A stretch of DNA of 64,000 bases, taken from positions 47,789 through 111,788 of the forward strand of contig CAYWVD010000002.1 of assembly GCA_964461915.1 (NCBI GenBank), written 5' to 3'. The position numbers and the translations under genes are program-made. The notes beneath the pieces were generated by a model, which had not been told where the DNA came from, searched no databases, and saw only the letters and a program-made list of their open reading frames with translations. Positions within the stretch are counted from its first letter, which is position 1. Each line of letters opens with the position of its first letter. This DNA comes from an uncultured Candidatus Saccharibacteria bacterium. Its GTDB lineage: Bacteria > Patescibacteriota > Dojkabacteria > B142 > OLB20. This document shows, piece by piece, positions 1 to 64,000 of the stretch.

Positions 1-1
1 A

Positions 2-265
2 GAATCATTAAGAGAAGAAGCAATTGCAACTGCAAAAGCCAAGGCCGAAAAGATTGCAAAAGAATCAGGTCTAACATTAGGTAAACTCTTAAATGTTTAT
101 GAGGGCAGTGATTATTCATATAATAACTACAAGGTTAATTCATATTCTCCTATTGCAATAGATTCAATGGCAGTCTCCGGTAATGCCGAAAGATCGTCCG
201 AAAGTTTTAATCCAGGAGAAACTGAAATGCAGATGGAGGTAACATTGGTTTATGAAGTCAGATAA
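2..265 (+). CDS. C-terminal fragment of a SIMPL/DUF541-like periplasmic protein (5' end is outside the window)
   Basis: The frame is open from the window edge to the TAA at 263-265. The translation ends ...GETEMQMEVTLVYEVR, which resembles the C-terminus of the SIMPL/BP26 family. Confidence 0.45.
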   Translation, partial: ESLREEAIATAKAKAEKIAKESGLTLGKLLNVYEGSDYSYNNYKVNSYSPIAIDSMAVSGNAERSSESFNPGETEMQMEVTLVYEVR

Positions 266-305
266 TTTAAATAGATTTTTGGCTTACTTAAGAAATCTAA
301 TAATT

Positions 306-929
306 TTAGTAGCTTTTTCGGCGATTCCATAATAAACTGATGGCTATCATTCCTCCTGCTAGGACGAAGAAGCCCACTGAAGTAATTACAGCCTCAAATA
401 TTTGCGGTGAAAGGTTTCCTAAGTAACCACCTAAAAGGCCAAATCCTGCAGTAGAAATACTCATAACTGTTTCGTAAATTCCATATTGATAACCCTCTTT
501 ATTTTTATCAAGGTTTTTTGCAAAAAGCTTTCGCCAATTATTCAGATTCATTGAAGCCCCAAGACCACCTATGCCCATTAAGACATAATACTGATATTGA
601 TCAGTCACGACTGAATACAAAAGATAAGGAATTCCCATTAATATGCAGCCAAGCATCAAAAAGAAGATTTCATCTTTATCGTGCTTGATTCTGTCAGTGA
701 GCATTCCTATCGGAAGTTGAACTAAACTTCGTACAGCAAAATAAATTGCTGTTCCAATACCTATGTATTCAACAGTATTTCCGCCAAATTTCCCTGAAAG
801 ATATATCGCAAGCAGGGGACTTGCAATAGTTGAAGTTCCCCAAACAAGAATATCACTCAGAGTGAGTAAGAAAATGACTTTATTACTTCCGTTTTTGCCT
901 TTAAGGGTAGTTAGTTTTTTTGCTTGCAT
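306..929 (-). CDS. Half-size MFS-like membrane transporter
   Basis: 207 aa with about 6 predicted TM helices. LPIGMLTDRIKHDK resembles MFS motif A (GxLaDrxGrk). Confidence 0.4.
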   Translation of the reverse strand: MQAKKLTTLKGKNGSNKVIFLLTLSDILVWGTSTIASPLLAIYLSGKFGGNTVEYIGIGTAIYFAVRSLVQLPIGMLTDRIKHDKDEIFFLMLGCILMGIPYLLYSVVTDQYQYYVLMGIGGLGASMNLNNWRKLFAKNLDKNKEGYQYGIYETVMSISTAGFGLLGGYLGNLSPQIFEAVITSVGFFVLAGGMIAISLLWNRRKSY

Positions 930-938
930 GAAATATTT

Positions 939-3557
939 TTAAAATCCGAAATCTATTTTTTTCTTTTTTCGCCCCCTCTTTTTCATTTTAGTAATTTGGA
1001 GTAATTCTAAATCCGATATCTGAAGCTTTTGCTCAACCATCATTGTTGCTTCTGTAATGAATTGGGTAAGGCCGGCATCTAAAAATGATTTAATAAAATC
1101 ATTATTAAGTTTTTCTCCCCTATAAAGGACAAATGGCATAGCCATATTTGAATTTGAAAGTTCAATAATATATCTCACAAAACTCACGATATTTTTATCA
1201 AGTCCAGTATTGAATTTTCCGGTGATAGAAAATAACAATTCGTTTAAGTCAATTAATAATCCATCTAGTGAGTTATTTTCCACCAAACTTTTAGCATTTA
1301 GGGCTGAATATGAATTATTCACAACTCCAAGCAATTTGAAAGTGCTGGATCTTCGAATACCTTTGGCAGTAACCTCTTTTTTTAATTCTATTAGTTCGGA
1401 CTCTGTGCAGACATCACCAAAAGCTAGCCAGACAGACCTAAAATTATCTTTATTCCTCAAATTAAGCACTAATTCGATATCAAGATTCAATAATTCTATA
1501 GTCTTATCCTGTAATGAATATTGTTCTTTGACTTGTTTGGAGAACGATTGAATAATAATGTGATTTAAATGTGAGAGATTGAAAATATTACGGATCAAAG
1601 CCATAGCCTCTTGAATGTATAATTCTTGTAGATTTTTATTTATCAAGAGGTCTCTTGGATCGTAGCCTAAAGACTTCATAAGATCTGAAGTAACCAAGAA
1701 ATATCCTTGTGAATTTCTATGATCGATTAAAAGATTTGAAAAATCTAAATATTGCCAAAAATCTGAAGTCGTTTTGATTGGAACATTAGCCGGATCATCA
1801 TATAATTTAAGTGGCAACTTCGCAGATAATCTGTCCTGAGCTTTTTCAGCATTCTTATCAACCATACCTCTTCGATCAACCTTTAGCTCTGTCAGATCTT
1901 TGACTCCAGCTCCTAATAGGACATCACCATTTTCAGGATCCAAAGTTATTACCTCTTTATCGTGTAGCACTTCGAAAGCATTTTTAATACCATGAATAAC
2001 CGGTACTCTAACATTTTCTAACGAAGCTTCACTAATCGCCGATTCAATTACGGCTCCTTTTACGGAATTAATATAATGTGAATCGGCCGATTTGAAAGTT
2101 TTTAATATCAAAATTTCATCACCTGTTAAATCTTCCATGTCATAATCGGCAAAAACAAAGTGGGCTAATCCAAATTTCACTTTATTCTTATGCCCCTTAC
2201 CTTTTAAAATCTTTGTTAACTTATCAATTGGTTCAACATCAACAACGATCTTATCTTCAACAATCGGTTCATTCTCTTTAATTTTTTCAATTACTTTATC
2301 CTCGTATTCAACTGGATTTTCAAATTCTTCAGATTCCACATCAGGGAGATCTTTCTCTAATGGCTCAATTTTTGGAACTTCTAACTCAATTTCTGACTTT
2401 TTATCTTCTGAATCTTCTTCTGCAACAGGCTCTTTGGACATATTCTCGTTAACCTCTTTTACATAATCTTCGATTTTTAATTTGATATCTTGCTGTTTAT
2501 TGCCGTCTTCATCAGTTGATAAAATTGAATCAAGTTTTTCTTGAACTTTAAATGATTTTAATGGGAACATTTTTGCCACATCAACATTGGTTTCATAATC
2601 GTTGCTTTCCATAAAGAATACCCGCCCCGATTCAATACACCAAGAGATTTCTTGAGGGCTACCTGTTATTTCAATTATTCTCGAGGCATAGTCGAACAGC
2701 AAATACAGATGCCTATCATCTAGCTTTGATCTTTTTTGCCAAACTGGAGAGATATTAACTTTCATGTAAGGCTCTTTTGCATCTGATCTACTTTTAACGA
2801 CATACATAAAGTCCTGACTGATAACTCTTTTTTCAATAACTTCACCAGTCCTTTTGTCGATTAAATAACTATCGGGAATTACTTCGTTGAAAATATTTCC
2901 ATTATCTAATCCCCAAATAGCTTGTATTTCAATAACTGTAGGGTCGTGATCTGTTGTATTTACTGTATAGATTTTACCCGAAATTTCTGCGTGAACGAGT
3001 TTTTGAACAACAACTGCTTCGGTTAAATAACCTTCATAGCCGATCTTTCCACGATACATTAAGGCATTAGGACTGAAAAAATCAGCCCAAATTTCTTTGA
3101 TACTTTCTAATAGATTTTCAAAGCCTGATATGCCAATAATACTCTCAATCCCACCTTTTATGGAAAGCTTAAGTTCATTATTAATTGACGATACTCTTGC
3201 ATTTACCGACCCTTCAGAGAATCCAACAAATCCTGAATATGCCTTTTTTAAAGGTTGTTTGATTAAATCCGGAAAAACTGATTTTTTAAATGCCTCATGA
3301 ATCGATTCACTAGCAATTTGGATTTGATCGATATCCTGATAATCCAACGAATTTATTATTGATCCGATTTTATCTACCAAATCATTAGCTATCAAAAAAT
3401 CATCAAAAGCTTTTGTAGTTAAAACGAATCCGACCGGTAATGTTATGCCTTTTTCAAGCGCAGATTTTATAAAAAAAGCCAATTGCCCAACTGATTCTTG
3501 GTTTGAATTTACTAAATTAGCCAAATTGACTATGTATTGTTTTTGAGAGTCGGGCAT
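939..3557 (-). CDS. PEP-utilising enzyme family protein (PEP synthase / pyruvate phosphate dikinase-like)
   Basis: The N-terminus matches the PPDK_N PEP/pyruvate-binding domain (LPVGFVLTTKAFDDFL). The centre has a mobile phospho-His domain-like segment (ADSHYINSVKGAVIESA...VIHG...DPENGDV). A long acidic insert (EEDSEDKKSEIELE...) separates the two. Confidence 0.6.
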   Translation of the reverse strand: MPDSQKQYIVNLANLVNSNQESVGQLAFFIKSALEKGITLPVGFVLTTKAFDDFLIANDLVDKIGSIINSLDYQDIDQIQIASESIHEAFKKSVFPDLIKQPLKKAYSGFVGFSEGSVNARVSSINNELKLSIKGGIESIIGISGFENLLESIKEIWADFFSPNALMYRGKIGYEGYLTEAVVVQKLVHAEISGKIYTVNTTDHDPTVIEIQAIWGLDNGNIFNEVIPDSYLIDKRTGEVIEKRVISQDFMYVVKSRSDAKEPYMKVNISPVWQKRSKLDDRHLYLLFDYASRIIEITGSPQEISWCIESGRVFFMESNDYETNVDVAKMFPLKSFKVQEKLDSILSTDEDGNKQQDIKLKIEDYVKEVNENMSKEPVAEEDSEDKKSEIELEVPKIEPLEKDLPDVESEEFENPVEYEDKVIEKIKENEPIVEDKIVVDVEPIDKLTKILKGKGHKNKVKFGLAHFVFADYDMEDLTGDEILILKTFKSADSHYINSVKGAVIESAISEASLENVRVPVIHGIKNAFEVLHDKEVITLDPENGDVLLGAGVKDLTELKVDRRGMVDKNAEKAQDRLSAKLPLKLYDDPANVPIKTTSDFWQYLDFSNLLIDHRNSQGYFLVTSDLMKSLGYDPRDLLINKNLQELYIQEAMALIRNIFNLSHLNHIIIQSFSKQVKEQYSLQDKTIELLNLDIELVLNLRNKDNFRSVWLAFGDVCTESELIELKKEVTAKGIRRSSTFKLLGVVNNSYSALNAKSLVENNSLDGLLIDLNELLFSITGKFNTGLDKNIVSFVRYIIELSNSNMAMPFVLYRGEKLNNDFIKSFLDAGLTQFITEATMMVEQKLQISDLELLQITKMKKRGRKKKKIDFGF

Positions 3558-3589
3558 AAAATTACACGCTACGATTCTATTATATCAAT

Positions 3590-5305
3590 TCACTTTCGTG
3601 AAAGGGAGTAAAAATATTTTTTAATATAATGAAAATTTCTTCTTATTAAAAATATTATACCAACCAAAAATATGTATAGGCTTACAAAAAAAGCGATATA
3701 CACAATATATGCATAAACTTTCACTTTATTTGTTTCAAGACTAAAAGTACCATTATCATTAATAAAATCCACAGTTGCATTAATGTCGCCTAAATTTTTT
3801 ACAAGCAATTCCCCTGGAATATCCTTTTCAAAAGAAATAATTTTCGCAGTCTTGGGTAGAACTCCTACATTACTATGGTTGCCGGTTATATCATATTCTC
3901 CATTCAATAAAATTTTCGAAATATATACAACTTCATCACCTTCATTTTTAATTACCAATTCAGTTTTCTTAGAAAGGTCTTTTGGTTTATTCAAGAATGC
4001 GCTAAGTAACATTGAAGCTCCTTTAACATCGCCACCCTTATTTTGCTCAGTAAAAGTAATCAATTCTTTGGAATTCTTAATATTGTGTATTGCTTCCGGT
4101 AGAAATTTAATATCAATATTATAAATTCCCCAAACATATCTATGATTTGTAACTTTTTCGTAAGAATAATATCCCATTAAATCCTGTATGAAAGGGTCGT
4201 ATGGCAAAACCTCAGCTTGAGAATCATCATAAACCCCAACCCAATAATGCCACACAATTTCTTCACTAATCGGTAACTGCAATAGACCGTAATACATTTG
4301 GGCTTTATAGCCATACTTTTCAAGAAGATTTAAGAATGTGTATGAATATTCAGATGCCTCTTGTTCATCTTTTTGGGCGATTTCAGGAATTGATTTAATA
4401 GAGGATGAACCTCTTTTCAAAACAGGATTAAATTTTTCTAAAACTGCATCATAAATTTCGCGAATGGTGGGTTTTTCGGACAATTCAAACATACTGGTAT
4501 CATCGATAAACCCAGAGAGTCCAACATAATTAGCAATTCCTTCATCCTTTGGACTAACACTTATTGAATATCTTGATAGATAATCTAATCCAGCGGTAAC
4601 ATTTAAAAACTCATTATTAAACCTATCTTTAAAGAAAACGGCGCTTGAGGGGATTTCATATACACTTGTGTCTGAGAATGTTCCGCTTGGTATCGGAATA
4701 TATGTCCCATAATTAACAAGTAATTCTGCGTTTACAACATATGAATTTGATTTGCCCCAACTTAAATAAATATCTTTGTTGTGTGTAAATTTTATCGTAT
4801 TTTCGTCAATAATTTCATAACTTGGAACATTGACATATGCTAGATCGGTGGCCCTTATTGGGAGCCTTACTTCAAAAGTGGAATCTTTACCATTACAATA
4901 TTCAAACTCAGGTAAATAAAATGAGCTTACACCACCCCTCATTTTAAAAAGATCATTAGAGATGTAGTTTATTTTTAAATCCTTTTCGCCATTAGGTATT
5001 AGATAATACCTAAACATATTAATTTGAATTGAATTTTGATTTTCCTCAACATTCAGCTTTTCATCCCCAATAAATGCTTCTACCCCATAAATCGAATATG
5101 GATATCGAAAATTTAATTCATCTATAATATATTTATCGCTTTTATTAACAAGATGAATACTTTCAGTTACCTTTGGATTTTCCGTGTCCGAAATATCAAT
5201 AAAGGCATTGATATTACAATCATAGGATGTTTCAGCAAAGGCAACCTTATTAAAAATCAGGCTGATTATGAAAATTGAAAGTATGGTTAGGCAGGTCTTT
5301 CTCAT
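3590..5305 (-). CDS. Secreted, C-terminally membrane-anchored transglutaminase-like protein
   Basis: It has an N-terminal signal peptide and a C-terminal TM plus basic tail. YGYKAQMYYGLL...WHYWVGVY...LPYDPF resembles the transglutaminase-like core (GIPARxVxGY...HaWxEvy...pfDpT), but the catalytic Cys position is not conserved. Confidence 0.4.
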   Translation of the reverse strand: MRKTCLTILSIFIISLIFNKVAFAETSYDCNINAFIDISDTENPKVTESIHLVNKSDKYIIDELNFRYPYSIYGVEAFIGDEKLNVEENQNSIQINMFRYYLIPNGEKDLKINYISNDLFKMRGGVSSFYLPEFEYCNGKDSTFEVRLPIRATDLAYVNVPSYEIIDENTIKFTHNKDIYLSWGKSNSYVVNAELLVNYGTYIPIPSGTFSDTSVYEIPSSAVFFKDRFNNEFLNVTAGLDYLSRYSISVSPKDEGIANYVGLSGFIDDTSMFELSEKPTIREIYDAVLEKFNPVLKRGSSSIKSIPEIAQKDEQEASEYSYTFLNLLEKYGYKAQMYYGLLQLPISEEIVWHYWVGVYDDSQAEVLPYDPFIQDLMGYYSYEKVTNHRYVWGIYNIDIKFLPEAIHNIKNSKELITFTEQNKGGDVKGASMLLSAFLNKPKDLSKKTELVIKNEGDEVVYISKILLNGEYDITGNHSNVGVLPKTAKIISFEKDIPGELLVKNLGDINATVDFINDNGTFSLETNKVKVYAYIVYIAFFVSLYIFLVGIIFLIRRNFHYIKKYFYSLSRK

Positions 5306-5308
5306 TTA

Positions 5309-6766
5309 TTAAAAATATTTTTTAAGTCTATTTAAAACTTCATTCTTCCCCAAAACTTTCATGACATCAAATAATGGTGGCGAAAATGGAGTTTCTAATA
5401 TAGCCAATCTAACGGACATAAATAGCGCGCCTGCTTTTTGGTCTTTTTCCTCAGCATATTTCCTAATAAAATCTTCCCATTGTTCATGTTCGATATTTAA
5501 GAGATCTTCTTTCTCAAAAAAAGAATAGACGGATTTTAACAAGTCTTTAATAGTATCTTCTGACAGCTTTTTCGTCTGCTTACTATCCATTAAATTGAAA
5601 TCCCCCTTATGGAAATAAAAAGGTTTAAGGACCTCTAAAAGATCCGACCAAATATGAATCCTCTCTTGTTCCAATAATAGAGCTTTTTGTAAATAATCAG
5701 GACCCGCATTAATTATTGAAGATTTCAATTCAGTATCATCTGAGTATTTGTTCAACCAGTATAAAAATTTATTAGTTAAATGATCGGGACTAAGTGCCTG
5801 TATATACTTATGATTAAACCATAATAATTTGTCTCTATTAAAAACAGGACTATGTTTATTAATGTCAGAAATTGAAAATTCTTCTACAAAATCTTGAAGA
5901 GTAAATAATTCTTTTTCTTTCTCGCCATGTTCGTATTTTGTTGGAGAAGACCATCCTAATAACATTAAAAAGTTTAACATTGCTTCGGGTAAATATCCTT
6001 CCACTAAAAACCCTCTAGCCGAAACTGAACCCTTTCTTTTAGAAAGCTTTCCTCCATCAGGATCAAGAATTAACGGTAAATGTGAAATTACCGGCATCTC
6101 AATACCAAGTGCCTTGTATAAAAGGACGTGCTTCGGAACGCTAGGGAGCCATTCTACCCCTCTAAAAACATGTGTAACCCCCATTAGAGTATCATCGACA
6201 ACGACTGCTAGATGATAGGTAGGGAAACCATCACTTTTTAATAGGACAGTTTCATCAATGTCATTTGTATTAAAAGACATTGTCCCTTGGACTCCATCAT
6301 CAAATACAACAACATGGTTTTCTGGAAGTTTTTGCCTAATAACATATTTTTCACCCTTGGCTATTTTTTTCTCAGCTTCTGCAAGAGGTAGGTCTCTATA
6401 TGGCGACCTGAAAACGAAAGTCCTTTTTTCTTCATTCGCCTTTTTCCTCATTTCAGCAATTTCTTCTACTGTACTGAAGCAGTAATAAGCATCTCCACTT
6501 TTAATCAATTTTTCTGCATATTCTTTATAATATCCCAATCTTTCGGATTGTTTGAATTTCTCTTCGTATGGTAATCCATATTCTGTTAACATCGCTTCAA
6601 TATCTTCCTCAGCACCCTCTACAAAACGCTTTTGATCAGTATCTTCAATCCTGAGAAAGAATTTCCCATTTTCATGTTTAGCCATTGCATAAGCAAATAG
6701 AGCTGTTCGGATTCCACCAATATGCATTAAACCTGTCGGACTGGGGGCAAAACGAGTAATAACCAT
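5309..6766 (-). CDS. gltX: Glutamyl-tRNA synthetase
   Basis: It carries the HIGH motif region (RFAPSPTGLMHIGGIRTALFAY) and the KMSKS-type motif (GGKLSKRKG). Confidence 0.95.
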   Translation of the reverse strand: MVITRFAPSPTGLMHIGGIRTALFAYAMAKHENGKFFLRIEDTDQKRFVEGAEEDIEAMLTEYGLPYEEKFKQSERLGYYKEYAEKLIKSGDAYYCFSTVEEIAEMRKKANEEKRTFVFRSPYRDLPLAEAEKKIAKGEKYVIRQKLPENHVVVFDDGVQGTMSFNTNDIDETVLLKSDGFPTYHLAVVVDDTLMGVTHVFRGVEWLPSVPKHVLLYKALGIEMPVISHLPLILDPDGGKLSKRKGSVSARGFLVEGYLPEAMLNFLMLLGWSSPTKYEHGEKEKELFTLQDFVEEFSISDINKHSPVFNRDKLLWFNHKYIQALSPDHLTNKFLYWLNKYSDDTELKSSIINAGPDYLQKALLLEQERIHIWSDLLEVLKPFYFHKGDFNLMDSKQTKKLSEDTIKDLLKSVYSFFEKEDLLNIEHEQWEDFIRKYAEEKDQKAGALFMSVRLAILETPFSPPLFDVMKVLGKNEVLNRLKKYF

Positions 6767-6831
6767 AATTAGAAACGTTAAACTAAAGGTATTTTAACAC
6801 CTAAGTGAGTACTTGATAATACCTAGATCTT

Positions 6832-9800
6832 TTAAAAAGCTGATTCTGCCATTACGGGCATAACTTCTTTCTTGTTTAGAGCAATAGATAAATCTGAGAT
6901 ACTGCCATCTCCAATATCCATTACTTTAGTACCATCAGCTAAGGTTATTAAAGAAGATGAATCAACCAGCTCATAGCCAGGCACTGCTACAGCAAGATAA
7001 TATGAACCTTTTGCTAGTCTAAACCCGAACCTTCCTTTTTCATCGCTTAATTGAAGTTCAATTTGCCTGCTTTGCTCTTTATTAAATATTCTTAAAAAGC
7101 CTCCCTTAATCCTTTCTCCAGTTTGCTGATCAAAAATATATCCCCAATTTCTTATCGGTTTTACAAAAATTAGTATTCCCAGATGAATAATATAAAAAGC
7201 TAAAACAATTAGATTAAAGGCTGAGAAATTAAATACTAGAGCAATCACACTCAATGTCAAACCAACAATCCCAATAACCCAGCCTAATCCTGTTAACATT
7301 TTTTGAGCTAATTTTTTTATATTGAAAGCCGCAGGTTTCCAATTTCTTTGTAAAGGTACATCTAGAGTTAATTGATCTTCTTTATTAATTACCTTTACCT
7401 CTTTATTGTATTTCGAGTAGTCAGAATGCAGTACTTCCATTTGGTAATTACCTTTATCTAAAATGAATGAGTATTTTCCTTCCAGATCAGTAACACTTTG
7501 CTTAATGAGCTTACCATCAGAAAATATTCTAATTATTGCAAAAGCCACAGGAACATGATTTTGAGCATCATAGACAATTCCCCAAGGCTTTTTCTTCTTT
7601 CTGGGCAAGAACCAGATAAACCCATAAATTAAAAATTTTGGGCTTGTAAAAAGCACAGGTATAAAGACCATGCTTAATCCAATCAAAGCTAAAGCAATAG
7701 AAAAAGTCCCGATCAAAACTCTGTTTTGATTAGAGAATAATCCAACCTCTTCAAGCATTGGTGCTAAAGTCTTGGCAGAAATGACATCTGAAGCGCTACA
7801 TTGATTCACAACAGATACACAGCTCACCTTATAATAAACATCGAGCGCATTATTAAAACCAATATCCATTAAGGCTTTAAATGAGGAAGCGTAGGGAGTA
7901 ATTTTTCCAAAGGCATCCATTCTTTGGGGATCATTTCCATAATTAAGAGTGCAATAGGTAGTGTTATCTGTACTAAAAGTAAATGAAACATTACCTTCAG
8001 GATCCAAAGCATAATCACGATTTAAATAGACATGACATTGTGAGTAATATTCGATATGATTGATCTCGAAATTGCCAAAGTAACTATCAAGATATTCTCC
8101 ATATTTAATGTTTATCTCAAAGTCGTAAGGGGTGTCATACTCAGCATCACTAATTAAAATACAATGATCAAGCAACTTTGCTTCGGTTTCAGGTAAAGTA
8201 ATTTTATCCATCATTCCTCTTTTGCCATATTTGATAACACCTTTGGAAGGGGCGTTGCTATCCCAACAAATCTCAATATTGCCATCATCTGTACTAGTTC
8301 TTACATTAATTATTTCCAGTTCGAAAATACATTCACCATCATCAGAAACATATATGCACTTTTGATCTGGGGTGGGAGTAGGTACGGGAGTAGATGGTAC
8401 TGCCGAACCGGTAACGGAAGGACTTATTGTTATAGTCGCCGGTGGGGTTGCTGTGGGGGAAATTGATGGTGCAACGTAACTACACTGGCCCACATCATAA
8501 TTACAACTCTCATAACAGCTTAGATCTCCAGAATTGTATCCGGGGAAACTACTACACTCAAATCCACCCAAATTAATTCCATCGCATTGTTCACCTTCAT
8601 CAATGATTTCATTTCCGCAAGCTGGCGTATAGGGAAAGGTATAGTTCATCGCTCCCATACTTTGGGTTAATCCCTCCACCATCCAATAATCATTGCCATC
8701 ACTTCCAGTAACAATAGAAACTTTAGGATCCAGATCAGAAACTATTTTTGCTCCAGCACAAGTCTCTGATACATCTAGAATGCTTTCAGCTAAAGGACAA
8801 AGTAGTAGATAGTCTGAAGGATCACTTTCTAATATCGGTACCATTAGATTATAAGCACCAAGAGCCCCAGGCTCTGCACTAGGATCGTCAATAAATACTT
8901 TTCCTTCTACCATATCTACTTCTCCACTTAGATTTGTCCAGTCATGATTAGCATTAAAAAGCACTTCAACTTTGGCCATTATCATAGAATCGTCATCATC
9001 TATTACATATATCCCTCTTTCTCCTACCTGTTTAAATCTCGTGACATCCATATCTAAATTCGAGATTAGAGTAGCTCTTAAATCATCATCTAGGCTTAAT
9101 AAATACCCATCAGCCTCTCCTACATATGATCCCATAGGATGATGCCAACCTTCATTAGGCTCGACCCATTCACAATTATTCATCCCACCAACTGGACTAC
9201 GAACTAACCAGCACGCCCTTGAAGAGTCTCCATTATTCTGACAGATGGAGTATTCCTCATTCATATTTGCCTGACACCAAGCCCAGCATACTTGCCAATC
9301 TTCAAATATCCCTAAACCAGGCATTCCATAGGGAATCGTTCGGGCAATATCTCCATGATTAGAACACCAAAAATCTCCCGAAGGAGTATCATCTTTTATT
9401 GAATAAATAATTGGTCTATTACGGAAAGTAATATTCATATTTACATTTCTATTACTAATATCTAACACCCTGAAGTAATACGTTGTATTAGGAAGAGCTT
9501 GAAAGGTAAGGAAACTAGTTTGATCTTGCCAATTACAAGACCAGTTAGCATCTGAACCATTTGTTGCCCAATCATCGTTTTCGGCTAGCAAGATTAAATC
9601 ATTAACAGAAGAGCCAGTATAAACACTTAAAACAGTATCTACTCGCCAACCAAACTTATTACATGTATCTATCCATACTTCACGCGATATTGAATCATTC
9701 GTCCACTTCCACCATAAGGTTCTGGGATCCATTGCATATTTAGATGCATCTGGTTCACCATCCTCCATAGTAGCATTCCTAGTTGTGTTTATAATATAAG

Positions 9801-11283
9801 GTTTATAGTCACCATACTCATCAAGCATATCCAATTCTATCTCAGTAGAATCGATAAAATTATCATTCTCAGGAGGCCCTTCATAAGGCACTTCCTCATA
9901 TAAATCTAGCTTAAACCATAGTGGTAATAGGTCATTATATTCAATAAGGTTTCTGATAGATACTTGAATATAGTAGATGGAATTTTCAGTGACAGACATA
10001 AAAAGCTTAGCTCCCTCATTATGACAGCCTAGTTGGTTATCAATAACTTTTGTTAGATTAGTCAACTGCGATCCCATATAGACTGCAATTACAGTATCCA
10101 TATCGTCAAACTCCATATCACAAGTCCCAATTGAGATGTCTGTATCATAGGGAGCTGTAAACTTCCACCAGACGGAATTAGTAGATGAATATTTATCATA
10201 TATTAAAGAGGTCGGTTCATCTATTTGAATTGTGGAGTTTTCCAAAATCCCATTACTATAACTGCTTTCATTAAGTCCAATCTCTATAGCATTCTCAAAA
10301 TCATCATTGTTAATTGAAGGCTCATCTGTTGGAGTTACTGTTGGAGTTACTGTTGGAGTTACTGTTGGTTCTGTATTATATAGGTAAGTATAAAAAGCAG
10401 CAGCTCTATTCTGTGTTCCAGTTAGCATTAAATAGATCCTATCGGTATCAAATATAACATCACTTACTGTTTCGGATACTGTAAGACTATCAACATAGTT
10501 AAAGGTATCATCATAAATTTTTAGGCCAGGCACATAAAGATCTAGGACATAAACATAACCGGAGCTATCCACTGCCAATTTCCAAGGATATTCTATTTCA
10601 TCTGCAAAGCTACCTTCACTTGCGGCACAATCATTCAGGTTACAATAAAAGACCTGAGACACACCAAAAGAGGATTCCATATTTAAAACAAATAATCTTG
10701 GCTCAGCACCTGAAGTATCTATCTCAACATCAACAGGATTTGAAATTAACGAGGAGTTGGAATAAATTGAGACAGTACTATTAGATAGATCAACCCTATA
10801 TATTGTATTGGAATTTTTTCCAACCACATAAACAAATCCATCGTAATATGTTAATCCCCGGATTCTAATATTCGCTCCAACAGGAGCGATATCATAGGTA
10901 TCTATAATATTTAAATTACTATCAAAATGCATGACGCTATCTGATTCTGACCCAATAACAGAAGCAAAGACATCACCACTATCTGATACTGCTAAGCCAT
11001 TAAGTTCAGGAATAAGAGTATCCGTAGATACCTGAAAAACACCACCACTATCGAATTTATCGATTTTAGAATAGTCATAATTGAAAATATAAAGATTACC
11101 TGATGCATCCCTATCAAATTCCTTGAAATAAGAGCTATTATCTTCTAATACAACTGTTCTATCTAAATCTGAAACTATCTCCGCCTCTATCTGTTTATAA
11201 CTAGTAAATGTTAAGACTAGAATAGAATAGATAGGTAGAATGATTAACAATATGCTTATCACATTATGGGGTTTGAACTGCAT
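6832..11283 (-). CDS. Giant (1483 aa) membrane-anchored surface protein with beta-propeller-like repeats, a TPTV linker, a Cys-rich module and CarboxypepD_reg-like domains
   Basis: It has an N-terminal TM and a (TPTV)n linker encoded by 15-nt tandem repeats near 10321-10380. There are Cys-rich segments and two prealbumin/CarboxypepD_reg-like domains (GIVYDAQNHVPVAFAIIRIF..., GYIFDQQTGERIKGGFLRIF...) interleaved with TM helices. Confidence 0.75.
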   Translation of the reverse strand: MQFKPHNVISILLIILPIYSILVLTFTSYKQIEAEIVSDLDRTVVLEDNSSYFKEFDRDASGNLYIFNYDYSKIDKFDSGGVFQVSTDTLIPELNGLAVSDSGDVFASVIGSESDSVMHFDSNLNIIDTYDIAPVGANIRIRGLTYYDGFVYVVGKNSNTIYRVDLSNSTVSIYSNSSLISNPVDVEIDTSGAEPRLFVLNMESSFGVSQVFYCNLNDCAASEGSFADEIEYPWKLAVDSSGYVYVLDLYVPGLKIYDDTFNYVDSLTVSETVSDVIFDTDRIYLMLTGTQNRAAAFYTYLYNTEPTVTPTVTPTVTPTDEPSINNDDFENAIEIGLNESSYSNGILENSTIQIDEPTSLIYDKYSSTNSVWWKFTAPYDTDISIGTCDMEFDDMDTVIAVYMGSQLTNLTKVIDNQLGCHNEGAKLFMSVTENSIYYIQVSIRNLIEYNDLLPLWFKLDLYEEVPYEGPPENDNFIDSTEIELDMLDEYGDYKPYIINTTRNATMEDGEPDASKYAMDPRTLWWKWTNDSISREVWIDTCNKFGWRVDTVLSVYTGSSVNDLILLAENDDWATNGSDANWSCNWQDQTSFLTFQALPNTTYYFRVLDISNRNVNMNITFRNRPIIYSIKDDTPSGDFWCSNHGDIARTIPYGMPGLGIFEDWQVCWAWCQANMNEEYSICQNNGDSSRACWLVRSPVGGMNNCEWVEPNEGWHHPMGSYVGEADGYLLSLDDDLRATLISNLDMDVTRFKQVGERGIYVIDDDDSMIMAKVEVLFNANHDWTNLSGEVDMVEGKVFIDDPSAEPGALGAYNLMVPILESDPSDYLLLCPLAESILDVSETCAGAKIVSDLDPKVSIVTGSDGNDYWMVEGLTQSMGAMNYTFPYTPACGNEIIDEGEQCDGINLGGFECSSFPGYNSGDLSCYESCNYDVGQCSYVAPSISPTATPPATITISPSVTGSAVPSTPVPTPTPDQKCIYVSDDGECIFELEIINVRTSTDDGNIEICWDSNAPSKGVIKYGKRGMMDKITLPETEAKLLDHCILISDAEYDTPYDFEINIKYGEYLDSYFGNFEINHIEYYSQCHVYLNRDYALDPEGNVSFTFSTDNTTYCTLNYGNDPQRMDAFGKITPYASSFKALMDIGFNNALDVYYKVSCVSVVNQCSASDVISAKTLAPMLEEVGLFSNQNRVLIGTFSIALALIGLSMVFIPVLFTSPKFLIYGFIWFLPRKKKKPWGIVYDAQNHVPVAFAIIRIFSDGKLIKQSVTDLEGKYSFILDKGNYQMEVLHSDYSKYNKEVKVINKEDQLTLDVPLQRNWKPAAFNIKKLAQKMLTGLGWVIGIVGLTLSVIALVFNFSAFNLIVLAFYIIHLGILIFVKPIRNWGYIFDQQTGERIKGGFLRIFNKEQSRQIELQLSDEKGRFGFRLAKGSYYLAVAVPGYELVDSSSLITLADGTKVMDIGDGSISDLSIALNKKEVMPVMAESAF
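10321..10380 (-). repeat. 15-nt tandem coding repeat (actgttggagttact x ~4) encoding the TPTVTPTV linker inside the giant surface protein gene
   Basis: The repeat is visible directly in the sequence. Confidence 0.8.
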
Positions 11284-11352
11284 TTTGAGATAGTTTAAAA
11301 GTTTTCATATATATTAATAGTACATAAATTTGAAAATATTTCAATAAAATCC

Positions 11353-12384
11353 CTATTTATACCCTTTTCTTTTTCTCTCCAACATCTCAAAAAAATGAGT
11401 TAACCAATATCTTCTTTTTAAAGGCAGATCTAGGGCATGTACCCATTCCCTCTGATAGCCCCCAAAACCCTTCTTAAAAAGAGTAAAACCAAACCATGGA
11501 TTTCTAGGATCATTGTCTCTAGCGATACCAAAGAAATTATATATAAGAAAGCCTTTTTTCTTAGCATACTTTATTGATTCCCAATGTAATAAATACATTG
11601 CAGGAATATTTCGAAATTCTGTGAGACTTCCTGAATGATGATAAAAAACTTGATTTTTATAATTTATAAAAAGAGAGGCAGCAATAAACTTACCTTTGTA
11701 TTTAGCTAAAATTAGTGATATTTCATCATTTTTTAGATATTCAATATATTCCTCTTTTATATATTCGTAAGAATATGGCTTCCATTTTTGTCTTGCAACA
11801 GTATCTTGATAAATATCCCAAAAATTTTCGAAATATTTTAATTCTTTAGTTTGAATAATTTTTAGATCGGGATTTTTTAAAGCTTTTTTAATTAGATATC
11901 TTGTTGAATCACGCATACCTTTTAAAATATCTTCTTCAGTTTGTGATAGATCTAATACCCAAGTGACTTCTGCATCAACATCATGCATTTGGCAATACTT
12001 AAAACCTAGATCCATTAGTTTTTTAATTTTCTGATCGTCTTCTTTGAAAATATTTGGACTTATTCTTAAAAAATCGCACTTTTTTGATTCAGTAAATTCA
12101 ATTAATTTTTTGTATACTTCTTTTATATCAATGTCCGAATTGAAATTTATTACAGGACCTCCGCGTATGTGTAAAAAGCGCCCCCTTTTTGCATTTACTA
12201 AGACTGACAGAGCCACACCAACAAGTTGATTTTCTTTATAAATCCCAATATTAAAAACTTCCTTACCCCTCGATCTTTCGAGCTCTCCCCAAGTCCAGCC
12301 CTGGAAAAAAATAGGTTCAATAATTGACTGATCTAAAAAAGATTCCCAAATATTTATATCTGAGATATTTTCAATTTTAATCAT
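11353..12384 (-). CDS. FemAB-family peptidyltransferase (peptidoglycan interpeptide bridge formation)
   Basis: The C-terminal half matches the FemAB family (FINYKNQVFYHHSGS...YLLHWESIKYAKKKGFLIYNFFGI). The start is taken at the internal MIKIENI, because the longer ORF (to 12453) would overlap the upstream gene by 77 nt. Confidence 0.6.
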   Translation of the reverse strand: MIKIENISDINIWESFLDQSIIEPIFFQGWTWGELERSRGKEVFNIGIYKENQLVGVALSVLVNAKRGRFLHIRGGPVINFNSDIDIKEVYKKLIEFTESKKCDFLRISPNIFKEDDQKIKKLMDLGFKYCQMHDVDAEVTWVLDLSQTEEDILKGMRDSTRYLIKKALKNPDLKIIQTKELKYFENFWDIYQDTVARQKWKPYSYEYIKEEYIEYLKNDEISLILAKYKGKFIAASLFINYKNQVFYHHSGSLTEFRNIPAMYLLHWESIKYAKKKGFLIYNFFGIARDNDPRNPWFGFTLFKKGFGGYQREWVHALDLPLKRRYWLTHFFEMLERKRKGYK

Positions 12385-14203
12385 GGACTTTTTTTGAATA
12401 TATTTTATCAAGTACAGATCTCGGAAAAGGTCCTTCAATAAGTAATAGATCACCTTCTGAGATCATAGATTTATAATAAATTGCGAAGTCAAAAACAGAA
12501 TCTATGTATTTAATTAATTTATTACTTTTTCTATCTAATAAAGCAAAATACAAATCTTTATCATTAGTGAATACCCCATCTGAATTATTTAAAATATGTT
12601 TACTCAATTCGTGATAAGATTTCTCCCTCTCTTGGCCTAGTTCAATTATTCCCTGAGTGAAAACAAATTTTTTGCCTGAGGTTTTTAAATTTTTTAAATG
12701 ATCAAGGGCAGCTATAAATCCAGTAAAATTTGCATTATACCCGTCATCAAGAACTTTAACTCCCTTAATACCTTCAACAATGTTTAAATAAGGTACCTGG
12801 AATTCAGTTTTGTTGATGATATCGACAATATCTTTGATATCAAGCCCCAATTCAATAGCCACTAATATAGCAGCCATTAAATTTGAAATGTTGTATTGAA
12901 CTTTTAAATTCGTTTTAAGTAAATATTCCTTTGTATCGTACTGGAGTTTAAATACCAAACCCCTTCTAGATTCTTTAATGTCCGAAACAGAAATGCTGTG
13001 GGAAATTCCTTTGCGAGATTTAGAATCATCTTTATCATCAAAATCAAATTTGTGTGATACCATTTTTTCAACATTAGATGCTGAAAAATAAAATTGTTTT
13101 CTAGTTTTTGTTTTTTCAGCTAATTTTATACAATACTCATTATCTCCATTAAATATGGATAATCCACCCGGGCTTAAACATTCAATTACTTCGTAGGAAG
13201 AATCTAAAATTGATTTTATTGATCCATACAGACTAAGATGCTGTTGATCAATGCCTGTAATTATAGCGATATTCGGCCTAGTAACTTTACAACAATCTTC
13301 AATTTCACCTATTTTATATGCGCCCATTTCCGCAACAAATACTTCAGTATCTTTTTTAAGCTTCCTTAAAATTGTTAATGCAATTCCAACATCAGTATTA
13401 TTATTTTTGTCTGTTTTTATAGTATTAAACCTCTGTGAAATTATTTGAAAAATTATTTCTTTAGTTGTGCTCTTTCCGTAGCTCCCAGTAACAGAAACAA
13501 CTCGGACTTTGGGAAGCTTCTCCATTTTTTCTATGGCTTTAGAAATTAAAGATTTCCTTTTTAAATAGGCAATAGGCCTTGTAATTAAAACAAATAGAGC
13601 AATAAAAAACGGAGAGAATAAATCCATTCCAATGCCTATTATCGTGGAAAAGAATAAAATCAAATATTCCGGTCTGTAAATTTCAAGATCTTGACTAATA
13701 ACCGGCGTTAGTTCATTGACAACTTCAGATACAGAAACAATATTGTCCGAATAAATGACTTTCTCTCCTTGGTAATTTGCCGGTATAGATAGACTGACCC
13801 ATAAATACGGAAGAATAAACAGAACAAGCATTAAAATAATAATTATAATATTCCTTAGGCTACGAATATTTGGTCTAAAAAACTTTTTTGTAATAAGTTT
13901 GGGTAAGAAAATAAAAGCTTCATTCCAATATATAAAAAAGGAAATAACGATAAGAATTAATTGATTTTGAATATTCCCAACTAAAAAGAAAACGAATATA
14001 AGAGTAAATAGTCCTATTGAGAAGTATGTGATCAATGGATTCCGGACACCTTTAACTTTCTCAAATGATATTTCCGAGATCAATCTGTCAAATCGATATT
14101 CCTTGACTTGCCAAAAATATAGATCCCAAATTAAATTTCTTATACAAACCAAAAAATATGGTAACGAAAGGAAAATCAATAAAAATAATAATACTTCAGT
14201 CAT
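12377..14203 (-). CDS. Mur-ligase family protein (MurF-like) with an N-terminal polytopic membrane domain
   Basis: It has the P-loop VTGSYGKSTTKEI (Mur ligase GxxGKT/S) and Mur ligase central and C-terminal domains. The first ~230 aa are strongly hydrophobic with multiple TM helices. Confidence 0.65.
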   Translation of the reverse strand: MTEVLLFLLIFLSLPYFLVCIRNLIWDLYFWQVKEYRFDRLISEISFEKVKGVRNPLITYFSIGLFTLIFVFFLVGNIQNQLILIVISFFIYWNEAFIFLPKLITKKFFRPNIRSLRNIIIIILMLVLFILPYLWVSLSIPANYQGEKVIYSDNIVSVSEVVNELTPVISQDLEIYRPEYLILFFSTIIGIGMDLFSPFFIALFVLITRPIAYLKRKSLISKAIEKMEKLPKVRVVSVTGSYGKSTTKEIIFQIISQRFNTIKTDKNNNTDVGIALTILRKLKKDTEVFVAEMGAYKIGEIEDCCKVTRPNIAIITGIDQQHLSLYGSIKSILDSSYEVIECLSPGGLSIFNGDNEYCIKLAEKTKTRKQFYFSASNVEKMVSHKFDFDDKDDSKSRKGISHSISVSDIKESRRGLVFKLQYDTKEYLLKTNLKVQYNISNLMAAILVAIELGLDIKDIVDIINKTEFQVPYLNIVEGIKGVKVLDDGYNANFTGFIAALDHLKNLKTSGKKFVFTQGIIELGQEREKSYHELSKHILNNSDGVFTNDKDLYFALLDRKSNKLIKYIDSVFDFAIYYKSMISEGDLLLIEGPFPRSVLDKIYSKKVHD

Positions 14204-14206
14204 GTT

Positions 14207-14950
14207 TTAATTTTTTATAAAATTTGAAATAGACTGAGCAACATCATCAGGATTAACTAGGGGTAATCCATGACCAAATCCTCTAAATATTTTAATTTCA
14301 GAATTTGTTATTAGTTTTTTAATTTTTTCACCCATCCATAAAGGTGTCATGCGATCATTGTCACCCCAAATTATCAAAGTATCTACTTTAATTTTATTAA
14401 TTTCCTCATCTAGAGATTCATCCAGTATGTTTTTGAAGGTTTCCCTAAGCTTCTCGGATCTATAGTAATCCATTTCTCTAACTATGTATTTATAATAGCT
14501 ATACCTGAGCTTATCTTCGACTTTATTTAAAACGGGTAATGCTGTTATTTTTTTTGCGCCAGTTGAAATCTTTTTAAACACAGCTTTTTTAAGTGAATTA
14601 TTAGGTTTGATCCCAGATGCAGCAATCAAAACCATTTTTTTAAAAACACCGGGATACATCAAAGCTGTTTTCAAAATTACTTTTCCGCCAAATGAATGAC
14701 CAACAAAAACGGGATCAACTAACTTTAGCTCAACTATTGTTTCAATTAGTAAATTTGCATAATCCTTTAAATACATAGAATTCTTGGGGATTGGTGTTTC
14801 GAGAGACCCTGGCCAATCGATACTAATTACCCTAAAACCCTGATTAGATAAGCTAGTAGCAAGGGGTTCAATTGTTTTAGAACTGCCACCCCAACCATGA
14901 AGTAAAACAAGATCTCTTCCTCTCCCTTTAATAGAATAGGTCAATTTCAT
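14207..14950 (-). CDS. Alpha/beta-hydrolase fold protein
   Basis: LVLLHGWGGS and the nucleophile elbow GHSFGG are present. The start is set at the internal MKLTYSI to avoid a divergent overlap with the next gene. Confidence 0.75.
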   Translation of the reverse strand: MKLTYSIKGRGRDLVLLHGWGGSSKTIEPLATSLSNQGFRVISIDWPGSLETPIPKNSMYLKDYANLLIETIVELKLVDPVFVGHSFGGKVILKTALMYPGVFKKMVLIAASGIKPNNSLKKAVFKKISTGAKKITALPVLNKVEDKLRYSYYKYIVREMDYYRSEKLRETFKNILDESLDEEINKIKVDTLIIWGDNDRMTPLWMGEKIKKLITNSEIKIFRGFGHGLPLVNPDDVAQSISNFIKN

Positions 14951-14991
14951 TTTAAAAAGATCAAATTTATGTAATGATATCTTAATAAATA

Positions 14992-16554
14992 TTGCAGAAT
15001 ATGCAAAAAAGAACAAGTGAAACTTTTTTCAAGCGCATTTTAACAATTATTTTAATAATTACTTTTCTTGTAATTATTATAAATCTTCTCTTAACTATTC
15101 CTCAAACAATTCAAAAAGAAAATCTTAATAAAAATATCCAAAACAACTTAGCGGTGCTGAAAGAAGTCGGAATTGATCTCGAAATCGAAACTAACACATC
15201 CTATAAATTTAACAAAAAGGTTGCCGATCAAGAATTAGACATTCTTAAACAGATCGATAATTCTATCAATTCAATAATTAATAATGAAATTAAAGCATTA
15301 GATATCGAAATCTCTTTTCTAGAAAAAGACTTGGAGGATCTTAAAACGCATATTGAGGGACTTGGAATCAAAGATATCCCTATAATTGAAATACTACAAA
15401 TTCCGGATGGGACTACAAAGTCTCAGGTCTTGAAAATTAAACATCAAAATTATTTATCCTTAGAAAATTCTACACAATCAATTATTAATTCAATTAAAGC
15501 ATTTGGAGAGGAAAGGGTTACTAATAAAGAATTTTTTAATCCGTTATGGTCTTTAAAGAAAAGTGAAGTTGAATCCAATGTAAAAGCAATGCCAATAGAA
15601 GAAAAAATCGGGCAACTTTTTATTTGGACAATAAATGGTAGCTCATTATCAAATTCAGAAAAAGAACAATTCAAAAAAACACCGCCCTCAGGTGTTATTT
15701 TAATGGGATACAATATTTCGAGTGAATCTCAACTTAAAAATTTAACAAAAGATATTCAACTAACAAATACTTCTATTCCACTTTTTATTACTACTGACCA
15801 AGAAGGCGGCGTAGTAAAAAGAGTTGGATGGGATTATACAGCCGGTCAAAAACAATGGGCCTCATTAAGTAATGACGAAATATGTTCACTTGCAAAAAGC
15901 CGTTCGGATGTGCTTTTAAAATCAGGAATCAATGTTAACTTTTCCCCCGTTGTTGATCTATCATATTCCGGCTCAGGCTTTATAAACAATCGGACAATCG
16001 ACTCAAACTCAGTAGTTGTATCCGAAAAAGCCAACCAATATGTAAAATGCTCACAAGAAAAGGGTATTATTACAACTTTAAAACATTTCCCAGGACATGG
16101 TTCTACCGCCGTTGATTCACATTATTATTTACCAATTATCAATAAATCCAAAGAGGATTGGTTATCGAGTGACGCTATTCCATTTATAAACAATTTTGAA
16201 TCAAAATTCATAATGGTCGGCCATCTAAAGTTCTCAAGCATAGATAATAATAACCCCGCGACAACCTCATCGATCCTTCTCAACGATATTTTGCGAAAAG
16301 AATTGGGCTATAAGGGGATTGTAATTACAGACGATATGAATCAGCTTCATAGAAGTACCGGAATCTCAAAAAAGGACGCCATCATAAAATCTTTAAATGC
16401 AGGAGTCGATATAATCCTCTATGTTGGTTTGCCCGATTCTCCCGAAAAAATAATTCAGATTGTTAAAGATGGAATTATAAATGGAGAAATATCTCAAGAC
16501 TTAATTGATGAAAAAGTAACGCGAATACTTCTAACCAAAAGGGCAATCAAGTAG
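14992..16554 (+). CDS. Glycoside hydrolase family 3 (beta-N-acetylhexosaminidase, NagZ-like) with an N-terminal TM and coiled coil
   Basis: GH3 N-domain motifs are present: TTDQEGGVVKRV and KHFPGHGSTAVDSHYYLP. Confidence 0.8.
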   Translation: MQNMQKRTSETFFKRILTIILIITFLVIIINLLLTIPQTIQKENLNKNIQNNLAVLKEVGIDLEIETNTSYKFNKKVADQELDILKQIDNSINSIINNEIKALDIEISFLEKDLEDLKTHIEGLGIKDIPIIEILQIPDGTTKSQVLKIKHQNYLSLENSTQSIINSIKAFGEERVTNKEFFNPLWSLKKSEVESNVKAMPIEEKIGQLFIWTINGSSLSNSEKEQFKKTPPSGVILMGYNISSESQLKNLTKDIQLTNTSIPLFITTDQEGGVVKRVGWDYTAGQKQWASLSNDEICSLAKSRSDVLLKSGINVNFSPVVDLSYSGSGFINNRTIDSNSVVVSEKANQYVKCSQEKGIITTLKHFPGHGSTAVDSHYYLPIINKSKEDWLSSDAIPFINNFESKFIMVGHLKFSSIDNNNPATTSSILLNDILRKELGYKGIVITDDMNQLHRSTGISKKDAIIKSLNAGVDIILYVGLPDSPEKIIQIVKDGIINGEISQDLIDEKVTRILLTKRAIK

Positions 16555-16906
16555 TATATTTTTTTTCTTTTTTTCGAAAGTCGATAAAGAAGATTATCAA
16601 GGCTATAAGTCCAATAGTAAAGAGAATTGAACCAAATAAAAAACTTAAAGTGCTTGGGTCTCTCAATTCAGTATCAAAAGGAAAACCTAAAATCGGAATA
16701 TTGACAAACCTTCCTGAATTATCAGTAGTAATACCCAATACACTAGGGGAAGACAATTGCTGAAGCTTGTCCGGATTGCTAACAATTTCGATAATCTGAA
16801 TCGGGAAAACAAAAAGTAATAAAAACATGATGCCCACGACAAACCAAACTCGCAAATCCCCAGCAATTTGAATTGATTCAATTTTATTAGAATTCTTTTT
16901 TTCCAT
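16547..16906 (-). CDS. Small hypothetical membrane protein
   Basis: 119 aa with two hydrophobic helices and no recognisable motif. Confidence 0.35.
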   Translation of the reverse strand: MEKKNSNKIESIQIAGDLRVWFVVGIMFLLLFVFPIQIIEIVSNPDKLQQLSSPSVLGITTDNSGRFVNIPILGFPFDTELRDPSTLSFLFGSILFTIGLIALIIFFIDFRKKEKKYTT

Positions 16907-16924
16907 TCGGACAGTTTTTCTTTT

Positions 16925-17983
16925 TTACAGATACTTATTAATATTACTCAAATGTTCACTATATGTCTTCCCAAAATGAATTTTTCCTGAACTATCGTGT
17001 AGGTAATAATAATATTCATTAGCTTCAGGATTAAGTGCTGCTCTAATAGCATGAATGCCAGGATTACAAATTGGGCCAGGGGGCAATCCAGGATATTTAT
17101 ATGTATTGTATAAACTTTCGGAATTCTTTAATAAATATGCATTCGCTTTCCAGTCTTTAGCTGGGTATAAAAGTGAGGCATCTATCTGTAAAAGCTTCAC
17201 GCCATTAATCCCCTTTTCTAATCTTTTCATAATGATATCGGCAATCATTGGTTCTTCGCCAACAGCAAGAGCCTCTCTTTCGATTAATGAAGCTATTATT
17301 AGATAATCATAAAAAGAATATGTTGATGAATTAAATTTTGAAAAATCTTGCGGATCTAACTTCTCAAACAATGTTGTTACCATCTTTTCCAGGACTTGAA
17401 AAGATGTTGATTCCTTGGCAAAGAAGTAAGTATCTGGGTATAAAAATCCTTCAAGGTTTTTACCAGCCGGTTTATATAAACTTAAATATTCATTGACCTT
17501 CGATGAGAACTTATAATTGTCAGGATTTTCAACAATATCTAAAAATTCCTGCTTATTAAATTTTGATTCGGGAACTCCCTTAAATCCTTTTTCTAAAGCA
17601 TCGGCTACTTCATCATATCTTAATCCCTCGACTATGGTTATTTTAATATCCTCCTTATTTTTTGCCTTCTGAAAAATTTCAAAGATTTCAACTATTGTTG
17701 AATTTTGTGGAATTTCAAAATATCCAGCTTGAAAACCCGAAACTTTGTCCGAATTCAATTTCGCATAAATAATAAAGGGATTAGAATCTTTTATAAGCTC
17801 GGCTTTTAGTAAGTTTTGAGCAATAAATTCAACACTTTCTCCGGGGGTTATTTCAAAAACAACTTTGCTGGAACTCGTAGAATTACTACTCGTAATTGCA
17901 TTGTTATACCAATAATATCCGGCAAAAAAAGCTCCGCCAATAATCAATATGATAACTAATATAAAAGTAAATGTTTTTTTCAT
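16925..17983 (-). CDS. mltG: Endolytic murein transglycosylase MltG (YceG family)
   Basis: It has an N-terminal TM and the YceG C-terminal signature GLPPGPICNPG...YYYYLHDSSGKIHFGKTYSEH. Confidence 0.85.
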   Translation of the reverse strand: MKKTFTFILVIILIIGGAFFAGYYWYNNAITSSNSTSSSKVVFEITPGESVEFIAQNLLKAELIKDSNPFIIYAKLNSDKVSGFQAGYFEIPQNSTIVEIFEIFQKAKNKEDIKITIVEGLRYDEVADALEKGFKGVPESKFNKQEFLDIVENPDNYKFSSKVNEYLSLYKPAGKNLEGFLYPDTYFFAKESTSFQVLEKMVTTLFEKLDPQDFSKFNSSTYSFYDYLIIASLIEREALAVGEEPMIADIIMKRLEKGINGVKLLQIDASLLYPAKDWKANAYLLKNSESLYNTYKYPGLPPGPICNPGIHAIRAALNPEANEYYYYLHDSSGKIHFGKTYSEHLSNINKYL

Positions 17984-18390
17984 TTGTTCATTTGTTGATA
18001 AAAATCTAAATACTCTTGTAATACAAGTCTGGCAGCTCTGGAATCCGAAGTTTTTCTTCTTTTGCCTCTTAGTCCCGATTCTGCATTCTTGCTACTATAC
18101 GATTCATCCCAAAAAATTACATCTTTTAGTGTAAGATTTTTAATATGATCAGCAAAATCCCTAATTTTTTTTGTTATTTCATTTTCTCTTTCAAGCCCCG
18201 GTAAACCAATAATTATTTGTTTAATATTCCTAGATTCGATTACTTTTAATATTTCAGAATCTATTGTTTTTGGGTTATTTCGTAAAGCGGGTATATCTAT
18301 GGCAAACTTGCCATCTTCATCAGAGACGGCTAATCCAATGTTTTTTGTACCAAAATCAATACCTAAATGAATCATATTGAAATTATACAT
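17980..18390 (-). CDS. ruvX: Holliday-junction resolvase-like nuclease RuvX/YqgF
   Basis: MIHLGIDFGTKNIGLAVSD at the N-terminus is typical of YqgF. Confidence 0.85.
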   Translation of the reverse strand: MYNFNMIHLGIDFGTKNIGLAVSDEDGKFAIDIPALRNNPKTIDSEILKVIESRNIKQIIIGLPGLERENEITKKIRDFADHIKNLTLKDVIFWDESYSSKNAESGLRGKRRKTSDSRAARLVLQEYLDFYQQMNK

Positions 18391-18687
18391 GAACGAAACA
18401 TCAATTCACAATGAAATTTGATGTTTAATGTAGATGGATTTACGCAACTATTCTCCCCTAGGCTATTCATAACTTTTTATTTAAGAACTACATTTTTCCA
18501 TATAACCTGTTATAATTATTCAGGTGTTTTTTAAAGGTGAGTAGTAGAAGGAATTTCAAGAGAATTCATTCTTATCCCTTAAAAACGTAAGAATGTAACA
18601 ATAATTATTTATAATGAGTCCTCTTGCCAATTTCTTCAAAGCCTCTTTTAAAAACTACCGACAATTTAATATTTTAAGGTTTTAAAA

Positions 18688-20790
18688 ATGCAAACCAAGG
18701 AACTTACAACATCCATTCAAGTAAATGGAGTTGATATGGTATTTAAATTTGGTAAATTAGCTCCTCGTGCTGAGGCAGCTGTTACCGCACAATTAGGAGA
18801 AACAGTTGTTTTAACAGTTGTTTCGATGAGTCAAAAGGAAACAACCCTAGATTACTTTCCATTAACAGTAGAATACATTGAAAAATTCTATGCCGGTGGA
18901 ATAATATCCGGTTCAAGATTTCTTAAAAGAGAAATGAGACCATCAGATTCGGCTACTTTAAAAGCCAGGCAAATCGATCATTCGATCCGATCACTTTTCC
19001 CAAAGACTTTTAAGCGAGATGTTAATGTCATAGTAACAGTATTGTCTTACGATGGAATAAATGATCCAGAGCTATTAGCAGTCAACTCTGCATCAATGGC
19101 ATTGATGCTTTCATCTCTTCCATTCCTAGGCCCATCTGCCAGCGTCAGAATTGGTGTCAAAGGAACCGAAGTCTTAGTTAATCCCGGTAATGACAAAGAA
19201 TCCGAACTTGATGCAGAATTTATGGTTTCTGTCAGAGAAGATAGAGTCTTAAACATCGAAGGATGGGGAGATCAAGTTTCAGAAGATGTTATGGATCAGA
19301 TTTTGGACAAAGCCGTTGAAGCTTGCCAACCAATTTTGAAGGCTCAAACAGAATTTGCCAAAGAAAACGGCAAACCTAAACTCGAAGTACCAGAAGATAA
19401 AGCAATTGAAGCTCTTATTGAAAAGACAAAATCAGAATATTTATCGGACATTACTTCAGCTCTTTATGATAAAGAGAACAGAAATCTTTTATTTGATGGA
19501 ATTAAGAATAAAATTTTCGAAGGATTAGGCGAAACCGAAGATGATATCACACTAGGTGATGTATCAGAGGCTGTCGAATATGTTGCTAAAAAAGTAATGC
19601 GTGAAGGTGTTATAAAGAACGAGAAAAGAACAAGCGGCAGAAAAATCGATGAAATCAGAGAATTAGAAATAGAAACAGGCATTCTTCCTAGAGTCCATGG
19701 ATCAGCCCTATTTAGAAGAGGCAAAACCCAAGCACTTTCAATTACAACTCTAGGTTCTACTAGATTAGTTCAAACTCTAGAAAGTTTTGAAGGTGAAGAA
19801 GAAAAACCATTCATGCATCACTACAATGGCCCAAGTTATTCAATAGGTGAAGCCGGTAGATTCTCATATTATCCAGGGCGACGAGAAATTGGTCATGGAC
19901 ACATTGCAGAGAATGCTTTAAAAAAGCTTTTACCTACCGTAGAGGAATTCCCATATACAATTAGAGTAGTATCTGAAATACTTTCTCAACAAGGTTCAAG
20001 CTCAATGGCAGCAACTTGCGGTACATCATTATCTTTAATGCATGCTGGCGTTCCAATCAAAGCTCAAGTGGCAGGAATTTCAGTAGGCTTGGTAACAGAA
20101 GACAATAATCTAGAAAATTATAAACTTTTAACCGACATTGAAGATGTTGAAGATTTTTATGGTGATATGGACTTCAAAGTAACAGGAACTGAAAAAGGTG
20201 TTACAGCAATTCAACTTGATAATAAATTAATGGGAGTCCCAGTAAAGATTCTTAAAGAAGCATTCAGACGATCAAGAGAAGCTCGTGTTAAAATCCTTGC
20301 CGAAATGAATCAAGTTATCTCAAAGCCTAATGCCGAACTCAGCAAATATGCTCCAAGAGTAAAGGTCTTAAAGATCAATACCGAAAAGATCGGAGAATTA
20401 ATCGGACCAGGCGGTAAAAACATCAAAGGCATTCTTGAAAAATGTCAGAATTTAGTTGATATTGATATAAAGGACGATGGCTCAGTGTTCATTTCATCTA
20501 TTTCAGCCGAAATGAGCAAATTAGCAGAAGATTTGATTAACTCAGTGGTCGAAGAACCAGAAATTGGAAAAACCTATAATGGAATTGTCGATAAAGTTAT
20601 GCCTTATGGCGCCTTTGTTGATGTTTCTGCCGGAATTTCAGGATTACTACATGTATCCGAAATGTCCGAGCAGTTTGTAAAAGATCCATCTACAATAGTT
20701 AAAGAGGGACAAAAATTAACAGTTAAGATCATTAAGATCGAAAATGGTAAAGTCTCGTTTACATTGAAAGGTGTAGAACAACAAAAATAA
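18688..20790 (+). CDS. pnp: Polynucleotide phosphorylase
   Basis: 700 aa with two RNase PH domains, a KH domain and an S1 domain (GKTYNGIVDKVMPYGAFVD). Confidence 0.95.
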   Translation: MQTKELTTSIQVNGVDMVFKFGKLAPRAEAAVTAQLGETVVLTVVSMSQKETTLDYFPLTVEYIEKFYAGGIISGSRFLKREMRPSDSATLKARQIDHSIRSLFPKTFKRDVNVIVTVLSYDGINDPELLAVNSASMALMLSSLPFLGPSASVRIGVKGTEVLVNPGNDKESELDAEFMVSVREDRVLNIEGWGDQVSEDVMDQILDKAVEACQPILKAQTEFAKENGKPKLEVPEDKAIEALIEKTKSEYLSDITSALYDKENRNLLFDGIKNKIFEGLGETEDDITLGDVSEAVEYVAKKVMREGVIKNEKRTSGRKIDEIRELEIETGILPRVHGSALFRRGKTQALSITTLGSTRLVQTLESFEGEEEKPFMHHYNGPSYSIGEAGRFSYYPGRREIGHGHIAENALKKLLPTVEEFPYTIRVVSEILSQQGSSSMAATCGTSLSLMHAGVPIKAQVAGISVGLVTEDNNLENYKLLTDIEDVEDFYGDMDFKVTGTEKGVTAIQLDNKLMGVPVKILKEAFRRSREARVKILAEMNQVISKPNAELSKYAPRVKVLKINTEKIGELIGPGGKNIKGILEKCQNLVDIDIKDDGSVFISSISAEMSKLAEDLINSVVEEPEIGKTYNGIVDKVMPYGAFVDVSAGISGLLHVSEMSEQFVKDPSTIVKEGQKLTVKIIKIENGKVSFTLKGVEQQK

Positions 20791-20805
20791 ATAACTGCTC
20801 TTTAG

Positions 20806-22581
20806 TTGTCTTTAATGAAGAAAATAAGGGATATTCTACAACTGATCAAAAAGTTTGCTAGCGCCGAACAGAACGAGATTGTTCAGGCAGCAGGAATTTT
20901 GATAGTTGTTTCTTTTGCCACTAAGATTTTAGGGATGCTTTTCCTTAGTCTTGTGGCAAAGGAATTTGGAGCATCTACTCAAACCGACCTTTTTTATCTT
21001 GCCTCTGTTCTACCCGAAACTATTACCAATATTATACTTTTGGGCGTAATCTCAGGATCAATTATCCCAATCTTTATCAATATTAAAGAACAAGAGGGGG
21101 ACGATAAATTTTGGCATTCATTCAATTCAACTCTCAATATTAGTATGCTATTGTTCGCTATTTTAGCTGCAATTGCTGCAATTTTTTCCAGACAGCTGAT
21201 TCCGCTTGCTATTCAATTAACCAATAATTCGCAGAATCTTACTGATATGCAGATCAACGAAGTAGTTTGGATGATGCGAATTATGTTGATTCCACAAATT
21301 TTCTTGGGTTTAAGCGCCTTCTTTTCAACATGGTTGAACATATATAATAGGTTCCTAGTTCCTCAACTAGCTCCTTTTTTCTTCAATATAGGTAAGATCA
21401 TTGGAGTAATAGTTTTAGTTCCCTTAATGGGTGGAAGCATTTGGGGTTTAGTCTGGGGCAGTCTTTTAGGTTCACTATTACATTTAGCAATACAGATACC
21501 TCTTCTACGAAGACTGAATTTCAACTTTCACTTCTTTTTAATTGATTTTAAAGATGGCAACTTAAAAAAGGTATTAAAGCTTGGACTACCAAGGGTTTTA
21601 AGCCTCAGCCTTGAACAGATGGCGGTGATTGTTGATAGCGTAATCACTTTGGGATTGACCGCAGGGTCTTTAACTGCATATCAATTAGCGGTTAGACTAA
21701 TTTCATTACCAATGGGACTTTTTGGGACTAATTATGCAATAGCCTCATATCCGACCTTTGCCAAGCTTTATGCCAAAGGTGAAAGACAAAAATTTTCTGA
21801 ATTATTTTTCAAAATTATTAATCAGATTTTATATCTAACCTTACCAGTTGCAGTTGTCTTTATTGTCATGAGGGTTCCTATCGTTCGTTTAATCTACGGA
21901 ATCTTTGGAGGTAATTTCACTTGGGATAATACAATACTGGTCGCCGGAATAGTTTTGTTCTTCTCTTTAGGGATAATATTTGAAAGTTTGAGAACCGCAA
22001 TGTTTAGAGTTTATTTTGCTATCCATAATTCGATTATTCCATTAATGGCCAGTATATTTGTTGTTGTAGGGGGAATTGTTACCGGAATTCTTTTAAGTAA
22101 TTATTTCAGTCATTTCGACACTATCAATATTCAGTCTTTTGTTTATAATCCTGAATATTTTGTAACAAAGGGTGAGGGTACAGCAGGTGCAGCTGGACTC
22201 GCTTTAAGCTCTAGCATTATATTTACTCTTGAATTTTTATTCTTGTTTATCATTCTTTACAAAAAGAAAGTAGTATTTGGTTTACGAAAATTCCTAAAAG
22301 GACTCTTAATAAAACTATTTGCAGCATTATTGATGTTTATCGCCTGTTACTTAATGGCAAAATTATGGGAAGAAATCTTAAATACCTCAAAGACTATTCA
22401 ACTTATGTTCTTAAGTATTTCTACAATAATTTCATCTTTCATGATTTATCTTTGGAGTAGTTATGTTTTAAGGCTTGAAGAAGCTGATTTATTTGTCACA
22501 TTGATTTTCGAAAATCTTCAAAAGCTTTTTAATAAGCTAAGTTTCAAAAAAGATGTTAAAAAAATTACAAACTTATCTTAA
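20806..22581 (+). CDS. murJ: Lipid II flippase MurJ (MviN family)
   Basis: 591 aa polytopic membrane protein. The N-terminus has the typical MurJ pattern (AAGILIVVSFATKILGMLFLSLVAKEFGAS...DLFYLASVLPE). Confidence 0.8.
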   Translation: MSLMKKIRDILQLIKKFASAEQNEIVQAAGILIVVSFATKILGMLFLSLVAKEFGASTQTDLFYLASVLPETITNIILLGVISGSIIPIFINIKEQEGDDKFWHSFNSTLNISMLLFAILAAIAAIFSRQLIPLAIQLTNNSQNLTDMQINEVVWMMRIMLIPQIFLGLSAFFSTWLNIYNRFLVPQLAPFFFNIGKIIGVIVLVPLMGGSIWGLVWGSLLGSLLHLAIQIPLLRRLNFNFHFFLIDFKDGNLKKVLKLGLPRVLSLSLEQMAVIVDSVITLGLTAGSLTAYQLAVRLISLPMGLFGTNYAIASYPTFAKLYAKGERQKFSELFFKIINQILYLTLPVAVVFIVMRVPIVRLIYGIFGGNFTWDNTILVAGIVLFFSLGIIFESLRTAMFRVYFAIHNSIIPLMASIFVVVGGIVTGILLSNYFSHFDTINIQSFVYNPEYFVTKGEGTAGAAGLALSSSIIFTLEFLFLFIILYKKKVVFGLRKFLKGLLIKLFAALLMFIACYLMAKLWEEILNTSKTIQLMFLSISTIISSFMIYLWSSYVLRLEEADLFVTLIFENLQKLFNKLSFKKDVKKITNLS

Positions 22582-22819
22582 AAACGAATATAAACAGTTT
22601 TTATTGGCTACTATTGTAGCCATATTAATAATTGTCTCGTTTATGGTGTATTTGAAATTTCTTGGGATCCCAATGACTAGAGCTCGAAACCTTTACAATA
22701 AGGCGGTCATCTCATCCGAAAATGGAGACATTAACAAATCAAAAGAATATTTGATTGAGTCACTTCATTACTGGGAAGACCCAAAAGCTAGAGAATTACT
22801 AAATCAAATTAGTCAGTAA
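22553..22819 (+). CDS. Small hypothetical membrane protein
   Basis: 88 aa with one TM. The start overlaps the end of murJ. Confidence 0.3.
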   Translation: MLKKLQTYLKNEYKQFLLATIVAILIIVSFMVYLKFLGIPMTRARNLYNKAVISSENGDINKSKEYLIESLHYWEDPKARELLNQISQ

Positions 22820-24113
22820 AATATTCATCCGGATCTCTAAGCCTATTCTTATACACAGTCTTTTTGGGGAATAAGAAATCAAATGATCTTCTTCCGAATC
22901 TGATCAGTAAAATTATTACTAAAACAACAAATAGAGCGATAGAAAACAATGCTAGCAATACATTGCCACGAGAATCGTTCCAATCAAAAGAATTTTGATT
23001 ATTAAAGTCTTTAGGGACAGCAAACGAAACTTCCTTTGATGAATTTGAAACCTCACTACCATACATTGTTTTCACTTTGTAGTAATAGGTTACACCCGGA
23101 TCAATATCAGTATCAAAATAATTAAATGTCTGCTTATCAAGTTGAACAATTTCTTGAAAATCACTTTCCGAGTGAGCCCTTCTAAAAACAACATACCCAC
23201 CTACATTTTCGCTTTCTGAAGGTAAAAATGAGAGCATCAGTCCCTTTTTAGTATCTGTGGAACTTATTTCAACTATGAGTTCAGTTGGCGCAAGCAAATC
23301 AGGATTATTAACAAGGCCCTGCTCGATTGGGTTTAACAGATTAAGGCCGGTAATAAAGCTAGAATCTGGTGTAGTTAAAATATTACCGGCCTTATCTTTA
23401 ATAACAAGCTGGTAATGATAGCTATAACCTACATCAAGAAAATACAAATCAAATTTGTGATAAGTATTATCGGTTGTAAGGTATCTATGTTCAGTGTATT
23501 GCGAGGTTTTACCATAGTTTAAATCAACCTTTGTTGGTTCGTCGGTTTCAAGCTCTATTATGTAATTGTCGTTAGATCCCCCCTTCATTATTTTTTGAGA
23601 AATTATTTGGGGAGGTATGTTATCCACAACTTTATAGGATATGTCTAAACTAATTGCGGATATATTAACTCTGGAAGAAGGGGATAAATTATTCGATTTA
23701 AAAGTTAGCCCTTTATTTTCTTCCGGATGCATGAGCCAATTGGCAATAATATCTTTATAAGTTCTTAGATAAGTAATTCCAACAGAATTCAAAGGGTGAG
23801 TATTTAAAACTTCATTATCAAAGTTATCCACAATTTGAAGATCACTGGAAATGGCGTTACCAACAAAAAAAGAGAGGCTTACATTGTCAATTATTGACAG
23901 ATTATCAGTAAATTTCGAAAGATCAAATTGAACAGAAAACGAATTTTGATTCCCGACACTTTCTCCATTTAAAACACCACCTAGCGGATTTCCCAATATA
24001 GTGTCACTTAGGCTTACCCATTCCAGAGCTTTAACATTCTGGACTCCCACAAAAGAAAATGAGAGGAATAAAGAAAATAAAACAGCAAAGATTTTTGCAA
24101 AGAATTCTTTCAT
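22809..24113 (-). CDS. Secreted, membrane-anchored protein with a fibronectin-III-like module
   Basis: It has a signal peptide and a C-terminal TM plus basic tail. The region around GYVVFRRAH...VTYYYKVKTMYG looks like an FN3 fold. Confidence 0.45.
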   Translation of the reverse strand: MKEFFAKIFAVLFSLFLSFSFVGVQNVKALEWVSLSDTILGNPLGGVLNGESVGNQNSFSVQFDLSKFTDNLSIIDNVSLSFFVGNAISSDLQIVDNFDNEVLNTHPLNSVGITYLRTYKDIIANWLMHPEENKGLTFKSNNLSPSSRVNISAISLDISYKVVDNIPPQIISQKIMKGGSNDNYIIELETDEPTKVDLNYGKTSQYTEHRYLTTDNTYHKFDLYFLDVGYSYHYQLVIKDKAGNILTTPDSSFITGLNLLNPIEQGLVNNPDLLAPTELIVEISSTDTKKGLMLSFLPSESENVGGYVVFRRAHSESDFQEIVQLDKQTFNYFDTDIDPGVTYYYKVKTMYGSEVSNSSKEVSFAVPKDFNNQNSFDWNDSRGNVLLALFSIALFVVLVIILLIRFGRRSFDFLFPKKTVYKNRLRDPDEYFTD

Positions 24114-24148
24114 AAAACCATTATACCGATTTATGAAAAAGATTTCCT

Positions 24149-25258
24149 TTATTTTAGATAATCCATCAAAGCTTGAGCGATCTCGTCGTTCTTAAGCCTT
24201 TTTAATGCTTTAGCTTCGATTTGTCTGATTCTTTCTCGAGTGACTTTGAATTCATGACCGACTTCTTCGAGAGTTCTTGAGACTCCATCTTTTAAGCCAA
24301 ATCTTAATTCTAAGACTTTTCTCTCACGATCAGTTAAGCCACTTAGTATCTCATCTATTTGTTTCTTTAATGATGCCCAAGTTGCAATTTCTGTAGGAGA
24401 AGCCGAATATTCATCTGGAATAATATCGCTCAATTTACTATCTTTTTCTTCTCCAATAGGAGCTTCAAGAGACGCTGGCCTTTGTGCTATACGAATAATC
24501 TCATTCACCTTATCAGAATCAATTCCCATTTCTTTTGCAATTTCACTAATCTTTGGCCTTCGGCCTAGTTTTGAAGCTAATTGACTAGATACCTTACTCA
24601 ATTTATTAATGGTTTCGATCATGTGGACAGGAACACGAATTGTTCGAGCCTGATCAGCAATTGCTCTTGTAATTGCCTGTCTGATCCACCAGGTAGCGTA
24701 TGTAGAAAATTTAAAACCTTTTCGATATTCAAATTTTTCTACTGCTCTCATTAAACCGATATTACCTTCTTGTATAAGATCCAATAAATCTAGACCTCTT
24801 TTTGCATATTTTTTAGCAATGGACACAACCAACCTCAAATTGGCTGTGGTCAAGAGTTCACGGGATTCTTTATCACCGGCCTCTATGTTTTTAGCTAAAA
24901 TTACTTCTTCTTCGGCGGTCAATAAAGGGATTCTACCAATCTCATGCAAATATGCGCGGATTGGATCGGTCGATACATGCGATCTTATCTTTCTTAAAAT
25001 GCTGATTTTTTGTTCAAAGGTCATACCCTTTCCACTTGCAGGAACTACAGGGACTATTTCTTCAACTTCTTCTACAGGTTCAATGATTTCGATTTCATGC
25101 TCCTGAAGGACATTAATTAGATATTCCAAGAAATTCATATCTTCCTCGATTTCTGGGAAATATTCCAGAACATCATCTTGAGAAAGATATCCTTGTTTTT
25201 TACCAAGTTCAACAATCTCGTTAACTAACTTTTTTTGTTTAGAGTCTAAAGACGACAT
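24149..25258 (-). CDS. rpoD: RNA polymerase sigma factor RpoD (sigma-70)
   Basis: Regions 1.2 to 4 are present, including [17 protein letters not shown] and [24 protein letters not shown]. Confidence 0.95.
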
Positions 25259-25456
25259 AATATATTAGAAATTATAAATATGGAAAATATTGTTGGGTGT
25301 ATGTTTTTCGAGGGCACCATTCGCCTCGCTAAGGTGAGCCTTTCAATTTAAGGTCACTCTTGTAAAATCGTTGTAAATATAACACAATATTATATTAATT
25401 TAAATACCTAAAAGGGTTATATCTAATAACGATAAATCTTATATATATTACACTCT

Positions 25457-26317
25457 ATGGCTATTTTTAGTTACAAAAAGGCAAAAATCGAACCCCAAGA
25501 AGAACCAAATGAATATATAAAAATTGCTTCGCCCAAAAAAGATCCGTTAACTTTAGGGCAAGTTCTATCCTCATTTAAAAATGATGTGGTAAATTTGATG
25601 GTTAAATCAAAAGTGGCTGGCTTTTTAGTCCCATTGATAATGATTCTTTTTGGAATAAATATAATTTTCAAACAAGTTTGGCCAGAAGTTGAACAACAGA
25701 TCAGATTATACTTTGGTGGATACAATACAGAATCTCTGGCACTAGTCGAAGGAGAATATATCTCAAGAGAAAAATATTTATCAAATCCGGGCAGTGAATT
25801 TTTTAAAAGCATTTCAGAACAAACCGAAACCAAAAATATTCTACTAAGTGACCCTGAAAGTGCAAAATACAAAGGGAAGTTTTCCATAAGCATTCCCTCT
25901 CTTGATTTAAACAATCTCCCTGTAACAGGTAATGTAGATAGCGGAGACGAGAAGAGCTACCAAACTGCTCTTGCGAAGGGTCTGGCCCATTTCAAGGGTA
26001 CTGGGCTGCCATTTTCACCCATAAATAATAACATAGTCATCTATGGGCATAGTTCGTCTGGTGATTATTATGAAAGGACAAAAGATGTTGCCGGAGCATT
26101 CTCAAGATTAAATAAAATCAAAATTGGAGACATGATTGAAATCAAAATGAATGGCCAAATCTATAAATTTAGAGTTACAAAAAGCAAAATTGTTAATCCA
26201 GACGAAACTGATATCATTACTGGGACGACAAATAAAAGGACTTTAACACTCTTCACTTGTTTTCCAAATGGAAATAGCGCTCAAAGATTTGTAGCAATAG
26301 CTAATCCGGTTATGTAA
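25457..26317 (+). CDS. Sortase family transpeptidase
   Basis: It has an N-terminal TM, a catalytic His region (IYGHSS), the TLTLFTC Cys motif (sortase TLxTC) and a conserved Arg (QRFVAIA). Confidence 0.75.
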   Translation: MAIFSYKKAKIEPQEEPNEYIKIASPKKDPLTLGQVLSSFKNDVVNLMVKSKVAGFLVPLIMILFGINIIFKQVWPEVEQQIRLYFGGYNTESLALVEGEYISREKYLSNPGSEFFKSISEQTETKNILLSDPESAKYKGKFSISIPSLDLNNLPVTGNVDSGDEKSYQTALAKGLAHFKGTGLPFSPINNNIVIYGHSSSGDYYERTKDVAGAFSRLNKIKIGDMIEIKMNGQIYKFRVTKSKIVNPDETDIITGTTNKRTLTLFTCFPNGNSAQRFVAIANPVM

Positions 26318-26334
26318 TATCTCTAGAAGTTTCG

Positions 26335-27579
26335 TTAATAATTCTTTTTTCTTCTCAAAAAAGCTGGAGTTGTATCCAAATCATCGTCAAAGTCCAAGTC
26401 ATCATCCAAATTTAATTTCTTTTTGGTTGGTGTTGATGATGTTTTGGGTTCTTCGTCAATTATTGCTTGAGTTGGAGCAGGTTTAACCTCTTCATACGAA
26501 GTTTTCGGCTGCTGTTGTTGAATATATGAAGAATTTTGTACAGGCTGAGAATAACTAGTAGTTCCAGAAACCTTAGGTTGATAGAAATTTCCTTCGGGAG
26601 ATCGTAAAGCAGTTTCGATTCTTTGTTCTGGATCAAATCCCGTTGCAATAACTGTAACTCGAATCGAATCGTTCATCTCTGGATCGATATTTGCTCCAAA
26701 GACGATGTTGCAATCTTCATGAACTTCTTCTTGTATCACTTGTGCAGCTTGAGAAACCTCATTAATTCCAAGATCTTTACCACCAATAATATTAAAAACA
26801 ACACCTTTTGCACCTTTAATTGAGAATTCTAGTAAAGGACTATGTATCGCCATTCTGGTAGCCTCAATAGCCTTGTTTGAGCCCTCTGCTTCACCGATTC
26901 CCATAAGGGAAGTGCCTGCATTAGACATTATTGATTTAATATCTGCAAAATCTAAATTTATTAATCCAGTATGATTTATTAATTGTGAAATACTTTTTAC
27001 GGCTTGTGCTAAGACATCATCGACCTTCTTTAAAGCATCTAAAAATGGAAGATTTTTTTCTCCCATATCCAATAGCTTTTGATTAGGGATAACGATCAAA
27101 GTATCAACCTTTTCTTTGATTTCTGATATACCCTGAATAGCTGTTTCCATTCTTCTTTTTCCTTCAAAAAGGAATGGTTTTTCGACGATGGCAATAGTTA
27201 AAGCACCCAAATTCTTAGCAATACCAGCAATGATTGGTGAAGCGCCAGTACCCGTACCGCCCCCCATTCCTGCAGTAATGAAAACCATATCAGCCCCTGC
27301 TAGATTCTCATGGATCATATCAACACTTTCTTCTGCTGCCTTTTTACCAATGGAAGGATTTCCACCACTACCCAGTCCTCTCGTAATTTCGGCTCCTATT
27401 GGAAGTTTAACTTCAGCACTACTTGTTGAAAGAGCCTGAGCATCTGTGTTCACTGCTATAAATTCAACCCCCTCAATATCATAATTGCGGATCATATTAT
27501 TAATTGCGTTTCCGCCCGCTCCTCCGACTCCGATTACTTTAATTTTGGCAAGATTTGATGGTTGAGATTTAACTAGCAT
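26335..27579 (-). CDS. ftsZ: Cell division GTPase FtsZ
   Basis: GVGGAGGNA and the tubulin signature GGGTGTG are present, with a C-terminal tail. Confidence 0.95.
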   Translation of the reverse strand: MLVKSQPSNLAKIKVIGVGGAGGNAINNMIRNYDIEGVEFIAVNTDAQALSTSSAEVKLPIGAEITRGLGSGGNPSIGKKAAEESVDMIHENLAGADMVFITAGMGGGTGTGASPIIAGIAKNLGALTIAIVEKPFLFEGKRRMETAIQGISEIKEKVDTLIVIPNQKLLDMGEKNLPFLDALKKVDDVLAQAVKSISQLINHTGLINLDFADIKSIMSNAGTSLMGIGEAEGSNKAIEATRMAIHSPLLEFSIKGAKGVVFNIIGGKDLGINEVSQAAQVIQEEVHEDCNIVFGANIDPEMNDSIRVTVIATGFDPEQRIETALRSPEGNFYQPKVSGTTSYSQPVQNSSYIQQQQPKTSYEEVKPAPTQAIIDEEPKTSSTPTKKKLNLDDDLDFDDDLDTTPAFLRRKKNY

Positions 27580-27677
27580 GTTTTTGTTATTAAAATATTA
27601 ATAGAAAACTAGAGCCTACTAAAGAAGCAATTGCAGTAATGTGTATAGTTTAGTTTATTACAGTTGCAAATTCAAGT

Positions 27678-29027
27678 TTAGGGCATTAGATTCTTGAAAA
27701 ATCCCTTTACCTTATCGAAGATACCCTCGCCAGAAGCCACTTTTGTAGTAGCCACTTTTCTAGAGCCTCGATAACCTTCGTTAGCAGCAGCATATTGGAC
27801 CAATCCCGAAACTACGGAATATGCTGGACCAGAGATTTCATCTACAAGACCAGTCAAACCTTTCGGTGTTCCAACGCGGGCAGGTACTCCAAATACTTTC
27901 TTAGCAATATTTGTGATACCAGGAATCATTGCAGTACCACCGGTAATAACAACACCGGCAGGTAATTTTGAATTATTACCAGATTCTTCTACTTGCCTTA
28001 TTACCATATCAAATATTTCACTTAACCTGGCTTCAATAATCTCTTCAAACATTTTCCTCGAAATGGTTTTTACACCATTGATTTCGAGGCTTGAAACATC
28101 AATTATATCTTTGATTTTTTTATTTTCTTTTTCTTCTTGTTCTTCGATTTCATCAAGAGCAGCATCTTTTTCACTATATTTTGCTAGGATTTTTTCTCGC
28201 TTTTTTGTCATCTCGTTAACATTCATCTTACCAGAACCTGATCTCATCAATTCTTCTGCGTTAATTTTAATTTTTTCTGCATCTTCTAAAGAGACTCGAA
28301 GACCAATAGCAAGATCAGATGTGATATTTGCCCCACCTAGAGGCACGGATGAACTATGAGTGATCGCATCTTCTTCGAAAGTATTTATTGTAGTTGTACC
28401 CCCACCGATGTCTAATAGCATTACTCCAAGCTCTTTTTCTGTAGCCGTCAGGACACTTGTGCTAGAAGCCCATCCCGCGAATACTACATCTTCGATTTTT
28501 AATCCGATTGCAGTAACACATTTCATCAAATTGTGAAGAGCAGAGCTAGTTGCAGAAATAATATGAGTATTAACTTCGAGCCTTGTACCAGTCATTCCTA
28601 TTGGATCTTTAATATCACCTTGAGCATCAACTATAAATTCTTTTGGAATAACATGAATGATTTCTCTTGATGGAGGAATCGAAATTGTTCTTGCACTTTC
28701 GATCGCTCTTAAAATATCTTCAGATTTAATCTCGACTTCAGCAACCGCAACAACACCCTTGTTATTTGTACTAGTTATATGTTTACCATTGATTGAAATA
28801 TAGACTGAAGGAGAAGTAAGACCAGCCATCCTTTCGGCGGCCTCTAAGGATCCGGCAATTGCAGTAATTGCTTCGTCAATATTGACAACAACTCCCTTTT
28901 TCATACCTTTACTTGGGAATGTGGCGACCCCAATTACAGTTGGAGATTCAGATTCATTGATGCTTGCAATCACAGTAGCAATTTTTGTAGACCCGATATC
29001 GATTGCAGAAATTGTTCTATTTGGCAT
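27678..29027 (-). CDS. ftsA: Cell division protein FtsA
   Basis: Actin-like ATPase with SAIDIGSTKIATVI at the N-terminus, placed between ftsQ and ftsZ. The start is taken at MPNRT, because the ORF track extends 18 codons further. Confidence 0.9.
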   Translation of the reverse strand: MPNRTISAIDIGSTKIATVIASINESESPTVIGVATFPSKGMKKGVVVNIDEAITAIAGSLEAAERMAGLTSPSVYISINGKHITSTNNKGVVAVAEVEIKSEDILRAIESARTISIPPSREIIHVIPKEFIVDAQGDIKDPIGMTGTRLEVNTHIISATSSALHNLMKCVTAIGLKIEDVVFAGWASSTSVLTATEKELGVMLLDIGGGTTTINTFEEDAITHSSSVPLGGANITSDLAIGLRVSLEDAEKIKINAEELMRSGSGKMNVNEMTKKREKILAKYSEKDAALDEIEEQEEKENKKIKDIIDVSSLEINGVKTISRKMFEEIIEARLSEIFDMVIRQVEESGNNSKLPAGVVITGGTAMIPGITNIAKKVFGVPARVGTPKGLTGLVDEISGPAYSVVSGLVQYAAANEGYRGSRKVATTKVASGEGIFDKVKGFFKNLMP

Positions 29028-29098
29028 ACCTTTATTTAAATATCTATAAAGTATTCTAAAACAAATCTTAACTGGATTCAAATTATAAATAACGAATT

Positions 29099-30229
29099 TT
29101 ATTGAACCACTAAAACTTTTGTAGCCGAAACATCAATCAGTTTATAGTCTTTCCCTCTTTTTGAAAGGTCGGCAAAGATTATCAACAAATCCTCAAATTG
29201 GATTGAAGATTTTCGATTTAATCCAAAAATAATATATTTGCCATTATTTGATTCGAATCTTACCAACAATTCCCCCTCCCAATAGATCTCTTCAATTGGG
29301 ACATTCCTTTTATTTAAAAAACTTGAGGCCTCAAGGGTTAAATTTAATCTATCAATATCAATATCTTCATTTTCAGTGTAATTTGAATTGTTCAAAATTT
29401 TAACTTGCGGGAAAGCCTTGTATTTTGTGCCATCTACTATACTTTCGTTTAACTTCCAATATCCTTTTGCTTCAGAAATGTATAAATCTTTTAATGAATT
29501 TAATACGCGTTCCTTTTCATTAATATTGATCAGATCAAAAACAAATTGCTCACTTAGAGCCTTTTGTTGCTCCTCAGGAGTAACATCGTCGAGTCCCATT
29601 TTGATTAGGAATTCATTTTGAAGGACAGCCTTAACAAGTGGGTCCTCTGGGCTACCAAAGCCTCTTCCGATAATAATTTTATTATCAGAAAAATCCACTT
29701 CATTTTTAATTATTGTTGTTAGAATTCGGCCACTTTCATCAATTAAATATGCGCCGTTCAGATTAATCAATACAGCCTTAGGTTCTCGTTCAGATATTTT
29801 GATAAATAATTTATCTGGCCATATCTTATCAACAACGACACCATCAACTATTGGGAAAGATTTGAGAATTTGCTCTTCTACACTTTCGTTATTAGCTAAA
29901 TAAATATGAAGCCCATTATACCTATAGAGGCTTTCAATTATCTCGTTGTCAGTAATATTTTGATTACCGATGATTTGAAAGTTTTTTATCAAGAAGTAAG
30001 GATGCCTAACAAATTGATAGATTAAAGTGACAATAGTAGTCACTAAAATTATAAACAAAGCGCCAAAAAGGATTTTTTTGTATGGAAAATTTGAAAAAGC
30101 TCTTGCTCCACTTCTTTTTAACCCACCCGTTAAATTTTTAGGTTTATACAAGACTTTGGGCTCAAATTTATAATTGGCTTCAAAATTATCGGTTTTCTTT
30201 TTTCTGCGTTTAAAAAGGTTCCAGCCCAT
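29099..30229 (-). CDS. FtsQ/DivIB-like cell division protein (POTRA domain)
   Basis: It has a single N-terminal TM and a POTRA-like segment (FLIKNFQIIGNQNITDNEII) and sits upstream of ftsA-ftsZ. Confidence 0.55.
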   Translation of the reverse strand: MGWNLFKRRKKKTDNFEANYKFEPKVLYKPKNLTGGLKRSGARAFSNFPYKKILFGALFIILVTTIVTLIYQFVRHPYFLIKNFQIIGNQNITDNEIIESLYRYNGLHIYLANNESVEEQILKSFPIVDGVVVDKIWPDKLFIKISEREPKAVLINLNGAYLIDESGRILTTIIKNEVDFSDNKIIIGRGFGSPEDPLVKAVLQNEFLIKMGLDDVTPEEQQKALSEQFVFDLININEKERVLNSLKDLYISEAKGYWKLNESIVDGTKYKAFPQVKILNNSNYTENEDIDIDRLNLTLEASSFLNKRNVPIEEIYWEGELLVRFESNNGKYIIFGLNRKSSIQFEDLLIIFADLSKRGKDYKLIDVSATKVLVVQ

Positions 30230-30298
30230 AAAAGAACTTAATATAAGTAATTCTTATTTTACACAAGAACTGGAAATGTTTGTATTGAATTTACGAAA

Positions 30299-30568
30299 TT
30301 ATCCTAATTTGAGTTCTCTCTTTAGTTTTTTTACTTCTTCTTCGTTAGTCGAATCAAGTAAATATTTCATTAAGCGAGATCTTTTACCGACCATTCCAAG
30401 TAAACCTCTTCTGGAGTGTTTATCTTTTTTATGAGTCTTTAAATGCTCGGATAATTCGTTGATTTGATAGGTTAATAGAGCGATCTGAACTTGTGGAGAA
30501 CCTGTATCGGTTTCATTAGTTCTGAATTTCTCAACTATCTGTTGCTTTACTTCTTTGGTAAGAGCCAT
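30299..30568 (-). CDS. rpsO: 30S ribosomal protein S15
   Basis: 89 aa with [36 protein letters not shown]. Confidence 0.95.
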
Positions 30569-30692
30569 TGTGTTTTTTTAATAAATAAACTAGATACCTT
30601 CGCTTAAGAATTTCACTACAAGCCAAAGTATAAGTCGCGCCTTTATTTTTTATATAAAGACAATACAATTATAATAAATAATGGCGATATAA

Positions 30693-31022
30693 TCAACTAT
30701 TTATATAGTAGTTGAGCTTATCCATTAAGTCTTGTTCTGATCTTAAACCAACAATTGTTTCTTGAGCCTGACCATCTTTAAAAATCACAATAGTCGGAAT
30801 ACTCATGATATGAAAGGCCATGGCCGTTTGTCCATTCTCATCCACATCGAGCTTACCGACTTTTACAGCTTGGTTGTTAGCTAATTTTGTTGCAATTGAA
30901 TCAACAATTGGGCCTTGAATTCTGCATGGACCACACCATGTAGCCCAAAAATCAACCAAGGCAACTCCTTTAAATTCTGCTATTTCCTTTTGAAAGGACG
31001 CATCAGTTAGTACTAAAGCCAT
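30693..31022 (-). CDS. trxA: Thioredoxin
   Basis: The WCGPC active site is present (FWATWCGPCR). Confidence 0.95.
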   Translation of the reverse strand: MALVLTDASFQKEIAEFKGVALVDFWATWCGPCRIQGPIVDSIATKLANNQAVKVGKLDVDENGQTAMAFHIMSIPTIVIFKDGQAQETIVGLRSEQDLMDKLNYYINS

Positions 31023-31048
31023 TTTTAAAAAACTATAAATTTAAATAA

Positions 31049-31345
31049 TTATTTTTTACTAGGTTCAACTCTCTTTTCAGTTTGAGGTTGAAATCTTCCA
31101 GTTATTTCTTTAATTTTTGGTTCCACTTCTTTTCTGATCTTTGTGATCTGAGGCATAACCTCTTTCTTTTGAAAGTCATCGACCGCATCAAGAGAGTTTT
31201 TGATTACTTTTTCGCCACCCTTTTTAAGTTTTTGAATTGTCTTATCACCACTCTCAGGAGCAACTAAAATACCTACACCTGCGCCAACCAATCCGCCTAA
31301 TAACAATCCGGCTAGAAAATATATTGTCCCGTCTTTATTTTCCAT
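31049..31345 (-). CDS. YtxH-like (DUF948) small membrane protein
   Basis: FLAGLLLGGLVGAGVGILVAPESGDKT matches the YtxH glycine-zipper motif. Confidence 0.5.
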   Translation of the reverse strand: MENKDGTIYFLAGLLLGGLVGAGVGILVAPESGDKTIQKLKKGGEKVIKNSLDAVDDFQKKEVMPQITKIRKEVEPKIKEITGRFQPQTEKRVEPSKK

Positions 31346-31378
31346 TGTTAAAATTTTTTAAAAAATAATATAAATTGA

Positions 31379-31711
31379 TTAATCGTTAGATTCTTTTGTT
31401 GATTTCCCTATGAACCCCATACCTGGTATGTTTTTAAGAAATCCCACCAATTTAGTTAATGGTACAAAAACACCTCGAGTAAATCCACTTACCGACTCTA
31501 ATATTGATTTTACCTGTTCGATAATATAGTCATAATCGCCAGTGAATTTTTCCATCACTTCACTAACCAAATGCAATATAAAATTTGATTCCTTAACAGT
31601 ATCAACAAGCCCACCTAGGATTCGCATCATTTGAACAGACAAGCCAACCAGACTAAAAGCAATTGATAACACCAAAATGAGTTTGACTAAATCGTCGATA
31701 GTAATCGTCAT
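31379..31711 (-). CDS. Hypothetical small membrane protein
   Basis: 110 aa with one N-terminal TM. Confidence 0.35.
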   Translation of the reverse strand: MTITIDDLVKLILVLSIAFSLVGLSVQMMRILGGLVDTVKESNFILHLVSEVMEKFTGDYDYIIEQVKSILESVSGFTRGVFVPLTKLVGFLKNIPGMGFIGKSTKESND

Positions 31712-31787
31712 AATAATAGAAAAATAATATATATTTAATTATTCCACAAGTTTATATTTTAAGCAATTACAGGGCCAAATGAGCAAG

Positions 31788-32630
31788 CTAGTTTTTTGAA
31801 TTTTCAATTTTTATTAGTTCGAGCCCACCAAAAATTGCAGAAAGATCTTTGTGTTTAGCGATTAAAAATTTTGGGGCTTTAACAATTTTCAAACCATTTT
31901 CGACTTTTTTGGAAATCAATTCAACTATTTCTGGCTGATTGATCGAAACACCGCCTCCCATAACAACATAGTCTGTAGAAGAGATACTTAATATATTTAT
32001 TAATCCTTGCACCATAAATGGGACAATACTCTTCCATTCAGACAGGATCAAATTTGAAGGATGAGTATTGAATTTTTTCTGAATGGCCTTGCCACTTGCT
32101 AAAGAATCCCAACAGCCCACTTGACCGCATCTACACCCAGGATAGGTCGAACCCATTGAATGATGTCCGATTTCAGATGCCAATACAAGTCTGTAACCAT
32201 TATTTACCTTTACTAAAGCGCCTCCTATTCCGCTACCCCAATTCACATACCAAAAGGACTTATCTTTTTGCAGGCCTGAAACCTCTCCAAGAGCAGCCAT
32301 ATAAGTATCGTTCTGGATAAATACAGGACAAGAAAATTCTTTTTCAAAAAGATCTTTTAAATTTATATTTTCCCAAGACTTTAAATTTATAGCATTAATA
32401 AGCTTAAATTTTTCTAAATCTAAAGAACCAGCCATTGCCATTGCTATCCCCTCGATTTTATCTTCTTTTATATTTCGAATCTCTTTGATTTTTTTAAAGA
32501 TTTCAAACCGATCTTCCTTAAAATTATTGTTCAATTTTAAATACTCGACATTAAATGGTTTAGTCGATTTAAGACTGTCAAAAAATCCAAGCCTACAGTT
32601 TGTACCACCAATATCTAAAATTACGAACAT
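31788..32630 (-). CDS. ROK-family sugar kinase (glucokinase-like)
   Basis: ILDIGGTNCRLG at the start and the ROK Zn motif GHHSMGSTYPGCRCGQVGCWDS. The start is set at the internal MFVILDIGG, because the longer ORF would overlap rpmH. Confidence 0.75.
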   Translation of the reverse strand: MFVILDIGGTNCRLGFFDSLKSTKPFNVEYLKLNNNFKEDRFEIFKKIKEIRNIKEDKIEGIAMAMAGSLDLEKFKLINAINLKSWENINLKDLFEKEFSCPVFIQNDTYMAALGEVSGLQKDKSFWYVNWGSGIGGALVKVNNGYRLVLASEIGHHSMGSTYPGCRCGQVGCWDSLASGKAIQKKFNTHPSNLILSEWKSIVPFMVQGLINILSISSTDYVVMGGGVSINQPEIVELISKKVENGLKIVKAPKFLIAKHKDLSAIFGGLELIKIENSKN

Positions 32631-32723
32631 TTTGAACAAATAATATGATTTTACTCTATAATTAAGTTCCTTAAAAAACAAGTTTATGTTAAAATACATC
32701 GTGCTATTTAGATTATTAAAGTT

Positions 32724-32915
32724 ATGGCTAAAACTAGAAGAACATATCAACCGCATAAAACAAAGAGGATTAACACTCATGGATTTATGTCCAGAAATGC
32801 TACTCCCGGCGGACAAAATGTTTTAAAAAATAGAAGAAGCAAAGGCAGACATGAACTTACCGTTTCTGACGAAGTAAGACCAAACAAAGCCAAACGCTTT
32901 AAAAGATTAAAATAA
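32724..32915 (+). CDS. rpmH: 50S ribosomal protein L34 (with C-terminal extension)
   Basis: The L34 core is [47 protein letters not shown], immediately followed by rnpA. Confidence 0.9.
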
Positions 32916-33272
32916 ATGCTTTCCAAAAAAAACAGACTTAAAGGAACAGCTAATTTTGAAAAGATTTTTAAATATGGAGAAAAGTTTTTTTCTCCATATT
33001 TTGTTGCATACCGATTAAAACATGAAATTGAAGAATCTGAAAGCATTGAGGGCCTAAAATTGGAGCCCTACACGCCCAGGATCGGCTTTATCGCCAGCAA
33101 AAAGGTTGGTGGCGCTGTACAAAGAAACCGGGCCCGCAGAATGTTAAGCGAAGCAATTAGACTCAATATAATCGAAGAAGCACACCCCGCTGATTATATT
33201 TTCATTATAAAAAAAGAGCTTCTAGCTTCCTCAGTTGAGATACTCAAGGAAGAGACTAAAAAATATTTATAG
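32916..33272 (+). CDS. rnpA: RNase P protein component
   Basis: RIGFIASKKVGGAVQRNRARRMLSEAIR is present, in the classic rpmH-rnpA arrangement. Confidence 0.9.
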   Translation: MLSKKNRLKGTANFEKIFKYGEKFFSPYFVAYRLKHEIEESESIEGLKLEPYTPRIGFIASKKVGGAVQRNRARRMLSEAIRLNIIEEAHPADYIFIIKKELLASSVEILKEETKKYL

Positions 33273-33304
33273 ATTTTCCAAAAAGGTATAAAAATAATTA
33301 TAAA

Positions 33305-33329
33305 AAAGCCCTCCTTAGAAAGGAGGGCT
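33305..33329. terminator. Bidirectional intrinsic terminator hairpin between convergent rnpA and rpsG
   Basis: A perfect 11-bp stem (AAGCCCTCCTT / AAGGAGGGCTT) with a 3-4 nt loop, flanked by A/T runs on both sides. Confidence 0.6.
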
Positions 33330-33349
33330 TAATTAATTCTATTAAAAGA

Positions 33350-33820
33350 TTACCAGTTCAAATGACTGAAAGCCTTGTTAGCTTCGGCCATCTTATGAAC
33401 TTCTTCTCTCTTTTTATATGCAGAGCCTTCTTTGTTGAAAGCGCTGAATAATTGATTTGTAAGACTTTCGATTGAATCTTTACCACCACGACCCTCTTTT
33501 GCAGCCTTCAAGATCCATCTCATTGCTAATGAAAGCTGTCTGCTCTCCGTTACTGGGACTGGAACTTGATAGTTTGCACCACCAACTCTTCGCGATCTAA
33601 GTTCAATTTTTGGTCTAACATTTTCTAGAGCTTTCATAAAAGCTTCTAGTTCGCCTAGTTTTGTTTTTTCTGCAAGTTTTGACATTGCACTATAAACTAT
33701 TTTTTCGGCGATTGTTTTTTTACCATCAATCATTAAATAATTGATGAATTGAGCAACAACTGGACTATTAAATTTTGTGTCCGGTTGTACTTTTTTGATT
33801 TTGGCTTGATGACCTCTCAT
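33350..33820 (-). CDS. rpsG: 30S ribosomal protein S7
   Basis: 156 aa with the S7 family pattern (KKTIAEKIVYSAM...ELRSRRVGGANYQVP). Confidence 0.95.
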   Translation of the reverse strand: MRGHQAKIKKVQPDTKFNSPVVAQFINYLMIDGKKTIAEKIVYSAMSKLAEKTKLGELEAFMKALENVRPKIELRSRRVGGANYQVPVPVTESRQLSLAMRWILKAAKEGRGGKDSIESLTNQLFSAFNKEGSAYKKREEVHKMAEANKAFSHLNW

Positions 33821-33842
33821 GTTTCGTTTCTTTTATTCAAAA

Positions 33843-34301
33843 TTAATTATTTGCTGTCTTTTTAGGTCGTTTGGTACCGTATCTTGATCTTCCTTGTCTT
33901 CTTTTATCGATTCCGGCTGTATCATAGATACCTCTAACAACCTCGTATTTAACTCCAGGAAGATCAGGTGTTCTTCCGGCTTTCACGAGAACGACAGAGT
34001 GCTCTTGTAGATTATGGCCTTCTCCTGGGATATAGGCGATGATCTCCTGCTTATTTGATAAACGCACCTTTGCAACTTTTCGAAGTGCAGAGTTTGGTTT
34101 TTTAGGAGTCCTTGTGTAGACAGCTAAACAAACACCCCTTCTAAAAGGATTATTTGCTCTAGTGAATTTATTTTGCAAACTGTTGTAGTTGAACTGCAAC
34201 TGTTTGTATTTTACTATTTCATTAAATTCTAGCCCTTTGTAAAAGACAGTACCCTTTTTAGGTGATCTTGCCTTATGGACTAATTGTGATATTCTTGGCA
34301 T
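33843..34301 (-). CDS. rpsL: 30S ribosomal protein S12 (with an ~30-aa N-terminal insertion)
   Basis: It has the conserved [16 protein letters not shown]...[29 protein letters not shown], plus an extra segment [29 protein letters not shown] after the N-terminal KKG. Confidence 0.95.
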
Positions 34302-34391
34302 TTTTTTTAAAACAATTACTTAAATAATTTTCAAATAAGCCTTTGATCTATCCTCGTGAGTGAAAGATCCAGCATTTAGGCTTTAAATAAA

Positions 34392-37300
34392 TTAACGAAC
34401 TTCGTCCCCTAGTGGAACAGTCCTACCGATTATAACATTTTCTTTCAATCCTCTCAATTCATCGACCTTTCCTGTAATGGCTGCTTCACTCAAAACTCTT
34501 ACCTGTTGTTCAAATGAAGAAGCAGATAAGAAACTCTCAGTCTTGATTGCGGCCATTGTAATACCGACTAATTGTCTTTCATATTTTGCAGGTTTGAGAT
34601 CTTTTTCTTTTAAGACTCTATTTTCTTCATCGATCATGTTCCTATCAATAAAGTTTCCTGGCAAGTATTGTGAATCGCCTGGTTCGGTTACTTTACAGAA
34701 TCTGGACATTTGTCTAACGATACATTCGACATGTTTGTCATCGATTGCAATACCCTGGATTCCGTAGGTCTCTTGGATATTATCAATCAAATACCTTTGT
34801 GATGATAATATATCTGTCTTATCCATCAATTCCTTTGGATCGATTGAACCATCAGTTAATTTGGTACCTTTGATGACACTTGCATGATCCTCAACTAGAA
34901 GTGCGTCTTTTTCAGTGATTTCATAATCTTCTTCGAAGACTTTTTCCATTGTAACGACTAAGTCGTCGCCTTCTCGGACGGCTTTACCGGCTCCGACTGC
35001 TGTTATATTATCCCCATTTGCTTTGGTGTAGATAACATCTCCAGCCTTTAAGGTCTTGGTTTTTTGGATCTTAGTAATATCTTTTTCTTCTAGAGTGAAT
35101 CTCTTAGTTACTAACTCTTTGTTGAGTAATTTGATTCCAACAATTTGACCTGCATCATCTTTGGTTAATGAAACTTCGCCATCAATTCCAGCAATGATTG
35201 CCTTTGATTTTGGAGTTCTTGCTTCGAACAATTCTTCGACTCTAGGTAAACCTTGTGTGATATCAGTTCCAGCTCTACCCGAAAGATGCTTGGTGTTTAA
35301 AGTAAGCTGAGTTGCAGCTTCACCCATGGATTGTGCAGCGATTATACCTACTGCAGTTCCTTTATTTACCAACTTCTTGGTTGAAAGGCTGTATCCATAA
35401 CACTTTTGACATACTCCGTAGTTAAGTTGGCAAGTTAGGACTGATCTGATCTTTGCAGATTCGACACCAGCATCCTCGATTGTTTTTGCGATTTCTGGAG
35501 TGATGATTTCTTGAGCTTTAATCAAGATTTCACCAGTCTTTGGATCTGCAATTTTTTCTGCGGCGACTCTTCCTGCTAATCTATCAGCAAAACTAATTCT
35601 TCTATTTTGAGATTTGAAAATGGTGATCCCGTCTTTTGTTCCGCAATCATCTTCTTTAGTGATCAAATCTTGAGCAACATCGCAAAGTCTTCTGGTTAAA
35701 TAACCTGATTCAGCAGTTTTAAGTGCGGTATCAGCCAAACCCTTTCTTGTACCTCTTGCTGCGACAAAGTATTCAAGAGCCGACAATCCTTCTTTGTAGT
35801 TGGATCTAAGTGGCAATTGTACAATGTGGCCCGATGGATCAAGGATCAAACCTCTAACACCTGAGATTTGTCTCAATGGATTTTCTACTGGAATTGCACC
35901 TGATTGTTGCAATTTTACTAGGTTGTTATCTGGTTTTGATAAATAATTCTCCCAGTTGTCTTTTGCAATCTTTTCAATGATGTCCATCCAGATTTTTTCA
36001 AACAATCTCTTTCTTTCATCTTCGGTGATTAAACCGTTGTAATAATCATTGGTTAATTGGTCTTCCTTCTTTTCAATTTCTTCCAAGAATTTATTCTTGT
36101 TAGGACTGATCATGAAGTCATCCATACCTACTGTTAAGGCTGATTCAGTTGCATATTTGAATCCTAGCGCTTCGATATTGTTCAAAAATTCGATTGTGGC
36201 CTCAGATCCAAGTTTGTTGAAAATAGAACTTGAAAGTTTTGCAATTTCACTTTTATTGAATGATTTATTCAAAAACCCGAATGCTTTTTGAGCTTCTAAC
36301 GGTAAGTTTTGGTTGAAGATAAGTCTTCCGACTGATGTATCTGTGATTTTTCCATCAACAATAACTTTTATCTGTTCTCTTAATTTTAATTCGTCATTTT
36401 GGTATCTTCCGATTGCTTCGTCGATACTACCGAAATATTTGGGTTTTTCAACTTCTTCTAATCCTGTTAAGTGGAAAACTCCAAGTGCCATGTCTTTTTC
36501 AACATTGATTACTGGATTTCCATCGGCATTTAGAAGAATGTTTGATTTTGCAAACATTTTTTCTATAGCTTCTTCGATTGCTGCGGTTGATAAAGGTACA
36601 TGAACTGCCATTTGATCTCCATCAAAGTCAGCATTAAAACCTCTACAAACCATTGGATGCAATCTTATTGCGTTTCCTTCGATCAAGGTTGGGAAGAATG
36701 CCTGAATACCTTGTTTATGCAAGGTAGGAGCTCTATTTAATAGGACTGGTCTACCTTGAATAACTTTTTCGAGTAAGTCCCAAACCTCTGGTGCTTTTGA
36801 TTCAAAGAACAACTTTGCACTTTTAATATTTGGAGCTAATCCTTCAACAATAATTTGTCTTAAAACAAATGGTTTAAATAACTCTAATGCCATAGTTTTT
36901 GGAAGACCACACTCACTGATCTTTAATTCTGGACCAGATACAATGACAGATCTACCCGAATAATCGACTCGTTTACCAAGCAAGTTTTGTCTAAATCTAC
37001 CTTGTTTACCTCTTAACATATCTGATAATGATTTGTATGGTAAGCCTCTTGAGTTTAGTACAGGATTCCCTGGTCTATGATCATTATCGACTAATGCATC
37101 AACAGATTCTTGAAGCATTCTCTTTTCATTTCTTAAAATGATTTCAGGAGCTCCGAGGGTCATCAATCTTTTTAAACGATTGTTTCTGTTGATCACTCTT
37201 CTATAAAGATCATTTAGATCGCTAGTAGCAAATCTTCCACCTGGCAATTGAATAATAGGTCTTAAATCTGGTGGGATTACGGGCAAATTATCCATTACTA

Positions 37301-38252
37301 TCCATGATGGAAGAATAGCAGCATTTAACATGCCTTCGAGTACTCTTAATCTTTGAATTAGTTTTCTTCTCTTTGGAATTGATCTTGTTTCAAGCATATC
37401 TTTATCGATTTGGTCTAATTCAGATTTGATATCGATTTTCTCTAATACTTTTTTGATAGCTTCTGCGCCCATTTCGGCAGTAAAGAATACTGCATCAAAA
37501 TCTCTCAGTAATGACATATCATCTTCTGAAAGAGTTGCGCATTCTTCGATTTGTTCGACCAATTCTAGAATATCTTTGTATTTATTTATTAAATTTGTCT
37601 CTTTTTGGCTATAAACAGATTTAACTTTTGCAAGTTCTTTTCTAAGATCGTTATTGATCTTGTCGAGTTTGAAGTTCAACTTCTTTTTATCCTCTTCTTC
37701 TTTTTTGGCTGTTGCAATAACTTCTCCAAAAGAGGTTTCTGTTTCTTTTAACTTCTCATTTAATTCGTCAGTATTTGCTTTAAGGTCAGATTCTTTTCTT
37801 TCTTTAATATTTTCGATGACACTTGCTTTCTTTTCAGCATCGAATTCTGTGACTAAGTAACGAGCGAAGTATATTACAGTTTCGAGTTTTTTCTGGGTAA
37901 TCCCTAAAATTATTGCTAATTTATTAGGTACGCCATGAGCAAACCACACATGTGTAACAGGTGAAGCCAATTTGATATGGCCCATTCTTTCTCTACGGAC
38001 TCTTTTATGGGTGACTTCAACACCGCACTTATCGCAGATTATCCCTTTGTATCGGATCTTTTTATATTTTCCACAATAACATTCAAAGTTTTTGGTAGGA
38101 CCGAAAATCTTTTCGTCCATTAAGCCATCTACTTCGGGCCTATGGGTCCTGTAGTTAATGGTTTCAGCTTTTCTAACTTCTCCAAAACTCCAATTAAGGA
38201 TCTGTTCTGGTGAAGCTATACTTAACTTTAGAGCTTTAAAATCTTTAATCAT
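34392..38252 (-). CDS. rpoC: DNA-directed RNA polymerase beta' subunit
   Basis: 1286 aa with the Zn finger (CYCGKYKKIRYKGIICDKCGV) and NADFDGDQMAVH at the catalytic site. Confidence 0.97.
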   Translation of the reverse strand: MIKDFKALKLSIASPEQILNWSFGEVRKAETINYRTHRPEVDGLMDEKIFGPTKNFECYCGKYKKIRYKGIICDKCGVEVTHKRVRRERMGHIKLASPVTHVWFAHGVPNKLAIILGITQKKLETVIYFARYLVTEFDAEKKASVIENIKERKESDLKANTDELNEKLKETETSFGEVIATAKKEEEDKKKLNFKLDKINNDLRKELAKVKSVYSQKETNLINKYKDILELVEQIEECATLSEDDMSLLRDFDAVFFTAEMGAEAIKKVLEKIDIKSELDQIDKDMLETRSIPKRRKLIQRLRVLEGMLNAAILPSWIVMDNLPVIPPDLRPIIQLPGGRFATSDLNDLYRRVINRNNRLKRLMTLGAPEIILRNEKRMLQESVDALVDNDHRPGNPVLNSRGLPYKSLSDMLRGKQGRFRQNLLGKRVDYSGRSVIVSGPELKISECGLPKTMALELFKPFVLRQIIVEGLAPNIKSAKLFFESKAPEVWDLLEKVIQGRPVLLNRAPTLHKQGIQAFFPTLIEGNAIRLHPMVCRGFNADFDGDQMAVHVPLSTAAIEEAIEKMFAKSNILLNADGNPVINVEKDMALGVFHLTGLEEVEKPKYFGSIDEAIGRYQNDELKLREQIKVIVDGKITDTSVGRLIFNQNLPLEAQKAFGFLNKSFNKSEIAKLSSSIFNKLGSEATIEFLNNIEALGFKYATESALTVGMDDFMISPNKNKFLEEIEKKEDQLTNDYYNGLITEDERKRLFEKIWMDIIEKIAKDNWENYLSKPDNNLVKLQQSGAIPVENPLRQISGVRGLILDPSGHIVQLPLRSNYKEGLSALEYFVAARGTRKGLADTALKTAESGYLTRRLCDVAQDLITKEDDCGTKDGITIFKSQNRRISFADRLAGRVAAEKIADPKTGEILIKAQEIITPEIAKTIEDAGVESAKIRSVLTCQLNYGVCQKCYGYSLSTKKLVNKGTAVGIIAAQSMGEAATQLTLNTKHLSGRAGTDITQGLPRVEELFEARTPKSKAIIAGIDGEVSLTKDDAGQIVGIKLLNKELVTKRFTLEEKDITKIQKTKTLKAGDVIYTKANGDNITAVGAGKAVREGDDLVVTMEKVFEEDYEITEKDALLVEDHASVIKGTKLTDGSIDPKELMDKTDILSSQRYLIDNIQETYGIQGIAIDDKHVECIVRQMSRFCKVTEPGDSQYLPGNFIDRNMIDEENRVLKEKDLKPAKYERQLVGITMAAIKTESFLSASSFEQQVRVLSEAAITGKVDELRGLKENVIIGRTVPLGDEVR

Positions 38253-38284
38253 AAGTATTAATTAATAAATGGTTAATAAATTAC

Positions 38285-41200
38285 TTATTCAACAATTTGA
38301 TCGTTGACATCAAGCACGCCTTCGACAATTTCTGCTTCGTCTACATCGTCTTGATCAGGTTCGATCATATCCAAACTCAAGCCTAAAGCTCTAAGTTCAG
38401 ATGTTAAAACCTTAAATGATTCAGGGATATTTGGGGCTTCGATTGGGGTACCCTGAATAATTGATTTGTATGCAGCAGCTCTTCCAACGACATCATCTGA
38501 TTTAATTGTTAACAATTCTTGTAAGTTATGGACTGCAGAATGTGCTTCTAGGGCCCAAACTTCCATTTCTCCGAATCTCTGACCTCCAAATTGAGCTTTA
38601 CCGCCTAATGGTTGCTGTGTAACCAATGTATATGATCCTGTAGATCTTGCATGAATCTTATCTGAAGATAAGTGGTTCAATTTCAAAATGTATCTAGGAC
38701 CGACTAAAATTGGTTTTTCAAATGGTTTACCTGTTTTTCCATCATAAAGTGTTACTTTTTGATCTAATGAAATACCTTTTTCTTTTGCTAATTTTGTAAT
38801 CTTGTCAAAATTTAGTTCTGTGAAAGGAGGGACTACTACTTTAATTCCCAATTTTGAAGCTAAAGCAGCTGTTTCCATTTCTCTAATCTGACCCAAGTTC
38901 ATACGTTTTACAAACATTGGAGACAAAATGATATCGATTGGGGTACCATCTTCTAGATAAGGCATATCTTCAACGGGAACGATTCTTGAAATTACACCTT
39001 TATCTCCATGAACTCCTGTCAATTTATCACCGACCGAGATTTTATGAGTAGATGCAACCCAGACTTTTACTTGTTTTAATACACCTGGATTTAATTTATC
39101 ACCTTTGGTTTTGTCGAGCATTTGAACTGCGATTACGATACCTTTATCTCCGTGAGGCATTCTAAGAGAGTTATCTCTAACATCTCTTGCATATTCTCCG
39201 AAGATTGCTCTTAAAAGTTTTTCTTCTGCCGTTAGTTCGGATTCTCCTTTGGGAGCAATGATACCAACAAGAATATCTTGTGCGTCAACGCTGGCTCCGA
39301 TTCTAACGATTCCATCTTCATCAAGGTTTCTTAATAGGTATTCACCGATATTTGGAATATCTCGTGTGATTAATTCATCACCAAGTTTTGTTTCTCTAAT
39401 ATCTTGGACATATTCTTTAACATGAATAGATGTAAGAATATCGTCTTGAACAACTTTTTCGGATAAAATAATTGAATCTTCATAGTTTGAACCTTCATAA
39501 GTCATGTAAGCTGCAGTTAGGTTTCGGCCTAATGCTAATTCACCATGATCCATTGATGGTCCATCAACTAAGATATCACCTTTATTAAATTTTTCACCCA
39601 CCATAACTCTTGGGATTTGTGTAAAAGAAGTGTTCTGGTTAGTTTTTACAAACTTTTCTAATTCATAAGTTGTTTTTGTTTTATCTGAGTATTTGACAGT
39701 AACATGAAGTGAATCACTCTCGATCACTTCTCCGTCTTTTTCTGCAATTACAACTCTACCGCTTGATCTTCCGATTAATTCTTCAGCGCCGGTTGCTACA
39801 ATTGGAGCTTTAGGATTAATTAATGGGACAGCCTGCCTCTGCATATTCGAAGCCATAAGGGTTCTGGTGGGATCGTCATTGAAACTGAAAGGTACTAATG
39901 ACAAACCTAAACCTGCAATTTGGCCAGGATTGATGTCTATAAAGTCAATTTCTGTATGTGGGACTCGATTAAATCCTCCATTAAATCTAACAAAGAATGA
40001 ACCTTCTTTAATGTATCCATCTTTATCGATGTCTACCGCAGCTGGGCCGATCTTGTATCTCAACTCATTGTCTGCTTGTAGGTAATCGATTTCATCTGTA
40101 ACGAAAGGCTTGATTTTTATTGTTTCGATTTTTGCCTTTTCGATTTTATCGAGATTTTCTTTTGTTAAGGTTGCTCCCGTCTTTACTAAGACTTTTCCTT
40201 TTTCATCAACAACATCTTCTCTTAAAATTTTATTTAATAAGAGTTTTGGAGCGACTTCTTTTAATTTAACATTGCTCAATACTCTAAAATATGGGGTCTC
40301 TAAAAAGCCAAAGCTATTGATTCTGGCATAAATTGCCATGTGTGAAACAATACCGATTGATGGACCTTCTGGTGTGGCGACTGGACATAGTTTTCCATAA
40401 TGTGAACTATGCACATCTCTAACTGAGAAAGTTGCTCTTTCTTTTGTCAAACCTTTTGGACCACCCGCTGTGATTCTTCGTTTGGTTTCGAGCTCTGAGA
40501 GGATGTTTTCCTGATCCATATATCTTGATACTGCGGAACTTCCGAAGAACTGATTAATTGAAGCAATTATTGGTTTAGTATTTACGATAACTGATGGAAC
40601 TACTAAATCTTCTGTGGAATAAGTGGACATTCTGTCTCGAATGTTCTTTTCCATTCTTAAAATTCCAACTCTTAGTTTTTCAGCAACTAATTCACCGACA
40701 CCTCTAATTCTTCTATTTGCTAGACTATCGATATCATCGACCGGGATAGATTTTTGGTTTAATTGAATCAATGCTCTTACAATGTTGACTAAGTCTTTTG
40801 ATTTTAATAGGTAATCATCAGGTGTGATTTCGGCATCAATATCAAACTTCTTATTCATTTGATATCTTCCAACTTTACCTAAGTAGAATCTTCGTTTATC
40901 GAAGAATAATTTTTCAATAAAGTCTTTTGCATTTTCTAAATTGATAGAATCTTCTGGTCTTAATTTCTTGAAGATTTCAATTAGGGCTTCTTCCTGGTTT
41001 GATGTAGGATCTTTTGCTAAAGTTCTGTCTACATAACTAATTGGGCCTTTATCAACATCATCTAACAATCTGTGAATTTCGGCATCAGAACTGTATCCTA
41101 ATGCTCTTAATAATGTGGTTAAAAATATTTTTGGTCGTTTGTCGAGTAATTTGGTCAACATTACTCCATTTTTATTAACTTCAAAATCAAACCATTTTCC

Positions 41201-41686
41201 TCTTAAAGGCATAAGTTTAACCATGAATGTTGTAATGTTGCTCCCCGGGATTTTATTCTCTAAATATATTACACCTTCTGCTCTAACGATTTGCATTACG
41301 ACTACTCTTTCGTTACCGTTTACAACAAATGATGCTCTATTACTCATCATTGGAATGTCGGCTACGAATATCTTTTCCTTTTTAATTTCTCCAGTCTTTT
41401 TGTTAATTAACTTAACATTTATATATAGTGGTTTATCAAAAGATAAACTTAACTTTTGTGCTTGTCGCATTGACATATTCTCTGGACCCCATTCAACATC
41501 TTCGAATCTTAATTCCCATGATTCTCCGGTATAGTCCGAGATTGGATTGACCTCATCAAAAAGCTCAAAGATACCTCCTTCGAGGAAATCTTGATAAGAA
41601 AGTAACTGAGCTTCGATCAAGTTATTCTGCAACTTAGGAAATTCTTGTGCAGCAAGATTAATTCTTTCGTTTTTTTTCTGGCTCAT
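38285..41686 (-). CDS. rpoB: DNA-directed RNA polymerase beta subunit
   Basis: 1133 aa with conserved beta-subunit blocks (GDKLTGVHGDKGVIS and ...GGQRFGEMEVWALEAH). Confidence 0.97.
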   Translation of the reverse strand: MSQKKNERINLAAQEFPKLQNNLIEAQLLSYQDFLEGGIFELFDEVNPISDYTGESWELRFEDVEWGPENMSMRQAQKLSLSFDKPLYINVKLINKKTGEIKKEKIFVADIPMMSNRASFVVNGNERVVVMQIVRAEGVIYLENKIPGSNITTFMVKLMPLRGKWFDFEVNKNGVMLTKLLDKRPKIFLTTLLRALGYSSDAEIHRLLDDVDKGPISYVDRTLAKDPTSNQEEALIEIFKKLRPEDSINLENAKDFIEKLFFDKRRFYLGKVGRYQMNKKFDIDAEITPDDYLLKSKDLVNIVRALIQLNQKSIPVDDIDSLANRRIRGVGELVAEKLRVGILRMEKNIRDRMSTYSTEDLVVPSVIVNTKPIIASINQFFGSSAVSRYMDQENILSELETKRRITAGGPKGLTKERATFSVRDVHSSHYGKLCPVATPEGPSIGIVSHMAIYARINSFGFLETPYFRVLSNVKLKEVAPKLLLNKILREDVVDEKGKVLVKTGATLTKENLDKIEKAKIETIKIKPFVTDEIDYLQADNELRYKIGPAAVDIDKDGYIKEGSFFVRFNGGFNRVPHTEIDFIDINPGQIAGLGLSLVPFSFNDDPTRTLMASNMQRQAVPLINPKAPIVATGAEELIGRSSGRVVIAEKDGEVIESDSLHVTVKYSDKTKTTYELEKFVKTNQNTSFTQIPRVMVGEKFNKGDILVDGPSMDHGELALGRNLTAAYMTYEGSNYEDSIILSEKVVQDDILTSIHVKEYVQDIRETKLGDELITRDIPNIGEYLLRNLDEDGIVRIGASVDAQDILVGIIAPKGESELTAEEKLLRAIFGEYARDVRDNSLRMPHGDKGIVIAVQMLDKTKGDKLNPGVLKQVKVWVASTHKISVGDKLTGVHGDKGVISRIVPVEDMPYLEDGTPIDIILSPMFVKRMNLGQIREMETAALASKLGIKVVVPPFTELNFDKITKLAKEKGISLDQKVTLYDGKTGKPFEKPILVGPRYILKLNHLSSDKIHARSTGSYTLVTQQPLGGKAQFGGQRFGEMEVWALEAHSAVHNLQELLTIKSDDVVGRAAAYKSIIQGTPIEAPNIPESFKVLTSELRALGLSLDMIEPDQDDVDEAEIVEGVLDVNDQIVE

Positions 41687-41715
41687 ATATTTAGTAAGTA
41701 AAAATGAAGTTTAAT

Positions 41716-41750
41716 TAAAAAACAAAAAACGCACGGCTAGGAATGTGCGT
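41716..41750 (-). terminator. Hairpin plus U-run (intrinsic terminator or attenuator) between rarA and rpoB, about 30 nt upstream of the rpoB start
   Basis: Minus strand reads ACGCAC-ATTCCTAGCC-GTGCGT followed by TTTTTGTTTTTT. A possible promoter, TTGACA-17nt-TATACC, lies upstream of it at about 41800-41830. Confidence 0.45.
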
Positions 41751-41913
41751 ATTAAAATACTAATATAAATTTTTATCGGAATTAAATAACATTGGCGCCC
41801 TTTATCCTCCCATATTTAATTTTCGTTGGTAAGGTATATCATAGGTGTATTTCATTGTCAATGAAAACCGACCCCAATTTTAACGGAAAATTTTACAAAA
41901 TATTACAAAATTT

Positions 41914-43116
41914 TTACCAATCTTGAAGATAATATTTTTTACCCTTTAGGTTGTCTGGCATATACTCTTGATTGACGTGCTTTCCCGTCATTTTTTCTAC
42001 CTGCCAAGGATACCTAATATGCCCCTTTCCATAACCAAAATTTTTCATTAATTTTGTTGGAGCATTTCGTAAATGTAGGGGGATTGGGTCTAGCTTTTTT
42101 TCTTCAATATCTTTTAAAGCCATAAAGATGCCGTCGGTAGAGGCAATTGACTTTGGACATGTTGCCAAATAAGTAGCCGTTTGAGCCAAAATGAGCTTTG
42201 ATTCGGGCATTCCTATTAATTTTACTGCCTGCAAGCAGGTTGTAGCCAAAACTAAAGCATTAACACGGGCGTTCCCAATGTCTTCCGAGGCAAATATAAC
42301 CATCCTTCTTGCAATAAACACAGGATCTTCGCCAGCCATTATCATCCTTGCTAAATAATGCAAGGTTGCATCTGGATTTCCACCACGCATACTCTTAATA
42401 AAGGCAGAAATTGTATCAAAATGAGAATCTGCATTCTTATCATAGTATAAAGACTTCTTTTGGAGAGCCTGCTCCATTACCTTTATAGTGACATTCTTCG
42501 ATAGTGAGGCTGCCATTTCTATGGCGTTAATTGTTGCCCTTGCATCACCGGCTGTAAAATATGCAACCATTTTTAAAGCATCATCTGAAAACTTTATTTT
42601 TGGATACTCGCTTACTGCCCTTTTTATTATTTCGTATATCGCATCCTCTTCGAGGTTTTCCAATTTAAAGACTCTGCATCTGGATATAAGTGGCGCATTA
42701 ATCGAGAAAGAAGGATTTTCGGTTGTAGCTCCAATTAAAATAAGTGATCCATCCTCGACATAAGGTAAGAACGCATCTTGTTGAGCTTTATTAAATCTGT
42801 GGATCTCATCAATAAAGAGAATAGTTTTTCGCTGCATAAGCTGTTCATACTCTTTTGCCTGTTTAACTATCTTCAAAACATCAGCCTTTCCCGAATTAAC
42901 AGCGGAAAGTGTAACAAAATAGGCTTTAGCATAACTAGCGATTAGCTTTGCAAGAGTAGTTTTCCCTGTGCCAGGGGGCCCCCAAAGGATCATCGAAATT
43001 ATCCTGCCCGATTCGAGCATTTTGGTTAAAGCTTTTCCTTTACCTACTAAATGTTTCTGACCAACAAATTCATCTAGCGATTTAGGGCGTAGTTTTTCAG
43101 CAAGGGGGATATCCAT
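41914..43116 (-). CDS. rarA: Replication-associated recombination protein RarA/MgsA (AAA+ ATPase)
   Basis: Walker A ILWGPPGTGKTTLAKLIA, Walker B LFIDEIHRFNK, and the RarA C-terminal domain. Confidence 0.9.
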   Translation of the reverse strand: MDIPLAEKLRPKSLDEFVGQKHLVGKGKALTKMLESGRIISMILWGPPGTGKTTLAKLIASYAKAYFVTLSAVNSGKADVLKIVKQAKEYEQLMQRKTILFIDEIHRFNKAQQDAFLPYVEDGSLILIGATTENPSFSINAPLISRCRVFKLENLEEDAIYEIIKRAVSEYPKIKFSDDALKMVAYFTAGDARATINAIEMAASLSKNVTIKVMEQALQKKSLYYDKNADSHFDTISAFIKSMRGGNPDATLHYLARMIMAGEDPVFIARRMVIFASEDIGNARVNALVLATTCLQAVKLIGMPESKLILAQTATYLATCPKSIASTDGIFMALKDIEEKKLDPIPLHLRNAPTKLMKNFGYGKGHIRYPWQVEKMTGKHVNQEYMPDNLKGKKYYLQDW

Positions 43117-43233
43117 ATCTGAATCATATCATATTTCAGCCGAATAATTTGAGACTAAATTTATAAGCTAATTATTTTGTCTATTGCTAACTAAACGAGA
43201 TCTAATTACAATATAATTAATTATTGTAATAAA

Positions 43234-43911
43234 ATGAACGATCAAAAAAACACGGCCCCCTTGGACGCCGAAAACGATTTGCTAGACAGAGAAATCAAAA
43301 TTCAAAAACAGCTTCAAAAAGTGATTGAAAACGAAAGAAAAGAACTAGAGACAGTTTATGAATGGAAGGCCCCCGAAAGGATATTTAATGCAAAAAATCG
43401 AAGGTGGTTTGCAATTATCGGCATAGTTGCCTTAGTAATCATTGCTTTTTCAGCATTAACAAATAACTTTATTCTGATTTTTGCGATAATAGCCTTGGTA
43501 CTAGTTCTCTATACTATTTACTCAGTGCCACCGGGAAAAACTACTCACAAAATCACCAACAAAGGCCTTTACACATTAAACACCCTTTATTTATGGAAAA
43601 ATATTTTGACTTTTTGGGTTACTGAAAGGGACAACGAAAAAATCATCCACTTTGAATACAAAGGCAGGTCTACCGATAATTATTATCGACAAATGGTACT
43701 TTTACTTGGTAACGGAAACATCAAGACTATTGTCGCTTACCTAGTTCAATATGTTGATTATCTTGGCCCGGAGGAGATCGATAGAGGTATGCTCACAACT
43801 TTAGCTCAAGGCAAATATGTTTCGCTGATAGAAATTGTTGGTGATACAGATATCGCTACAAAGGATCCAAAGGATTCGCCTACACTGGTTAGGATTTCTG
43901 AAGGCCGTTAA
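43234..43911 (+). CDS. Hypothetical membrane protein (2 TM)
   Basis: 225 aa with an N-terminal coiled-coil segment and two adjacent TM helices. No recognised motif. Confidence 0.4.
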   Translation: MNDQKNTAPLDAENDLLDREIKIQKQLQKVIENERKELETVYEWKAPERIFNAKNRRWFAIIGIVALVIIAFSALTNNFILIFAIIALVLVLYTIYSVPPGKTTHKITNKGLYTLNTLYLWKNILTFWVTERDNEKIIHFEYKGRSTDNYYRQMVLLLGNGNIKTIVAYLVQYVDYLGPEEIDRGMLTTLAQGKYVSLIEIVGDTDIATKDPKDSPTLVRISEGR

Positions 43912-44429
43912 AATACCAATTCCATTACAAGAAGGTCATCATAGGAATCTTTTTCAGGCTGATAAAGTTCGCCTTTTTCAGTTCCTACTTCGATAAACCC
44001 ATGTTTTTTATATAAATTAATTGCAGGGATTTCACTTATTACTACCTCTAGTGAAGCTTTTTTTAACTGAGGGATAGCTTTTAGTTTTGATAAAAGGTGC
44101 GAAAACAGAATTGACCCCACACCTTTCCCCCTATACTCCGGGTCAACAAACACACCGAATATATGCGCCACATGCTTTGTTTTGATTTTGTCATCCCAAA
44201 AGGCGCCAACTATCCCGACCACTTTTTCGCCCTCAAGAGTATCGTCTACGGCGAAGAACATAACCTCTCCATCCTGAGATATGGATTTACTTAAATAGTT
44301 TTGCCATTTTTCATCAGGATCTTTTAAAACATCATTTTCGGTTGAGGCAAAGGCCTCAGGGTTTGTTTTTATTGATTTAATTCTGATGTCTTTATAAGCC
44401 TGCCAAGGGATGTCTTTTGTGATTCTCAT
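43908..44429 (-). CDS. GNAT-family N-acetyltransferase
   Basis: The acetyl-CoA binding motif is GVFVDPEYRGKGVGSILFSHLL. Confidence 0.8.
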   Translation of the reverse strand: MRITKDIPWQAYKDIRIKSIKTNPEAFASTENDVLKDPDEKWQNYLSKSISQDGEVMFFAVDDTLEGEKVVGIVGAFWDDKIKTKHVAHIFGVFVDPEYRGKGVGSILFSHLLSKLKAIPQLKKASLEVVISEIPAINLYKKHGFIEVGTEKGELYQPEKDSYDDLLVMELVF

Positions 44430-44447
44430 AATTTTAATTTAAAAATT

Positions 44448-46886
44448 TTAATTTTTTTCTTTTGGTGGCCTTCGTTTTTTCCTGTGGGACATTTCTTTAA
44501 GAACCCCTAAAATCCCTTCGGGATCTTTTTTATAGGCCTCTTTAATCATTCGCAAATTTAATGCATTTTTTTCAATCGATGGATGAAGATAGCTCTGGGA
44601 AGGCTCAACTCGCTCCCCATTATTTGGATCAACAGAGAAATACTTATCTAGCATAGCTAGTAATTCCTCATCAGTATTCATTACCCACAATTCAGTATTT
44701 ACTCCAGTTTCTTCTGTAATTCTACGGGCAACTATCTGCCTTTGCCTTAAATACTCTTCTGGATCGTCATCAAAGAGGTTGAAATGGGGTTCTAACACAA
44801 GACACTTAACAGCTCCTTGAGCGGTATCGATTATTTTGCCCTCCTTATCAAGATAAACTAAAAAATCTACTCGACGATGTTTTGGATTCCCATCTCCCAA
44901 ATCGACAGTGACATCAACTTCCATATTGCCATTCCGTTGAATTCGCCCTTCATTATTTGGTTTAAATCCAAATTCCATTAACCTTATCATTAAGGCAAGA
45001 TTTGTGGTAGAAATTGTCTTTGGTACACTGTTTAATGCTCGGCCTAAAGCTTCAGGCAATTCTCTAAATATATACCTAGACATATTTCCATCTAATGTGT
45101 CATAAACCATAATTTTTTTCCTAGCTGCCAATATTTGTCTATCTCTTTCTTGTTGATCTAAAGTTTGCCATGGAATTTTATTTCCTTCTAATATATTCAC
45201 AGCTCTTCTTGTAATAGCCGACTCGGTTTTCCAAAATTCATATTCCTCAGGGGTTAAAGAATTTCTTAAATACCTATCCAGTTGCCAATAGGATTTCCTT
45301 TTACTACTATCTGTACCCGTTTCAAGGAACATGATTTTGGCATGTGGTAAATATCCATCACTCGTCTCTGGATTTTTAAAATGATCTTTGATCAATTCAA
45401 CATAGCGCCCAAAAGATTTTTGCATATTTCTCATCATTTCATCATTAAAGCCTTCTGCCTTTCTTATTTGAGCTTTTGATACATTTTCCACTGAAGTAAC
45501 ATGCGTCCAGTGTGCAAATTCTTCGGGAGACATAACACTTTTTACTGCATCAATAATTGTCGTTCGTTTAGAATTAAAAATTTCTCTCATTTTATCGGCA
45601 GTTATTTTGTATTTTTTCCATCTAATATAGTCAACAATATCCTGAGGTATCCATTCGTGAGGGTTTAGTAAATTACGAGCGACTTCTGGAGGGAAATTAT
45701 CTTCAATAATACTCCTTACAGTCATAGCTCGTAATCTTGTTTCGTTGGGAGATAAAGACGAGACAAATGAATACATATTTCGATAATATGAGAGTGGCAA
45801 GCCGGATCGGTTTCCGCTAGCTATCCACGAATTAATGTCCGCAACCATATACTTTACTCTTTCTTCTGGCCCCAAACACTTAACGAAGGCCGAATATTCT
45901 TCTTCACTTAATGATTGTTTTAATACTTCGAAATAATTATATTCACCATATTTACTAGCTAGTTGCGACCACCCCAAATTAATCAAACTTGCACGCCTTG
46001 ACTTAGGATCTGTTATTGATAGCCCTTCCCTAATCAACCCCAAGATTTCTTTCCTAATGATCGGGTTTAGCTCTTGGGGTTTTTCTGCTTCCATAGGCTT
46101 AGGGAGAAGCCCCGCAATTTCTGGCCCAGGACTTATTAGTCCAGCGACATTTGAGCCAACACCTAAAAGTGGAACTTCAACAATAGGTGGAGCAACTTCT
46201 GGTAAAACCCTTACTCGCCAATCCAGTTGAGTCAAATCTATCACAAACTCAAGGACATCCCTTGTGACTATACCCGCAGTTCTTTTTTCTACGAAATCAA
46301 AAAAATCGGGGCATTCTTTTTCGATTGGATCTGTTACTTGATTGGAATTATAAATATAAAGAAGTGCCTGCACGCTATTCAGGATACCAAATCCTGTAAA
46401 GTGTTTGAACATATTGTCTACTAGGTTCCAATCTAAATTTGAAAAACGATTTTGTAATAGAGCTATTTTTTCGGCATTATCCTCTTCGGTATCAGTCGAA
46501 AAGCCTGAATATTCATGTATAGCCACCTTTCCAAGCGAACCTTGTCCCGGAATTATAAACTTATTCCAAATTTTTTGAAGTCCCACTCTTTCATCAGTAA
46601 TGAAACCTCCTTTGGGCAATATCGGGAAACAACTCGCATTAGGCCCAACAGATCTGACAGTCGAATAACAGGCATTTGGTAGTTGGGTAAAAAGATTGAT
46701 GCTTTGATCTTTTAGGATGGAAAACAATGCTGGAGATCCTTCCTGGATTTTACTTAAAAATTCTGAAAAGTCATTTTGTTCAACCTGGATTACTCCTACA
46801 GTTTCAGTAACTCCTTGAACCACAACTAGGTTTTTTGGGAGGGCTAATATTTCTGATGTTTGAATCGTTGCGGCCAAATTATTCAA
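44448..46886 (-). CDS. Large (812 aa) hypothetical protein with no recognisable domains
   Basis: A long uninterrupted ORF with a basic C-terminus (HRKKRRPPKEKN). It is soluble, with no TM or signal peptide. Confidence 0.55.
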   Translation of the reverse strand: MNNLAATIQTSEILALPKNLVVVQGVTETVGVIQVEQNDFSEFLSKIQEGSPALFSILKDQSINLFTQLPNACYSTVRSVGPNASCFPILPKGGFITDERVGLQKIWNKFIIPGQGSLGKVAIHEYSGFSTDTEEDNAEKIALLQNRFSNLDWNLVDNMFKHFTGFGILNSVQALLYIYNSNQVTDPIEKECPDFFDFVEKRTAGIVTRDVLEFVIDLTQLDWRVRVLPEVAPPIVEVPLLGVGSNVAGLISPGPEIAGLLPKPMEAEKPQELNPIIRKEILGLIREGLSITDPKSRRASLINLGWSQLASKYGEYNYFEVLKQSLSEEEYSAFVKCLGPEERVKYMVADINSWIASGNRSGLPLSYYRNMYSFVSSLSPNETRLRAMTVRSIIEDNFPPEVARNLLNPHEWIPQDIVDYIRWKKYKITADKMREIFNSKRTTIIDAVKSVMSPEEFAHWTHVTSVENVSKAQIRKAEGFNDEMMRNMQKSFGRYVELIKDHFKNPETSDGYLPHAKIMFLETGTDSSKRKSYWQLDRYLRNSLTPEEYEFWKTESAITRRAVNILEGNKIPWQTLDQQERDRQILAARKKIMVYDTLDGNMSRYIFRELPEALGRALNSVPKTISTTNLALMIRLMEFGFKPNNEGRIQRNGNMEVDVTVDLGDGNPKHRRVDFLVYLDKEGKIIDTAQGAVKCLVLEPHFNLFDDDPEEYLRQRQIVARRITEETGVNTELWVMNTDEELLAMLDKYFSVDPNNGERVEPSQSYLHPSIEKNALNLRMIKEAYKKDPEGILGVLKEMSHRKKRRPPKEKN

Positions 46887-47064
46887 TGCTTAACAAATAT
46901 ATACTAAGGGATTTTGTACACCCTTTACTACTATTAATATATGAGAAATTTAAAATTAATAAAAGGATATAGAAACATTAATAGAGACTACTTGATAGCT
47001 TTAAGTGGCCTTACCATCTTGTCTATAGCACTTACGGTGGGATTGGTATTTTTTCTGTAAATAT

Positions 47065-48120
47065 TTATTGAATATAAAAACCCTCAGCAATTTTTATTCC
47101 ATTCGCCAAATCGTTTAATCTTCCCCCATAAACTAGACTTTCTAATGTGGTAGTATTTGGATCAACTCCCAGATAATTACTGATTGTCTGTTTATACCCT
47201 GCAGGGGGATTATTAGCCCATTTATTCATAAAAAATGTTAATGAACAATTGCCACAAACACCTTTTATACTCCCATCATCATTATATTCGGTATACGATG
47301 TATGCATACCTGCATTAATGGCGCTAATGTATGCTTTCAAGGAATTAACCCCTGTTGTGTAATCTGTAAAAACCATATAGCTTCCACCTGTTCCTGTTCG
47401 GATTCCACACGATGGAGTCCCGCCCATAGCCTTAATCAAACGATTCCTAAAATCATTTGTATCGTTATAGTTATTAATCGGCCTAATATTCCCCGGATTG
47501 TTGTTCTGGCATGCCCAGCCTCTAAAACCCCTAGTTTCTCCCGTTTCAATTCTGCATAAACTGTCTCCTAGATAACAAGGAACACAATTCTGCGTTGAAG
47601 AAGGACAATTTGGGGCAACTTGCCATGGCTTAGAATAATCCTTAGCTGAAATCGTTGTTGGGATAATAGTAGGGATAATTGTAGGTATATTTGTCAGCGT
47701 ATTTGTCGGTGTATTATAGGGCCTTTTTGTCGGAGCTACCGTACTTTTAGGCGTCCCCGTAGTAGTGATACTAGGCTTATTTGTTGAAGTTGGACTCACC
47801 ACCACATTTGTCATATCCGGTATAGTAGTGACCTCAAAATGCGCCATCAAAACCATTTCCCCAGTCCTAGGCAAATCCATATTATCTGTGGAGTATTGAT
47901 AGTAAAGATCATCAGGGAATAAACCATTCAAGTCTTCAACCTCGGGAATAGATAATTTATTTGGATACTTTATGCTACTAGTGCCATTCACAAAGGCCTC
48001 TACCCTCCCTAACAAATCCGAATAATTTATGGATAAGATTAAAGAAATTGTGATTATTATTCCTAAAGAGGCAATAGCTAAATATTCTTTGGCAGTTTTA
48101 TGTGTTTTATCACTTTTCAT
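47065..48120 (-). CDS. Membrane-anchored secreted protein with a Thr/Pro-rich linker and a Cys-rich C-terminal domain (possible lytic-transglycosylase-like fold)
   Basis: It has an N-terminal TM, a PT-rich linker (TNTLTNIPTIIPTIIPTT), and a C-terminal domain with 8 or more Cys. AYISAINAGMH weakly resembles the SLT AYNAG motif. Confidence 0.5.
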   Translation of the reverse strand: MKSDKTHKTAKEYLAIASLGIIITISLILSINYSDLLGRVEAFVNGTSSIKYPNKLSIPEVEDLNGLFPDDLYYQYSTDNMDLPRTGEMVLMAHFEVTTIPDMTNVVVSPTSTNKPSITTTGTPKSTVAPTKRPYNTPTNTLTNIPTIIPTIIPTTISAKDYSKPWQVAPNCPSSTQNCVPCYLGDSLCRIETGETRGFRGWACQNNNPGNIRPINNYNDTNDFRNRLIKAMGGTPSCGIRTGTGGSYMVFTDYTTGVNSLKAYISAINAGMHTSYTEYNDDGSIKGVCGNCSLTFFMNKWANNPPAGYKQTISNYLGVDPNTTTLESLVYGGRLNDLANGIKIAEGFYIQ

Positions 48121-48286
48121 TAAAAAATTATAGCAGATAGTTTTTGCGCTGATAAACTTTTTGAAGAGAGTTCAATTAAATATTAAAAGAATCTGATCAC
48201 AAAACCAATATATTTTAGTTGAAAATTCAAAAATCTAAGGTATAATTATCAATCCTTAGGGATATATTAATTATATATTTTGATTT

Positions 48287-48775
48287 ATGTCTGGAAACCA
48301 ACTTTGTGGGGAGATACCTAGCCACACAAAAATTAAATTGTTAAGGCTCTCGAACCCCCAACTACCCTTGGGACTCCCAGATATGGATTTACTGAGAGTA
48401 TTAAACTATCGGCTCGAAGTCACACAATCAAAATCGAGTGAAACTTTGGACAGACTACCTAAAGACCTAATATTACCATATGAAGATGAATACCGTCCTT
48501 TTTTCTTATTAAAATTTCCATTAAGAAAAAAGTTGTTAACCCATGGGCCAACAATTGAATTAGTGCAAGCTTTCGGGGATATTATGAAATTTTACAAGCG
48601 AAAAGAAACGACAGCAGAATTAACGCCAGAATTAAAGTTGGAGTTATTATCAGCTCTATACCCATGCATGCATTGCGAATCAATAGTGTCATGTAGCCGT
48701 AGTATAATTAGTTTTTTCCAGAGAACGGATCCTTTAAAACCAGATTATATTTCAATTGGCCATCAAGATGTATAG
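48287..48775 (+). CDS. Hypothetical protein
   Basis: 162 aa ORF with no motif. Local GC looks higher than the window average. Confidence 0.4.
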   Translation: MSGNQLCGEIPSHTKIKLLRLSNPQLPLGLPDMDLLRVLNYRLEVTQSKSSETLDRLPKDLILPYEDEYRPFFLLKFPLRKKLLTHGPTIELVQAFGDIMKFYKRKETTAELTPELKLELLSALYPCMHCESIVSCSRSIISFFQRTDPLKPDYISIGHQDV

Positions 48776-49235
48776 ATACGAATCACCAAGATTATTAGCT
48801 GCACAGGCTTTACTAAATGGTGTATTATCCCCGAAAGTTTTCGATCTAATTCTAATTGGCTTTCCAGAGTATAATGAAGAAACTACATTGGCTAATTATT
48901 ATGATTTAGTTTTCGGGCAATGTATCGTCCCATATATTTTAAATAACAGCTTAAGAGCTAGAAGTGTTGAGGATTCGATTTGTTTTAGACCTAAAATATT
49001 GGCTGGTAAGTATTGGGGAATCAAAATTTCTCCACCGATGTCTCAGGATTTTGATCTTTATAAGACGGCCTCAGATTTTATCAAGGCTCTAAGTTTTCCA
49101 TTTAAGACTTACTTAGCAAACCCCTTGCCCTTAAGTGAAGCCAGAAAAAGCCTTTTTAATATTTCAGTAGTAGACCCTTATATAAGTCCAGCTGAACTTC
49201 AATTCTATCTTTCGAGTTTAAGAAAACCCCATTGA
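48756..49235 (+). CDS. Hypothetical protein (overlaps the previous ORF by 20 nt in another frame; possibly one frameshifted gene)
   Basis: 159 aa ORF with no motif. Confidence 0.4.
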   Translation: MAIKMYRYESPRLLAAQALLNGVLSPKVFDLILIGFPEYNEETTLANYYDLVFGQCIVPYILNNSLRARSVEDSICFRPKILAGKYWGIKISPPMSQDFDLYKTASDFIKALSFPFKTYLANPLPLSEARKSLFNISVVDPYISPAELQFYLSSLRKPH

Positions 49236-49964
49236 GGGTACTTTAGCTATTGTTAAAGCTCTTCTTACCATTCGGGCCAAATCACCCAACAAATTTAACG
49301 GCCTAACAACTAGGGCCTGAAGTGGCATTTTTCCCTGGTCCCAACTTTCAAAAATTGCCTGTAGGTCTTTTGGTCCTTTTCTGCTCGCAGAATAAGTATT
49401 TAAACAGGCCAATGCATATGAAGAATTTTTTCCATATTCTTTTTCATATTCAGGAACATAAATACCTGCAAAAAGAGGTGTAAGGACACTCATATCTCCA
49501 TTTGGGCGGACGATTACCCCGGTTATTTCCCCGATAGTTTTATATAACACCTTTTGGAAGCCCATAGATTTAAATTCACCCCGGCTATATTCTAAGACAT
49601 CGCATTCCATTTGAGCTAAAACAGGAGCGATAACATCTGATGTATTTATTCGTCTAGCAAAATATTCAACATCAAGAAGTGTGTCATTAATCCCTAACGC
49701 CTTTGCAGTTGGTTTTATTGCAATATTTTGCCATGTTTTTTCAGCAACAGGACAATATGGATCTTTTCCCAGATTATTACCCGGAAAATCCGGAGTAAAA
49801 TATCTAGCTACAGAATCCCCGACAATACTATCCGCTAGCTGTAAGTCTCTTACTCGTTCAGGATCTAATACTTTCAATCCTTTTATATTAATTTGTCCGG
49901 ATTCTATTAATCCCATAATACTTCGTAACCGGAAATTACTGCAACATTTGAACAAAATATCCAA
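49218..49964 (-). CDS. Hypothetical protein
   Basis: 248 aa with no TM and no recognised motif. It is convergent with the two previous ORFs. Confidence 0.45.
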   Translation of the reverse strand: MDILFKCCSNFRLRSIMGLIESGQINIKGLKVLDPERVRDLQLADSIVGDSVARYFTPDFPGNNLGKDPYCPVAEKTWQNIAIKPTAKALGINDTLLDVEYFARRINTSDVIAPVLAQMECDVLEYSRGEFKSMGFQKVLYKTIGEITGVIVRPNGDMSVLTPLFAGIYVPEYEKEYGKNSSYALACLNTYSASRKGPKDLQAIFESWDQGKMPLQALVVRPLNLLGDLARMVRRALTIAKVPSMGFS

Positions 49965-50680
49965 ATTATCAAATCATCTAATGGGTATATATGTCCAGCC
50001 ATATTTAATGGCAATAGGTAATTTCCCGGCCACCACCAATGCCCAATATACATTGAAACGACTTCATGTATTAAATACATACTCCCAAAAATTAATGCGG
50101 GGACTATAAGTCTTTTGAGGATATGCGTCTTAAATTTGATCACCAAAATCATGATGGGTAATATTATAGCCAGCCCAATAATCCAATAATCTAGCTTCAA
50201 TAAATTCTTGTCTATAAAAAACAGCCCAAAAGTTATCCCGAACAAGGCTATGTATATTCCAATCAATATCTTATATCTATTTGAAATCTTCCAATTCCTA
50301 TCCAGATCATAAAAATATTCATAGAATGCCAGCGGGAAAATGATATTCACAAGTCCATACAAAACATTTTCTATAGGAGCGATTTCAAGGATCCTTGGGA
50401 AATCCGAAGCAACATCCCAGCTATTCGTTAATCGAGCTAAAACCTCAACCGGCAAAATGAATAAAATCGATGTCACCCCAAATATTAGTATCTTCTTTGT
50501 TGAATTTTTAAGTCTAGTTAGTGTGAAGATGAGCCCGGGGACATAGACAAGAATAATATTTAACAAATATCCGGGCCTGAATATTAATACCATTAATAAG
50601 CCTAGGATATATAGAGAAATAATTATTAATAAATCTTTATTCTTGCTTTTCTCGAATAAAATTTTGCTTTTATGCTTCAA
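49907..50680 (-). CDS. Polytopic membrane protein with lycopene-cyclase-domain-like motifs
   Basis: About 7 TM helices. Paired PxE/D-type motifs (FILPVEVLARL and IYPLDDLIIW) resemble the CrtYcd lycopene cyclase domain. Confidence 0.35.
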   Translation of the reverse strand: MKHKSKILFEKSKNKDLLIIISLYILGLLMVLIFRPGYLLNIILVYVPGLIFTLTRLKNSTKKILIFGVTSILFILPVEVLARLTNSWDVASDFPRILEIAPIENVLYGLVNIIFPLAFYEYFYDLDRNWKISNRYKILIGIYIALFGITFGLFFIDKNLLKLDYWIIGLAIILPIMILVIKFKTHILKRLIVPALIFGSMYLIHEVVSMYIGHWWWPGNYLLPLNMAGHIYPLDDLIIWIFCSNVAVISGYEVLWD

Positions 50681-50717
50681 TGGGCAGGATTAATATATTG
50701 ATATTAAAGCATATTTT

Positions 50718-51368
50718 TTATGCTTCTAATAGAATAGGATTACCAATAAATTCTAATTTATTACCATTAACAATTACTGCCTCCCCATCTTCTGCCAAAT
50801 ACATTTTTCTTCCCTGTCCTTTATATCTCTCAGTAAAGATATTTTTAATTTTTTCAAAATCCTCTTCCAGAAAATGCGGATAAAATTCGAAATCGACCAA
50901 GTCCAGTCCCGGTATAACCGAAGCCCCCGGCTCTTCTTCGCCAAGATACCATTCGGCTAAATCTGAATATCTCGAAGTTACCATAGATCCGGCACTGGAC
51001 CCAACATAAAGTATATCGGAATTTAAAACATCTTTGATATTTTGATCGATCTTAGTTCTTCGAAGCCAGTAAAGAAGATATCCCGGCATTCCGCCACCCA
51101 TCCAAATAATATCCGAAGATTTTAAAATTCTTAGGACTTCGTCCGAATCATTCTTGTAATCTTCCAACTGCAAAGTAGTCAAATCCACACCCAGTCCTTG
51201 CAAAACCGGGAGAGTTTCGCTTTGAGTCTTCCACAAACCATAATCTATTTCTCCATTTGATGCAGTGGGGATAAAAACAACTTTCTTACCATTAAATCCG
51301 CCGACCATTTTACTTATTGCCTCAATCATCAATGGATGTCTGCCAGTTGAAGCTAAGAATATTTTCAT
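50718..51368 (-). CDS. Peptidase E / S51-family dipeptidase
   Basis: KIFLASTG...KKVVFIPTAS...WMGGG...YVGSSAGSMV, with the Ser nucleophile in a GSSAG context. The start is taken at MKIFL. Confidence 0.7.
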   Translation of the reverse strand: MKIFLASTGRHPLMIEAISKMVGGFNGKKVVFIPTASNGEIDYGLWKTQSETLPVLQGLGVDLTTLQLEDYKNDSDEVLRILKSSDIIWMGGGMPGYLLYWLRRTKIDQNIKDVLNSDILYVGSSAGSMVTSRYSDLAEWYLGEEEPGASVIPGLDLVDFEFYPHFLEEDFEKIKNIFTERYKGQGRKMYLAEDGEAVIVNGNKLEFIGNPILLEA

Positions 51369-51474
51369 AATTGTATTTTGAAAAGTATAATCACAATATA
51401 TCAATAATACCGCAAAAAGGGCAAAGACTTAATGTCTTTGCCCTTGATGATCTTTGGTTAAAACTTTTAACCCC

Positions 51475-52857
51475 CTAGCTCTTTAAAAGCTTTATCCTTG
51501 TCTGAATCGCGATAGCGATCAATGCTACTACCCCAACTAACATTAACAATACTGAATATTCAGGGATTGTAACGACTAGCGGGAAGAATCCCAGGAATAA
51601 AATAAGCATAGGAATACCAATTTTGTTGGCAAATTTGAAATCTGTTAGCTTACCGATCAAGTAGTACATCAATGCTCCAACTATGATCCATGCAATTAAA
51701 AAAGCTAAGTATAGAGGCATTGAATAAAAGCCTACATTGGCTACGGATGCGAACACTTCCATAGTTGGGTCAATTGTGAATCCGGAAATGTAATGCATTA
51801 AAGGGAAGAATACTGTAAATAAAACAGAAATCAATCCAATGTCGAAAATGGTAAATCTCTTTGAGAATTTATATGCCAAGTAGCAAAGGATCGACATAAA
51901 GACAAAGTAAACCGGAGTCATTACAAAATAGACTCTGGACACTTGTTCTGATGGATTTAATTTGTCTCCAATACTGACATTTATTGCTGGTTTTGAATAA
52001 AGATTTTCTTTATCCCATAATAGTTGGACTGAATTATCACCGAAAACTCTTTCGCTGACTGATAAGCCATTAACTACATTGTAGGCTCTAGTTCCGTTTA
52101 TTGTTAGGTCAAATTTGAAATCCTGCGATCTCTTTGAATTTTCGATACCATCATATTGGAAATATGACAATCCTACAGTATCGTAACTGACCTCGACAGT
52201 AAATTCTTTTTTAGGTTCAACTTTTCCTGTCCATAGAAGGACATTGGTTACTTCTTCGATATAGGTATAGCTATTTGTAGCCGAACTTGTTGATTTCGCG
52301 TCTGTAATTTCTTTTCCATCAACAATCAACTTGGCATTAGAAATTTCCCCGATACCATAATTTGATGGTAAGGGAAATTCAAATTTCACAAAAGATTCTA
52401 CATCACTTGAATTCTCAAGAATAAATTTCCCTGCGAATGCAGTTTTATAGCTGGGTTGATACACTAGCCCCTTTTTAACATAATCTGTTGTAAGAACCAC
52501 TTTGGCATCAGTTGCTTTTAAAAAGGTATTATCAAGGGACTTCCTAATAATGTCGGGAGTTAGACTATTATTGATGTAAAAACTGTCGCTCGCATCAATT
52601 TCTTTTAAAATTGGCGAACTTTGTTTTAATGGCCCTCTATAGATTTGAGAAACTTCACTGTAATTTTGTTCTGAAATGTCGTCCCTAAAATTTACAACAC
52701 CGAGCATAAAGAGTGAAAAAACTCCAATTAGAACTGTAAATAGAATTATCGAGACGAGGTACTGAACAAAAATTGCGGTCTTGGATTGGGGCCCTTTTGC
52801 AGTTTCACCAGGTTTGGATTTTGAAGCATCCTCTGGTTTTACTTCACTTTCTTTCAT
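51475..52857 (-). CDS. Hypothetical membrane protein (N-terminal TM, ~250-aa extracytoplasmic domain, C-terminal 4-5 TM bundle)
   Basis: Based on the hydropathy pattern. No recognised motif. Confidence 0.5.
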   Translation of the reverse strand: MKESEVKPEDASKSKPGETAKGPQSKTAIFVQYLVSIILFTVLIGVFSLFMLGVVNFRDDISEQNYSEVSQIYRGPLKQSSPILKEIDASDSFYINNSLTPDIIRKSLDNTFLKATDAKVVLTTDYVKKGLVYQPSYKTAFAGKFILENSSDVESFVKFEFPLPSNYGIGEISNAKLIVDGKEITDAKSTSSATNSYTYIEEVTNVLLWTGKVEPKKEFTVEVSYDTVGLSYFQYDGIENSKRSQDFKFDLTINGTRAYNVVNGLSVSERVFGDNSVQLLWDKENLYSKPAINVSIGDKLNPSEQVSRVYFVMTPVYFVFMSILCYLAYKFSKRFTIFDIGLISVLFTVFFPLMHYISGFTIDPTMEVFASVANVGFYSMPLYLAFLIAWIIVGALMYYLIGKLTDFKFANKIGIPMLILFLGFFPLVVTIPEYSVLLMLVGVVALIAIAIQTRIKLLKS

Positions 52858-52950
52858 AAAAGTGCGAATAAAAAATAATATACAATATATGTTTCAAACG
52901 GTGTACATGTGGGGAATATTACATTTTAGAGCCAAAGCTAGTAAGAAGTT

Positions 52951-53694
52951 TTAAGGGCCAAACATATAAACATGCTTGTTGGGAAAGACTCTTCCCCATA
53001 ATTTTAGATTATATATACCGGTAGGGTTAGGATACCATTCGGAGTGCAAGTTTGTTTCAATATGATTAAATCGCAAACCTGCTTCTACGATTTTTTCCCC
53101 AAATATTTTTGCTTCAAGATCGCTATATGTAGTAACTAAAGCATGTCCCCCATTTCCTGTCACCTGACCCGTGAGGTTCAAAAGTGCGTCTATTAATGGG
53201 TAATTAATTTGTAATGGGACACCTTTTACAACCTCATCGATAGCATCAGGCGGCATTAATGAAGGCGAACCCTCTACCTTCATTTCCGCAATAAATACAT
53301 CTAAAGCGACTACTAAATCTGGGACGACATGATTTCCTTGTAGATATCCCTGAAGACTATCGCTAAATAATTCAGTACGGGAATAATGTTTTGGGAATGC
53401 TATAGTATTTTCACTTGGGGCTGGATCAACTACGGTAAGATTTGGAAGCAATCCATTATCTACCCTGCTTGATTTATCACGATCTAGAAGTTTTCGCAAG
53501 TGAAGCAACTCATAAGCCTGACCTGGACCGACATCTAAAACATTTTTATTTGGAAAATCTCTTTTCTGTATACTAAAACCCTGTCTATCGTAAAAGAAAA
53601 CTTGTTCAAAAAGGCTTTCAATCCAACGAGTACCGGCGGCAATTTTTCCTGTGTGCGTATCATTTCCCACCCAAATTGGTTGTTGCTTTTCCAC
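52951..53694 (-). CDS. Hypothetical protein, possibly a SAM-dependent methyltransferase-like fold
   Basis: VLDVGPGQAY resembles methyltransferase motif I. Local GC appears elevated. Confidence 0.4.
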   Translation of the reverse strand: MEKQQPIWVGNDTHTGKIAAGTRWIESLFEQVFFYDRQGFSIQKRDFPNKNVLDVGPGQAYELLHLRKLLDRDKSSRVDNGLLPNLTVVDPAPSENTIAFPKHYSRTELFSDSLQGYLQGNHVVPDLVVALDVFIAEMKVEGSPSLMPPDAIDEVVKGVPLQINYPLIDALLNLTGQVTGNGGHALVTTYSDLEAKIFGEKIVEAGLRFNHIETNLHSEWYPNPTGIYNLKLWGRVFPNKHVYMFGP

Positions 53695-53749
53695 GCACCG
53701 ATTATATCATGGCAATATACTTTTTGGGGATAAATTTCGCTTTTTATAC

Positions 53750-54121
53750 CTAATTACCCTTAGGTAATGCTTCGCAGGCTTCTCCATCGTTGTCGCCGTC
53801 TAGACCATTAGTGTCTTGGCTAGGGCCACCGGCATTTTTAAAGAAAGTTTGTGCTTGTTCTTTGGTTGTGAAGTCATCACAGTTATATTCGTCAGTATAC
53901 TTTCCGCCACTTTCTACAACGTTTCCATTGATGTCTCGCATTACTTTAGAATTCTCCCATGATTCACCGCTTAATAGCTTACCGATATCCCAATCGTTGT
54001 TTGTAGATTCCAATCCAAGGGCCGCTAAAAGGATGACTAAAATACCGCCAAAAACCCAAGTTAAGATTTTTTTAACTTTAGGGCTAGAATTAGCTAATTG
54101 TTTTAGTTTTGGAATTGCCAT
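53750..54121 (-). CDS. Secreted Excalibur (extracellular Ca-binding) domain protein
   Basis: It has an N-terminal signal/TM and the C-terminal Excalibur signature DGDNDGEACE (DxDxDGxxCE). Confidence 0.65.
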   Translation of the reverse strand: MAIPKLKQLANSSPKVKKILTWVFGGILVILLAALGLESTNNDWDIGKLLSGESWENSKVMRDINGNVVESGGKYTDEYNCDDFTTKEQAQTFFKNAGGPSQDTNGLDGDNDGEACEALPKGN

Positions 54122-54336
54122 AATTATTTATAAAACAGAATAAAATAAATAAGCTACAACTAAGATCAGTAAGATGATTACCACCAATCTGACTATTTTA
54201 TTTCCTGTAATTTTATTCATTTATTAAACTATAATAGTTAATTTTATAATGCCCTTTGAGTATTTAAAAGTCAAGGGAACCAATATATTCACAGGACAAG
54301 TTTTCACTTGAAGTGTTGGTACTTAAACTGTAAAAT

Positions 54337-54609
54337 TTGAGTATGAAAATTTTGAAATATTTATTAGCAATATCATTAGGTTTGTTGGGAAATATTGCCC
54401 CCATTTCGGCCATGGGCGTTTCTACCTTTGTCTCCCTATATGGTATGGCTCCTATTCGTGTGGCCTCTGATTTAGATTTTATTCATGAATTAATTTTAAA
54501 GATAGTGTTGTTTCTGTTCTTTATTGCTGCATTTATTACCGGTATAATAGTTTTAATAAAGCGCAGATCAAAGAAACCAGTCTCAAAAAATACTAAAATT
54601 AAAAAGTAA
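54337..54609 (+). CDS. Small membrane-anchored peptide, paralog A (signal peptide, LYGMxP motif, TM, KK-rich tail)
   Basis: 90 aa. It is paralogous to the next ORF. Both share LYGM.P and LFFIAxxITGxxV. Confidence 0.5.
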   Translation: MSMKILKYLLAISLGLLGNIAPISAMGVSTFVSLYGMAPIRVASDLDFIHELILKIVLFLFFIAAFITGIIVLIKRRSKKPVSKNTKIKK

Positions 54610-54616
54610 TTTCTTT

Positions 54617-54895
54617 ATGAAAAAGAAAAATCTTATTAAATACTTAGTTGCCTTTGTCTTAGTGTTTATCTCTAACTTTGGAGTTGTTTCAGCTGGCAGC
54701 GCTTTGCCAACAATGATCCTTCTGTATGGAATGCAACCAACTTATGTACCGGTTAACGAAGGCATACTACAACTAGTTCAATTTAGATTATTTATCTTCT
54801 TATTCTTTATAGCCTCACTCATCACGGGAGTAGTTGTTTTCTTTACGCGTAAATACAAAAGTAACAATAAAAAGAATGCTAAAAAAAATCCTTAA
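54617..54895 (+). CDS. Small membrane-anchored peptide, paralog B
   Basis: 92 aa with the same architecture as 54337..54609 (LLYGMQPTYVPV, FLFFIASLITGVVVFF, and a KK tail). Confidence 0.5.
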   Translation: MKKKNLIKYLVAFVLVFISNFGVVSAGSALPTMILLYGMQPTYVPVNEGILQLVQFRLFIFLFFIASLITGVVVFFTRKYKSNNKKNAKKNP

Positions 54896-55949
54896 ACTCG
54901 GGAGACAAAAACTCTGGACAGTCCACAGAGACTTAATAATTGACAAACACGATTTAAGTTATCTGTTTTGGGAAGCTACCCTTAATTGTAACTTCCGTTG
55001 TAAACATTGTGGAAGTCGCGCAGGAGAAAAAGTTTTCAAAGAAGTCGTTTCAACTGAAAAAATTAAGGAAGCATTTTTGGATGTCTCAAAGAACTTTGAA
55101 GCCAAAACAATAAATATTGCTGTAACTGGCGGTGAACCGCTTTTAAGAAAGGATCTTTTCGAAGTCATGAAATATGCAAGATCCCTTGGATTCCACTGGG
55201 GAATGGTTTCTAATGGCTTTCTTTGGACCGAAGAATTTATTGAAAAAGCTAAAGACGCAGGAATGGAAACAATTGATATAAGTATTGACGGGATTGGTCA
55301 AATACATGATGAATTCAGAAATACAAAAGACGCTTATAAAAGAGCGATTAATGCCGTTAAACTATTAGCAAAAGGCCAATTCTTAAAACACCTTCGGATC
55401 TCTACGACTGTTCACAAAAAAAATATCGATTCTTTAGAATATATGTACAATGAATTTAAAAATTTAGGAATTACCGGCTGGAGACTCATCCATGTTGATC
55501 CAATAGGCAGAGGTTTTTGCAATAAAGAAATTCTATTATCAAAGGACGAAACTATCAAAATGCTTGATTTTATTGTAAAAAAAAGAAAAGAAAAATCGCC
55601 CGTCAAATTAAGCACAAGCTGTGCGCACTTTCTTGGAGAAGACTACGAAGACGAAGTAAGAGATCATTTCTTTTTTTGCGCAACAGGAATAAATGTTGGA
55701 AGCATCCTACATAATGGAGACATTTTTGTTTGTCCGAATGTTCCAAGACGTAAAGAATATATCCAAGGCAATATATTAAAAGATTCTTTCTCTGAAATTT
55801 GGAATAACAAATTTCAAATTTTCCGGGATAAAAATCGTTTATTAAATGATAAATGTAAAGACTGTGAGCACTGGGAAGAGTGTTTAGGTGGAGCTTTCCA
55901 CACCTTTGACCCCGACGATAAAAAACAACAAGTTTGCTTGATGGATTAG
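54876..55949 (+). CDS. Radical SAM enzyme with a C-terminal SPASM domain
   Basis: CNFRCKHCGS is the Cx3Cx2C motif near the N-terminus. The C-terminal Cys cluster (CAHF...FFFCATG...FVCPN...CKDCEHWEECLGGAFH) is typical of SPASM/twitch auxiliary clusters. The start is taken at MLKKIL. Confidence 0.8.
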   Translation: MLKKILKLGRQKLWTVHRDLIIDKHDLSYLFWEATLNCNFRCKHCGSRAGEKVFKEVVSTEKIKEAFLDVSKNFEAKTINIAVTGGEPLLRKDLFEVMKYARSLGFHWGMVSNGFLWTEEFIEKAKDAGMETIDISIDGIGQIHDEFRNTKDAYKRAINAVKLLAKGQFLKHLRISTTVHKKNIDSLEYMYNEFKNLGITGWRLIHVDPIGRGFCNKEILLSKDETIKMLDFIVKKRKEKSPVKLSTSCAHFLGEDYEDEVRDHFFFCATGINVGSILHNGDIFVCPNVPRRKEYIQGNILKDSFSEIWNNKFQIFRDKNRLLNDKCKDCEHWEECLGGAFHTFDPDDKKQQVCLMD

Positions 55950-55951
55950 TT

Positions 55952-57373
55952 CTAATTAGATTTAGATTTTTTTGCATCGATGCGTTGATCGGTAGTTATT
56001 TTTTGAGTAAAGAATCTTTGTTGAGGGTCTAGATTAGGAGGCTTCCCCATTGATAAAAGAGCCTCGTCAGTTAAATAATATGTAACAGAAAAACTCTGTG
56101 GAGATTCTAAAAATACTTTAAGATCGTTAACTAATTTTTGCAACCTTTCTATACCCAAACTTGTTCCTGCTAGTTCAAAGGTATTAGAAAAATTAGCGAC
56201 TGGAATAACATCTTCACCCTGTTTCGATGGCAAAGAAATCTGAAAATAACTTAGGGTTACACTCTCATTATCAATATTATTTAAGCGTTCAGTTCTTTCT
56301 ACAAACTTGATATAAAACGACGGCTTTTCAGGATCTTTGCTTGGTACTTCAATTGTCATTATTCCACGCATATTAGGGATACTCTCTTGAATTTTACTTT
56401 TTAATATACTCAGTAGATCCATCACTTCAAAATTTATTTCAGCAGGAATTACAGAAAAATTTTTTCCTTCTCTTCCTGGAATACCAACTTCAATTCCTTC
56501 TGTCACATCAACTATTTTTTTGTCAGCAAAAACCCTTCCCATTAATAAAAATCCTAACCTATCACTTAATCGATAATCTTCTATTGGTGGCTTTCTATCA
56601 GACACTGCTTCATTTACCGGTATTGGACTTGCTGAAAGTTTAATTTTATTCGTACCATTTATACCTGTTAATGTTCCCGAATATCTACTCAAAACAAACG
56701 GTTTCTTACCAGGGGAGATAGCTTGTACTGATAATGTGACCTCATTACTAGCACTTTCAGTAATCACAACCTCGGTAGCACTAAACTCAACTAACAAATC
56801 ATCATGAAATTGTAAATGTGAATTTGGAATAAAAAAACGACTTTCATACTTCTCTGGTTCTTTTGTATTTGGATTGATGTTCATTACCTGTCTAATTGAG
56901 AAGCCATCGCCTAGGTCGGTATCTCTGACAATAGATAGTATCGGCCTTTTCCTTACAGGCCCAACTAAATTAAATGTTATCGATTCCAAATTGGGGTCTT
57001 CTGGAACTAATGTTATCCCATAACCATTGTTTGTAAGATAGCGTTTATATTTTATATCACCAATATCAACCACGCTGACCTCTTGGACATTACCATTAGG
57101 GCTATTTCCATCCTGAAATTCCTTTACTCCAAAACCATTTTCCAAATAAGAAAAGTTAGCAAGTAATTGTCCACTTGTATCTATAGACTCAAACAATCCT
57201 TTATATTGAGTAATATCTCTTCTAAATAAACCTCCTGGGACAGTGGGAATTATATCACCCAGGGGTTTTCCACTTACTAAATCTATTAAAGGTAAATTAT
57301 CCTGAATAGGAGAAACATACTCTGTTGAAAGTCTTGCATCAACTACACCTTCAATATTTATTGGTTGAATCAT
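55952..57373 (-). CDS. Hypothetical soluble 473-aa protein
   Basis: A long ORF with no TM, no signal peptide and no motif I can name. Confidence 0.5.
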   Translation of the reverse strand: MIQPINIEGVVDARLSTEYVSPIQDNLPLIDLVSGKPLGDIIPTVPGGLFRRDITQYKGLFESIDTSGQLLANFSYLENGFGVKEFQDGNSPNGNVQEVSVVDIGDIKYKRYLTNNGYGITLVPEDPNLESITFNLVGPVRKRPILSIVRDTDLGDGFSIRQVMNINPNTKEPEKYESRFFIPNSHLQFHDDLLVEFSATEVVITESASNEVTLSVQAISPGKKPFVLSRYSGTLTGINGTNKIKLSASPIPVNEAVSDRKPPIEDYRLSDRLGFLLMGRVFADKKIVDVTEGIEVGIPGREGKNFSVIPAEINFEVMDLLSILKSKIQESIPNMRGIMTIEVPSKDPEKPSFYIKFVERTERLNNIDNESVTLSYFQISLPSKQGEDVIPVANFSNTFELAGTSLGIERLQKLVNDLKVFLESPQSFSVTYYLTDEALLSMGKPPNLDPQQRFFTQKITTDQRIDAKKSKSN

Positions 57374-57413
57374 GTTTTCTGTATTGCGTTTTTAAACCAA
57401 TCTGATTGATTTA

Positions 57414-57941
57414 CTACCACAATTGGGGCCAAATTATCGCATCTAGTACCAATGTATGAAAGGTAAACCAAATCATAGAAATCAATGCTGAATAATAGAA
57501 AAAGCCCTTTGTCTTTGGAGCTGTCTTCCATAAAACAATTGCAACACCAAATGAAGCAAGCCCAACTATGGCAAGTACTAGCCTAATTGCTACCCACAAC
57601 AATGGTGATGGATTTGCGACCATCAGATTTACTAATGGCATCCAAAGAGCCGATGCTCCAAGGATTAAGGAAAATAATATCAATATCATCTTTTCGCTAT
57701 ACTTGAATTCTCTTGAAAACCTTTTTCCGGTAAGATTTGACATTATATAGCCAAAAAAGACGAAATATCCAACTGCGCAAACCAACATTGACATTGTATA
57801 TACTGGACGGATATTCTCAGGAACCCCACCCCATAAGACTTCTACTCCACTACCACCCTGGAGCCCAAGATAGTAACTACCTAGTACCAAAATTCCACCG
57901 ACAATATTTATTGCCAAGAAAATCTTTTGATTTAACTTCAT
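57414..57941 (-). CDS. Hypothetical 4-5 TM membrane protein
   Basis: 175 aa, hydrophobic. Confidence 0.5.
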   Translation of the reverse strand: MKLNQKIFLAINIVGGILVLGSYYLGLQGGSGVEVLWGGVPENIRPVYTMSMLVCAVGYFVFFGYIMSNLTGKRFSREFKYSEKMILILFSLILGASALWMPLVNLMVANPSPLLWVAIRLVLAIVGLASFGVAIVLWKTAPKTKGFFYYSALISMIWFTFHTLVLDAIIWPQLW

Positions 57942-58006
57942 TTTTAAATTGTTTAAAAATTTAAGGTCTTAGAGTTCCTCCAAAAACCTGCCATGCTAGC
58001 AAAGAT

Positions 58007-58190
58007 TTAGCGACCAAACTTAAGATTATATAAACACGTTCTCCAAAAAGGTAGTCCTTCCAGGGACCAATCTTTTTGTACTGAAGAACCATATTTACGG
58101 CAAATATAAATTCCAGATGCATTATTATTCACATATTCACCCGTAAAAGGCGCTTCAGTGCCTTTATCAATTATTACTCTTTTTTCTTCC
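58007..58190 (-). pseudogene. msrB: Truncated N-terminal remnant of a methionine sulfoxide reductase B (MsrB/SelR) gene
   Basis: [33 protein letters not shown]...KDWSLEGLPFW matches the MsrB N-terminus (LTPEEY.VtrekGTErpFtGey...GiYvC...KFdSGtGWPSF). It stops about 70 aa short of the catalytic C-terminal Cys. The upstream part of the listed ORF runs into a GC-rich, non-coding-looking element. Confidence 0.45.
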
Positions 58191-58235
58191 GGAGTTAGTT
58201 GATTCATTAATTTTATTGTTAAATCTACGGAACAC

Positions 58236-58392
58236 CCGTCCGGGTTCCAGCCACTCTCGTGCCTTTTCGACTGCACTTCGTTTGTCTCAAAGACAAGATC
58301 GGAAGGGCGCCTTAGCAGGCATCCCTCCGTGTAACGCTCAACTTCGTTACACTCGTTTCGCTAACACGGGACAGCTGGGTCTGGAACCCAGA
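58236..58392. ncRNA. GC-rich, highly structured ~160-nt element (candidate ncRNA or riboswitch; strand undetermined)
   Basis: Its GC stands out from the AT-rich flanks. A terminal 9-bp helix (GGGTTCCAG at 58241-58249 pairs with CTGGAACCC at 58380-58388), then CCAGC/GCTGG and CGTG/CACG extensions. Internal hairpins include GTGTAACG-CTCAACTT-CGTTACAC, TTGTCT-CAA-AGACAA and CGGAAGGG...CCCTCCG. The ORFs overlapping it on both strands look spurious. Confidence 0.35.
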
Positions 58393-58498
58393 TGCCACTA
58401 GACAAATTATACTATCAGCGGGAAAATGAGACAAATGAGACAGTATAAAAAAGGATAAGTTTATGTCTCATTTTATTAACAACGTCCTGTAATGTTTA

Positions 58499-59110
58499 AT
58501 GATGAAAACCATATTATTTGCAACTACAAATAAGAATAAAATTGCTAGACTTAAGAACTTTATCCAAAACGATAAGTTAAACATAATTTCTTTGGATGAG
58601 CTAGGTTATCATATTAATGAACCAGAGGAATCTGGAAGTACCCCTAGTCAAATAGCTGCAAATAAAGCGCTTTACTATTGGAGCAAACTTAAAGTAAAAA
58701 TACCAGTTTTGGCGCAGGACGACACAATCGAATTCCTGGGTGTTAAGGAATTGGCAGGCAAGAGGCTGAGTATAAAGACCCCAGTTGTAAAAGAATATGG
58801 GGAATTTAATGATGAAAACGCAATAAAGTTTTATACATCAATCGCGAATAAATATGGAGGAGAGATAAAAATGAGGTTTAATTATGGGTTTGCGATATGT
58901 GTTGATGGAAAGGCGAAGTCCAGAAAAGCAGTTTTGAATTGCAAATTGGTAAATCAAGTAAGCAAAATCATCGATCCGGGATATTTCTTAACATCAATTA
59001 TGAGAGTAGAAATTGATAATAAGATAGTTTTTTATAGTGAACTCAGCCTGGATCAACAAGCTAGAATAGACAATAGCCTAGCACGAGCTGTCTCATTTCT
59101 TCTTAAGTAG
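58499..59110 (+). CDS. Ham1/RdgB-family non-canonical NTP pyrophosphatase-like protein
   Basis: ILFATTNKNKIARL matches Ham1 (vfaTgNkgKlrEf), and PSQIAANKALYYW...PVLAQDDTIEF matches the Ham1 substrate-binding block. Confidence 0.55.
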   Translation: MMKTILFATTNKNKIARLKNFIQNDKLNIISLDELGYHINEPEESGSTPSQIAANKALYYWSKLKVKIPVLAQDDTIEFLGVKELAGKRLSIKTPVVKEYGEFNDENAIKFYTSIANKYGGEIKMRFNYGFAICVDGKAKSRKAVLNCKLVNQVSKIIDPGYFLTSIMRVEIDNKIVFYSELSLDQQARIDNSLARAVSFLLK

Positions 59111-59206
59111 ATATCCTCAATAATGACTAATTGTATTCAAATACAATGCGATCCATTAACAATATGGTATTAATGTAGTACAATTCCTGCAATTTATTAC
59201 ATATCG

Positions 59207-59653
59207 ATGAGTATGGAAAACAACAAGATTTATTCGGTAATTGTAAACGCCGTTGTTGAAAAAGATGGCAAAATATTGTTATCACAACGTAGTTTGAGTG
59301 AGGCTCATGAACCGGGGAAATGGACAATCCCGGGTGGTAAAGTAGAAAATTCACCAAATGAAGAGGAAATAAAAAATATTATCGAGAAAACCTGTGCCAG
59401 AGAAGTTATAGAAGAAGTTGGAGTAGAAATTGAGGATGATATTAAGTTAATAGCAAATAACACATTTAAAAGATCAAACGGACAAATGGTTCTTGCACTT
59501 GTATTTTTATGTAAATATAAATCAGGAGAAGCAAAAGCTCTGGAAGACACAAATGCAGTTGCATGGGTAATACGAAGTGAATTAGACAATTATGATTTCC
59601 CACCAAATGTTAAAGAATATGTTGAATCTGGTTTTGCTGAATTAACAAAATGA
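59207..59653 (+). CDS. NUDIX hydrolase
   Basis: The Nudix box is GGKVENSPNEEEIKNIIEKTCAREVIEEVGV (GX5EX7REUXEEXGU). Confidence 0.85.
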   Translation: MSMENNKIYSVIVNAVVEKDGKILLSQRSLSEAHEPGKWTIPGGKVENSPNEEEIKNIIEKTCAREVIEEVGVEIEDDIKLIANNTFKRSNGQMVLALVFLCKYKSGEAKALEDTNAVAWVIRSELDNYDFPPNVKEYVESGFAELTK

Positions 59654-59772
59654 GTGGAGCATATACTGGTGAAAATGCCCAAAATTATCATCAAACAAAT
59701 GGGAAGTTGATATTTTTGAATCCGGCGATAGAAAGGGCTATACCAAATATCGGACACGGTAAGGAGAGGGAT

Positions 59773-59802
59773 GGGTCTTGCAGGACTTTCGATGATTTGG
59801 CG
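59773..59802. repeat. 30-nt exact direct repeat, copy 1 (GGGTCTTGCAGGACTTTCGATGATTTGGCG), with ~20 nt of further imperfect similarity upstream
   Basis: Identical to 61601..61630. Directly beside it (59803-59835, minus strand) is a degenerate tRNA 3'-end-like segment GGTTCCAGACTCGGGTATCCCGCCA. Confidence 0.7.
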
Positions 59803-59847
59803 GGATACCCGAGTCTGGAACCGTAGTTACTTCAAATATTATTTGAA

Positions 59848-61443
59848 ATGGGTTATCTTTATTATATCTATCTATTATACCTTTTTAAAATGGATGTTCA
59901 TAATTTTATAAAAAATCCTCTAAACAGGAAGTGGCTTATTGCAGGAGGGGTCCTCGTGGGATTAATTATAATATTAGTTATAGTAGTTATTACTCTGAAC
60001 ATAGTAAATAGAAATAGTAGTAATAGTAATACTAGCGGGTCATTACCCCTTGAAGGATTAGGGGATGATTCTGATTCAGCCTTAACAAGGCTAACTCAAA
60101 AATATGACCTTTTGGAAAATGAACCAACTTATGATCTTTACGGGGAAGTTGGTTATCAGGGAACAGATGCTTCTTATGCTGCTGTACAAACACAATCAGA
60201 CTTTAGTCCGGAATCTGAGGATTGTTATCCCTCACATGTTGCAACCTGCCTCAATTTAGGTAGAGAAAAGACAGTTATGCCAAATCATTCGACAGTAAAC
60301 ATTAACGCTTCCAGTTATGTAAAAAGTTTTGATGAAAAATCAGGCTTACCTGATGGGCTTCCCATGGAGCTTAATGCTTATGCGCTTCTGCCGGAGGGAT
60401 CATTGGTTGCGTTATCAGGCACCAAAGCTCAGTTTAATTTTTATGATAATGAAACAAGGGTAGTACAAATGTCGGGATCGGCATATTATCGTGTAAAACC
60501 TCAGGAAAAAGGAAAGGTGTTTACCATTCAAGCCGGAGACAGGCTGATAGAGGTAGATAATGCGGAAGTGTATATTGAAGTGTCTTATAACAAAGAAGAT
60601 ACTCTTGCCCAAACCACTATATTTAACAATCAAAAAGTCGGAGTTGATATTAGCAAGGAGGAATATGAACAAAAAGCAGGAGAATCAAGATCCAAAATCT
60701 ATGATGTGCTTATTTACGTAACTTCGGGCAGCTCGAAGCTTTATTCAAGGGCGGATAAAAATACTGTTTTAACTGAGCTCACTGAAGGAAACCCCTACTC
60801 AATGTTTAAATTTAAAGACTATGGTAAAAGAGGTGCGTTTGAGTCTTCACAAGAGGAATCTGACGGATCTAGAAAAGGCCTGGCAAGTAATGACAGTTTC
60901 TTGAATCATTTAAACTTTTCAATGGTAAATTATGGCTTGGGAAACTTTAGTAATGTATCCCAGGAAGACCTGGTCAAAATGCTATTAATTAATTTCGATA
61001 CTGTTGAACTGCAAGCGACTAGATATGCTTTATGGTACAGGAAAGATTTGGAGGACTTGTCGCAGCAGTGGAATACTCTGGTCCAAAAGATGAGTTCCTG
61101 CAACCCCGGCTGGTATAAAACTTCCACCGGAGGATGCTGTCCGGATGGATTTGCCAGTGATCCCACAACCAAAACCTGTACTAAAACAACATATTATTAT
61201 TATTGTGATGCAGGCTACACCTTAGGCTCTGATAATAAATGTTATTCCCAGGATAAATCAAGGACACAAACCCCAACATATAATCCGGGAACAGGAGCTG
61301 GTGGCGGACTCTGTGTCGATAAGAGTAAACCCGCTTCATTCCAGTTATGCAAAATGGGAACCAGTGTTGGGACAGCAAAGATGAGCGGTTCTAAATGTTG
61401 TTTTAATGAGGTAGCATCGCCTACTTTAGAATCTATTAAGTAG
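59848..61443 (+). CDS. Membrane-anchored (type II) protein with a Cys-rich C-terminal region; the only gene between the two direct repeats
   Basis: It has an N-terminal TM (WLIAGGVLVGLIIILVIVVITL) and a C-terminal ~110 aa with 14 or more Cys (CCPDGF...YYYYCDAGY...CKMG...CCFNE). Local GC is slightly above the window average. Confidence 0.55.
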   Translation: MGYLYYIYLLYLFKMDVHNFIKNPLNRKWLIAGGVLVGLIIILVIVVITLNIVNRNSSNSNTSGSLPLEGLGDDSDSALTRLTQKYDLLENEPTYDLYGEVGYQGTDASYAAVQTQSDFSPESEDCYPSHVATCLNLGREKTVMPNHSTVNINASSYVKSFDEKSGLPDGLPMELNAYALLPEGSLVALSGTKAQFNFYDNETRVVQMSGSAYYRVKPQEKGKVFTIQAGDRLIEVDNAEVYIEVSYNKEDTLAQTTIFNNQKVGVDISKEEYEQKAGESRSKIYDVLIYVTSGSSKLYSRADKNTVLTELTEGNPYSMFKFKDYGKRGAFESSQEESDGSRKGLASNDSFLNHLNFSMVNYGLGNFSNVSQEDLVKMLLINFDTVELQATRYALWYRKDLEDLSQQWNTLVQKMSSCNPGWYKTSTGGCCPDGFASDPTTKTCTKTTYYYYCDAGYTLGSDNKCYSQDKSRTQTPTYNPGTGAGGGLCVDKSKPASFQLCKMGTSVGTAKMSGSKCCFNEVASPTLESIK

Positions 61444-61600
61444 TTGAGGGAAATAAGAATATCCTTTTATTAGATACAGGATAATGATCCCTTGGGTGGA
61501 TTTTGATGTTTTTCACCTCTCCAGGCTATAGTTTGAGTTATGGGGTAATTCGAGTCCCCAATCCGCCAGGGACTTAAGCATTCTCACGGAAGGGGGACGG

Positions 61601-61630
61601 GGGTCTTGCAGGACTTTCGATGATTTGGCG
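61601..61630. repeat. 30-nt exact direct repeat, copy 2, forming the immediate 3' flank of tRNA-Ser on the minus strand
   Basis: Identical to 59773..59802. Its last 5 nt overlap the tRNA 3' end (GCCA). Confidence 0.7.
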
Positions 61631-61715
61631 GAAGGGACAGGATTCGAACCTGCGACCCGATTTCTCGGGTACCGCTTTTCGAGAGCGGCTCTTTCGACCA
61701 CTCAGACACCCTTCC
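61626..61715 (-). tRNA. tRNA-Ser (anticodon CGA), type II with a long variable arm; CCA is encoded
   Basis: Minus strand folds as a cloverleaf: GGAAGGG-TG-TCT-GAGTGGTCGAA-AGA-G-CCGCT-CTCGAAA-AGCGG-[TACCCGAGAAATCGGGT]-CGCAGG-TTCGAAT-CCTGT-CCCTTCC-G-CCA. It has a 7-bp acceptor stem, a TTCGAAT T-loop and anticodon loop CT-CGA-AA. The ORF 61513..61701 overlapping it looks spurious. Confidence 0.85.
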
Positions 61716-61760
61716 TCGTCGTGGCTTTTTAATTATACTATAGAATTATGGGAACTTTAA

Positions 61761-62273
61761 TTATTCTTTGACGAGTTCTTCCACTACTTCTGGTGGTAGT
61801 TCTTCCTCAATAACAGCAGGTAATTCTACAATTGGAATTTCTTTTGCATGCTCGTCAGGTTCTTCGATCTTGTTTCTTATTGGCCCAAACTTTAATCCAT
61901 AGTGAATTATTCCTTTATCTCCATCAACATAAATTCGTCTAAAACAAGCCTGAAGGCGCATTCCATATTTTAAATCTTTGAAGTCAATGTTAACTATTTG
62001 AGTAGTAAGTCTTTCGCCATCGCTTAATTCGATTATTCCAATGATGTATGGAGCATATTCTTCAAATCCTTTATTAGGAGCATACACATTTGTCCAAGTA
62101 ACTAATTTGCCAATTGGGCTATATTCATAAACCTCAAAATCTTCTTGGTGGCATTTGATGCAAGATTTTACTGGGGGATAACTTGTTATCCCGCAATGGA
62201 CGCATTTTGACCCTATTAGTCTGTATCTGTTTTGAAATTTTCGCCAAATTTTTATCGGGCTAGATTGAACCAT
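61761..62273 (-). CDS. DUF35 OB-fold / Zn-ribbon protein (thiolase/HMG-CoA synthase partner) with an acidic C-terminal tail
   Basis: Zn-ribbon CVHCG...CIKCH is followed by an OB-fold segment (GKLVTWTNVYAP...APYIIGIIELSDGERL). The 3' end overlaps the thiolase start in an operon. Confidence 0.8.
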   Translation of the reverse strand: MVQSSPIKIWRKFQNRYRLIGSKCVHCGITSYPPVKSCIKCHQEDFEVYEYSPIGKLVTWTNVYAPNKGFEEYAPYIIGIIELSDGERLTTQIVNIDFKDLKYGMRLQACFRRIYVDGDKGIIHYGLKFGPIRNKIEEPDEHAKEIPIVELPAVIEEELPPEVVEELVKE

Positions 62274-62275
62274 TT

Positions 62276-63418
62276 TTAATTCGAAAATAAATTTATTACT
62301 GTAGTGGCACCACTACCTCCAACATTGTGCGTAAGCCCCCTATGAAGTCTTTTTTTGACCTGTCTTGCGCCAGCAGTCCCAGATAGTTGCATACATATTT
62401 CAATTGCTTGCTTGATACCTGTTGCACCAACTGGATGACCGCATGCTTTTAATCCGCCAGAGACATTTACAGGGAGTTCACCATCTTTATTGAATCTTCC
62501 GTTCCTTAAATCATTTACTGCTTTACCTTGAAGCGAAAATCCAAGATCTTCGTATGCCACAAGTTCAGCAATAGAAAAACAGTCATGAACTTCCGCAATA
62601 TCAATTAGTTTTGGTGTAATATTCAGTTTTCTATAGACTTCTTTACTTGCGATTTTGGCCGAATAAATTGAGGCAATATCTGCTCTATCGTGAAGGGCAA
62701 TTGTGCCAGTGCCAATTTCGGAAGCAACTAATTCGACTGAATGATCGTTTATCTTTTCGCTACTTAGCATGACCGCAGCAGCCCCATCACTTAATGGAGA
62801 GCAATCTAGAAGGCCAAGAGGATCAGATACCATTGTTGCATTTAATACATCTTCAACAGATATTTGTTTTTGAAACTGTGCAATAGGATTAAGCATTGCA
62901 TTTTTATGATTTTTTACACTAATTAAAGCTAAATCTTCCCTTTTAGTTTTAAATCTTCGCATATGGAACCTTGCCATCATTGCGTAAAGGCTTGGGAATG
63001 TGACTCCGTAAAAACCCTCCCATTCTTCGTCTGCCGCCGCAGATAATGCTTGAGTAGCCTGGATTGCATCAAGATCAGTCATTTTCTCAACCCCTATAAC
63101 TAGGACATTTTTATATAATCCGGACACAATTGCATTGAATCCTGCGTTTATTGCTAATGATCCGGATGCACAAGCGCCTTCTACACGAAAAGCAGGTTTG
63201 AAAATTTGAAGTTCAGAAGCTATTAAAGCCCCTAAGTGCTCTTGATTAGTGAATAGTGAACTATTCATATTGGCAACATAGATTGCATCGATCTTTTCGG
63301 GATCGATTCCGGAAGATTTAATGGCTTCAATACCTGCCTTAACCGCGAGTGATCGAAGGTCTTGATCCCATAATTCTCCGAATTTTGTAATTCCCCAACC
63401 TGTAACAAATGTGTTCAT
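62276..63418 (-). CDS. Thiolase (acetyl-CoA C-acetyltransferase, archaeal/SCP-x-like type)
   Basis: The active-site Cys context is VEGACASGSLAIN, and the C-terminus has NVSGGLKACGHPVGATG (thiolase signature). Confidence 0.85.
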   Translation of the reverse strand: MNTFVTGWGITKFGELWDQDLRSLAVKAGIEAIKSSGIDPEKIDAIYVANMNSSLFTNQEHLGALIASELQIFKPAFRVEGACASGSLAINAGFNAIVSGLYKNVLVIGVEKMTDLDAIQATQALSAAADEEWEGFYGVTFPSLYAMMARFHMRRFKTKREDLALISVKNHKNAMLNPIAQFQKQISVEDVLNATMVSDPLGLLDCSPLSDGAAAVMLSSEKINDHSVELVASEIGTGTIALHDRADIASIYSAKIASKEVYRKLNITPKLIDIAEVHDCFSIAELVAYEDLGFSLQGKAVNDLRNGRFNKDGELPVNVSGGLKACGHPVGATGIKQAIEICMQLSGTAGARQVKKRLHRGLTHNVGGSGATTVINLFSN

Positions 63419-63420
63419 GT

Positions 63421-64000
63421 TTAATCGGTATTAATATTGCGCATTAATTTAAGATATTCTGCATAGCTGATGTATTTTTTAAAGCTAAGGAGATCCTCAA
63501 CCTTGTTTAGCTTTGGCAAACTTGTTATATTTTTATTTACTTTAAAAATGAAGGCATCACTACCGGAGCCCGATCCATAAGAACATAATAATATTTTGTC
63601 ATTGGATTTTGCCGAATCAAGTACCGAGGCTAACCCAGTTAATGAACAAGCCGAATATGTATTCCCTAATTCTGGAACAGTAAAGCCTAATTTTAATTGC
63701 TTTGAAGAAACACCTAGCATTTCAGCCACTTTTTTAGGGAAAGCAGCATTAGGCATATGAAATATTACATGGTCAAAATCCTTGATCTTCATTTTGCTTT
63801 CTTCCAGAATCAAATTTACAGCATTAATTATATGTTTGAAATATGCCGGCCCACCGGTAAATCTACCTGCATGTACTGGATAATGTTGAAATTCTCGTCT
63901 CCAAAAATCTGGAGTATCTGATGTGTATGTGGAGGTGAATATTAGTTCTGCAATAATTTCTTTTGGATTACTACCAAGAATAAAAGAAGCGGCCGAAGCA
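63421..64000 (-). CDS. HMG-CoA synthase, archaeal/UPF0219 type (N-terminus beyond the window edge)
   Basis: The frame stays open on the minus strand to position 64000 (...TSDTPDFWRREFQHYPVHAGRFTGGPAYFKHIINAVNLILEESKMKIKDFDHVIFHMPNAAFPKK...). The C-terminus has LLCSYGSGSGSDAF, typical of HMGCS. The ORF-track start at 63813 is an internal TTG. Confidence 0.8.
   Translation of the reverse strand, partial: ASAASFILGSNPKEIIAELIFTSTYTSDTPDFWRREFQHYPVHAGRFTGGPAYFKHIINAVNLILEESKMKIKDFDHVIFHMPNAAFPKKVAEMLGVSSKQLKLGFTVPELGNTYSACSLTGLASVLDSAKSNDKILLCSYGSGSGSDAFIFKVNKNITSLPKLNKVEDLLSFKKYISYAEYLKLMRNINTD

Follow-up and report, generated by a model that had tools for sequence, protein, structure and literature searches.

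Tyr-Gly membrane mini-proteins paired with a radical SAM/SPASM enzyme in Patescibacteria: candidate substrates for a splicease-like reaction

What might a radical SAM/SPASM enzyme be doing directly behind two tiny membrane proteins in a member of the Patescibacteria, whose genomes are very small and whose conserved small membrane proteins mostly have no assigned function? The question is raised by a 64,000-nucleotide stretch of DNA (the window) from an uncultured Candidatus Saccharibacteria bacterium. The original prediction, made from this stretch, described two tandem paralogous membrane peptides of 90 and 92 aa, the second overlapping by 20 nt a 357-aa radical SAM ORF with a Cx3Cx2C motif and a SPASM Cys cluster, and read the layout as peptide precursors plus a maturase. 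The peptide pair is present as described, and Pfam bears out the description of the enzyme. The genes and the site preceding them are as follows.

54308..54336, + strand: promoter-like site TTGAAG-17-TAAAAT, abutting the sORF1 start and agreeing with 9 of 12 consensus positions
54337..54609, + strand: sORF1, a YG-motif membrane peptide, 90 aa from TTG 54337
54617..54895, + strand: sORF2, a second YG-motif membrane peptide, 92 aa
54876..55949, + strand: radical SAM/SPASM enzyme, 357 aa from ATG, with Pfam and NCBIfam matches

Gene callers place the sORF1 start at ATG 54343 (88 aa) in three independent assemblies, and both small ORFs are called and identical in three such assemblies with differing flanks. 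The two peptides are paralogues (35% identity over 74 aa, E = 2e-7), and the overlap of the last 20 nt of sORF2 with the start of the enzyme gene suggests translational coupling. A scan for promoters and terminators gave nothing above shuffled expectation (11 such promoter-like sites in the region against 8.1 expected), so the site upstream of sORF1 is a candidate promoter only. Excalibur-domain, peptidase S51 and Ham1-like proteins are encoded next to the enzyme gene, alongside unknowns, and neither a sulfatase nor a C/S-x-P-x-R motif was found near it. Judged from their sequences, the three genes may form a self-contained two-component protein-modification operon, an explanation that, with its chemistry included, we consider about equally likely to stand or fall.

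The pairing recurs across many genomes. Relatives of the enzyme are encoded in 532 species genomes. Linkage was assessed at 34 loci of the Patescibacteria type, the window included, with enzyme orthologues at 44–69% identity (tblastn). Beside the enzyme gene, 30 of the 34 loci carry one to four same-strand ORFs of at most 180 aa, each with a transmembrane segment and a YG motif, and reading TGA as Gly (genetic code 25) adds two further loci, which brings the total to 32 of 34. In one code-25 locus, the Gly codon of both YG motifs is TGA. These per-locus counts use the looser of two filters, because the stricter one, which requires an N-terminal hydrophobic segment, undercounts signal peptides. 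At locus L006 the homologous peptide carries HYLAP in place of YG, and at locus L015 no peptide was found beside the enzyme gene; on an additional contig beyond the 34 loci, six YG-transmembrane peptide genes lie in tandem. Throughout, the peptides share an architecture of signal peptide, X-Tyr-Gly motif, transmembrane helix and Lys/Arg tail. In the reverse direction, a profile built from 26 peptides retrieved 15 database proteins, all unannotated, and all four of the matches examined adjoin a gene with Radical_SAM and SPASM domains. The co-occurrence in other Patescibacteria that the original prediction proposed as a check is thus found from the enzyme side and from the peptide side, and the precursor-plus-maturase layout is that of a conserved pair whose adjacency is not due to chance.

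The two partners also degenerate together. In a relative with 79% enzyme identity, Cys45 of the CX3CX2C motif is lost (CKHYGS) and the peptide has an in-frame TAA immediately before LYGPAP; both lesions are present in two assemblies, and enzyme and peptide have decayed jointly. No further conserved gene joins the pair: all-against-all BLASTP clustering of ORFs of at least 100 aa from the 34 loci yielded only antisense artefacts within the enzyme gene, and no conserved protease, PCAT transporter, immunity gene or PlpY-like gene was found around the module.

We then asked which part of the peptides is held constant. Each sORF has an N-terminal Sec-type hydrophobic segment and a Leu-Tyr-Gly motif (SLYGMAP in sORF1, LLYGMQP in sORF2), and both have a C-terminal transmembrane segment with LFFIAxxITGxxV followed by a Lys-rich tail. 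Pfam and NCBIfam scans of the two gave no significant family match.

54436..54444, + strand: codons CTA TAT GGT for Leu34-Tyr35-Gly36 of sORF1, the proposed X-Y-G modification site (from sequence and family alignment)
54490..54558, + strand: C-terminal transmembrane helix of sORF1, about residues 52–74, ILKIVLFLFFIAAFITGIIVLI (from hydrophobicity of the translation)
54722..54730, + strand: codons CTG TAT GGA for Leu36-Tyr37-Gly38 of sORF2, the proposed modification site (from sequence and family alignment)

Across an alignment of 26 peptides with a mean identity of 27%, only the Tyr and Gly columns are invariant. The 34-locus set contains 67 YG motifs in 47 peptides; Tyr is preceded by L (37), A (8), M (7), E (5) or K (5), among other residues, and Gly is followed by P (29), V (16), M (6), I, S, A or T. 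The motif occurs in 55 of 158 ORFs adjacent to the enzyme gene compared with 3 of 74 distal ORFs, and in only 3 of the 33 other transmembrane-containing ORFs of 60–180 aa in the window; the expectation for the dipeptide in the window's genome is ~2.5 per 1,000 residues. Together, the alignment and these counts indicate that YG is a selected feature of the peptides. Behind the motif, the family alignment has a conserved helix of the TLWEKIL type, and within the transmembrane segment one glycine is kept in at least 90% of sequences (alignment A3, 26 peptides); in sORF1 this nearly invariant residue is Gly69, and a Lys/Arg-rich tail follows. With signal-peptide cleavage and topology assigned by eye and by the positive-inside rule, YG is predicted to face the exterior on an anchor that stays in the membrane, and the product resembles a modified mini-protein of the cell surface, not a released RiPP.

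The enzyme belongs to the radical SAM superfamily (Pfam PF04055, 77.7 bits against a cutoff of 29.5) and to its SPASM subgroup (PF13186, 39.6 bits against 21.5). Three of its regions are listed below.

54876..54947, + strand: basic amphipathic N-terminal helix, residues 1–24, MLKKILKLGRQKLW..., helical over residues 2–24 in the model
54987..55010, + strand: radical SAM [4Fe-4S] motif C38-x3-C42-x2-C45, invariant in alignments A1 and A2
55620..55937, + strand: SPASM auxiliary-cluster region with Cys249, 268, 286, 327, 330, 336 and 354 and the invariant His342

The radical SAM motif sits in a conserved block, YLFWE.TL.CN..C.HCGS. In the SPASM region, with the spacings C268-x12-G-x4-C286 and C327-x2-C330-x5-C336, seven Cys are conserved in A1 and five remain invariant in A2; where C-x2-C-x5-C-x3-C usually has its fourth Cys, the enzyme family has Ala or Ser throughout. 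The N-terminal helix is kept among Patescibacteria orthologues and could serve in substrate or membrane docking or as a built-in activating helix. An AlphaFold2 model (pLDDT 86.3) has SkfB, anSME and SuiB, all peptide- or protein-modifying SPASM/twitch enzymes, as its nearest solved folds; the fold search returned generic SPASM/twitch peptide maturases only and does not tell their chemistries apart, and the PDB held no solved splicease or close homologue of the enzyme. The 120 closest homologues share 53–99% identity and include sources named Peregrinibacteria, Moranbacteria and Paceibacterota, and the source names at lower-scoring loci include Saccharibacteria and Gottesmanbacteria.

Family scores narrow the possibilities. 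The enzyme is neither a sulfatase maturase (anSME, TIGR03942: 71.8 bits against a cutoff of 349, and no sulfatase in the neighbourhood) nor a cofactor enzyme (AhbD: 159 against 500), the two assignments that would have been at odds with the original prediction. It also falls below the cutoffs for NirJ (141 against 515), MftC (123 against 265), PqqE (97 against 381), the SCIFF maturase (68 against 425), PapB (94 against 340) and SkfB (79 against 300). Sactipeptide and ranthipeptide chemistry is excluded, as had been argued from the start, because neither sORF contains a Cys for thioether formation.

The best NCBIfam match is TIGR04133, which aligns over the full length at 291.1 bits. TIGR04133 (rSAM_w_lipo) and TIGR04134 (radical SAM-associated putative lipoprotein) are an NCBIfam 'hypothetical equivalog' pair. 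The earlier statement that the combination is not a recognised system therefore needs correcting, as the module is related to this 'radical SAM with lipoprotein' pair. Because the window enzyme stays under the TIGR04133 cutoff of 425 bits, which enzymes from Bacteroidales and Treponema pass at ~458 bits, we place it, from sequence comparison, in a Patescibacteria sister clade and not within TIGR04133 itself. The Bacteroidales and Treponema enzymes are 37–41% identical to the window enzyme, and with it and the enzymes of other phyla they form one family tree of three clades.

Partners in the other clades keep the motif in a different setting. In Bacteroidales and Treponema they are lipoproteins with lipobox-CYG[MTA]P; TIGR04134 gives weak matches to the two Bacteroidales lipoproteins tested and does not match the short Treponema lipoprotein. 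Nor does it match sORF1 or sORF2 (cutoff 39.8 bits), both of which have no lipobox Cys. Myxococcota partners are lipoproteins with up to ~10 LYGPPPD repeats, Planctomycetes have the motif PAYGPAPAYGP, and Nitrospirota ALYGPAALYGPVALYGPPP. Our literature search found no paper on TIGR04133 or TIGR04134, the sole match to TIGR04134 being a misprinted accession of a type IX secretion domain.

A motif of this form points to the tyramine spliceases. These are radical SAM/SPASM enzymes that act at X-Y-G sites in which Y and G are fixed and X is variable, the native X being Met or Leu (PMC11414181, PMC10533398, PMC11626197, PMC9811515). Helper-free binary systems exist (PMC11414181), and the natural products and roles of the modification were still undescribed in 2022 reviews (PMC8868522, PMC9811515). 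As expected of a spliceotide locus, a radical SAM/SPASM gene here stands beside precursors with a conserved X-Y-G (LYG in both sORFs), and, as far as the alignments indicate, the conservation of X-Y-G in the window family is the tyramine splicease pattern. PlpX of Pleurocapsa, the sequence of which was obtained via the contig of PlpA3, aligns with the window enzyme over 328 aa at 30% identity (E = 5e-39), and the block WE.TL.CN..C.HCGSRAG is common to the two; the PlpA cores AAMYGVVFP and RPLYGLPI resemble SLYGMAPI and LLYGMQPT of the window. This alignment indicates that the enzyme is homologous to PlpX, more distantly than to TIGR04133. It is not a member of the PlpX family TIGR04103, in which it scores 120.8 bits against a cutoff of 725 and PlpX scores 824. 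Of four family enzymes scanned, three have TIGR04103 as their second-best NCBIfam match, the window enzyme not being among the three, and sequence alone does not place the clade beside the spliceases, because TIGR04133 is only the fifth-best family for PlpX. In spliceotide systems an activating helix comes from a Y protein or from the leader of the precursor; no PlpY-like gene was found here, and the helix behind YG in the peptides and the N-terminal helix of the enzyme are candidates for such a helix. Speaking against splicing, in Bacteroidales the X of X-Y-G would be the lipidated Cys itself, an odd splice substrate. In the literature covered, we found nothing on Patescibacteria SPASM enzymes or on spliceotides that carry signal peptides.

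We propose, with middling confidence in the explanation as a whole, that the YG peptides are substrates that undergo tyramine-splicease chemistry before Sec export. The precursor of ~90 aa would consist of a Sec signal, a Leu-Tyr-Gly-Met-x-Pro segment, an amphipathic stretch, a transmembrane helix and a Lys/Arg-rich cytoplasmic tail, and the cytoplasmic radical SAM/SPASM enzyme would act on its X-Tyr-Gly while it is still unfolded and not yet exported. A splicease-type reaction would excise Tyr except for its carbonyl carbon and link this retained carbon with the Leu carbonyl ahead of it, with a net loss of C8H9NO; given the X-Y-G pattern, the mass shift to expect would be −135.06 Da, not −2 Da. 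The modified precursor would then be inserted into the membrane and lose its signal peptide, leaving a tiny type-I membrane protein with an outward segment of ~25–30 residues that bears an electrophilic ketoamide. Speculatively, such a protein could trap or inhibit Ser/Cys hydrolases while tethered to the surface, or could offer a reactive handle on the cell envelope of these episymbiotic bacteria. A cytoplasmic step that modifies precursors with signal peptides ahead of Sec or lipoprotein processing has precedent (PMC13056109).

The alternative that survives best is that the enzyme acts on the YG peptides by another chemistry, such as a Tyr-centred C–C or C–O cross-link (for example, a Y-G-X cyclophane), epimerisation, hydroxylation, or conversion of Tyr into a peptide-derived redox cofactor in the manner of PqqE or MftC. 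We regard this as possible, though on the doubtful side. Consistent with it, the enzyme lies outside the characterised splicease family, and AhbD (159 bits), NirJ (141) and MftC (123) score slightly above TIGR04103 (121), with PqqE at 97; the Cys pattern of its auxiliary clusters differs from that of PlpX, and SPASM enzymes that alter Tyr by different routes are known, for example PqqE and MftC (NCBIfam names). However, an invariant middle Gly with a variable third residue does not fit the three-residue cyclophane motifs; of the aromatic Y-G-M cyclophane site first suggested for this locus, Y-G is borne out and the cyclophane is made less likely. MftC targets a C-terminal Val-Tyr and PqqE targets Glu-x3-Tyr, and neither context is present in the window peptides. 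To our knowledge, moreover, X-Y-G with a variable X is known solely as a splicease site (cf. PMC9811515, PMC11414181).

It is unlikely that the small proteins are membrane partners or anchors of an enzyme that acts instead on a lipid, a cofactor or another protein. Such a role would suit peptides that are mostly transmembrane and whose nearly invariant helix Gly suggests helix packing, as well as an enzyme whose conserved basic amphipathic N-terminal helix could lie on the membrane and whose next-best family matches are AhbD and NirJ. Yet the only invariant peptide residues, YG, are in the segment predicted to face outwards and therefore offer no docking site for a cytoplasmic enzyme after insertion. 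Other phyla keep YG in soluble lipoproteins or YG-repeat proteins without a transmembrane anchor, the number of motifs per partner (from 1 to ~10) suits a substrate better than a stoichiometric partner, and all cofactor-family scores are far under their cutoffs.

Quite improbable is a classical secreted RiPP, in which the YG segment would be freed from its signal and its transmembrane anchor and diffuse away as a bioactive peptide, for example a protease inhibitor or bacteriocin. Characterised spliceotides count as RiPPs whose ketoamides inhibit proteases (PMC11626197), and a short ectodomain is releasable in principle, but the neighbourhood has no conserved protease, PCAT transporter or immunity gene. 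The transmembrane helix, its Gly and the basic tail are kept across the family, which points to a functional anchor, and at least 53% identity among the 120 closest enzyme homologues is unexpected for an accessory antibiotic locus. Finally, although the sORFs are small, hydrophobic, of low complexity and without a Pfam or NCBIfam match, the idea that they are spurious or accidentally adjacent to the enzyme has a negligible chance of being right and is ruled out by the comparative data, as they are paralogous, are called identically in three assemblies, have family members next to the enzyme gene at 32 of the 34 loci and likewise in four of four reverse look-ups, and keep YG through a change of genetic code.

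The module joins a strongly conserved enzyme to hypervariable mini-proteins in which only Tyr-Gly, one transmembrane glycine and a basic tail are kept. Were the enzyme a splicease, electrophilic alpha-ketoamide (beta-amino-acid) residues would be displayed on the surface of these organisms, a native function would be suggested for the modification, the chemistry would extend from RiPPs to membrane proteins, compact helper-free enzymes with short tags would become available for protein engineering, and the long-uncharacterised pair TIGR04133/TIGR04134, found in gut and rumen Bacteroidales and in Treponema, would gain a testable function. A different chemistry would amount to a new radical SAM reaction directed at Tyr-Gly. 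A broader reading, which we offer tentatively and would not bet on, is that Tyr-Gly backbone rewriting is a widely conserved envelope feature that serves episymbiosis in Patescibacteria and possibly also in some DPANN archaea. One to six tandem membrane-anchored proteins would then carry a ketoamide/beta-amino-acid splice, or a wholly new Tyr-Gly radical chemistry, and would covalently trap hydrolases of the host or the environment, or present a reactive handle at the surface, and would not be an accessory antibiotic. This would be the first 'housekeeping-like' splicease-type chemistry and give it a first proposed natural role.

Among known systems, TIGR04133/TIGR04134 is of the same two-gene type, a radical SAM/SPASM enzyme with a small exported protein, and in TIGR04134-type partners (ACYGMP, ACYGTP), as in the window peptides, Tyr-Gly comes directly after the signal sequence. 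Unlike TIGR04134, the window peptides have a signal-peptidase-I-type signal without a lipobox Cys, and a C-terminal transmembrane anchor with a basic tail in place of a beta-rich domain; unlike that pair, peptides of the window type are often in tandem (two here, up to six elsewhere). Triceptide maturases resemble the window enzyme in being SPASM radical SAM enzymes that modify a small precursor, at a three-residue motif with an aromatic residue. In triceptide (three-residue cyclophane) motifs it is the third position that is conserved and the middle position that varies, whereas the window family has an unchanging Gly in the middle and a variable residue after it; no triceptide-maturase HMM was among the 25 NCBIfam matches listed for the window enzyme. 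An anSME acts in the cytoplasm on a protein bound for export, ahead of its Sec transport. The window enzyme is likewise a SPASM radical SAM protein without an RRE domain and has anSME among its closest folds, but its target motif is YG and no sulfatase is nearby.

DAG-RiPP and ChrH/DybH-type systems are two-gene clusters in which a cytoplasmic maturase recognises a short conserved precursor motif, an ordinary SPI or SPII signal acts as the 'leader' and the product stays membrane-associated (PMC13056109). The window module follows the same two-gene logic with a signal-peptide-bearing precursor; their enzyme, by contrast, is a multinuclear non-haem iron oxidase unrelated to the radical SAM protein of the window, and they have a Cys-based CPxCGxG motif and a lipid anchor where the window has YG and a transmembrane helix. 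The differences from the Plp system are a missing fourth SPASM Cys, a missing C-terminal extension of ~70 aa and an N-terminal helix of its own in the enzyme compared with PlpX, a Sec signal and transmembrane anchor instead of the Nif11/NHLP leader of PlpA, and a module without a PlpY-like gene or a peptidase-transporter. The likenesses lie in the site and the layout. As in PlpX/PlpY/PlpA of Pleurocapsa and RhaX/RasX of Rheinheimera, X-Y-G is the only fixed feature of the precursors; as in spliceotides, X is mostly Leu or Met and Gly is followed by a hydrophobic residue or Pro; several precursor genes may accompany one enzyme, as in splicease systems; and, like the binary RhaX/RasX systems, the window module has two components and no PlpY-like helper gene.

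Reading of the window identified three genes on the same strand in 54337..55949. Because both flanking genes lie on the opposite strand, the trio looks like a single small operon:

53750..54121, opposite strand, Excalibur-domain protein, upstream neighbour of the trio
54337..54609, + strand, sORF1, 90 aa if started at TTG (88 aa with the ATG at 54343 as start)
54490..54558, + strand, transmembrane (TM) helix of sORF1, which holds Gly69 (sORF2 has an equivalent helix)
54617..54895, + strand, sORF2, 92 aa, starting 7 nt past the end of sORF1
54876..55949, + strand, radical SAM/SPASM enzyme (rSAM), 357 aa from ATG, sharing its first 20 nt with sORF2
55952..57373, opposite strand, 473-aa ORF with no function assigned, downstream neighbour of the trio

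Gene callers in three independent assemblies picked the ATG at 54343 as the sORF1 start. A promoter-like site adjoins sORF1, although the count of such sites is not above that in shuffled sequence. The two small ORFs are paralogs (35% identity over 74 aa, E = 2e-7): each has a basic N-terminus, a hydrophobic segment with ISA or VSA at its end, the motif SLYGMAP (in one) or LLYGMQP (in the other), a hydrophobic helix containing LFFIAxxITGxxV and a tail rich in Lys, and neither translation contains Cys. The tandem peptides of the original prediction are therefore present with exactly the architecture described, and the identity of the enzyme is borne out by C38-x3-C42-x2-C45 together with Pfam Radical_SAM and SPASM matches. 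All three genes are identical in three other assemblies, in which the flanks differ. In two of these (L082 and L083, compared with window 55950..57400), the 473-aa gene is swapped for others, one of 195 aa among them, so a strain-variable region directly adjoins the module. The only other YG of similar context within the window, IPYGMPGLG at about residue 652 of a very large ORF (6832..11283, − strand, 1483 aa), is probably due to chance.

The best NCBIfam match of the enzyme, over its full length, was TIGR04133 ('rSAM_w_lipo'; E = 9.8e-87), at 291 bits and thus under the curated cutoff of 425 bits. Other families followed with AhbD at 159 bits (cutoff 500), NirJ at 141 (515), MftC at 123 (265), the PlpX (splicease) family TIGR04103 at 121 (725), PqqE at 97 (381), anSME at 72 (349) and SCIFF at 68 (425). 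Identity as anSME or a cofactor enzyme, which the original prediction had named as the assignment that would count against it, was rejected, because these scores fall far under every such cutoff and TIGR04133 ranks first. A confident AlphaFold2 model (pLDDT 86.3, pTM 0.87) comprises a partial TIM barrel and a SPASM domain with a long N-terminal helix (residues 2-24) ahead of them; among solved structures it is closest in fold to SkfB, anSME and SuiB, all of which modify peptides or proteins. The window enzyme has no RRE domain. Enzyme alignments revealed seven conserved Cys in the SPASM region and an invariant His342; of the four Cys in the usual C-x2-C-x5-C-x3-C, the family lacks the last.

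We then considered how widely the enzyme and peptides occur together. The best 120 homologs of the enzyme are 53-99% identical to it, with Peregrinibacteria, Moranbacteria, Paceibacterota and 'Patescibacteria group' as named sources, and a scan of one genome per species returned 532 loci that encode a relative. Among 34 Patescibacteria-type loci surveyed, the window counted in, 30 have, next to the enzyme gene, one to four same-strand ORFs of at most 180 aa that all combine a TM segment with YG, giving 47 peptides and 67 YG motifs. Two loci that first seemed exceptions (L022 and L027) read TGA as Gly, and translation with code 25 reveals a peptide in both (L022:2890-3180 and L027:3690-4000); in-frame TGA codons number 21 in the rSAM gene of L022 and 13 in that of L027. 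Because the Gly codon is TGA in both YG motifs of the L022 peptide, the invariant Gly survives recoding. One locus (L015) yielded no peptide beside the enzyme gene, and another (L006) encodes a peptide of clear homology in which HYLAP stands at the YG position. In this upstream 149-aa ORF (L006:3555-4004), homology to YG peptides lies toward the C-terminus (TFWEKV…TM…RRKKHK) and the N-terminus carries additional TM segments; it may be a family member that has degenerated or diverged.

In the reverse direction, a database search with a profile built from 26 peptides yielded 15 proteins, none annotated and none with a Pfam domain, and all four of the 15 that were looked up directly adjoin a Radical_SAM+SPASM gene. 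Co-occurrence of the peptides with this enzyme subfamily in other Patescibacteria, on which the original prediction depended, is thus found by both routes. We found no other genes conserved around the module in the neighbourhoods of the examined loci. Beyond the 34 loci, six tandem YG-TM peptide genes are present on the L090 contig; in L090:745-4104 and L091:2046-4104, three to six such genes precede the enzyme between rpsP-khpA and trmD, normally a conserved operon region for ribosome and tRNA function, a placement that may point to constitutive expression. An enzyme 49% identical to that of the window is encoded on a contig that bears the label Candidatus Micrarchaeota, among the DPANN archaea (L024:3709-5074), along with a peptide of the typical kind in which YG occurs four times (EYGMIQPLYGVQVKYGVIQPLYGV); this reflects either transfer between Patescibacteria and DPANN or a mis-binned contig. 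Typical Patescibacteria-style YG peptides also accompany enzymes 44-67% identical to that of the window in 'uncultured Gammaproteobacteria' MAGs (L002, L007, L009, L011, L023, L025, L026, L029 and L031); the labels on these third-party assemblies are probably wrong.

In an alignment of 26 peptides, mean column identity is 27%, and Tyr and Gly alone are invariant. Across the 67 motifs, the residue before Tyr is L (37), A (8), M (7), E (5) or K (5) and that after Gly is P (29), V (16) or M (6), among others, with Pro frequent at the next two positions. The background expectation for YG is about 2.5 per 1000 residues, and the extended motif is present in 55 of the 158 ORFs that adjoin enzyme genes versus 3 of 74 distal ORFs. 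Judged from this pattern, Tyr-Gly is a feature kept by selection. One Gly of the TM helix (I-[IT]-G-[IV]; Gly69 of sORF1) is nearly invariant, in at least 90% of the aligned peptides, which suggests helix-helix packing, whether the peptides oligomerise or dock to another membrane protein. Between YG and the TM segment, many peptides share a T-[LF]-W-E-[KR]-[IV]-L helix, of which sORF1 and sORF2 show only a weak form.

The closest divergent relative (L085:2151-3477 and L086:476-1802) encodes an enzyme 79% identical to that of the window, with the radical SAM motif changed to CKHYGS (Cys45 to Tyr), and in the one peptide gene upstream of it an in-frame TAA falls immediately 5' of LYGPAP (…ALPMNV*LYGPAPIQ…). 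Both lesions are present in two separate ENA assemblies, which possibly sampled one population twice. Enzyme and substrate look to have decayed together, adding support for a functional link between them. A non-substrate role for the peptides is very unlikely; the module is, with high probability, an enzyme–substrate pair aimed at YG.

Partners in other phyla keep YG despite entirely different architectures. Those of Bacteroidales and Treponema, whose enzymes score above the TIGR04133 cutoff, are lipoproteins with ...ACYG[MTA]P... immediately past the lipobox; TIGR04134, the other member of the NCBIfam 'radical SAM with lipoprotein' pair, matches the two Bacteroidales lipoproteins tested weakly and the short Treponema one not at all. 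In Myxococcota, lipoprotein partners repeat Q.LYGPPPD up to about 10 times, Planctomycetes partners hold PAYGPAPAYGP and Nitrospirota partners hold ALYGPAALYGPVALYGPPP. A distance tree resolves one family with three clades: Bacteroidales, Treponema and Elusimicrobia; Myxococcota, Planctomycetes and deltaproteobacteria; and Patescibacteria, including the window enzyme. Because YG partners occur across all three, a YG-bearing exported partner is, by this distribution, ancestral to the family, of which the window module is the Patescibacteria variant.

The N-terminal segments of the peptides look like ordinary Sec signal peptides: the n-region is rich in Lys, the h-region spans 12-18 residues and the c-region reads, for example, ALA|Q, ASA|Q or VSA|G. 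A strongly basic tail follows the C-terminal helix, and by the positive-inside rule the tail would be cytoplasmic and the YG segment outward-facing. Microgenomates-type variants have no signal peptide; their YG segment comes first, ahead of two TM helices with a KKK loop between them, and would have the same outward orientation. Given that the radical SAM enzyme is cytoplasmic, it would have to act before peptide translocation; anSME modifies sulfatases at this stage. Another enzyme class modifies signal-peptide-bearing RiPP precursors before translocation (PMC13056109).

As to the reaction, tyramine spliceases are, to our knowledge, the sole radical SAM/SPASM enzymes with X-Y-G-defined substrates. 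PlpX and its relatives excise Tyr and keep C1 alone, at a motif in which Y and G are fixed and X is variable, natively Met or Leu, and binary systems without a helper protein are known (PMC11414181, PMC10533398, PMC11626197, PMC9811515, PMC11002830). A survey that mined genomes for spliceases by YG frequency in neighbouring ORFs reported 27 confirmed and 939 predicted systems (PMC10849128, PMC10533398). We recovered the plp locus starting from the published PlpA3 sequence. PlpX reaches 824 bits against TIGR04103, and its alignment with the window enzyme covers 328 aa at 30% identity (E = 5e-39); both have a WE.TL.CN..C.HCGSRAG block and an invariant His, and the PlpA cores AAMYGVVFP and RPLYGLPI resemble SLYGMAPI and LLYGMQPT of the window peptides. 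On the strength of this likeness and the X-Y-G rule, we propose that the enzyme performs splicease-type excision at Leu-Tyr-Gly of the precursor, which would then undergo Sec insertion and lose its signal peptide, leaving a type-I mini-protein that displays a ketoamide near its N-terminus. The conserved basic amphipathic N-terminal helix of the Patescibacteria enzymes (54876..54947, alignment columns 1-30; MLKKILKLGRQKLW..HREYLR) is absent from PlpX. Spliceases fused by engineering to an activating helix become leader-independent (PMC11414181), and the N-terminal helix might be a natural counterpart.

A different YG-directed reaction is possible, if less likely. TIGR04103 is the second-best NCBIfam family in three of four family enzymes scanned; however, because AhbD, NirJ and MftC slightly outscore it on the window enzyme and TIGR04133 ranks only fifth for PlpX, sequence does not place the window clade specifically next to spliceases. 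The auxiliary-cluster Cys pattern also differs from that of PlpX, and X of X-Y-G in Bacteroidales partners would be the lipidated Cys. For the whole explanation, tyramine excision included, we regard the case as evenly balanced.

Taken together, the finding is real and widespread, and was partly foreseen by NCBIfam curation and splicease genome mining; we found no literature on TIGR04133/4 or on Patescibacteria SPASM enzymes. The module is homologous to the uncharacterised TIGR04133/TIGR04134 pair, resembles anSME in timing and would work like a binary spliceotide system, and its enzyme fails the curated thresholds of both TIGR04133 and TIGR04103. It stands out in several ways: the precursors bear a Sec signal where a RiPP would have its leader, and they keep a TM anchor whose glycine is conserved and whose tail is basic; paralogs are arrayed in tandem; there is no transporter or protease; and the enzyme is strongly conserved across Patescibacteria.

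Follow-up and report, generated by a model that had tools for sequence, protein, structure and literature searches.

What is the GC-rich block that lies between AT-rich flanks at 58227-58391 of this 64-kb stretch of Patescibacteria DNA (the window), and that open reading frames cross on both strands? An earlier note had taken it for a structured RNA on either strand, perhaps a riboswitch or leader for the plus-strand Ham1-like and NUDIX genes nearby. The block is non-coding, GC-rich and strongly structured. Our tentative answer, which we hold at a little under an even chance, is that it forms the structured 5' leader of a minus-strand transcript of msrB(-msrA), one outside every known RNA family. 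It would then be an orphan leader confined to two very close lineages, and it is possibly a tolerated insertion.

The compositional contrast that first drew attention to the block is real. Mean GC of the window is 34.8% (s.d. 0.055), and GC peaks in the block at 0.567 per 120 nt, four standard deviations above the window mean of 0.348. Across 58227-58391 it is 0.56, against 0.33 and 0.30 in the flanks. With tRNA-Ser and its GC-rich 3' flank set aside, the window has no other non-coding GC island. The strong folding that had been claimed is also evident, on both strands. The minus-strand fold reaches -75.3 kcal/mol (z -4.25, with a centroid near the minimum free energy structure, MFE) and the plus-strand fold -63.0 kcal/mol (z -3.6), and none of 200 dinucleotide shuffles equalled either.

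Neither of the two reading frames that cross the block appears to encode protein there, as had been suspected:
58216..58401, plus strand, spurious 61-aa ORF running antisense through the element, without real homologues
58007..58207, minus strand, msrB remnant inside the longer minus-strand frame; homology to intact msrB ends after the first ~36 codons (58207..58098)

The 61-aa frame has no homologue in 5.8 billion protein clusters, and a single spurious match (summed, to a repeat protein) in 1.8 billion representatives; used in translation as a probe for mis-called copies in other assemblies, it found nothing. The minus-strand frame, called at 89 aa, is MsrB to which a false N-terminal stretch has been added. 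In homologues the protein is 118 aa long and starts with MNQLTPEEK, a start that falls on the ATG at 58207 here, so both overlapping frames are spurious. The earlier note had said that its reading would fall if the block proved to be the N terminus of an intact MsrB; the homologues instead start downstream of it, at 58207. Longer MsrB gene calls in other contigs carry unrelated N-terminal extensions.

The msrB gene that follows is itself damaged in this strain. Pfam SelR covers only residues 4-41 of the frame that starts at 58207, and homology to contig L001 ends at 58098, beyond which the rest of msrB and the whole of msrA have been replaced. Thus, what is left of msrB in the window is 36 codons joined to unrelated DNA and, judged by this alignment, a truncated pseudogene. 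Some strains of the same species carry an intact 118-aa MsrB followed by MsrA, and this short MsrB type is common across Patescibacteria. The locus is a rearrangement hotspot beside tRNA-Ser, with a 1.83-kb insertion between direct repeats and with msrB/msrA replaced. The element is 100% identical in nine of nine same-species contigs that cover the locus, strains with intact msrBA included.

The surrounding genome is bacterial. Pfam recognizes FtsZ, a sigma-70 factor and other housekeeping genes in the window, and rpmH-rnpA can be read by eye. A Shine-Dalgarno-like motif precedes only 1 of 34 window genes. Canonical terminators exist elsewhere in the genome, for example after rpsG near 33330 (by inspection).

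The block is most economically read as a structured RNA that is transcribed, as the earlier note proposed, and the favoured strand is the minus strand, ahead of msrB. The identical 167 nt fold to -72.4 kcal/mol on the minus and -61.7 kcal/mol on the plus strand, a gap of ~11 kcal/mol. When the minus-strand structure is mirrored onto the plus strand it reaches just -60.9 kcal/mol, because several G.U pairs turn into A.C mismatches. The top sigma-70-like match in 57900-58700 also lies on the minus strand, and would start transcription near 58399, ~8 nt ahead of the closing helix. This promoter region and the spacer are kept upstream of msrB in a sister lineage (L023). Its -10 context, TAGTATAAT, also precedes tRNA-Ser, at 61740, although its three occurrences in the window are roughly the number expected by chance. 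A consensus scan found no terminator-like site between the element and the msrB start at 58207. With neither a terminator nor a second promoter ahead of that start, any msrB transcript would include the element. The promoter and terminator scans, together with gene order in three lineages, lead us to infer that element and msrB are probably transcribed together.

The same evidence speaks against a leader for the plus-strand Ham1-like and NUDIX genes. Upstream of the block, the minus strand alone has a good promoter-like site; plus-strand sites, at 58399-58427 and 58476-58503, lie downstream of the block. In L021 (GCA_964562165.1) the gene order is thiolase, DUF35, tRNA-Ser, element, msrB, msrA, and Ham1 and NUDIX genes are absent. 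The element thus travels with msrB. Genes for Ham1 homologues at 46-60% identity lie among other neighbours, and the element is not beside them. Against GTDB species genomes the Ham1-like protein found one locus, in a Candidatus Shapirobacteria MAG (38% identity), where every GC island is a tRNA; this sole relative and the short type of MsrB mark the genome as patescibacterial. An identical Ham1-like protein occurs on 14 contigs, from wastewater-type samples.

On the minus strand the element and its surroundings are laid out as follows:
58406..58434, minus strand, promoter-like site TTGTCT-17-TATAAT, matching the consensus at 10 of 12 positions
58366..58403, minus strand, older leader part, with the closing-helix 5' strand CUGGGUUCCAG (58391..58381) and a local hairpin CUGGGU/ACCCAG
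58227..58365, minus strand, 139-nt GC-rich segment, GUUAGCG...GUGUUCCGU, a clean indel between direct repeats of CCGT
58329..58352, minus strand, hairpin P3, an 8-bp stem GUGUAACG/CGUUACAC with an 8-nt loop AAGUUGAG, predicted in both MFE and centroid
58301..58328, minus strand, hairpin P4, GGAGGG-A-UGCCU GCUA AGGCG-C-CCUUCC, 11 bp
58260..58295, minus strand, 3' sub-domain of ambiguous fold (MFE versus inspection)
58240..58250, minus strand, closing-helix 3' strand CUGGAACCCGG, within the 139-nt segment
58208..58239, minus strand, 3' tail (with a ACGGGUGUUCCGU hairpin) and AU-rich spacer to the msrB start codon

All of the helices that the earlier note had named occur at their positions: GGGTTCCAG (58242) with CTGGAACCC (58381), CCAGC (58247) with GCTGG (58374), CGTG (58258) with CACG (58365), GTGTAACG (58329) with CGTTACAC (58345), and CGGAAGGG (58300) with CCCTCCG (58323). 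The terminal helix needs correction: it had been given as 9 bp, and on the better-folding minus strand it is 11 bp, CUGGGUUCCAG/CUGGAACCCGG, including one U.G pair. This closing helix (58391-58381 with 58250-58240) has predicted pair probabilities of 0.94-0.95, is predicted to reach ~18 bp if interruptions are allowed, and would surround a multi-branch core. Within the core P3 and P4 are robust in prediction, and P4 contains G.U and U.G pairs that would become A.C mismatches on the plus strand. The 3' sub-domain is less certain. It forms one long hairpin in the MFE structure (UGUCUUU..GAC/GUC..AAAGGCA) and two by inspection (UUGUCU/AGACAA and GUGC/GCAC). The local hairpin of the older part folds to -9.9 kcal/mol (z -2.4), and the 139-nt segment, at 55% GC, has a z of -2.86 when folded alone.

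A switch-like arrangement of these parts was considered and dropped. In it the closing helix (strands a:c) would alternate with pairing of c to the following GGGUGUUCC, and the tail (d) would pair with the start codon. The downstream hairpins are at chance level: c:d has a z of -0.98 and d:start codon a z of -0.12 in the window, both at the level of shuffles, and in L021 the latter pairing is not kept (z +0.91). Terminator scan and shuffle tests thus supported no expression platform, whether terminator or start-codon sequestration. Since no switch platform has statistical support, we give a static role and a sensor role the same likelihood.

The element matches no family in Rfam 15. Searching the window with all 4,227 Rfam 15 families at gathering score returned tRNA-Ser as the sole match, and at E<=10, with 421-nt and 181-nt queries on both strands, nothing above 11 bits overlapped the element. 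The best overlapping matches scored 10-11 bits, where the gathering thresholds are 54 and 191, and are noise. The guanidine-I (ykkC) resemblance that the earlier note had sensed in two strings, CGGGTTCC and ACGGGACA, is therefore unsupported: the strings are present on the plus strand, and no Rfam family, ykkC included, matches either strand at E<=10. Across three nested ranges and L021, ykkC, tRNA, 5S, SRP, 6S, RNase P, tmRNA, ribozymes and known orphan motifs likewise gave Rfam noise only. A resemblance to 5S rRNA (GAAGUUGAGC, CGAGAGUGG) was rejected, as RF00001 did not match and alignment scores against the E. coli and B. subtilis 5S sequences equalled shuffle scores, both locally and globally. 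ARAGORN found tRNA-Ser at 61626-61715 and nothing in the element, where the Rfam tRNA model had no hit either at E<=10. Our literature search found nothing relevant on structured RNAs or riboswitches in Patescibacteria, or on riboswitch candidates upstream of msr genes. The group I introns described in Patescibacteria tRNA genes (PMC13011429) are anticodon-loop introns and have no bearing on the element.

Relatives show how the leader may have been assembled. Contigs of relatives were found via 90%-identity cluster members of MsrB, MsrA and DUF35; two of them (L025 and L029) begin within msrB and offer no upstream sequence to compare. In three contigs (L022-L024) MsrB is ~93% identical and the promoter region and spacer are the same, and msrB is preceded by a short leader only, which in L023 folds into a 13-bp hairpin. 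This msrB-msrA locus exists without the segment in L023; msrA looks frameshifted in L022. The window/L001 and L021 lineages carry the segment, and L022-L024 lack it. When 58365..58227 is removed, the window becomes collinear with L023 over the junction CCCGT followed by AG(A/G)TTTAAC (CCCGT then AGATTTAAC in the window, CCCGT then AGGTTTAAC in L023). By this collinearity the element is composite, an older short leader plus a 139-nt segment whose boundaries are ambiguous by up to 4 nt owing to the CCGT repeat. The older part and the short hairpin leader of L023 are homologous (TGGGTGGCAGAC versus TGGGTTCCAGAC), and so aligned the 5' strand of the closing helix is old and the 3' strand lies in the segment.

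In the window the old strand, CUGGGUUCCAG, makes 11 of 11 pairs with segment strand c (pair counts by inspection). Its L023 counterpart, GUGGGUGGCAG, would make 8 of 11 with c and pairs with its own local partner GCUUCCC. The differences between window and L023 in the 5' strand of the older hairpin fall exactly where perfect pairing with the segment needs them. This suggests co-adaptation of the closing helix; it is the sole covariation-like signal that we have, and rests on one event.

The L021 copy adds a second version of the segment. A covariance model of the element (R1) matches L021 at 164.9 bits. There tRNA-Ser is intact (56.4 bits) and ends in ...CCCTTCCG, directly followed by TGTTAGCGAAACGAG..., which is the element from 58366 on. 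Its T arm replaces the 5' strand of the closing helix, with 7 of 11 positions pairable, and P3 forms despite the missing closing helix. L026 and L028, from other lineages, show that the window type is the usual 3' flank of tRNA-Ser. The L021 junction is thus best read as a deletion, probably running from the last base of the tRNA to the CCG before the segment, with CCG as microhomology. The segment is known in these two versions only, which differ at 58279 and 58258, by G to A in either case. These changes are one-sided and outside the robust helices, at predicted unpaired or partner-less sites, that at 58279 within the 3' sub-domain. We had considered the core to be under stronger constraint than the flanking sequence (2 changes over 141 nt, where mean divergence is ~8%; p ~5e-4), and withdrew this claim because divergence is a mosaic. 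The segments are 98.6% identical, and 17% of 140-nt windows in the L001-L021 block have at most two mismatches.

Further copies were sought widely. The segment is single-copy within the window, and the covariance model found no copy in the other fetched loci. A transition-tolerant P3-P4 pattern had 0 matches in JGI metagenomes, three 18-19-mers had 0 matches in viral contigs, and blastn had 0 matches in phages and plasmids. The element was in none of 10 further Patescibacteria msrB loci identified in metagenomes by a scan on the msrB start, and in more distant relatives msrB lies directly behind another gene, leaderless. Thus, the element is not a conserved regulator of msrB. No transposase or integrase was recognized among 40 window ORFs compared with Pfam, a scan outside which lay 11 other ORFs of at least 120 aa. 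No terminal inverted repeats were seen at the segment ends by inspection.

The main rival to an msrB leader is that the 139-nt segment inserted at YCCG(T), selfishly or neutrally, and is tolerated and of no host function, with a closing helix that is partly accidental. We regard this as unlikely on balance. Its source could be the footprint of a non-autonomous mobile element, or foreign or structured-RNA DNA. It accounts well for the clean presence/absence polymorphism with its 4-nt direct repeat, for a GC content foreign to the genome, and for the rearrangement-prone setting beside tRNA-Ser. In L021 the same left boundary abuts a tRNA-Ser end ...TTCCG, and the segment itself ends TTCCGT. Conservation of the segment does not exceed the local background, and the segment is unchanged upstream of a pseudogene. 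However, a mobile sequence sits uneasily with a single copy in the window and none in the other loci, metagenomes, viral contigs, phages or plasmids searched, with ends that lack inverted repeats and with the absence of a transposase or integrase from the ORFs scanned. A deletion in L023 by microhomology would leave a 4-nt repeat just as readily. Two adjacent differences in the old strand suit it to pair with the segment, a sign that the closed fold may have been selected. On present evidence the msrB leader and the tolerated insertion cannot be distinguished. A bolder reading, which we consider quite improbable, is that the segment is an undescribed structured RNA module, either a new aptamer class for methionine-sulfoxide repair genes of Patescibacteria or a small mobile element that inserts 3' of YCCG(T), tRNA 3' ends included, and that co-adaptation of the leader may have captured it into a closed helix.

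Other explanations are less likely still. A separate gene for a small non-coding RNA, one that acts in trans or with a protein partner and is processed out of the msrB message, would be driven by a strong promoter of its own in the window lineage and be co-transcribed with tRNA-Ser in L021. A tRNA-like GC island in an AT-rich genome, the -10 context shared with the tRNA-Ser gene, a position directly after tRNA-Ser in L021 like that of a co-transcribed stable RNA, and a closed multi-helix fold typical of stable RNAs are all as such a gene would have them. We nevertheless think it improbable, given that it has no 3' terminator in a genome with canonical terminators elsewhere, no Rfam match, no closing-helix 5' strand in L021 and no counterpart in the sister lineage or in any other relative examined. 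Very unlikely in our judgement is that the 5' part is the decayed 3' half of a tRNA, an old att-site scar, and the block the sequence beside that tRNA. By inspection 58391..58367 can be laid out as a T stem CUGGG/CCCAG with a 7-nt loop UUCCAGA, a 7-nt acceptor strand and a discriminator G; it shares CTGTCCC and GGTTC with tRNA-Ser, whose 3' end is an insertion hotspot, and the real tRNA-Ser of L021 ends at exactly the same junction. Yet neither ARAGORN nor the Rfam tRNA model, even at E<=10, finds a tRNA here, and alignment of the transcribed leader to tRNA-Ser is marginal (51 of 1,000 shuffles score as well, p ~0.05). The L023 counterpart lacks a T-arm-like hairpin, the L021 junction is explained by a CCG-microhomology deletion, which had to spare the tRNA, and the 139-nt segment itself would be left unexplained. 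Finally, a plus-strand riboswitch of guanidine-I/ykkC type, or a leader for the Ham1-like and NUDIX genes, is effectively refuted. The block does lie 95 nt upstream of the Ham1-like start codon, it does hold the two strings, and some ykkC subtype-2 riboswitches go with NUDIX hydrolases; against this stand the absence of any Rfam match, the poorer plus-strand fold, plus-strand promoter-like sites on the wrong side of the block, and the separate occurrence of element and Ham1/NUDIX genes in L021 and among Ham1 homologues.

Comparison with known systems locates the element without placing it in any of them. Like riboswitch aptamers and structured operon leaders, it lies between a promoter-like site and a start codon, has a P1-type closing helix around a junction of hairpins, measures ~150-170 nt and is GC-rich for its genome. 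In contrast to them, it is in no known family, occurs in two sister lineages only, has no supported expression platform, and stands before a gene that is leaderless in related bacteria. With guanidine-I (ykkC-yxkD, RF00442) and ykkC subtype 2 it shares two short plus-strand strings and a nearby NUDIX gene, whereas no covariance model matches, the opposite strand is the likely one and the element stays with msrB. MITEs and elements derived from IS200-IS605 resemble it in a presence/absence polymorphism of ~140 nt, a short direct repeat, an intergenic position in a leader, a segment strongly structured as RNA and a composition that differs from the host. They differ in that the segment is single-copy where searched and has neither terminal inverted repeats nor a transposase nearby, and its fold is a branched junction where a MITE would be one long hairpin. 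Stabiliser stem-loops at the 5' end of bacterial mRNAs, such as that of the ompA 5' UTR, offer another parallel, since here too a stable structure lies near the predicted 5' end and the sister lineage has a 13-bp hairpin there. However, the element is far larger than protection needs, and ~8 unpaired nt would precede the helix.

If the block is indeed an msrB leader, the following course seems plausible. Transcription would start near 58399 from the sigma-70-like promoter at 58434..58406, and the RNA would close its 11-bp helix around a multi-branch core of P3, P4 and the 3' sub-domain, as the fold prediction has it. The leader would have become composite when the 139-nt GC-rich module was added to an older 5' hairpin. 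On the most economical view of its function, the stable closed domain would then act in cis on the msrBA mRNA. No Shine-Dalgarno sequence was found ahead of the msrB start. Because this genome does not use Shine-Dalgarno sequences, the likeliest effect would be on stability or processing of the mRNA 5' end, or on access to the AU-rich initiation region, possibly with a bound factor.

Patescibacteria (the Candidate Phyla Radiation) have tiny genomes, and to our knowledge their regulatory RNAs are almost unexplored. A large, GC-rich and stable leader stands out in a tiny genome that makes no use of Shine-Dalgarno sequences. If the segment is a mere tolerated insertion, it is a caution that a GC-rich structured block crossed by spurious ORFs in an AT-rich genome is not proof of a conserved RNA gene. 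If it is functional, the element would represent a new RNA family linked to the repair of oxidized methionine, and would illustrate the grafting of a structured module into a leader hairpin that was already in place.

A 1.83-kb block of the window looks like an insertion at the 3' end of the tRNA-Ser gene, and it is missing from four contigs of the same species (L001, L003, L004 and L009). The features of this region, in window coordinates, are as follows.

About 59804-61633: 1.83-kb block, putative insertion
59755-59803 and 61585-61633: copies of a direct repeat of ~49 bp flanking the block
59848-61443: 531-aa ORF inside the block, without Pfam match
61483-61625, minus strand: GC-rich (~52%) stretch downstream of tRNA-Ser

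The flanking repeat has a perfect core of 31 bp and contains the CCA end of tRNA-Ser together with its 3' flank; no integrase was seen for the block at 59804-61633. The GC-rich stretch at 61483-61625 showed no significant folding (z -0.28) and no Rfam match, and is kept as the tRNA-Ser 3' flank in two other lineages (L026 and L028). The tRNA-Ser gene of the window encodes its CCA (…CCCTTCCGCCA). In the close relative L021, a deletion that fuses tRNA-Ser(CGA) to the GC-rich structured element upstream of msrB has its endpoint at the discriminator base. The tRNA-Ser(CGA) gene of L021 (1526-1620) has lost its encoded CCA.

On the other side of the element, the msrB-msrA pair, intact in other strains of the same species, has been partly replaced in the window strain, where ORFs of 175 aa (membrane-like) and 473 aa, neither with a Pfam match, stand in place of the lost part of msrB and of msrA.

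Window 57414-58207: msrB break, with breakpoint at 58098; only about 36 codons of msrB remain, and msrA is missing

Across the whole msrBA-side block, divergence between L001 and L021 is strongly mosaic, ranging from 0-3 to >30 mismatches per 140 nt, which suggests recombination between lineages. The block spanning Ham1, NUDIX and the element is 99.3% identical between strain types, compared with only 95.6% for the adjoining DUF35-thiolase region. Two independent assemblies (L025 and L029) are broken within the first msrB codons, where their contigs start, a pattern that fits assemblers having been misled by strain-level heterogeneity immediately upstream, where the element lies.

Another patescibacterial msrB, a pseudogene with an internal deletion (MNKLTPEEKRVILDKGTEAPFTGEYVSISMKFISGI*), occurs in two metagenome contigs, and its upstream region is GC-rich with many perfect hairpins, for example CCACCGGGTGT...ACACCCGGTGG and CCGCGGGGGGAGCCGCGG.

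L034, about 350-1000: msrB pseudogene locus, contig Ga0209542_10034205
L037, about 2850-3500: msrB pseudogene locus, contig Ga0209541_10038564

Among 34 ORFs of the window, a Shine-Dalgarno-like motif precedes only one start codon, and the initiation regions are simply AU-rich. Thus, translation in the source organism appears to be independent of Shine-Dalgarno motifs.

Follow-up and report, generated by a model that had tools for sequence, protein, structure and literature searches.

How did a 1.8-kb segment with a single gene come to lie between two exact direct repeats at the 3′ end of an intact tRNA-Ser gene? The question is raised by a stretch of 64,000 nucleotides (64 kb, hereafter the window) whose host is probably a bacterium of the candidate phyla radiation (CPR); an archaeal origin, prompted by its thiolase, DUF35 and HMG-CoA-synthase genes, was rejected on account of its bacterial RpoB/C, RpoD, FtsZ/A/Q, sortase, MurJ and Mur ligase. 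The first-pass annotation had read the segment as the footprint of a tRNA-targeted insertion, probably a degraded integrated element or a cargo remnant. Here it is found to belong to a previously unnoticed family of cassettes which stack in arrays behind tRNA genes and make closely related strains differ in gene content. CPR genomes are tiny and gene exchange and variation in them are poorly understood, and cassettes of 1.4-2.6 kb hopping between tRNA genes would give a concrete mechanism for strain-level variation.

The tRNA-Ser(CGA) locus and its alleles

The features of the locus, with their positions in the window, are:

61626..61715, minus strand: tRNA-Ser(CGA), the target gene (ARAGORN; Rfam RF00005, 56.4 bits)
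61601..61631: repeat copy 2, in which CCG (the discriminator and the two acceptor bases before it) and CCA are followed by the opening 25 nt of the cassette-1 leader
59801..61628, minus strand: cassette 1, 1,828 bp, running in tRNA orientation from CCA-leader through cargo gene to tRNA-end mimic
61447..61628, minus strand: cassette-1 leader, conserved and non-coding, with blocks CAAGAC, CCGT, GCCTGGAG and GAAAA
59890..61443, plus strand: cargo gene, 517 aa, convergent with the tRNA
59801..59822, minus strand: pseudo-end 1, GGTTCCAGACTCGGGTATCCCG, a 22-nt mimic of the T-arm/acceptor 3′ end at the distal end of cassette 1
59773..59803: repeat copy 1, in which CCG, belonging to pseudo-end 1, and CCA are followed by the opening 25 nt of the cassette-2 leader
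59650..59826, plus strand: 58-aa ORF from the gene finders, overlying the cassette-2 leader
58367..59800, minus strand: cassette 2, older, 1,434 bp, with CCA-leader, NUDIX gene, Ham1-like gene and pseudo-end 2
59207-59653, plus strand: NUDIX gene of cassette 2 (Pfam)
58499-59110, plus strand: Ham1-like gene of cassette 2 (Pfam)
58367..58388, minus strand: pseudo-end 2, GGTTCCAGACCCAGCTGTCCCG, the distal end of cassette 2
58300..58366, minus strand: relic a, probably the trace of an older event, 67 nt ending CCCTTCCG (the last 8 nt of the tRNA body), also present in allele L003
58228..58299, minus strand: relic b, possibly a further relic (low confidence), 72 nt ending GGGTGTTCCG, with about 21 nt in its place in L003

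The direct repeat GGGTCTTGCAGGACTTTCGATGATTTGGCGG lies at 59773-59803 and 61601-61631 with the spacing of 1828 bp first reported, and its length is 31 nt rather than 30 nt; with up to 3 mismatches allowed, these were its only matches in the 64 kb, and none occurred in 100 shuffles. The intact minus-strand tRNA-Ser described beside copy 2 was recovered with G73 at 61629 and the encoded CCA at 61628-61626. Copy 2 had been taken as pure 3′ flank of this tRNA, which is right for 25 nt of trailer and wrong for the last six tRNA nucleotides that it overlaps (CC, G73 and CCA, 61626-61631). Alignment of both repeat regions reproduced the weaker similarity extending beyond the repeat, and the mildly raised GC of the segment was also seen (0.37-0.47 versus about 0.35 in the flanks).

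Precise presence/absence polymorphism of cassette 1 was observed at this tRNA among near-identical metagenomic contigs. The uninterrupted locus without the 1.8-kb segment, proposed as a check on the insertion, was found in six relatives (L001, L004, L057, L059, L060 and L065), which carry tRNA-Ser, a single 31-mer and the outer flank of copy 1 at 99-100% identity; L057, L059, L060 and L065, together with the occupied L062, come from other samples. L001/L004 are 99.3% identical to the window over 58098-59803 and 98.9% over 61585-62500. That the locus records an insertion at the tRNA 3′ end is thereby borne out, with empty alleles, an intact tRNA and an insertion that starts after G73/CCA. An assembly chimera was rejected because L062, an independent assembly identical to the window (100%) over copy 1, pseudo-end and segment start, crosses the distal junction. 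Logan contigs L002 and L058 end exactly at the 31-mer, in agreement with the k=31 which we take Logan assemblies to use. Two further alleles add to the picture: in L003 cassette 2 is missing and the tRNA end ...TCCG is joined straight to TGTTAGCG... (window position 58366 downward), and in L005 this same tRNA-Ser(CGA) is occupied by an island 78% identical to the TIGR02391 island of L070-L075. DUF35 was discarded as a synteny anchor for more distant relatives, since tRNA-Ser is not conserved at that position there.

The window holds an array of two tandem cassettes plus putative older relics. The leader of cassette 2 is decayed past about 50 nt, its NUDIX protein matches PADLOC PDC-S07 (E=8e-20), and pseudo-end 2 with its three preceding bases gives a clean T-arm-like hairpin of 5 bp and 7 nt (CTGGG TTCCAGA CCCAG). 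The 58-aa ORF over copy 1 is most likely not a gene, as its length simply follows whether the site is occupied or empty (84 aa in the empty alleles, where it runs antisense to the tRNA) and it has no Pfam hit; for the same reasons an SSV-type integrase gene interrupted by its attachment site was rejected. Rfam, even at E up to 10, returned nothing besides tRNA, with no known RNA family over copy 1, and RNAalifold gave no consensus fold on the leaders (-2.1 kcal/mol with 5 leaders, 0 pairs with 11), so a structured RNA at copy 1, trailer or leader was set aside.

The ORF of 531 aa annotated at 59848-61443 exists, and its start moves to the internal position 59890 (517 aa) taken by gene callers and homologues. 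An N-terminal transmembrane segment anchors the protein, whose other parts are a beta-rich, FecR-like ectodomain, a long helix and a C-terminal region rich in Cys. Pfam gives a weak FecR hit, and the homologues of the protein, found in CPR assemblies, have invariant cysteines. Its AlphaFold2 model (pLDDT 74.5) matched FecR/PupR-type anti-sigma ectodomains in Foldseek with probability 1.0. A defence annotation of the 517-aa protein was rejected as PADLOC gave no hit, and a phage or plasmid origin was rejected as tblastn gave no match.

The same unit at other tRNA genes and the cassette family

The 1.83-kb unit was found with the same ends in three contexts, its copies being 98.4-99.5% identical: in the window, after one tRNA-Ser(GCT) in L018, and after another tRNA-Ser(GCT) variant in L011/L012. 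Its boundaries are identical at the three tRNA-Ser genes, every copy beginning directly after CCGCCA and finishing at ...ATCCCGCCA, and the flanks on either side are unrelated among the contexts. Window and L018 differ at 5 of 1,834 positions, with 0 substitutions in the 1,554-bp coding region. The occurrence of the same segment behind two tRNA-Ser(GCT) genes with unrelated flanks shows that it is not a decayed remnant, as had been supposed; judged from these sequences, cassette 1 is a discrete, recently mobile unit of a recurrent family.

One alternative is that the segment is the stump of a larger integrase-bearing element, with one cargo gene left and mobility lost. The segment has no recombinase, decaying recombinase genes are present in sibling islands and older relics lie at the locus, all of which would suit such a history; but independent decay cannot yield the same two end points behind three tRNA-Ser genes, the near-identity of the copies and the identical coding regions speak against it, and the combination of leader, FecR-like gene and pseudo-end recurs in another lineage at 44% protein identity. 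We regard this alternative as very unlikely.

The tRNA-like segment noticed beside copy 1 is real (GGTTCCAGACTCGGGTATCCCG plus CCA, 59798-59822, minus strand) and has the same 22-nt GGTTC...CCG frame as the true T-arm/acceptor end. It had been explained as a decayed end of the host tRNA, and this explanation fails on two counts: the segment belongs to the element and moves with it to two other tRNA-Ser genes, and a conserved form, GGTTCCAGAC..(G)T.TCCCG, is common to different cassettes. Nor does the element bring a replacement 3′ end, as was proposed, since it supplies the tRNA with CCA and trailer only, and with no T-arm or acceptor.

The family layout is CCA, a conserved non-coding leader of about 180 nt, cargo of one or a few genes, and a 22-nt tRNA 3′ end mimic finishing CCCG, in cassettes of about 1.4-2.6 kb. 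The cassette-1 leader matched the nhmmer leader profile with E=6e-42 and resembles the leader of L078 (z=10.4), and the profile also found leaders outside its training set (three in L019, two in L020, a third in L021 and one in L076; E 1e-7 to 1e-26). A tRNA end or mimic and then CCA precede the start of every full-length leader hit examined. The locus L019, from a Dojkabacteria assembly, reads tRNA-Asp, leader, convergent FecR-like gene (44% amino-acid identity), pseudo-end and next leader; three cassettes follow tRNA-Asp in L021, and L019, L020 and L021 all hold arrays. Other CPR assemblies show this architecture too, at tRNA-Asp and tRNA-Ser genes; the targets are tRNA-Ser (CGA, GCT, GGA) and tRNA-Asp. 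The motif GGTTC.A..C(8-14)CCG has 3 occurrences in the 64 kb, and each is 22 nt long and lies at this locus on the tRNA strand; GTTCCAGAC occurs 22 times in 874 kb (3.3 expected), without exception on the tRNA strand and at a cassette end or leader. As the motif occurrences are all at tRNA-anchored arrays and the repeat copies always tRNA-associated, a tRNA-independent family of dispersed repeats was rejected.

These comparisons also locate the exchange. The window alone leaves an ambiguity of 31 nt, and the boundaries of cassette 1 were set at CCG|CCA by a family-wide junction table. Real tRNA ends read TCCG|CCA in 6 of 6 cases and distinct pseudo-ends read CCCG in 8 of 8, and the junctions of cassette 2 and of L003 read CCCG|TGTT and TCCG|TGTT; together they place the exchange within CCG, and this 3-bp stretch (last two acceptor bases and discriminator) is the crossover window defined by the junctions. 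The 31-mer is repeated exactly because both cassettes open with the same 25-nt leader head preceded by CCG and CCA; the tRNA contributes 6 of the 31 nt, the remainder being shared leader, and at other targets the repeat is CCGCCA or CCG alone.

Another explanation dispenses with any dedicated system: the tRNA flank would be a hotspot where flexible genes are exchanged among strains through homologous recombination, or through duplication of segments between similar trailers. The window junctions do share 31 identical nt, and the neighbourhood is mosaic between strains. Both window 31-mers have a host-type AATC beside CCA where the other unit copies have TTTG, so that a single simple crossover from an L018-like donor does not explain the window; this leaves either a donor that itself carried AATC or homogenisation of the two copies, and AATC at both junctions would come more easily from homologous exchange or gene conversion. 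But the shared ends elsewhere, CCGCCA (L018, L011) or CCG (cassette 2/L003), are far too short for this, the junctions are base-precise at the same tRNA position over Ser(CGA), Ser(GCT), Ser(GGA) and Asp genes, and the conserved pseudo-end and leader imply recognised sites. This explanation is thus considered extremely improbable.

Proposed movement of the cassettes and the recombinase question

No recombinase domain was found in any ORF of at least 150 aa in the 64-kb window, nor any recombinase among the annotated genes of L001, L011, L018 and L021. The earlier remark that the segment has no integrase is in line with this, its sole gene being the FecR-like protein. Full-length large serine recombinases (LSRs; Resolvase, Recombinase and Zn_ribbon_recom) are present in L078 and L079/L080, in small islands directly 3′ of tRNA-Ser(GGA), and a truncated copy lies in the TIGR02391 island after tRNA-Ser(GCT) (L070-L075). 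The enzyme is a single protein of 440-457 aa that shares only 22-27% identity with phage serine integrases; a search for viral relatives found none. It is truncated in L070-L077, of which L072 and L077 are the copies nearest to the window's species.

The reading to which we give a probability of roughly 65% is that of a recombinase-less cassette family in CPR/Patescibacteria-like hosts, inserting site-specifically at tRNA 3′ ends with an enzyme supplied in trans. In a circular or donor form the mimic would be joined to the CCA-leader and so make an attachment site which resembles a tRNA 3′ end with its trailer. Recombination with a real tRNA end would cross within CCG, and the tRNA would stay intact and gain an encoded CCA. 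New cassettes would land beside the tRNA and push older ones outward into tandem arrays; in the window, cassette 1 with its FecR-like surface protein was inserted next to the older cassette 2 with Ham1 and NUDIX. The favoured, unproven candidate for the enzyme is an LSR of the clade in sibling islands at the same tRNA sites, and cassettes could be moved directly or through accretion with an autonomous neighbour, the route put forward for cis-mobilizable elements. From the arrangement of the loci we infer that there is a circular intermediate, that the enzyme acts in trans and which recombinase it is. Pattern scans brought to light no circular junction, excision product or donor form: CCGCCANNNNATCGAAAGTCCTGCAA had 0 hits in a metagenome collection that evidently lacks even contig L011, and viral scans for junction types or a circular form gave 0 or chance-level hits.

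The recombinase islands occupy the same tRNA-end position as the cassettes and have the family leader and/or GTTCCAGAC between tRNA and recombinase. Their distal ends differ, with no canonical GGTTCCAGAC...CCCG mimic next to the recombinase gene, so the link between enzyme and cassettes comes down to shared target, leader or motif, and co-occurrence. The truncation of the L072 and L077 copies also weighs against the preferred reading, as does a dyad symmetry of the inferred attachment sites no higher than in shuffled controls.

The same cassettes may instead be mobilised in trans by a tyrosine integrase or other recombinase encoded elsewhere or on a helper, the serine-recombinase islands then being unrelated tenants of the hotspot. 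Classically, it is tyrosine integrases that target tRNA 3′ ends and tRNA-like attachment arms. The 6-bp CCGCCA common to the junctions of L018, L011 and the window is a plausible overlap length for such an enzyme, the distal boundary of the islands without canonical pseudo-end also fits, and Prochlorococcus tycheposons have mostly tyrosine recombinases (910/937; bioRxiv 10.1101/2020.12.28.424599). Against this, no tyrosine integrase was seen in the annotated neighbourhoods, and five loci have serine recombinase genes directly against tRNA 3′ ends. The cassette-2/L003 junctions, moreover, share CCG alone with mismatches on both sides, which falls short of a 6-8-bp overlap and is enough for a 2-bp serine crossover. 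On balance we hold a tyrosine integrase to be unlikely, and the LSR is preferred.

A wider version of the preferred reading is offered tentatively, as possible though doubtful: an integron-like system of CPR/Patescibacteria in which the CCA end of tRNA-Ser/Asp is the fixed primary site, each recombinase-less cassette has a bipartite site (tRNA-end mimic and leader of about 180 nt), and an LSR specific for tRNA ends, with its gene on a few autonomous siblings, carries cassettes from one tRNA gene or genome to another. If true, it would give rise to strain-level diversity of surface and defence genes in minimal genomes. Should the associated serine recombinases truly recognise tRNA 3′ ends, each would be a compact integrase made of one protein, for which many genomes offer a natural landing site.

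Comparison with known systems

The closest precedents are the Dehalococcoides ssrA islands with their cis-mobilizable elements and the Prochlorococcus tycheposons. Of the ssrA islands, 15 have no integration module and have been interpreted as cis-mobilizable elements that move by accretion, and the autonomous ones carry a large serine recombinase gene at the distal boundary (McMurdie et al. 2011, PMC3146451). Common to both systems are tandem units directly downstream of a tRNA-like gene, each bounded by a copy or mimic of its 3′ end, and a base that differs consistently between the repeats and the end of the real gene and so pins down the crossover (PMC3146451). Unlike those islands, neither window cassette encodes an LSR, its gene being confined to sibling loci; the targets are ordinary tRNA genes (tRNA-Ser of three anticodons and tRNA-Asp) in place of tmRNA, and the crossover lies at the discriminator/CCA end instead of the T-loop. 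The cassettes are also far smaller (1.4-2.6 kb), each with a conserved leader of about 180 nt, the candidate enzyme is a single 440-457-aa protein rather than part of a six-gene integration module, and the host is a CPR-like bacterium.

The CIME concept, from streptococcal ICEs (PMC3146451, PMC5704250), likewise describes units without recombination or transfer genes that are flanked by attachment sites and line up in tandem beside related elements at a tRNA-type site. Both junctions of cassette 1 fit the family pattern and no recombination or transfer genes lie inside. CIMEs are seen as decayed ICEs/IMEs mobilised by a neighbouring ICE, whereas here the recombinase-less unit itself recurs near-identical at several targets, with no conjugative partner in evidence.

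Tycheposons, described by Hackl et al. (bioRxiv 10.1101/2020.12.28.424599), share with the cassettes a streamlined host genome, tRNA gene targets, later integrations that push older ones deeper, arrays marked by partial tRNAs and remnants, and adaptive or defence-type cargo. As described there, they differ in carrying their own integrase (910/937 of tyrosine type), often with replication genes, and in a size of several kb or larger; the preprint text consulted describes neither a conserved leader nor a recombinase-less cassette class.

Integron cassettes resemble the present ones in being small, mostly of one to few genes, with a recombination site per unit and no recombinase of their own, and also, as far as the arrays suggest, in inserting beside a fixed primary site, in growing from one end and in relying on an enzyme in trans. 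Unlike integrons, the arrays examined have no IntI, attI or Pc platform and no tyrosine recombinase beside them; cargo orientation varies, the primary site is the tRNA CCA end and the enzyme class is likely different. The attC hairpin has no counterpart, dyad symmetry of the inferred attachment sites being not above shuffled controls and the leader having no consensus fold.

With classical tRNA-targeted islands and prophages the cassettes share 3′-end insertion, an intact tRNA and an unoccupied site in close relatives; unlike them, cassette 1 encodes a FecR-like protein as its sole gene and no integrase. Island-finding pipelines that demand more than 5 kb and an integrase gene (e.g. PMC9580842) would miss such cassettes, and the leader with the tRNA-end mimic provides a simple signature for large-scale surveys of arrays. 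Among the cargo seen here are genes for a FecR-like surface protein and for NUDIX/Ham1, Fic/DOC, TIGR02391 and HNH.

Insertions at the tRNA-Ser(CGA) locus

An exact direct repeat of 31 nt, GGGTCTTGCAGGACTTTCGATGATTTGGCGG, was found at 59773-59803 and 61601-61631 of the window, and no third copy was found in the 64 kb with 3 mismatches allowed; shuffled sequences yielded no copy. The repeat is related to the following features.

Features of the window at the tRNA-Ser(CGA) locus
61626-61715, minus strand: tRNA-Ser(CGA)
59801-61628, minus strand: cassette 1, the 1.8-kb unit
58367-59800, minus strand: cassette 2, its neighbour

Copy 2 takes in the final 6 nt of the tRNA (CC, G73 and CCA) and 25 nt of its trailer. 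Copy 1 is adjoined, in the same register as at copy 2, by GGTTCCAGACTCGGGTATCCCG+CCA, and GGTTCCAGACTCGGGTATCCCG shares the exact 22-nt GGTTC...CCG frame of the true T-arm and acceptor end; such a mimic at the distal end of a cassette is termed here a pseudo-end. A single gene (59848/59890-61443, plus strand) and no recombinase lies between the repeats. The first-pass annotation had described the repeat, the tRNA, the single gene and the lack of an integrase, and this description holds except that the repeat is of 31 and not 30 nt and that copy 2 overlaps the end of the tRNA.

Alleles of the locus were gathered via contigs encoding an identical neighbouring DUF35 protein. Two contigs, L001 and L004, are empty for the 1.8-kb segment and carry the tRNA-Ser, one 31-mer and then the window sequence outside copy 1, with 99.3% and 98.9% identity to the two flanks of the window, and the earlier reading of the segment as an insertion is borne out by these empty sites. 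Other samples provided the empty alleles L057, L059, L060 and L065 and the occupied allele L062; since L062 is 100% identical to the window across copy 1, the pseudo-end and the segment start, and hence across the distal junction, the occupied allele is no chimera. The Logan contigs L002 and L058 terminate exactly at the 31-mer, which fits assembly at k=31, presumably the value used by Logan. The variable arm of the tRNA (window 61655-61675) varies between alleles via paired, compensatory changes (L001, L004 and L005 compared), being CCCGAGAAATCGGG in the window and L003 and CCCGGGAAACCGGG in L001 and L004, so the empty-site strains are close relatives and not isogenic.

In allele L003 the tRNA ends ...CCCTTCCG without an encoded CCA and is joined directly to TGTTAGCGAAACG..., a sequence which lies in the window 3.3 kb from the tRNA, from 58366 downward. 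This junction marks the Ham1-like and NUDIX genes (58367-59800) as a second, older insert. The far end of this cassette 2, GGTTCCAGACCCAGCTGTCCCG (58367-58388), forms a clean T-arm when folded and agrees with pseudo-end 1 at 17 of 25 positions. It is followed outward by a relic of 67 nt, whose end, CCCTTCCG, equals the final 8 nt of the tRNA, and then by a window-specific segment of 72 nt that ends in GGGTGTTCCG. L064 has the same 31-mer, a variant pseudo-end (AGTTCCAGACTCGAATGTCCCG) and then unrelated sequence, and at the same tRNA a different trailer, followed by a TIGR02391-family gene, is present in five contigs (L005-L007, L009 and L010). Five allelic states were found at this one tRNA end, and the locus is evidently a stack of insertions.

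A second strain polymorphism adjoins the cassette array (window 56533-58207 versus L001 12348-15068). The window and L003 carry there a short or truncated MsrB (SelR) ORF, whose Pfam match covers no more than positions 1-38 of the 116-position profile, and after it ORFs of 175 and 473 aa. L001 has in their place a full-length SelR, PMSR and a gene of 328 aa. MsrB also follows the 1.8-kb unit in L018.

Movement of the 1.8-kb unit and its crossover site

The protein encoded by the 1.8-kb unit (the cargo) was found, 99% identical, in quite different neighbourhoods. DNA identity is 99.1% between window 59798-61654 and L011 and L012, and 98.4% between window 59798-61710 and L018. The unit stands behind one tRNA-Ser(GCT) in L011/L012 and behind another tRNA-Ser(GCT), of different sequence, in L018, and both of its flanks are unrelated among L011/L012, L018 and the window. 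It starts in all three contexts directly after the tRNA CCGCCA and ends ...CTACGGTTCCAGACTCGGG(C/T)ATCCCGCCA. The window and L018 differ at 5 of 1,834 positions, none of them in the coding region, and three of the five are trailer bases beside CCA. Independent decay of larger elements cannot explain a unit with identical end points in three contexts, and the 1.8-kb unit itself has moved recently. The segment had been taken for a degraded remnant, which these shared end points contradict, and its tRNA-like end for a decayed copy of the host tRNA; pseudo-end 1 travels with the unit, and belongs to the unit and not to the host tRNA. Both ideas are replaced by a cassette family with a defined anatomy, presumably mobilised in trans, whose DNA-level mechanism is well constrained.

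The sequence is ...TCCG|CCA at all 6 real tRNA ends and ...CCCG|CCA at all 8 distinct pseudo-ends, and this T/C difference implies that the base stays with the element and that exchange takes place to its right. For cassette 2 against L003 the tRNA reads ...TCCG|TGTT and the pseudo-end ...CCCG|TGTT, junctions which place the exchange left of CCA. Together the two comparisons confine the crossover to CCG. Only CCGCCA is common to the two ends of the unit in L018 and L011; the repeat reaches 31 nt in the window only because the leader, the conserved non-coding stretch after CCA, has the same 25-nt head in the incoming cassette and in the resident cassette 2. The predicted circular or donor junction would be ...CTACGGTTCCAGACTCGGGTATCCCG|CCA(A/T)(A/T)T(C/G)ATCGAAAGTCCTGCAAGACCCCCGTCCCCC. 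A circular form was not recovered in pattern scans of metagenome and viral sequences, the metagenome collection evidently being without even contig L011, and no dyad symmetry was detected in the inferred attachment sites above shuffled controls; both results are caveats on the recombinase assignment given below.

Leader, cassette arrays and neighbouring genes

The leader (the first ~180 nt after CCA) is conserved between islands of different cargo, with z=10.4 (dinucleotide shuffles) for the window against L078 and z=4.5-7.2 against L005 and L071. An nhmmer profile built from seven leaders gave untrained matches in L019 (three), L020 (two), L021 (a third) and L076 (one), with E from 1e-7 to 1e-26, and the start of each full-length match examined was preceded by 22 nt of real tRNA end or mimic and then CCA. 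The motif GTTCCAGAC was observed 22 times in the 874 kb of sequence examined (3.3 expected), always at cassette/tRNA ends and on the tRNA strand. L019, from a Dojkabacteria assembly, runs through tRNA-Asp, leader, a convergent FecR-like gene (protein 44% identical to the cargo of the window), pseudo-end, leader, another gene, pseudo-end and leader, and in L021 three cassettes stand behind tRNA-Asp, with Peptidase_S51, Fic/DOC-HTH and FecR-like genes as cargo. No conserved RNA fold and no Rfam match were found for the leader, and it has the look of a module that acts as DNA. In some leaders (L019, L020 and L021), a short local hairpin at columns 51-66 of alignment A9 appears to covary between subtypes (ACCCTTATGGGG versus AAGGTTGTTAAACCTT); it is absent in the window's leader and was not called by RNAalifold.

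The cargo protein (517 aa) has an N-terminal transmembrane helix, a beta-rich domain, a long helix and a Cys-rich C-terminal region with many invariant cysteines. The beta-rich domain is confidently modelled, and Foldseek pairs it with the extracytoplasmic domains of FecR/PupR-type anti-sigma regulators (probability 1.0; PDB 4m0h, 6ovk). The cytoplasmic anti-sigma domain is absent from the protein, and no phage, plasmid or PADLOC match was found for it; we read it as a surface-exposed protein. The window is bacterial by its gene content, and relatives of the cargo, the leader and the TIGR02391 gene occur in assemblies labelled Dojkabacteria, Saccharibacteria or Patescibacteria, which makes a CPR bacterium the most likely host. 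A 45%-identical cargo homologue, P0011, is labelled Methanofastidiosum sp. in NCBI and, because all other cargo relatives are from CPR, may lie on a mis-binned contig.

Nucleotide-pool "house-cleaning" genes (Ham1/ITPase, NUDIX, MazG, dUTPase and DUF84 NTPase) recur beside these tRNA sites, and the NUDIX protein of the window matches the PADLOC candidate defence family PDC-S07 (E=8e-20).

Positions of house-cleaning genes
Window 58499-59653
L011 3736-7894
L018 3083-3613
L079 2909-3421

The window (61761-64000) and L001 (6563-10513) carry an HMG-CoA reductase/HMG-CoA synthase/thiolase/DUF35 (OB-fold) cluster, an arrangement which is the archaeal-type front end of the mevalonate pathway, in a bacterial (CPR-like) genome, and at first sight it misleadingly suggests archaeal DNA; related HMG-CoA/thiolase/DUF35 clusters occur in L067-L069. 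A possible peptide-modification (RiPP-like) cluster consists of a radical SAM/SPASM enzyme and two small ORFs beside it (window 54834-55949; L001 15652-17258, where the ORFs have 88 and 92 aa).

Candidate recombinase and known systems

No recombinase domain was found in window ORFs of at least 150 aa or in the annotated genes of L001, L011, L018 and L021. The TIGR02391 island has a relative with 78% nucleotide identity behind tRNA-Ser(GCT) in L070-L075, where the gene after TIGR02391 is a large serine recombinase without its catalytic domain, and L077 holds a further truncated copy. Intact relatives are present in L078 (440 aa, 62% identity) and L079/L080 (457 aa, 47% identity), all with Resolvase, Recombinase and Zn_ribbon_recom domains, in 2-3-kb islands directly 3' of tRNA-Ser(GGA) and reading toward the tRNA. 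The family leader and/or the GTTCCAGAC motif lies at these loci between tRNA and recombinase. A large serine recombinase is the leading candidate for moving the cassettes, and the main rival is a tyrosine integrase acting in trans. The canonical mimic was not found at the distal end of the recombinase islands, which weakens the link to the serine enzyme and lends weight to the rival; against it, the identity window of CCG is 3 bp, and this suits the 2-bp crossover of serine recombinases better than the 6-8-bp overlap of tyrosine recombinases and so favours a serine recombinase. A distant large serine recombinase (~33% identity) at L081 2703-4222, whose gene and a tRNA-Gln overlap at their 3' ends, and a recombinase match ~0.5 kb from tRNA-Val in L082 suggest a wider clade of tRNA-end-associated serine recombinases.

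The closest precedent of the cassette family is the ssrA islands of Dehalococcoides, which are tandem, bounded by tmRNA 3'-end copies and have a CcrB-like serine recombinase at the boundary, and of which 15 members without an integration module were proposed as cis-mobilizable elements (PMC3146451). The tycheposons of Prochlorococcus follow the same tRNA-anchored tandem principle as our cassettes but encode integrases of their own, mostly tyrosine, whereas the cassettes are without a recombinase. In contrast to both systems, our cassettes insert at the CCA end of ordinary tRNAs, among them several isoacceptors and tRNA-Asp, and they are very small; each combines a conserved leader with a stereotyped tRNA-end mimic. 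A unit lacking a recombinase has moved between targets very recently, and the host is most likely a CPR lineage.

Two similar ~27-nt sequences, ~185 nt apart, lie just upstream of the intact recombinase gene of L079 (395-606), with the consensus (G)(A/G)TACCGCAAG(G)TTTT.A..AAGTCTAG, and are possibly attachment-site remnants of the L079 island.
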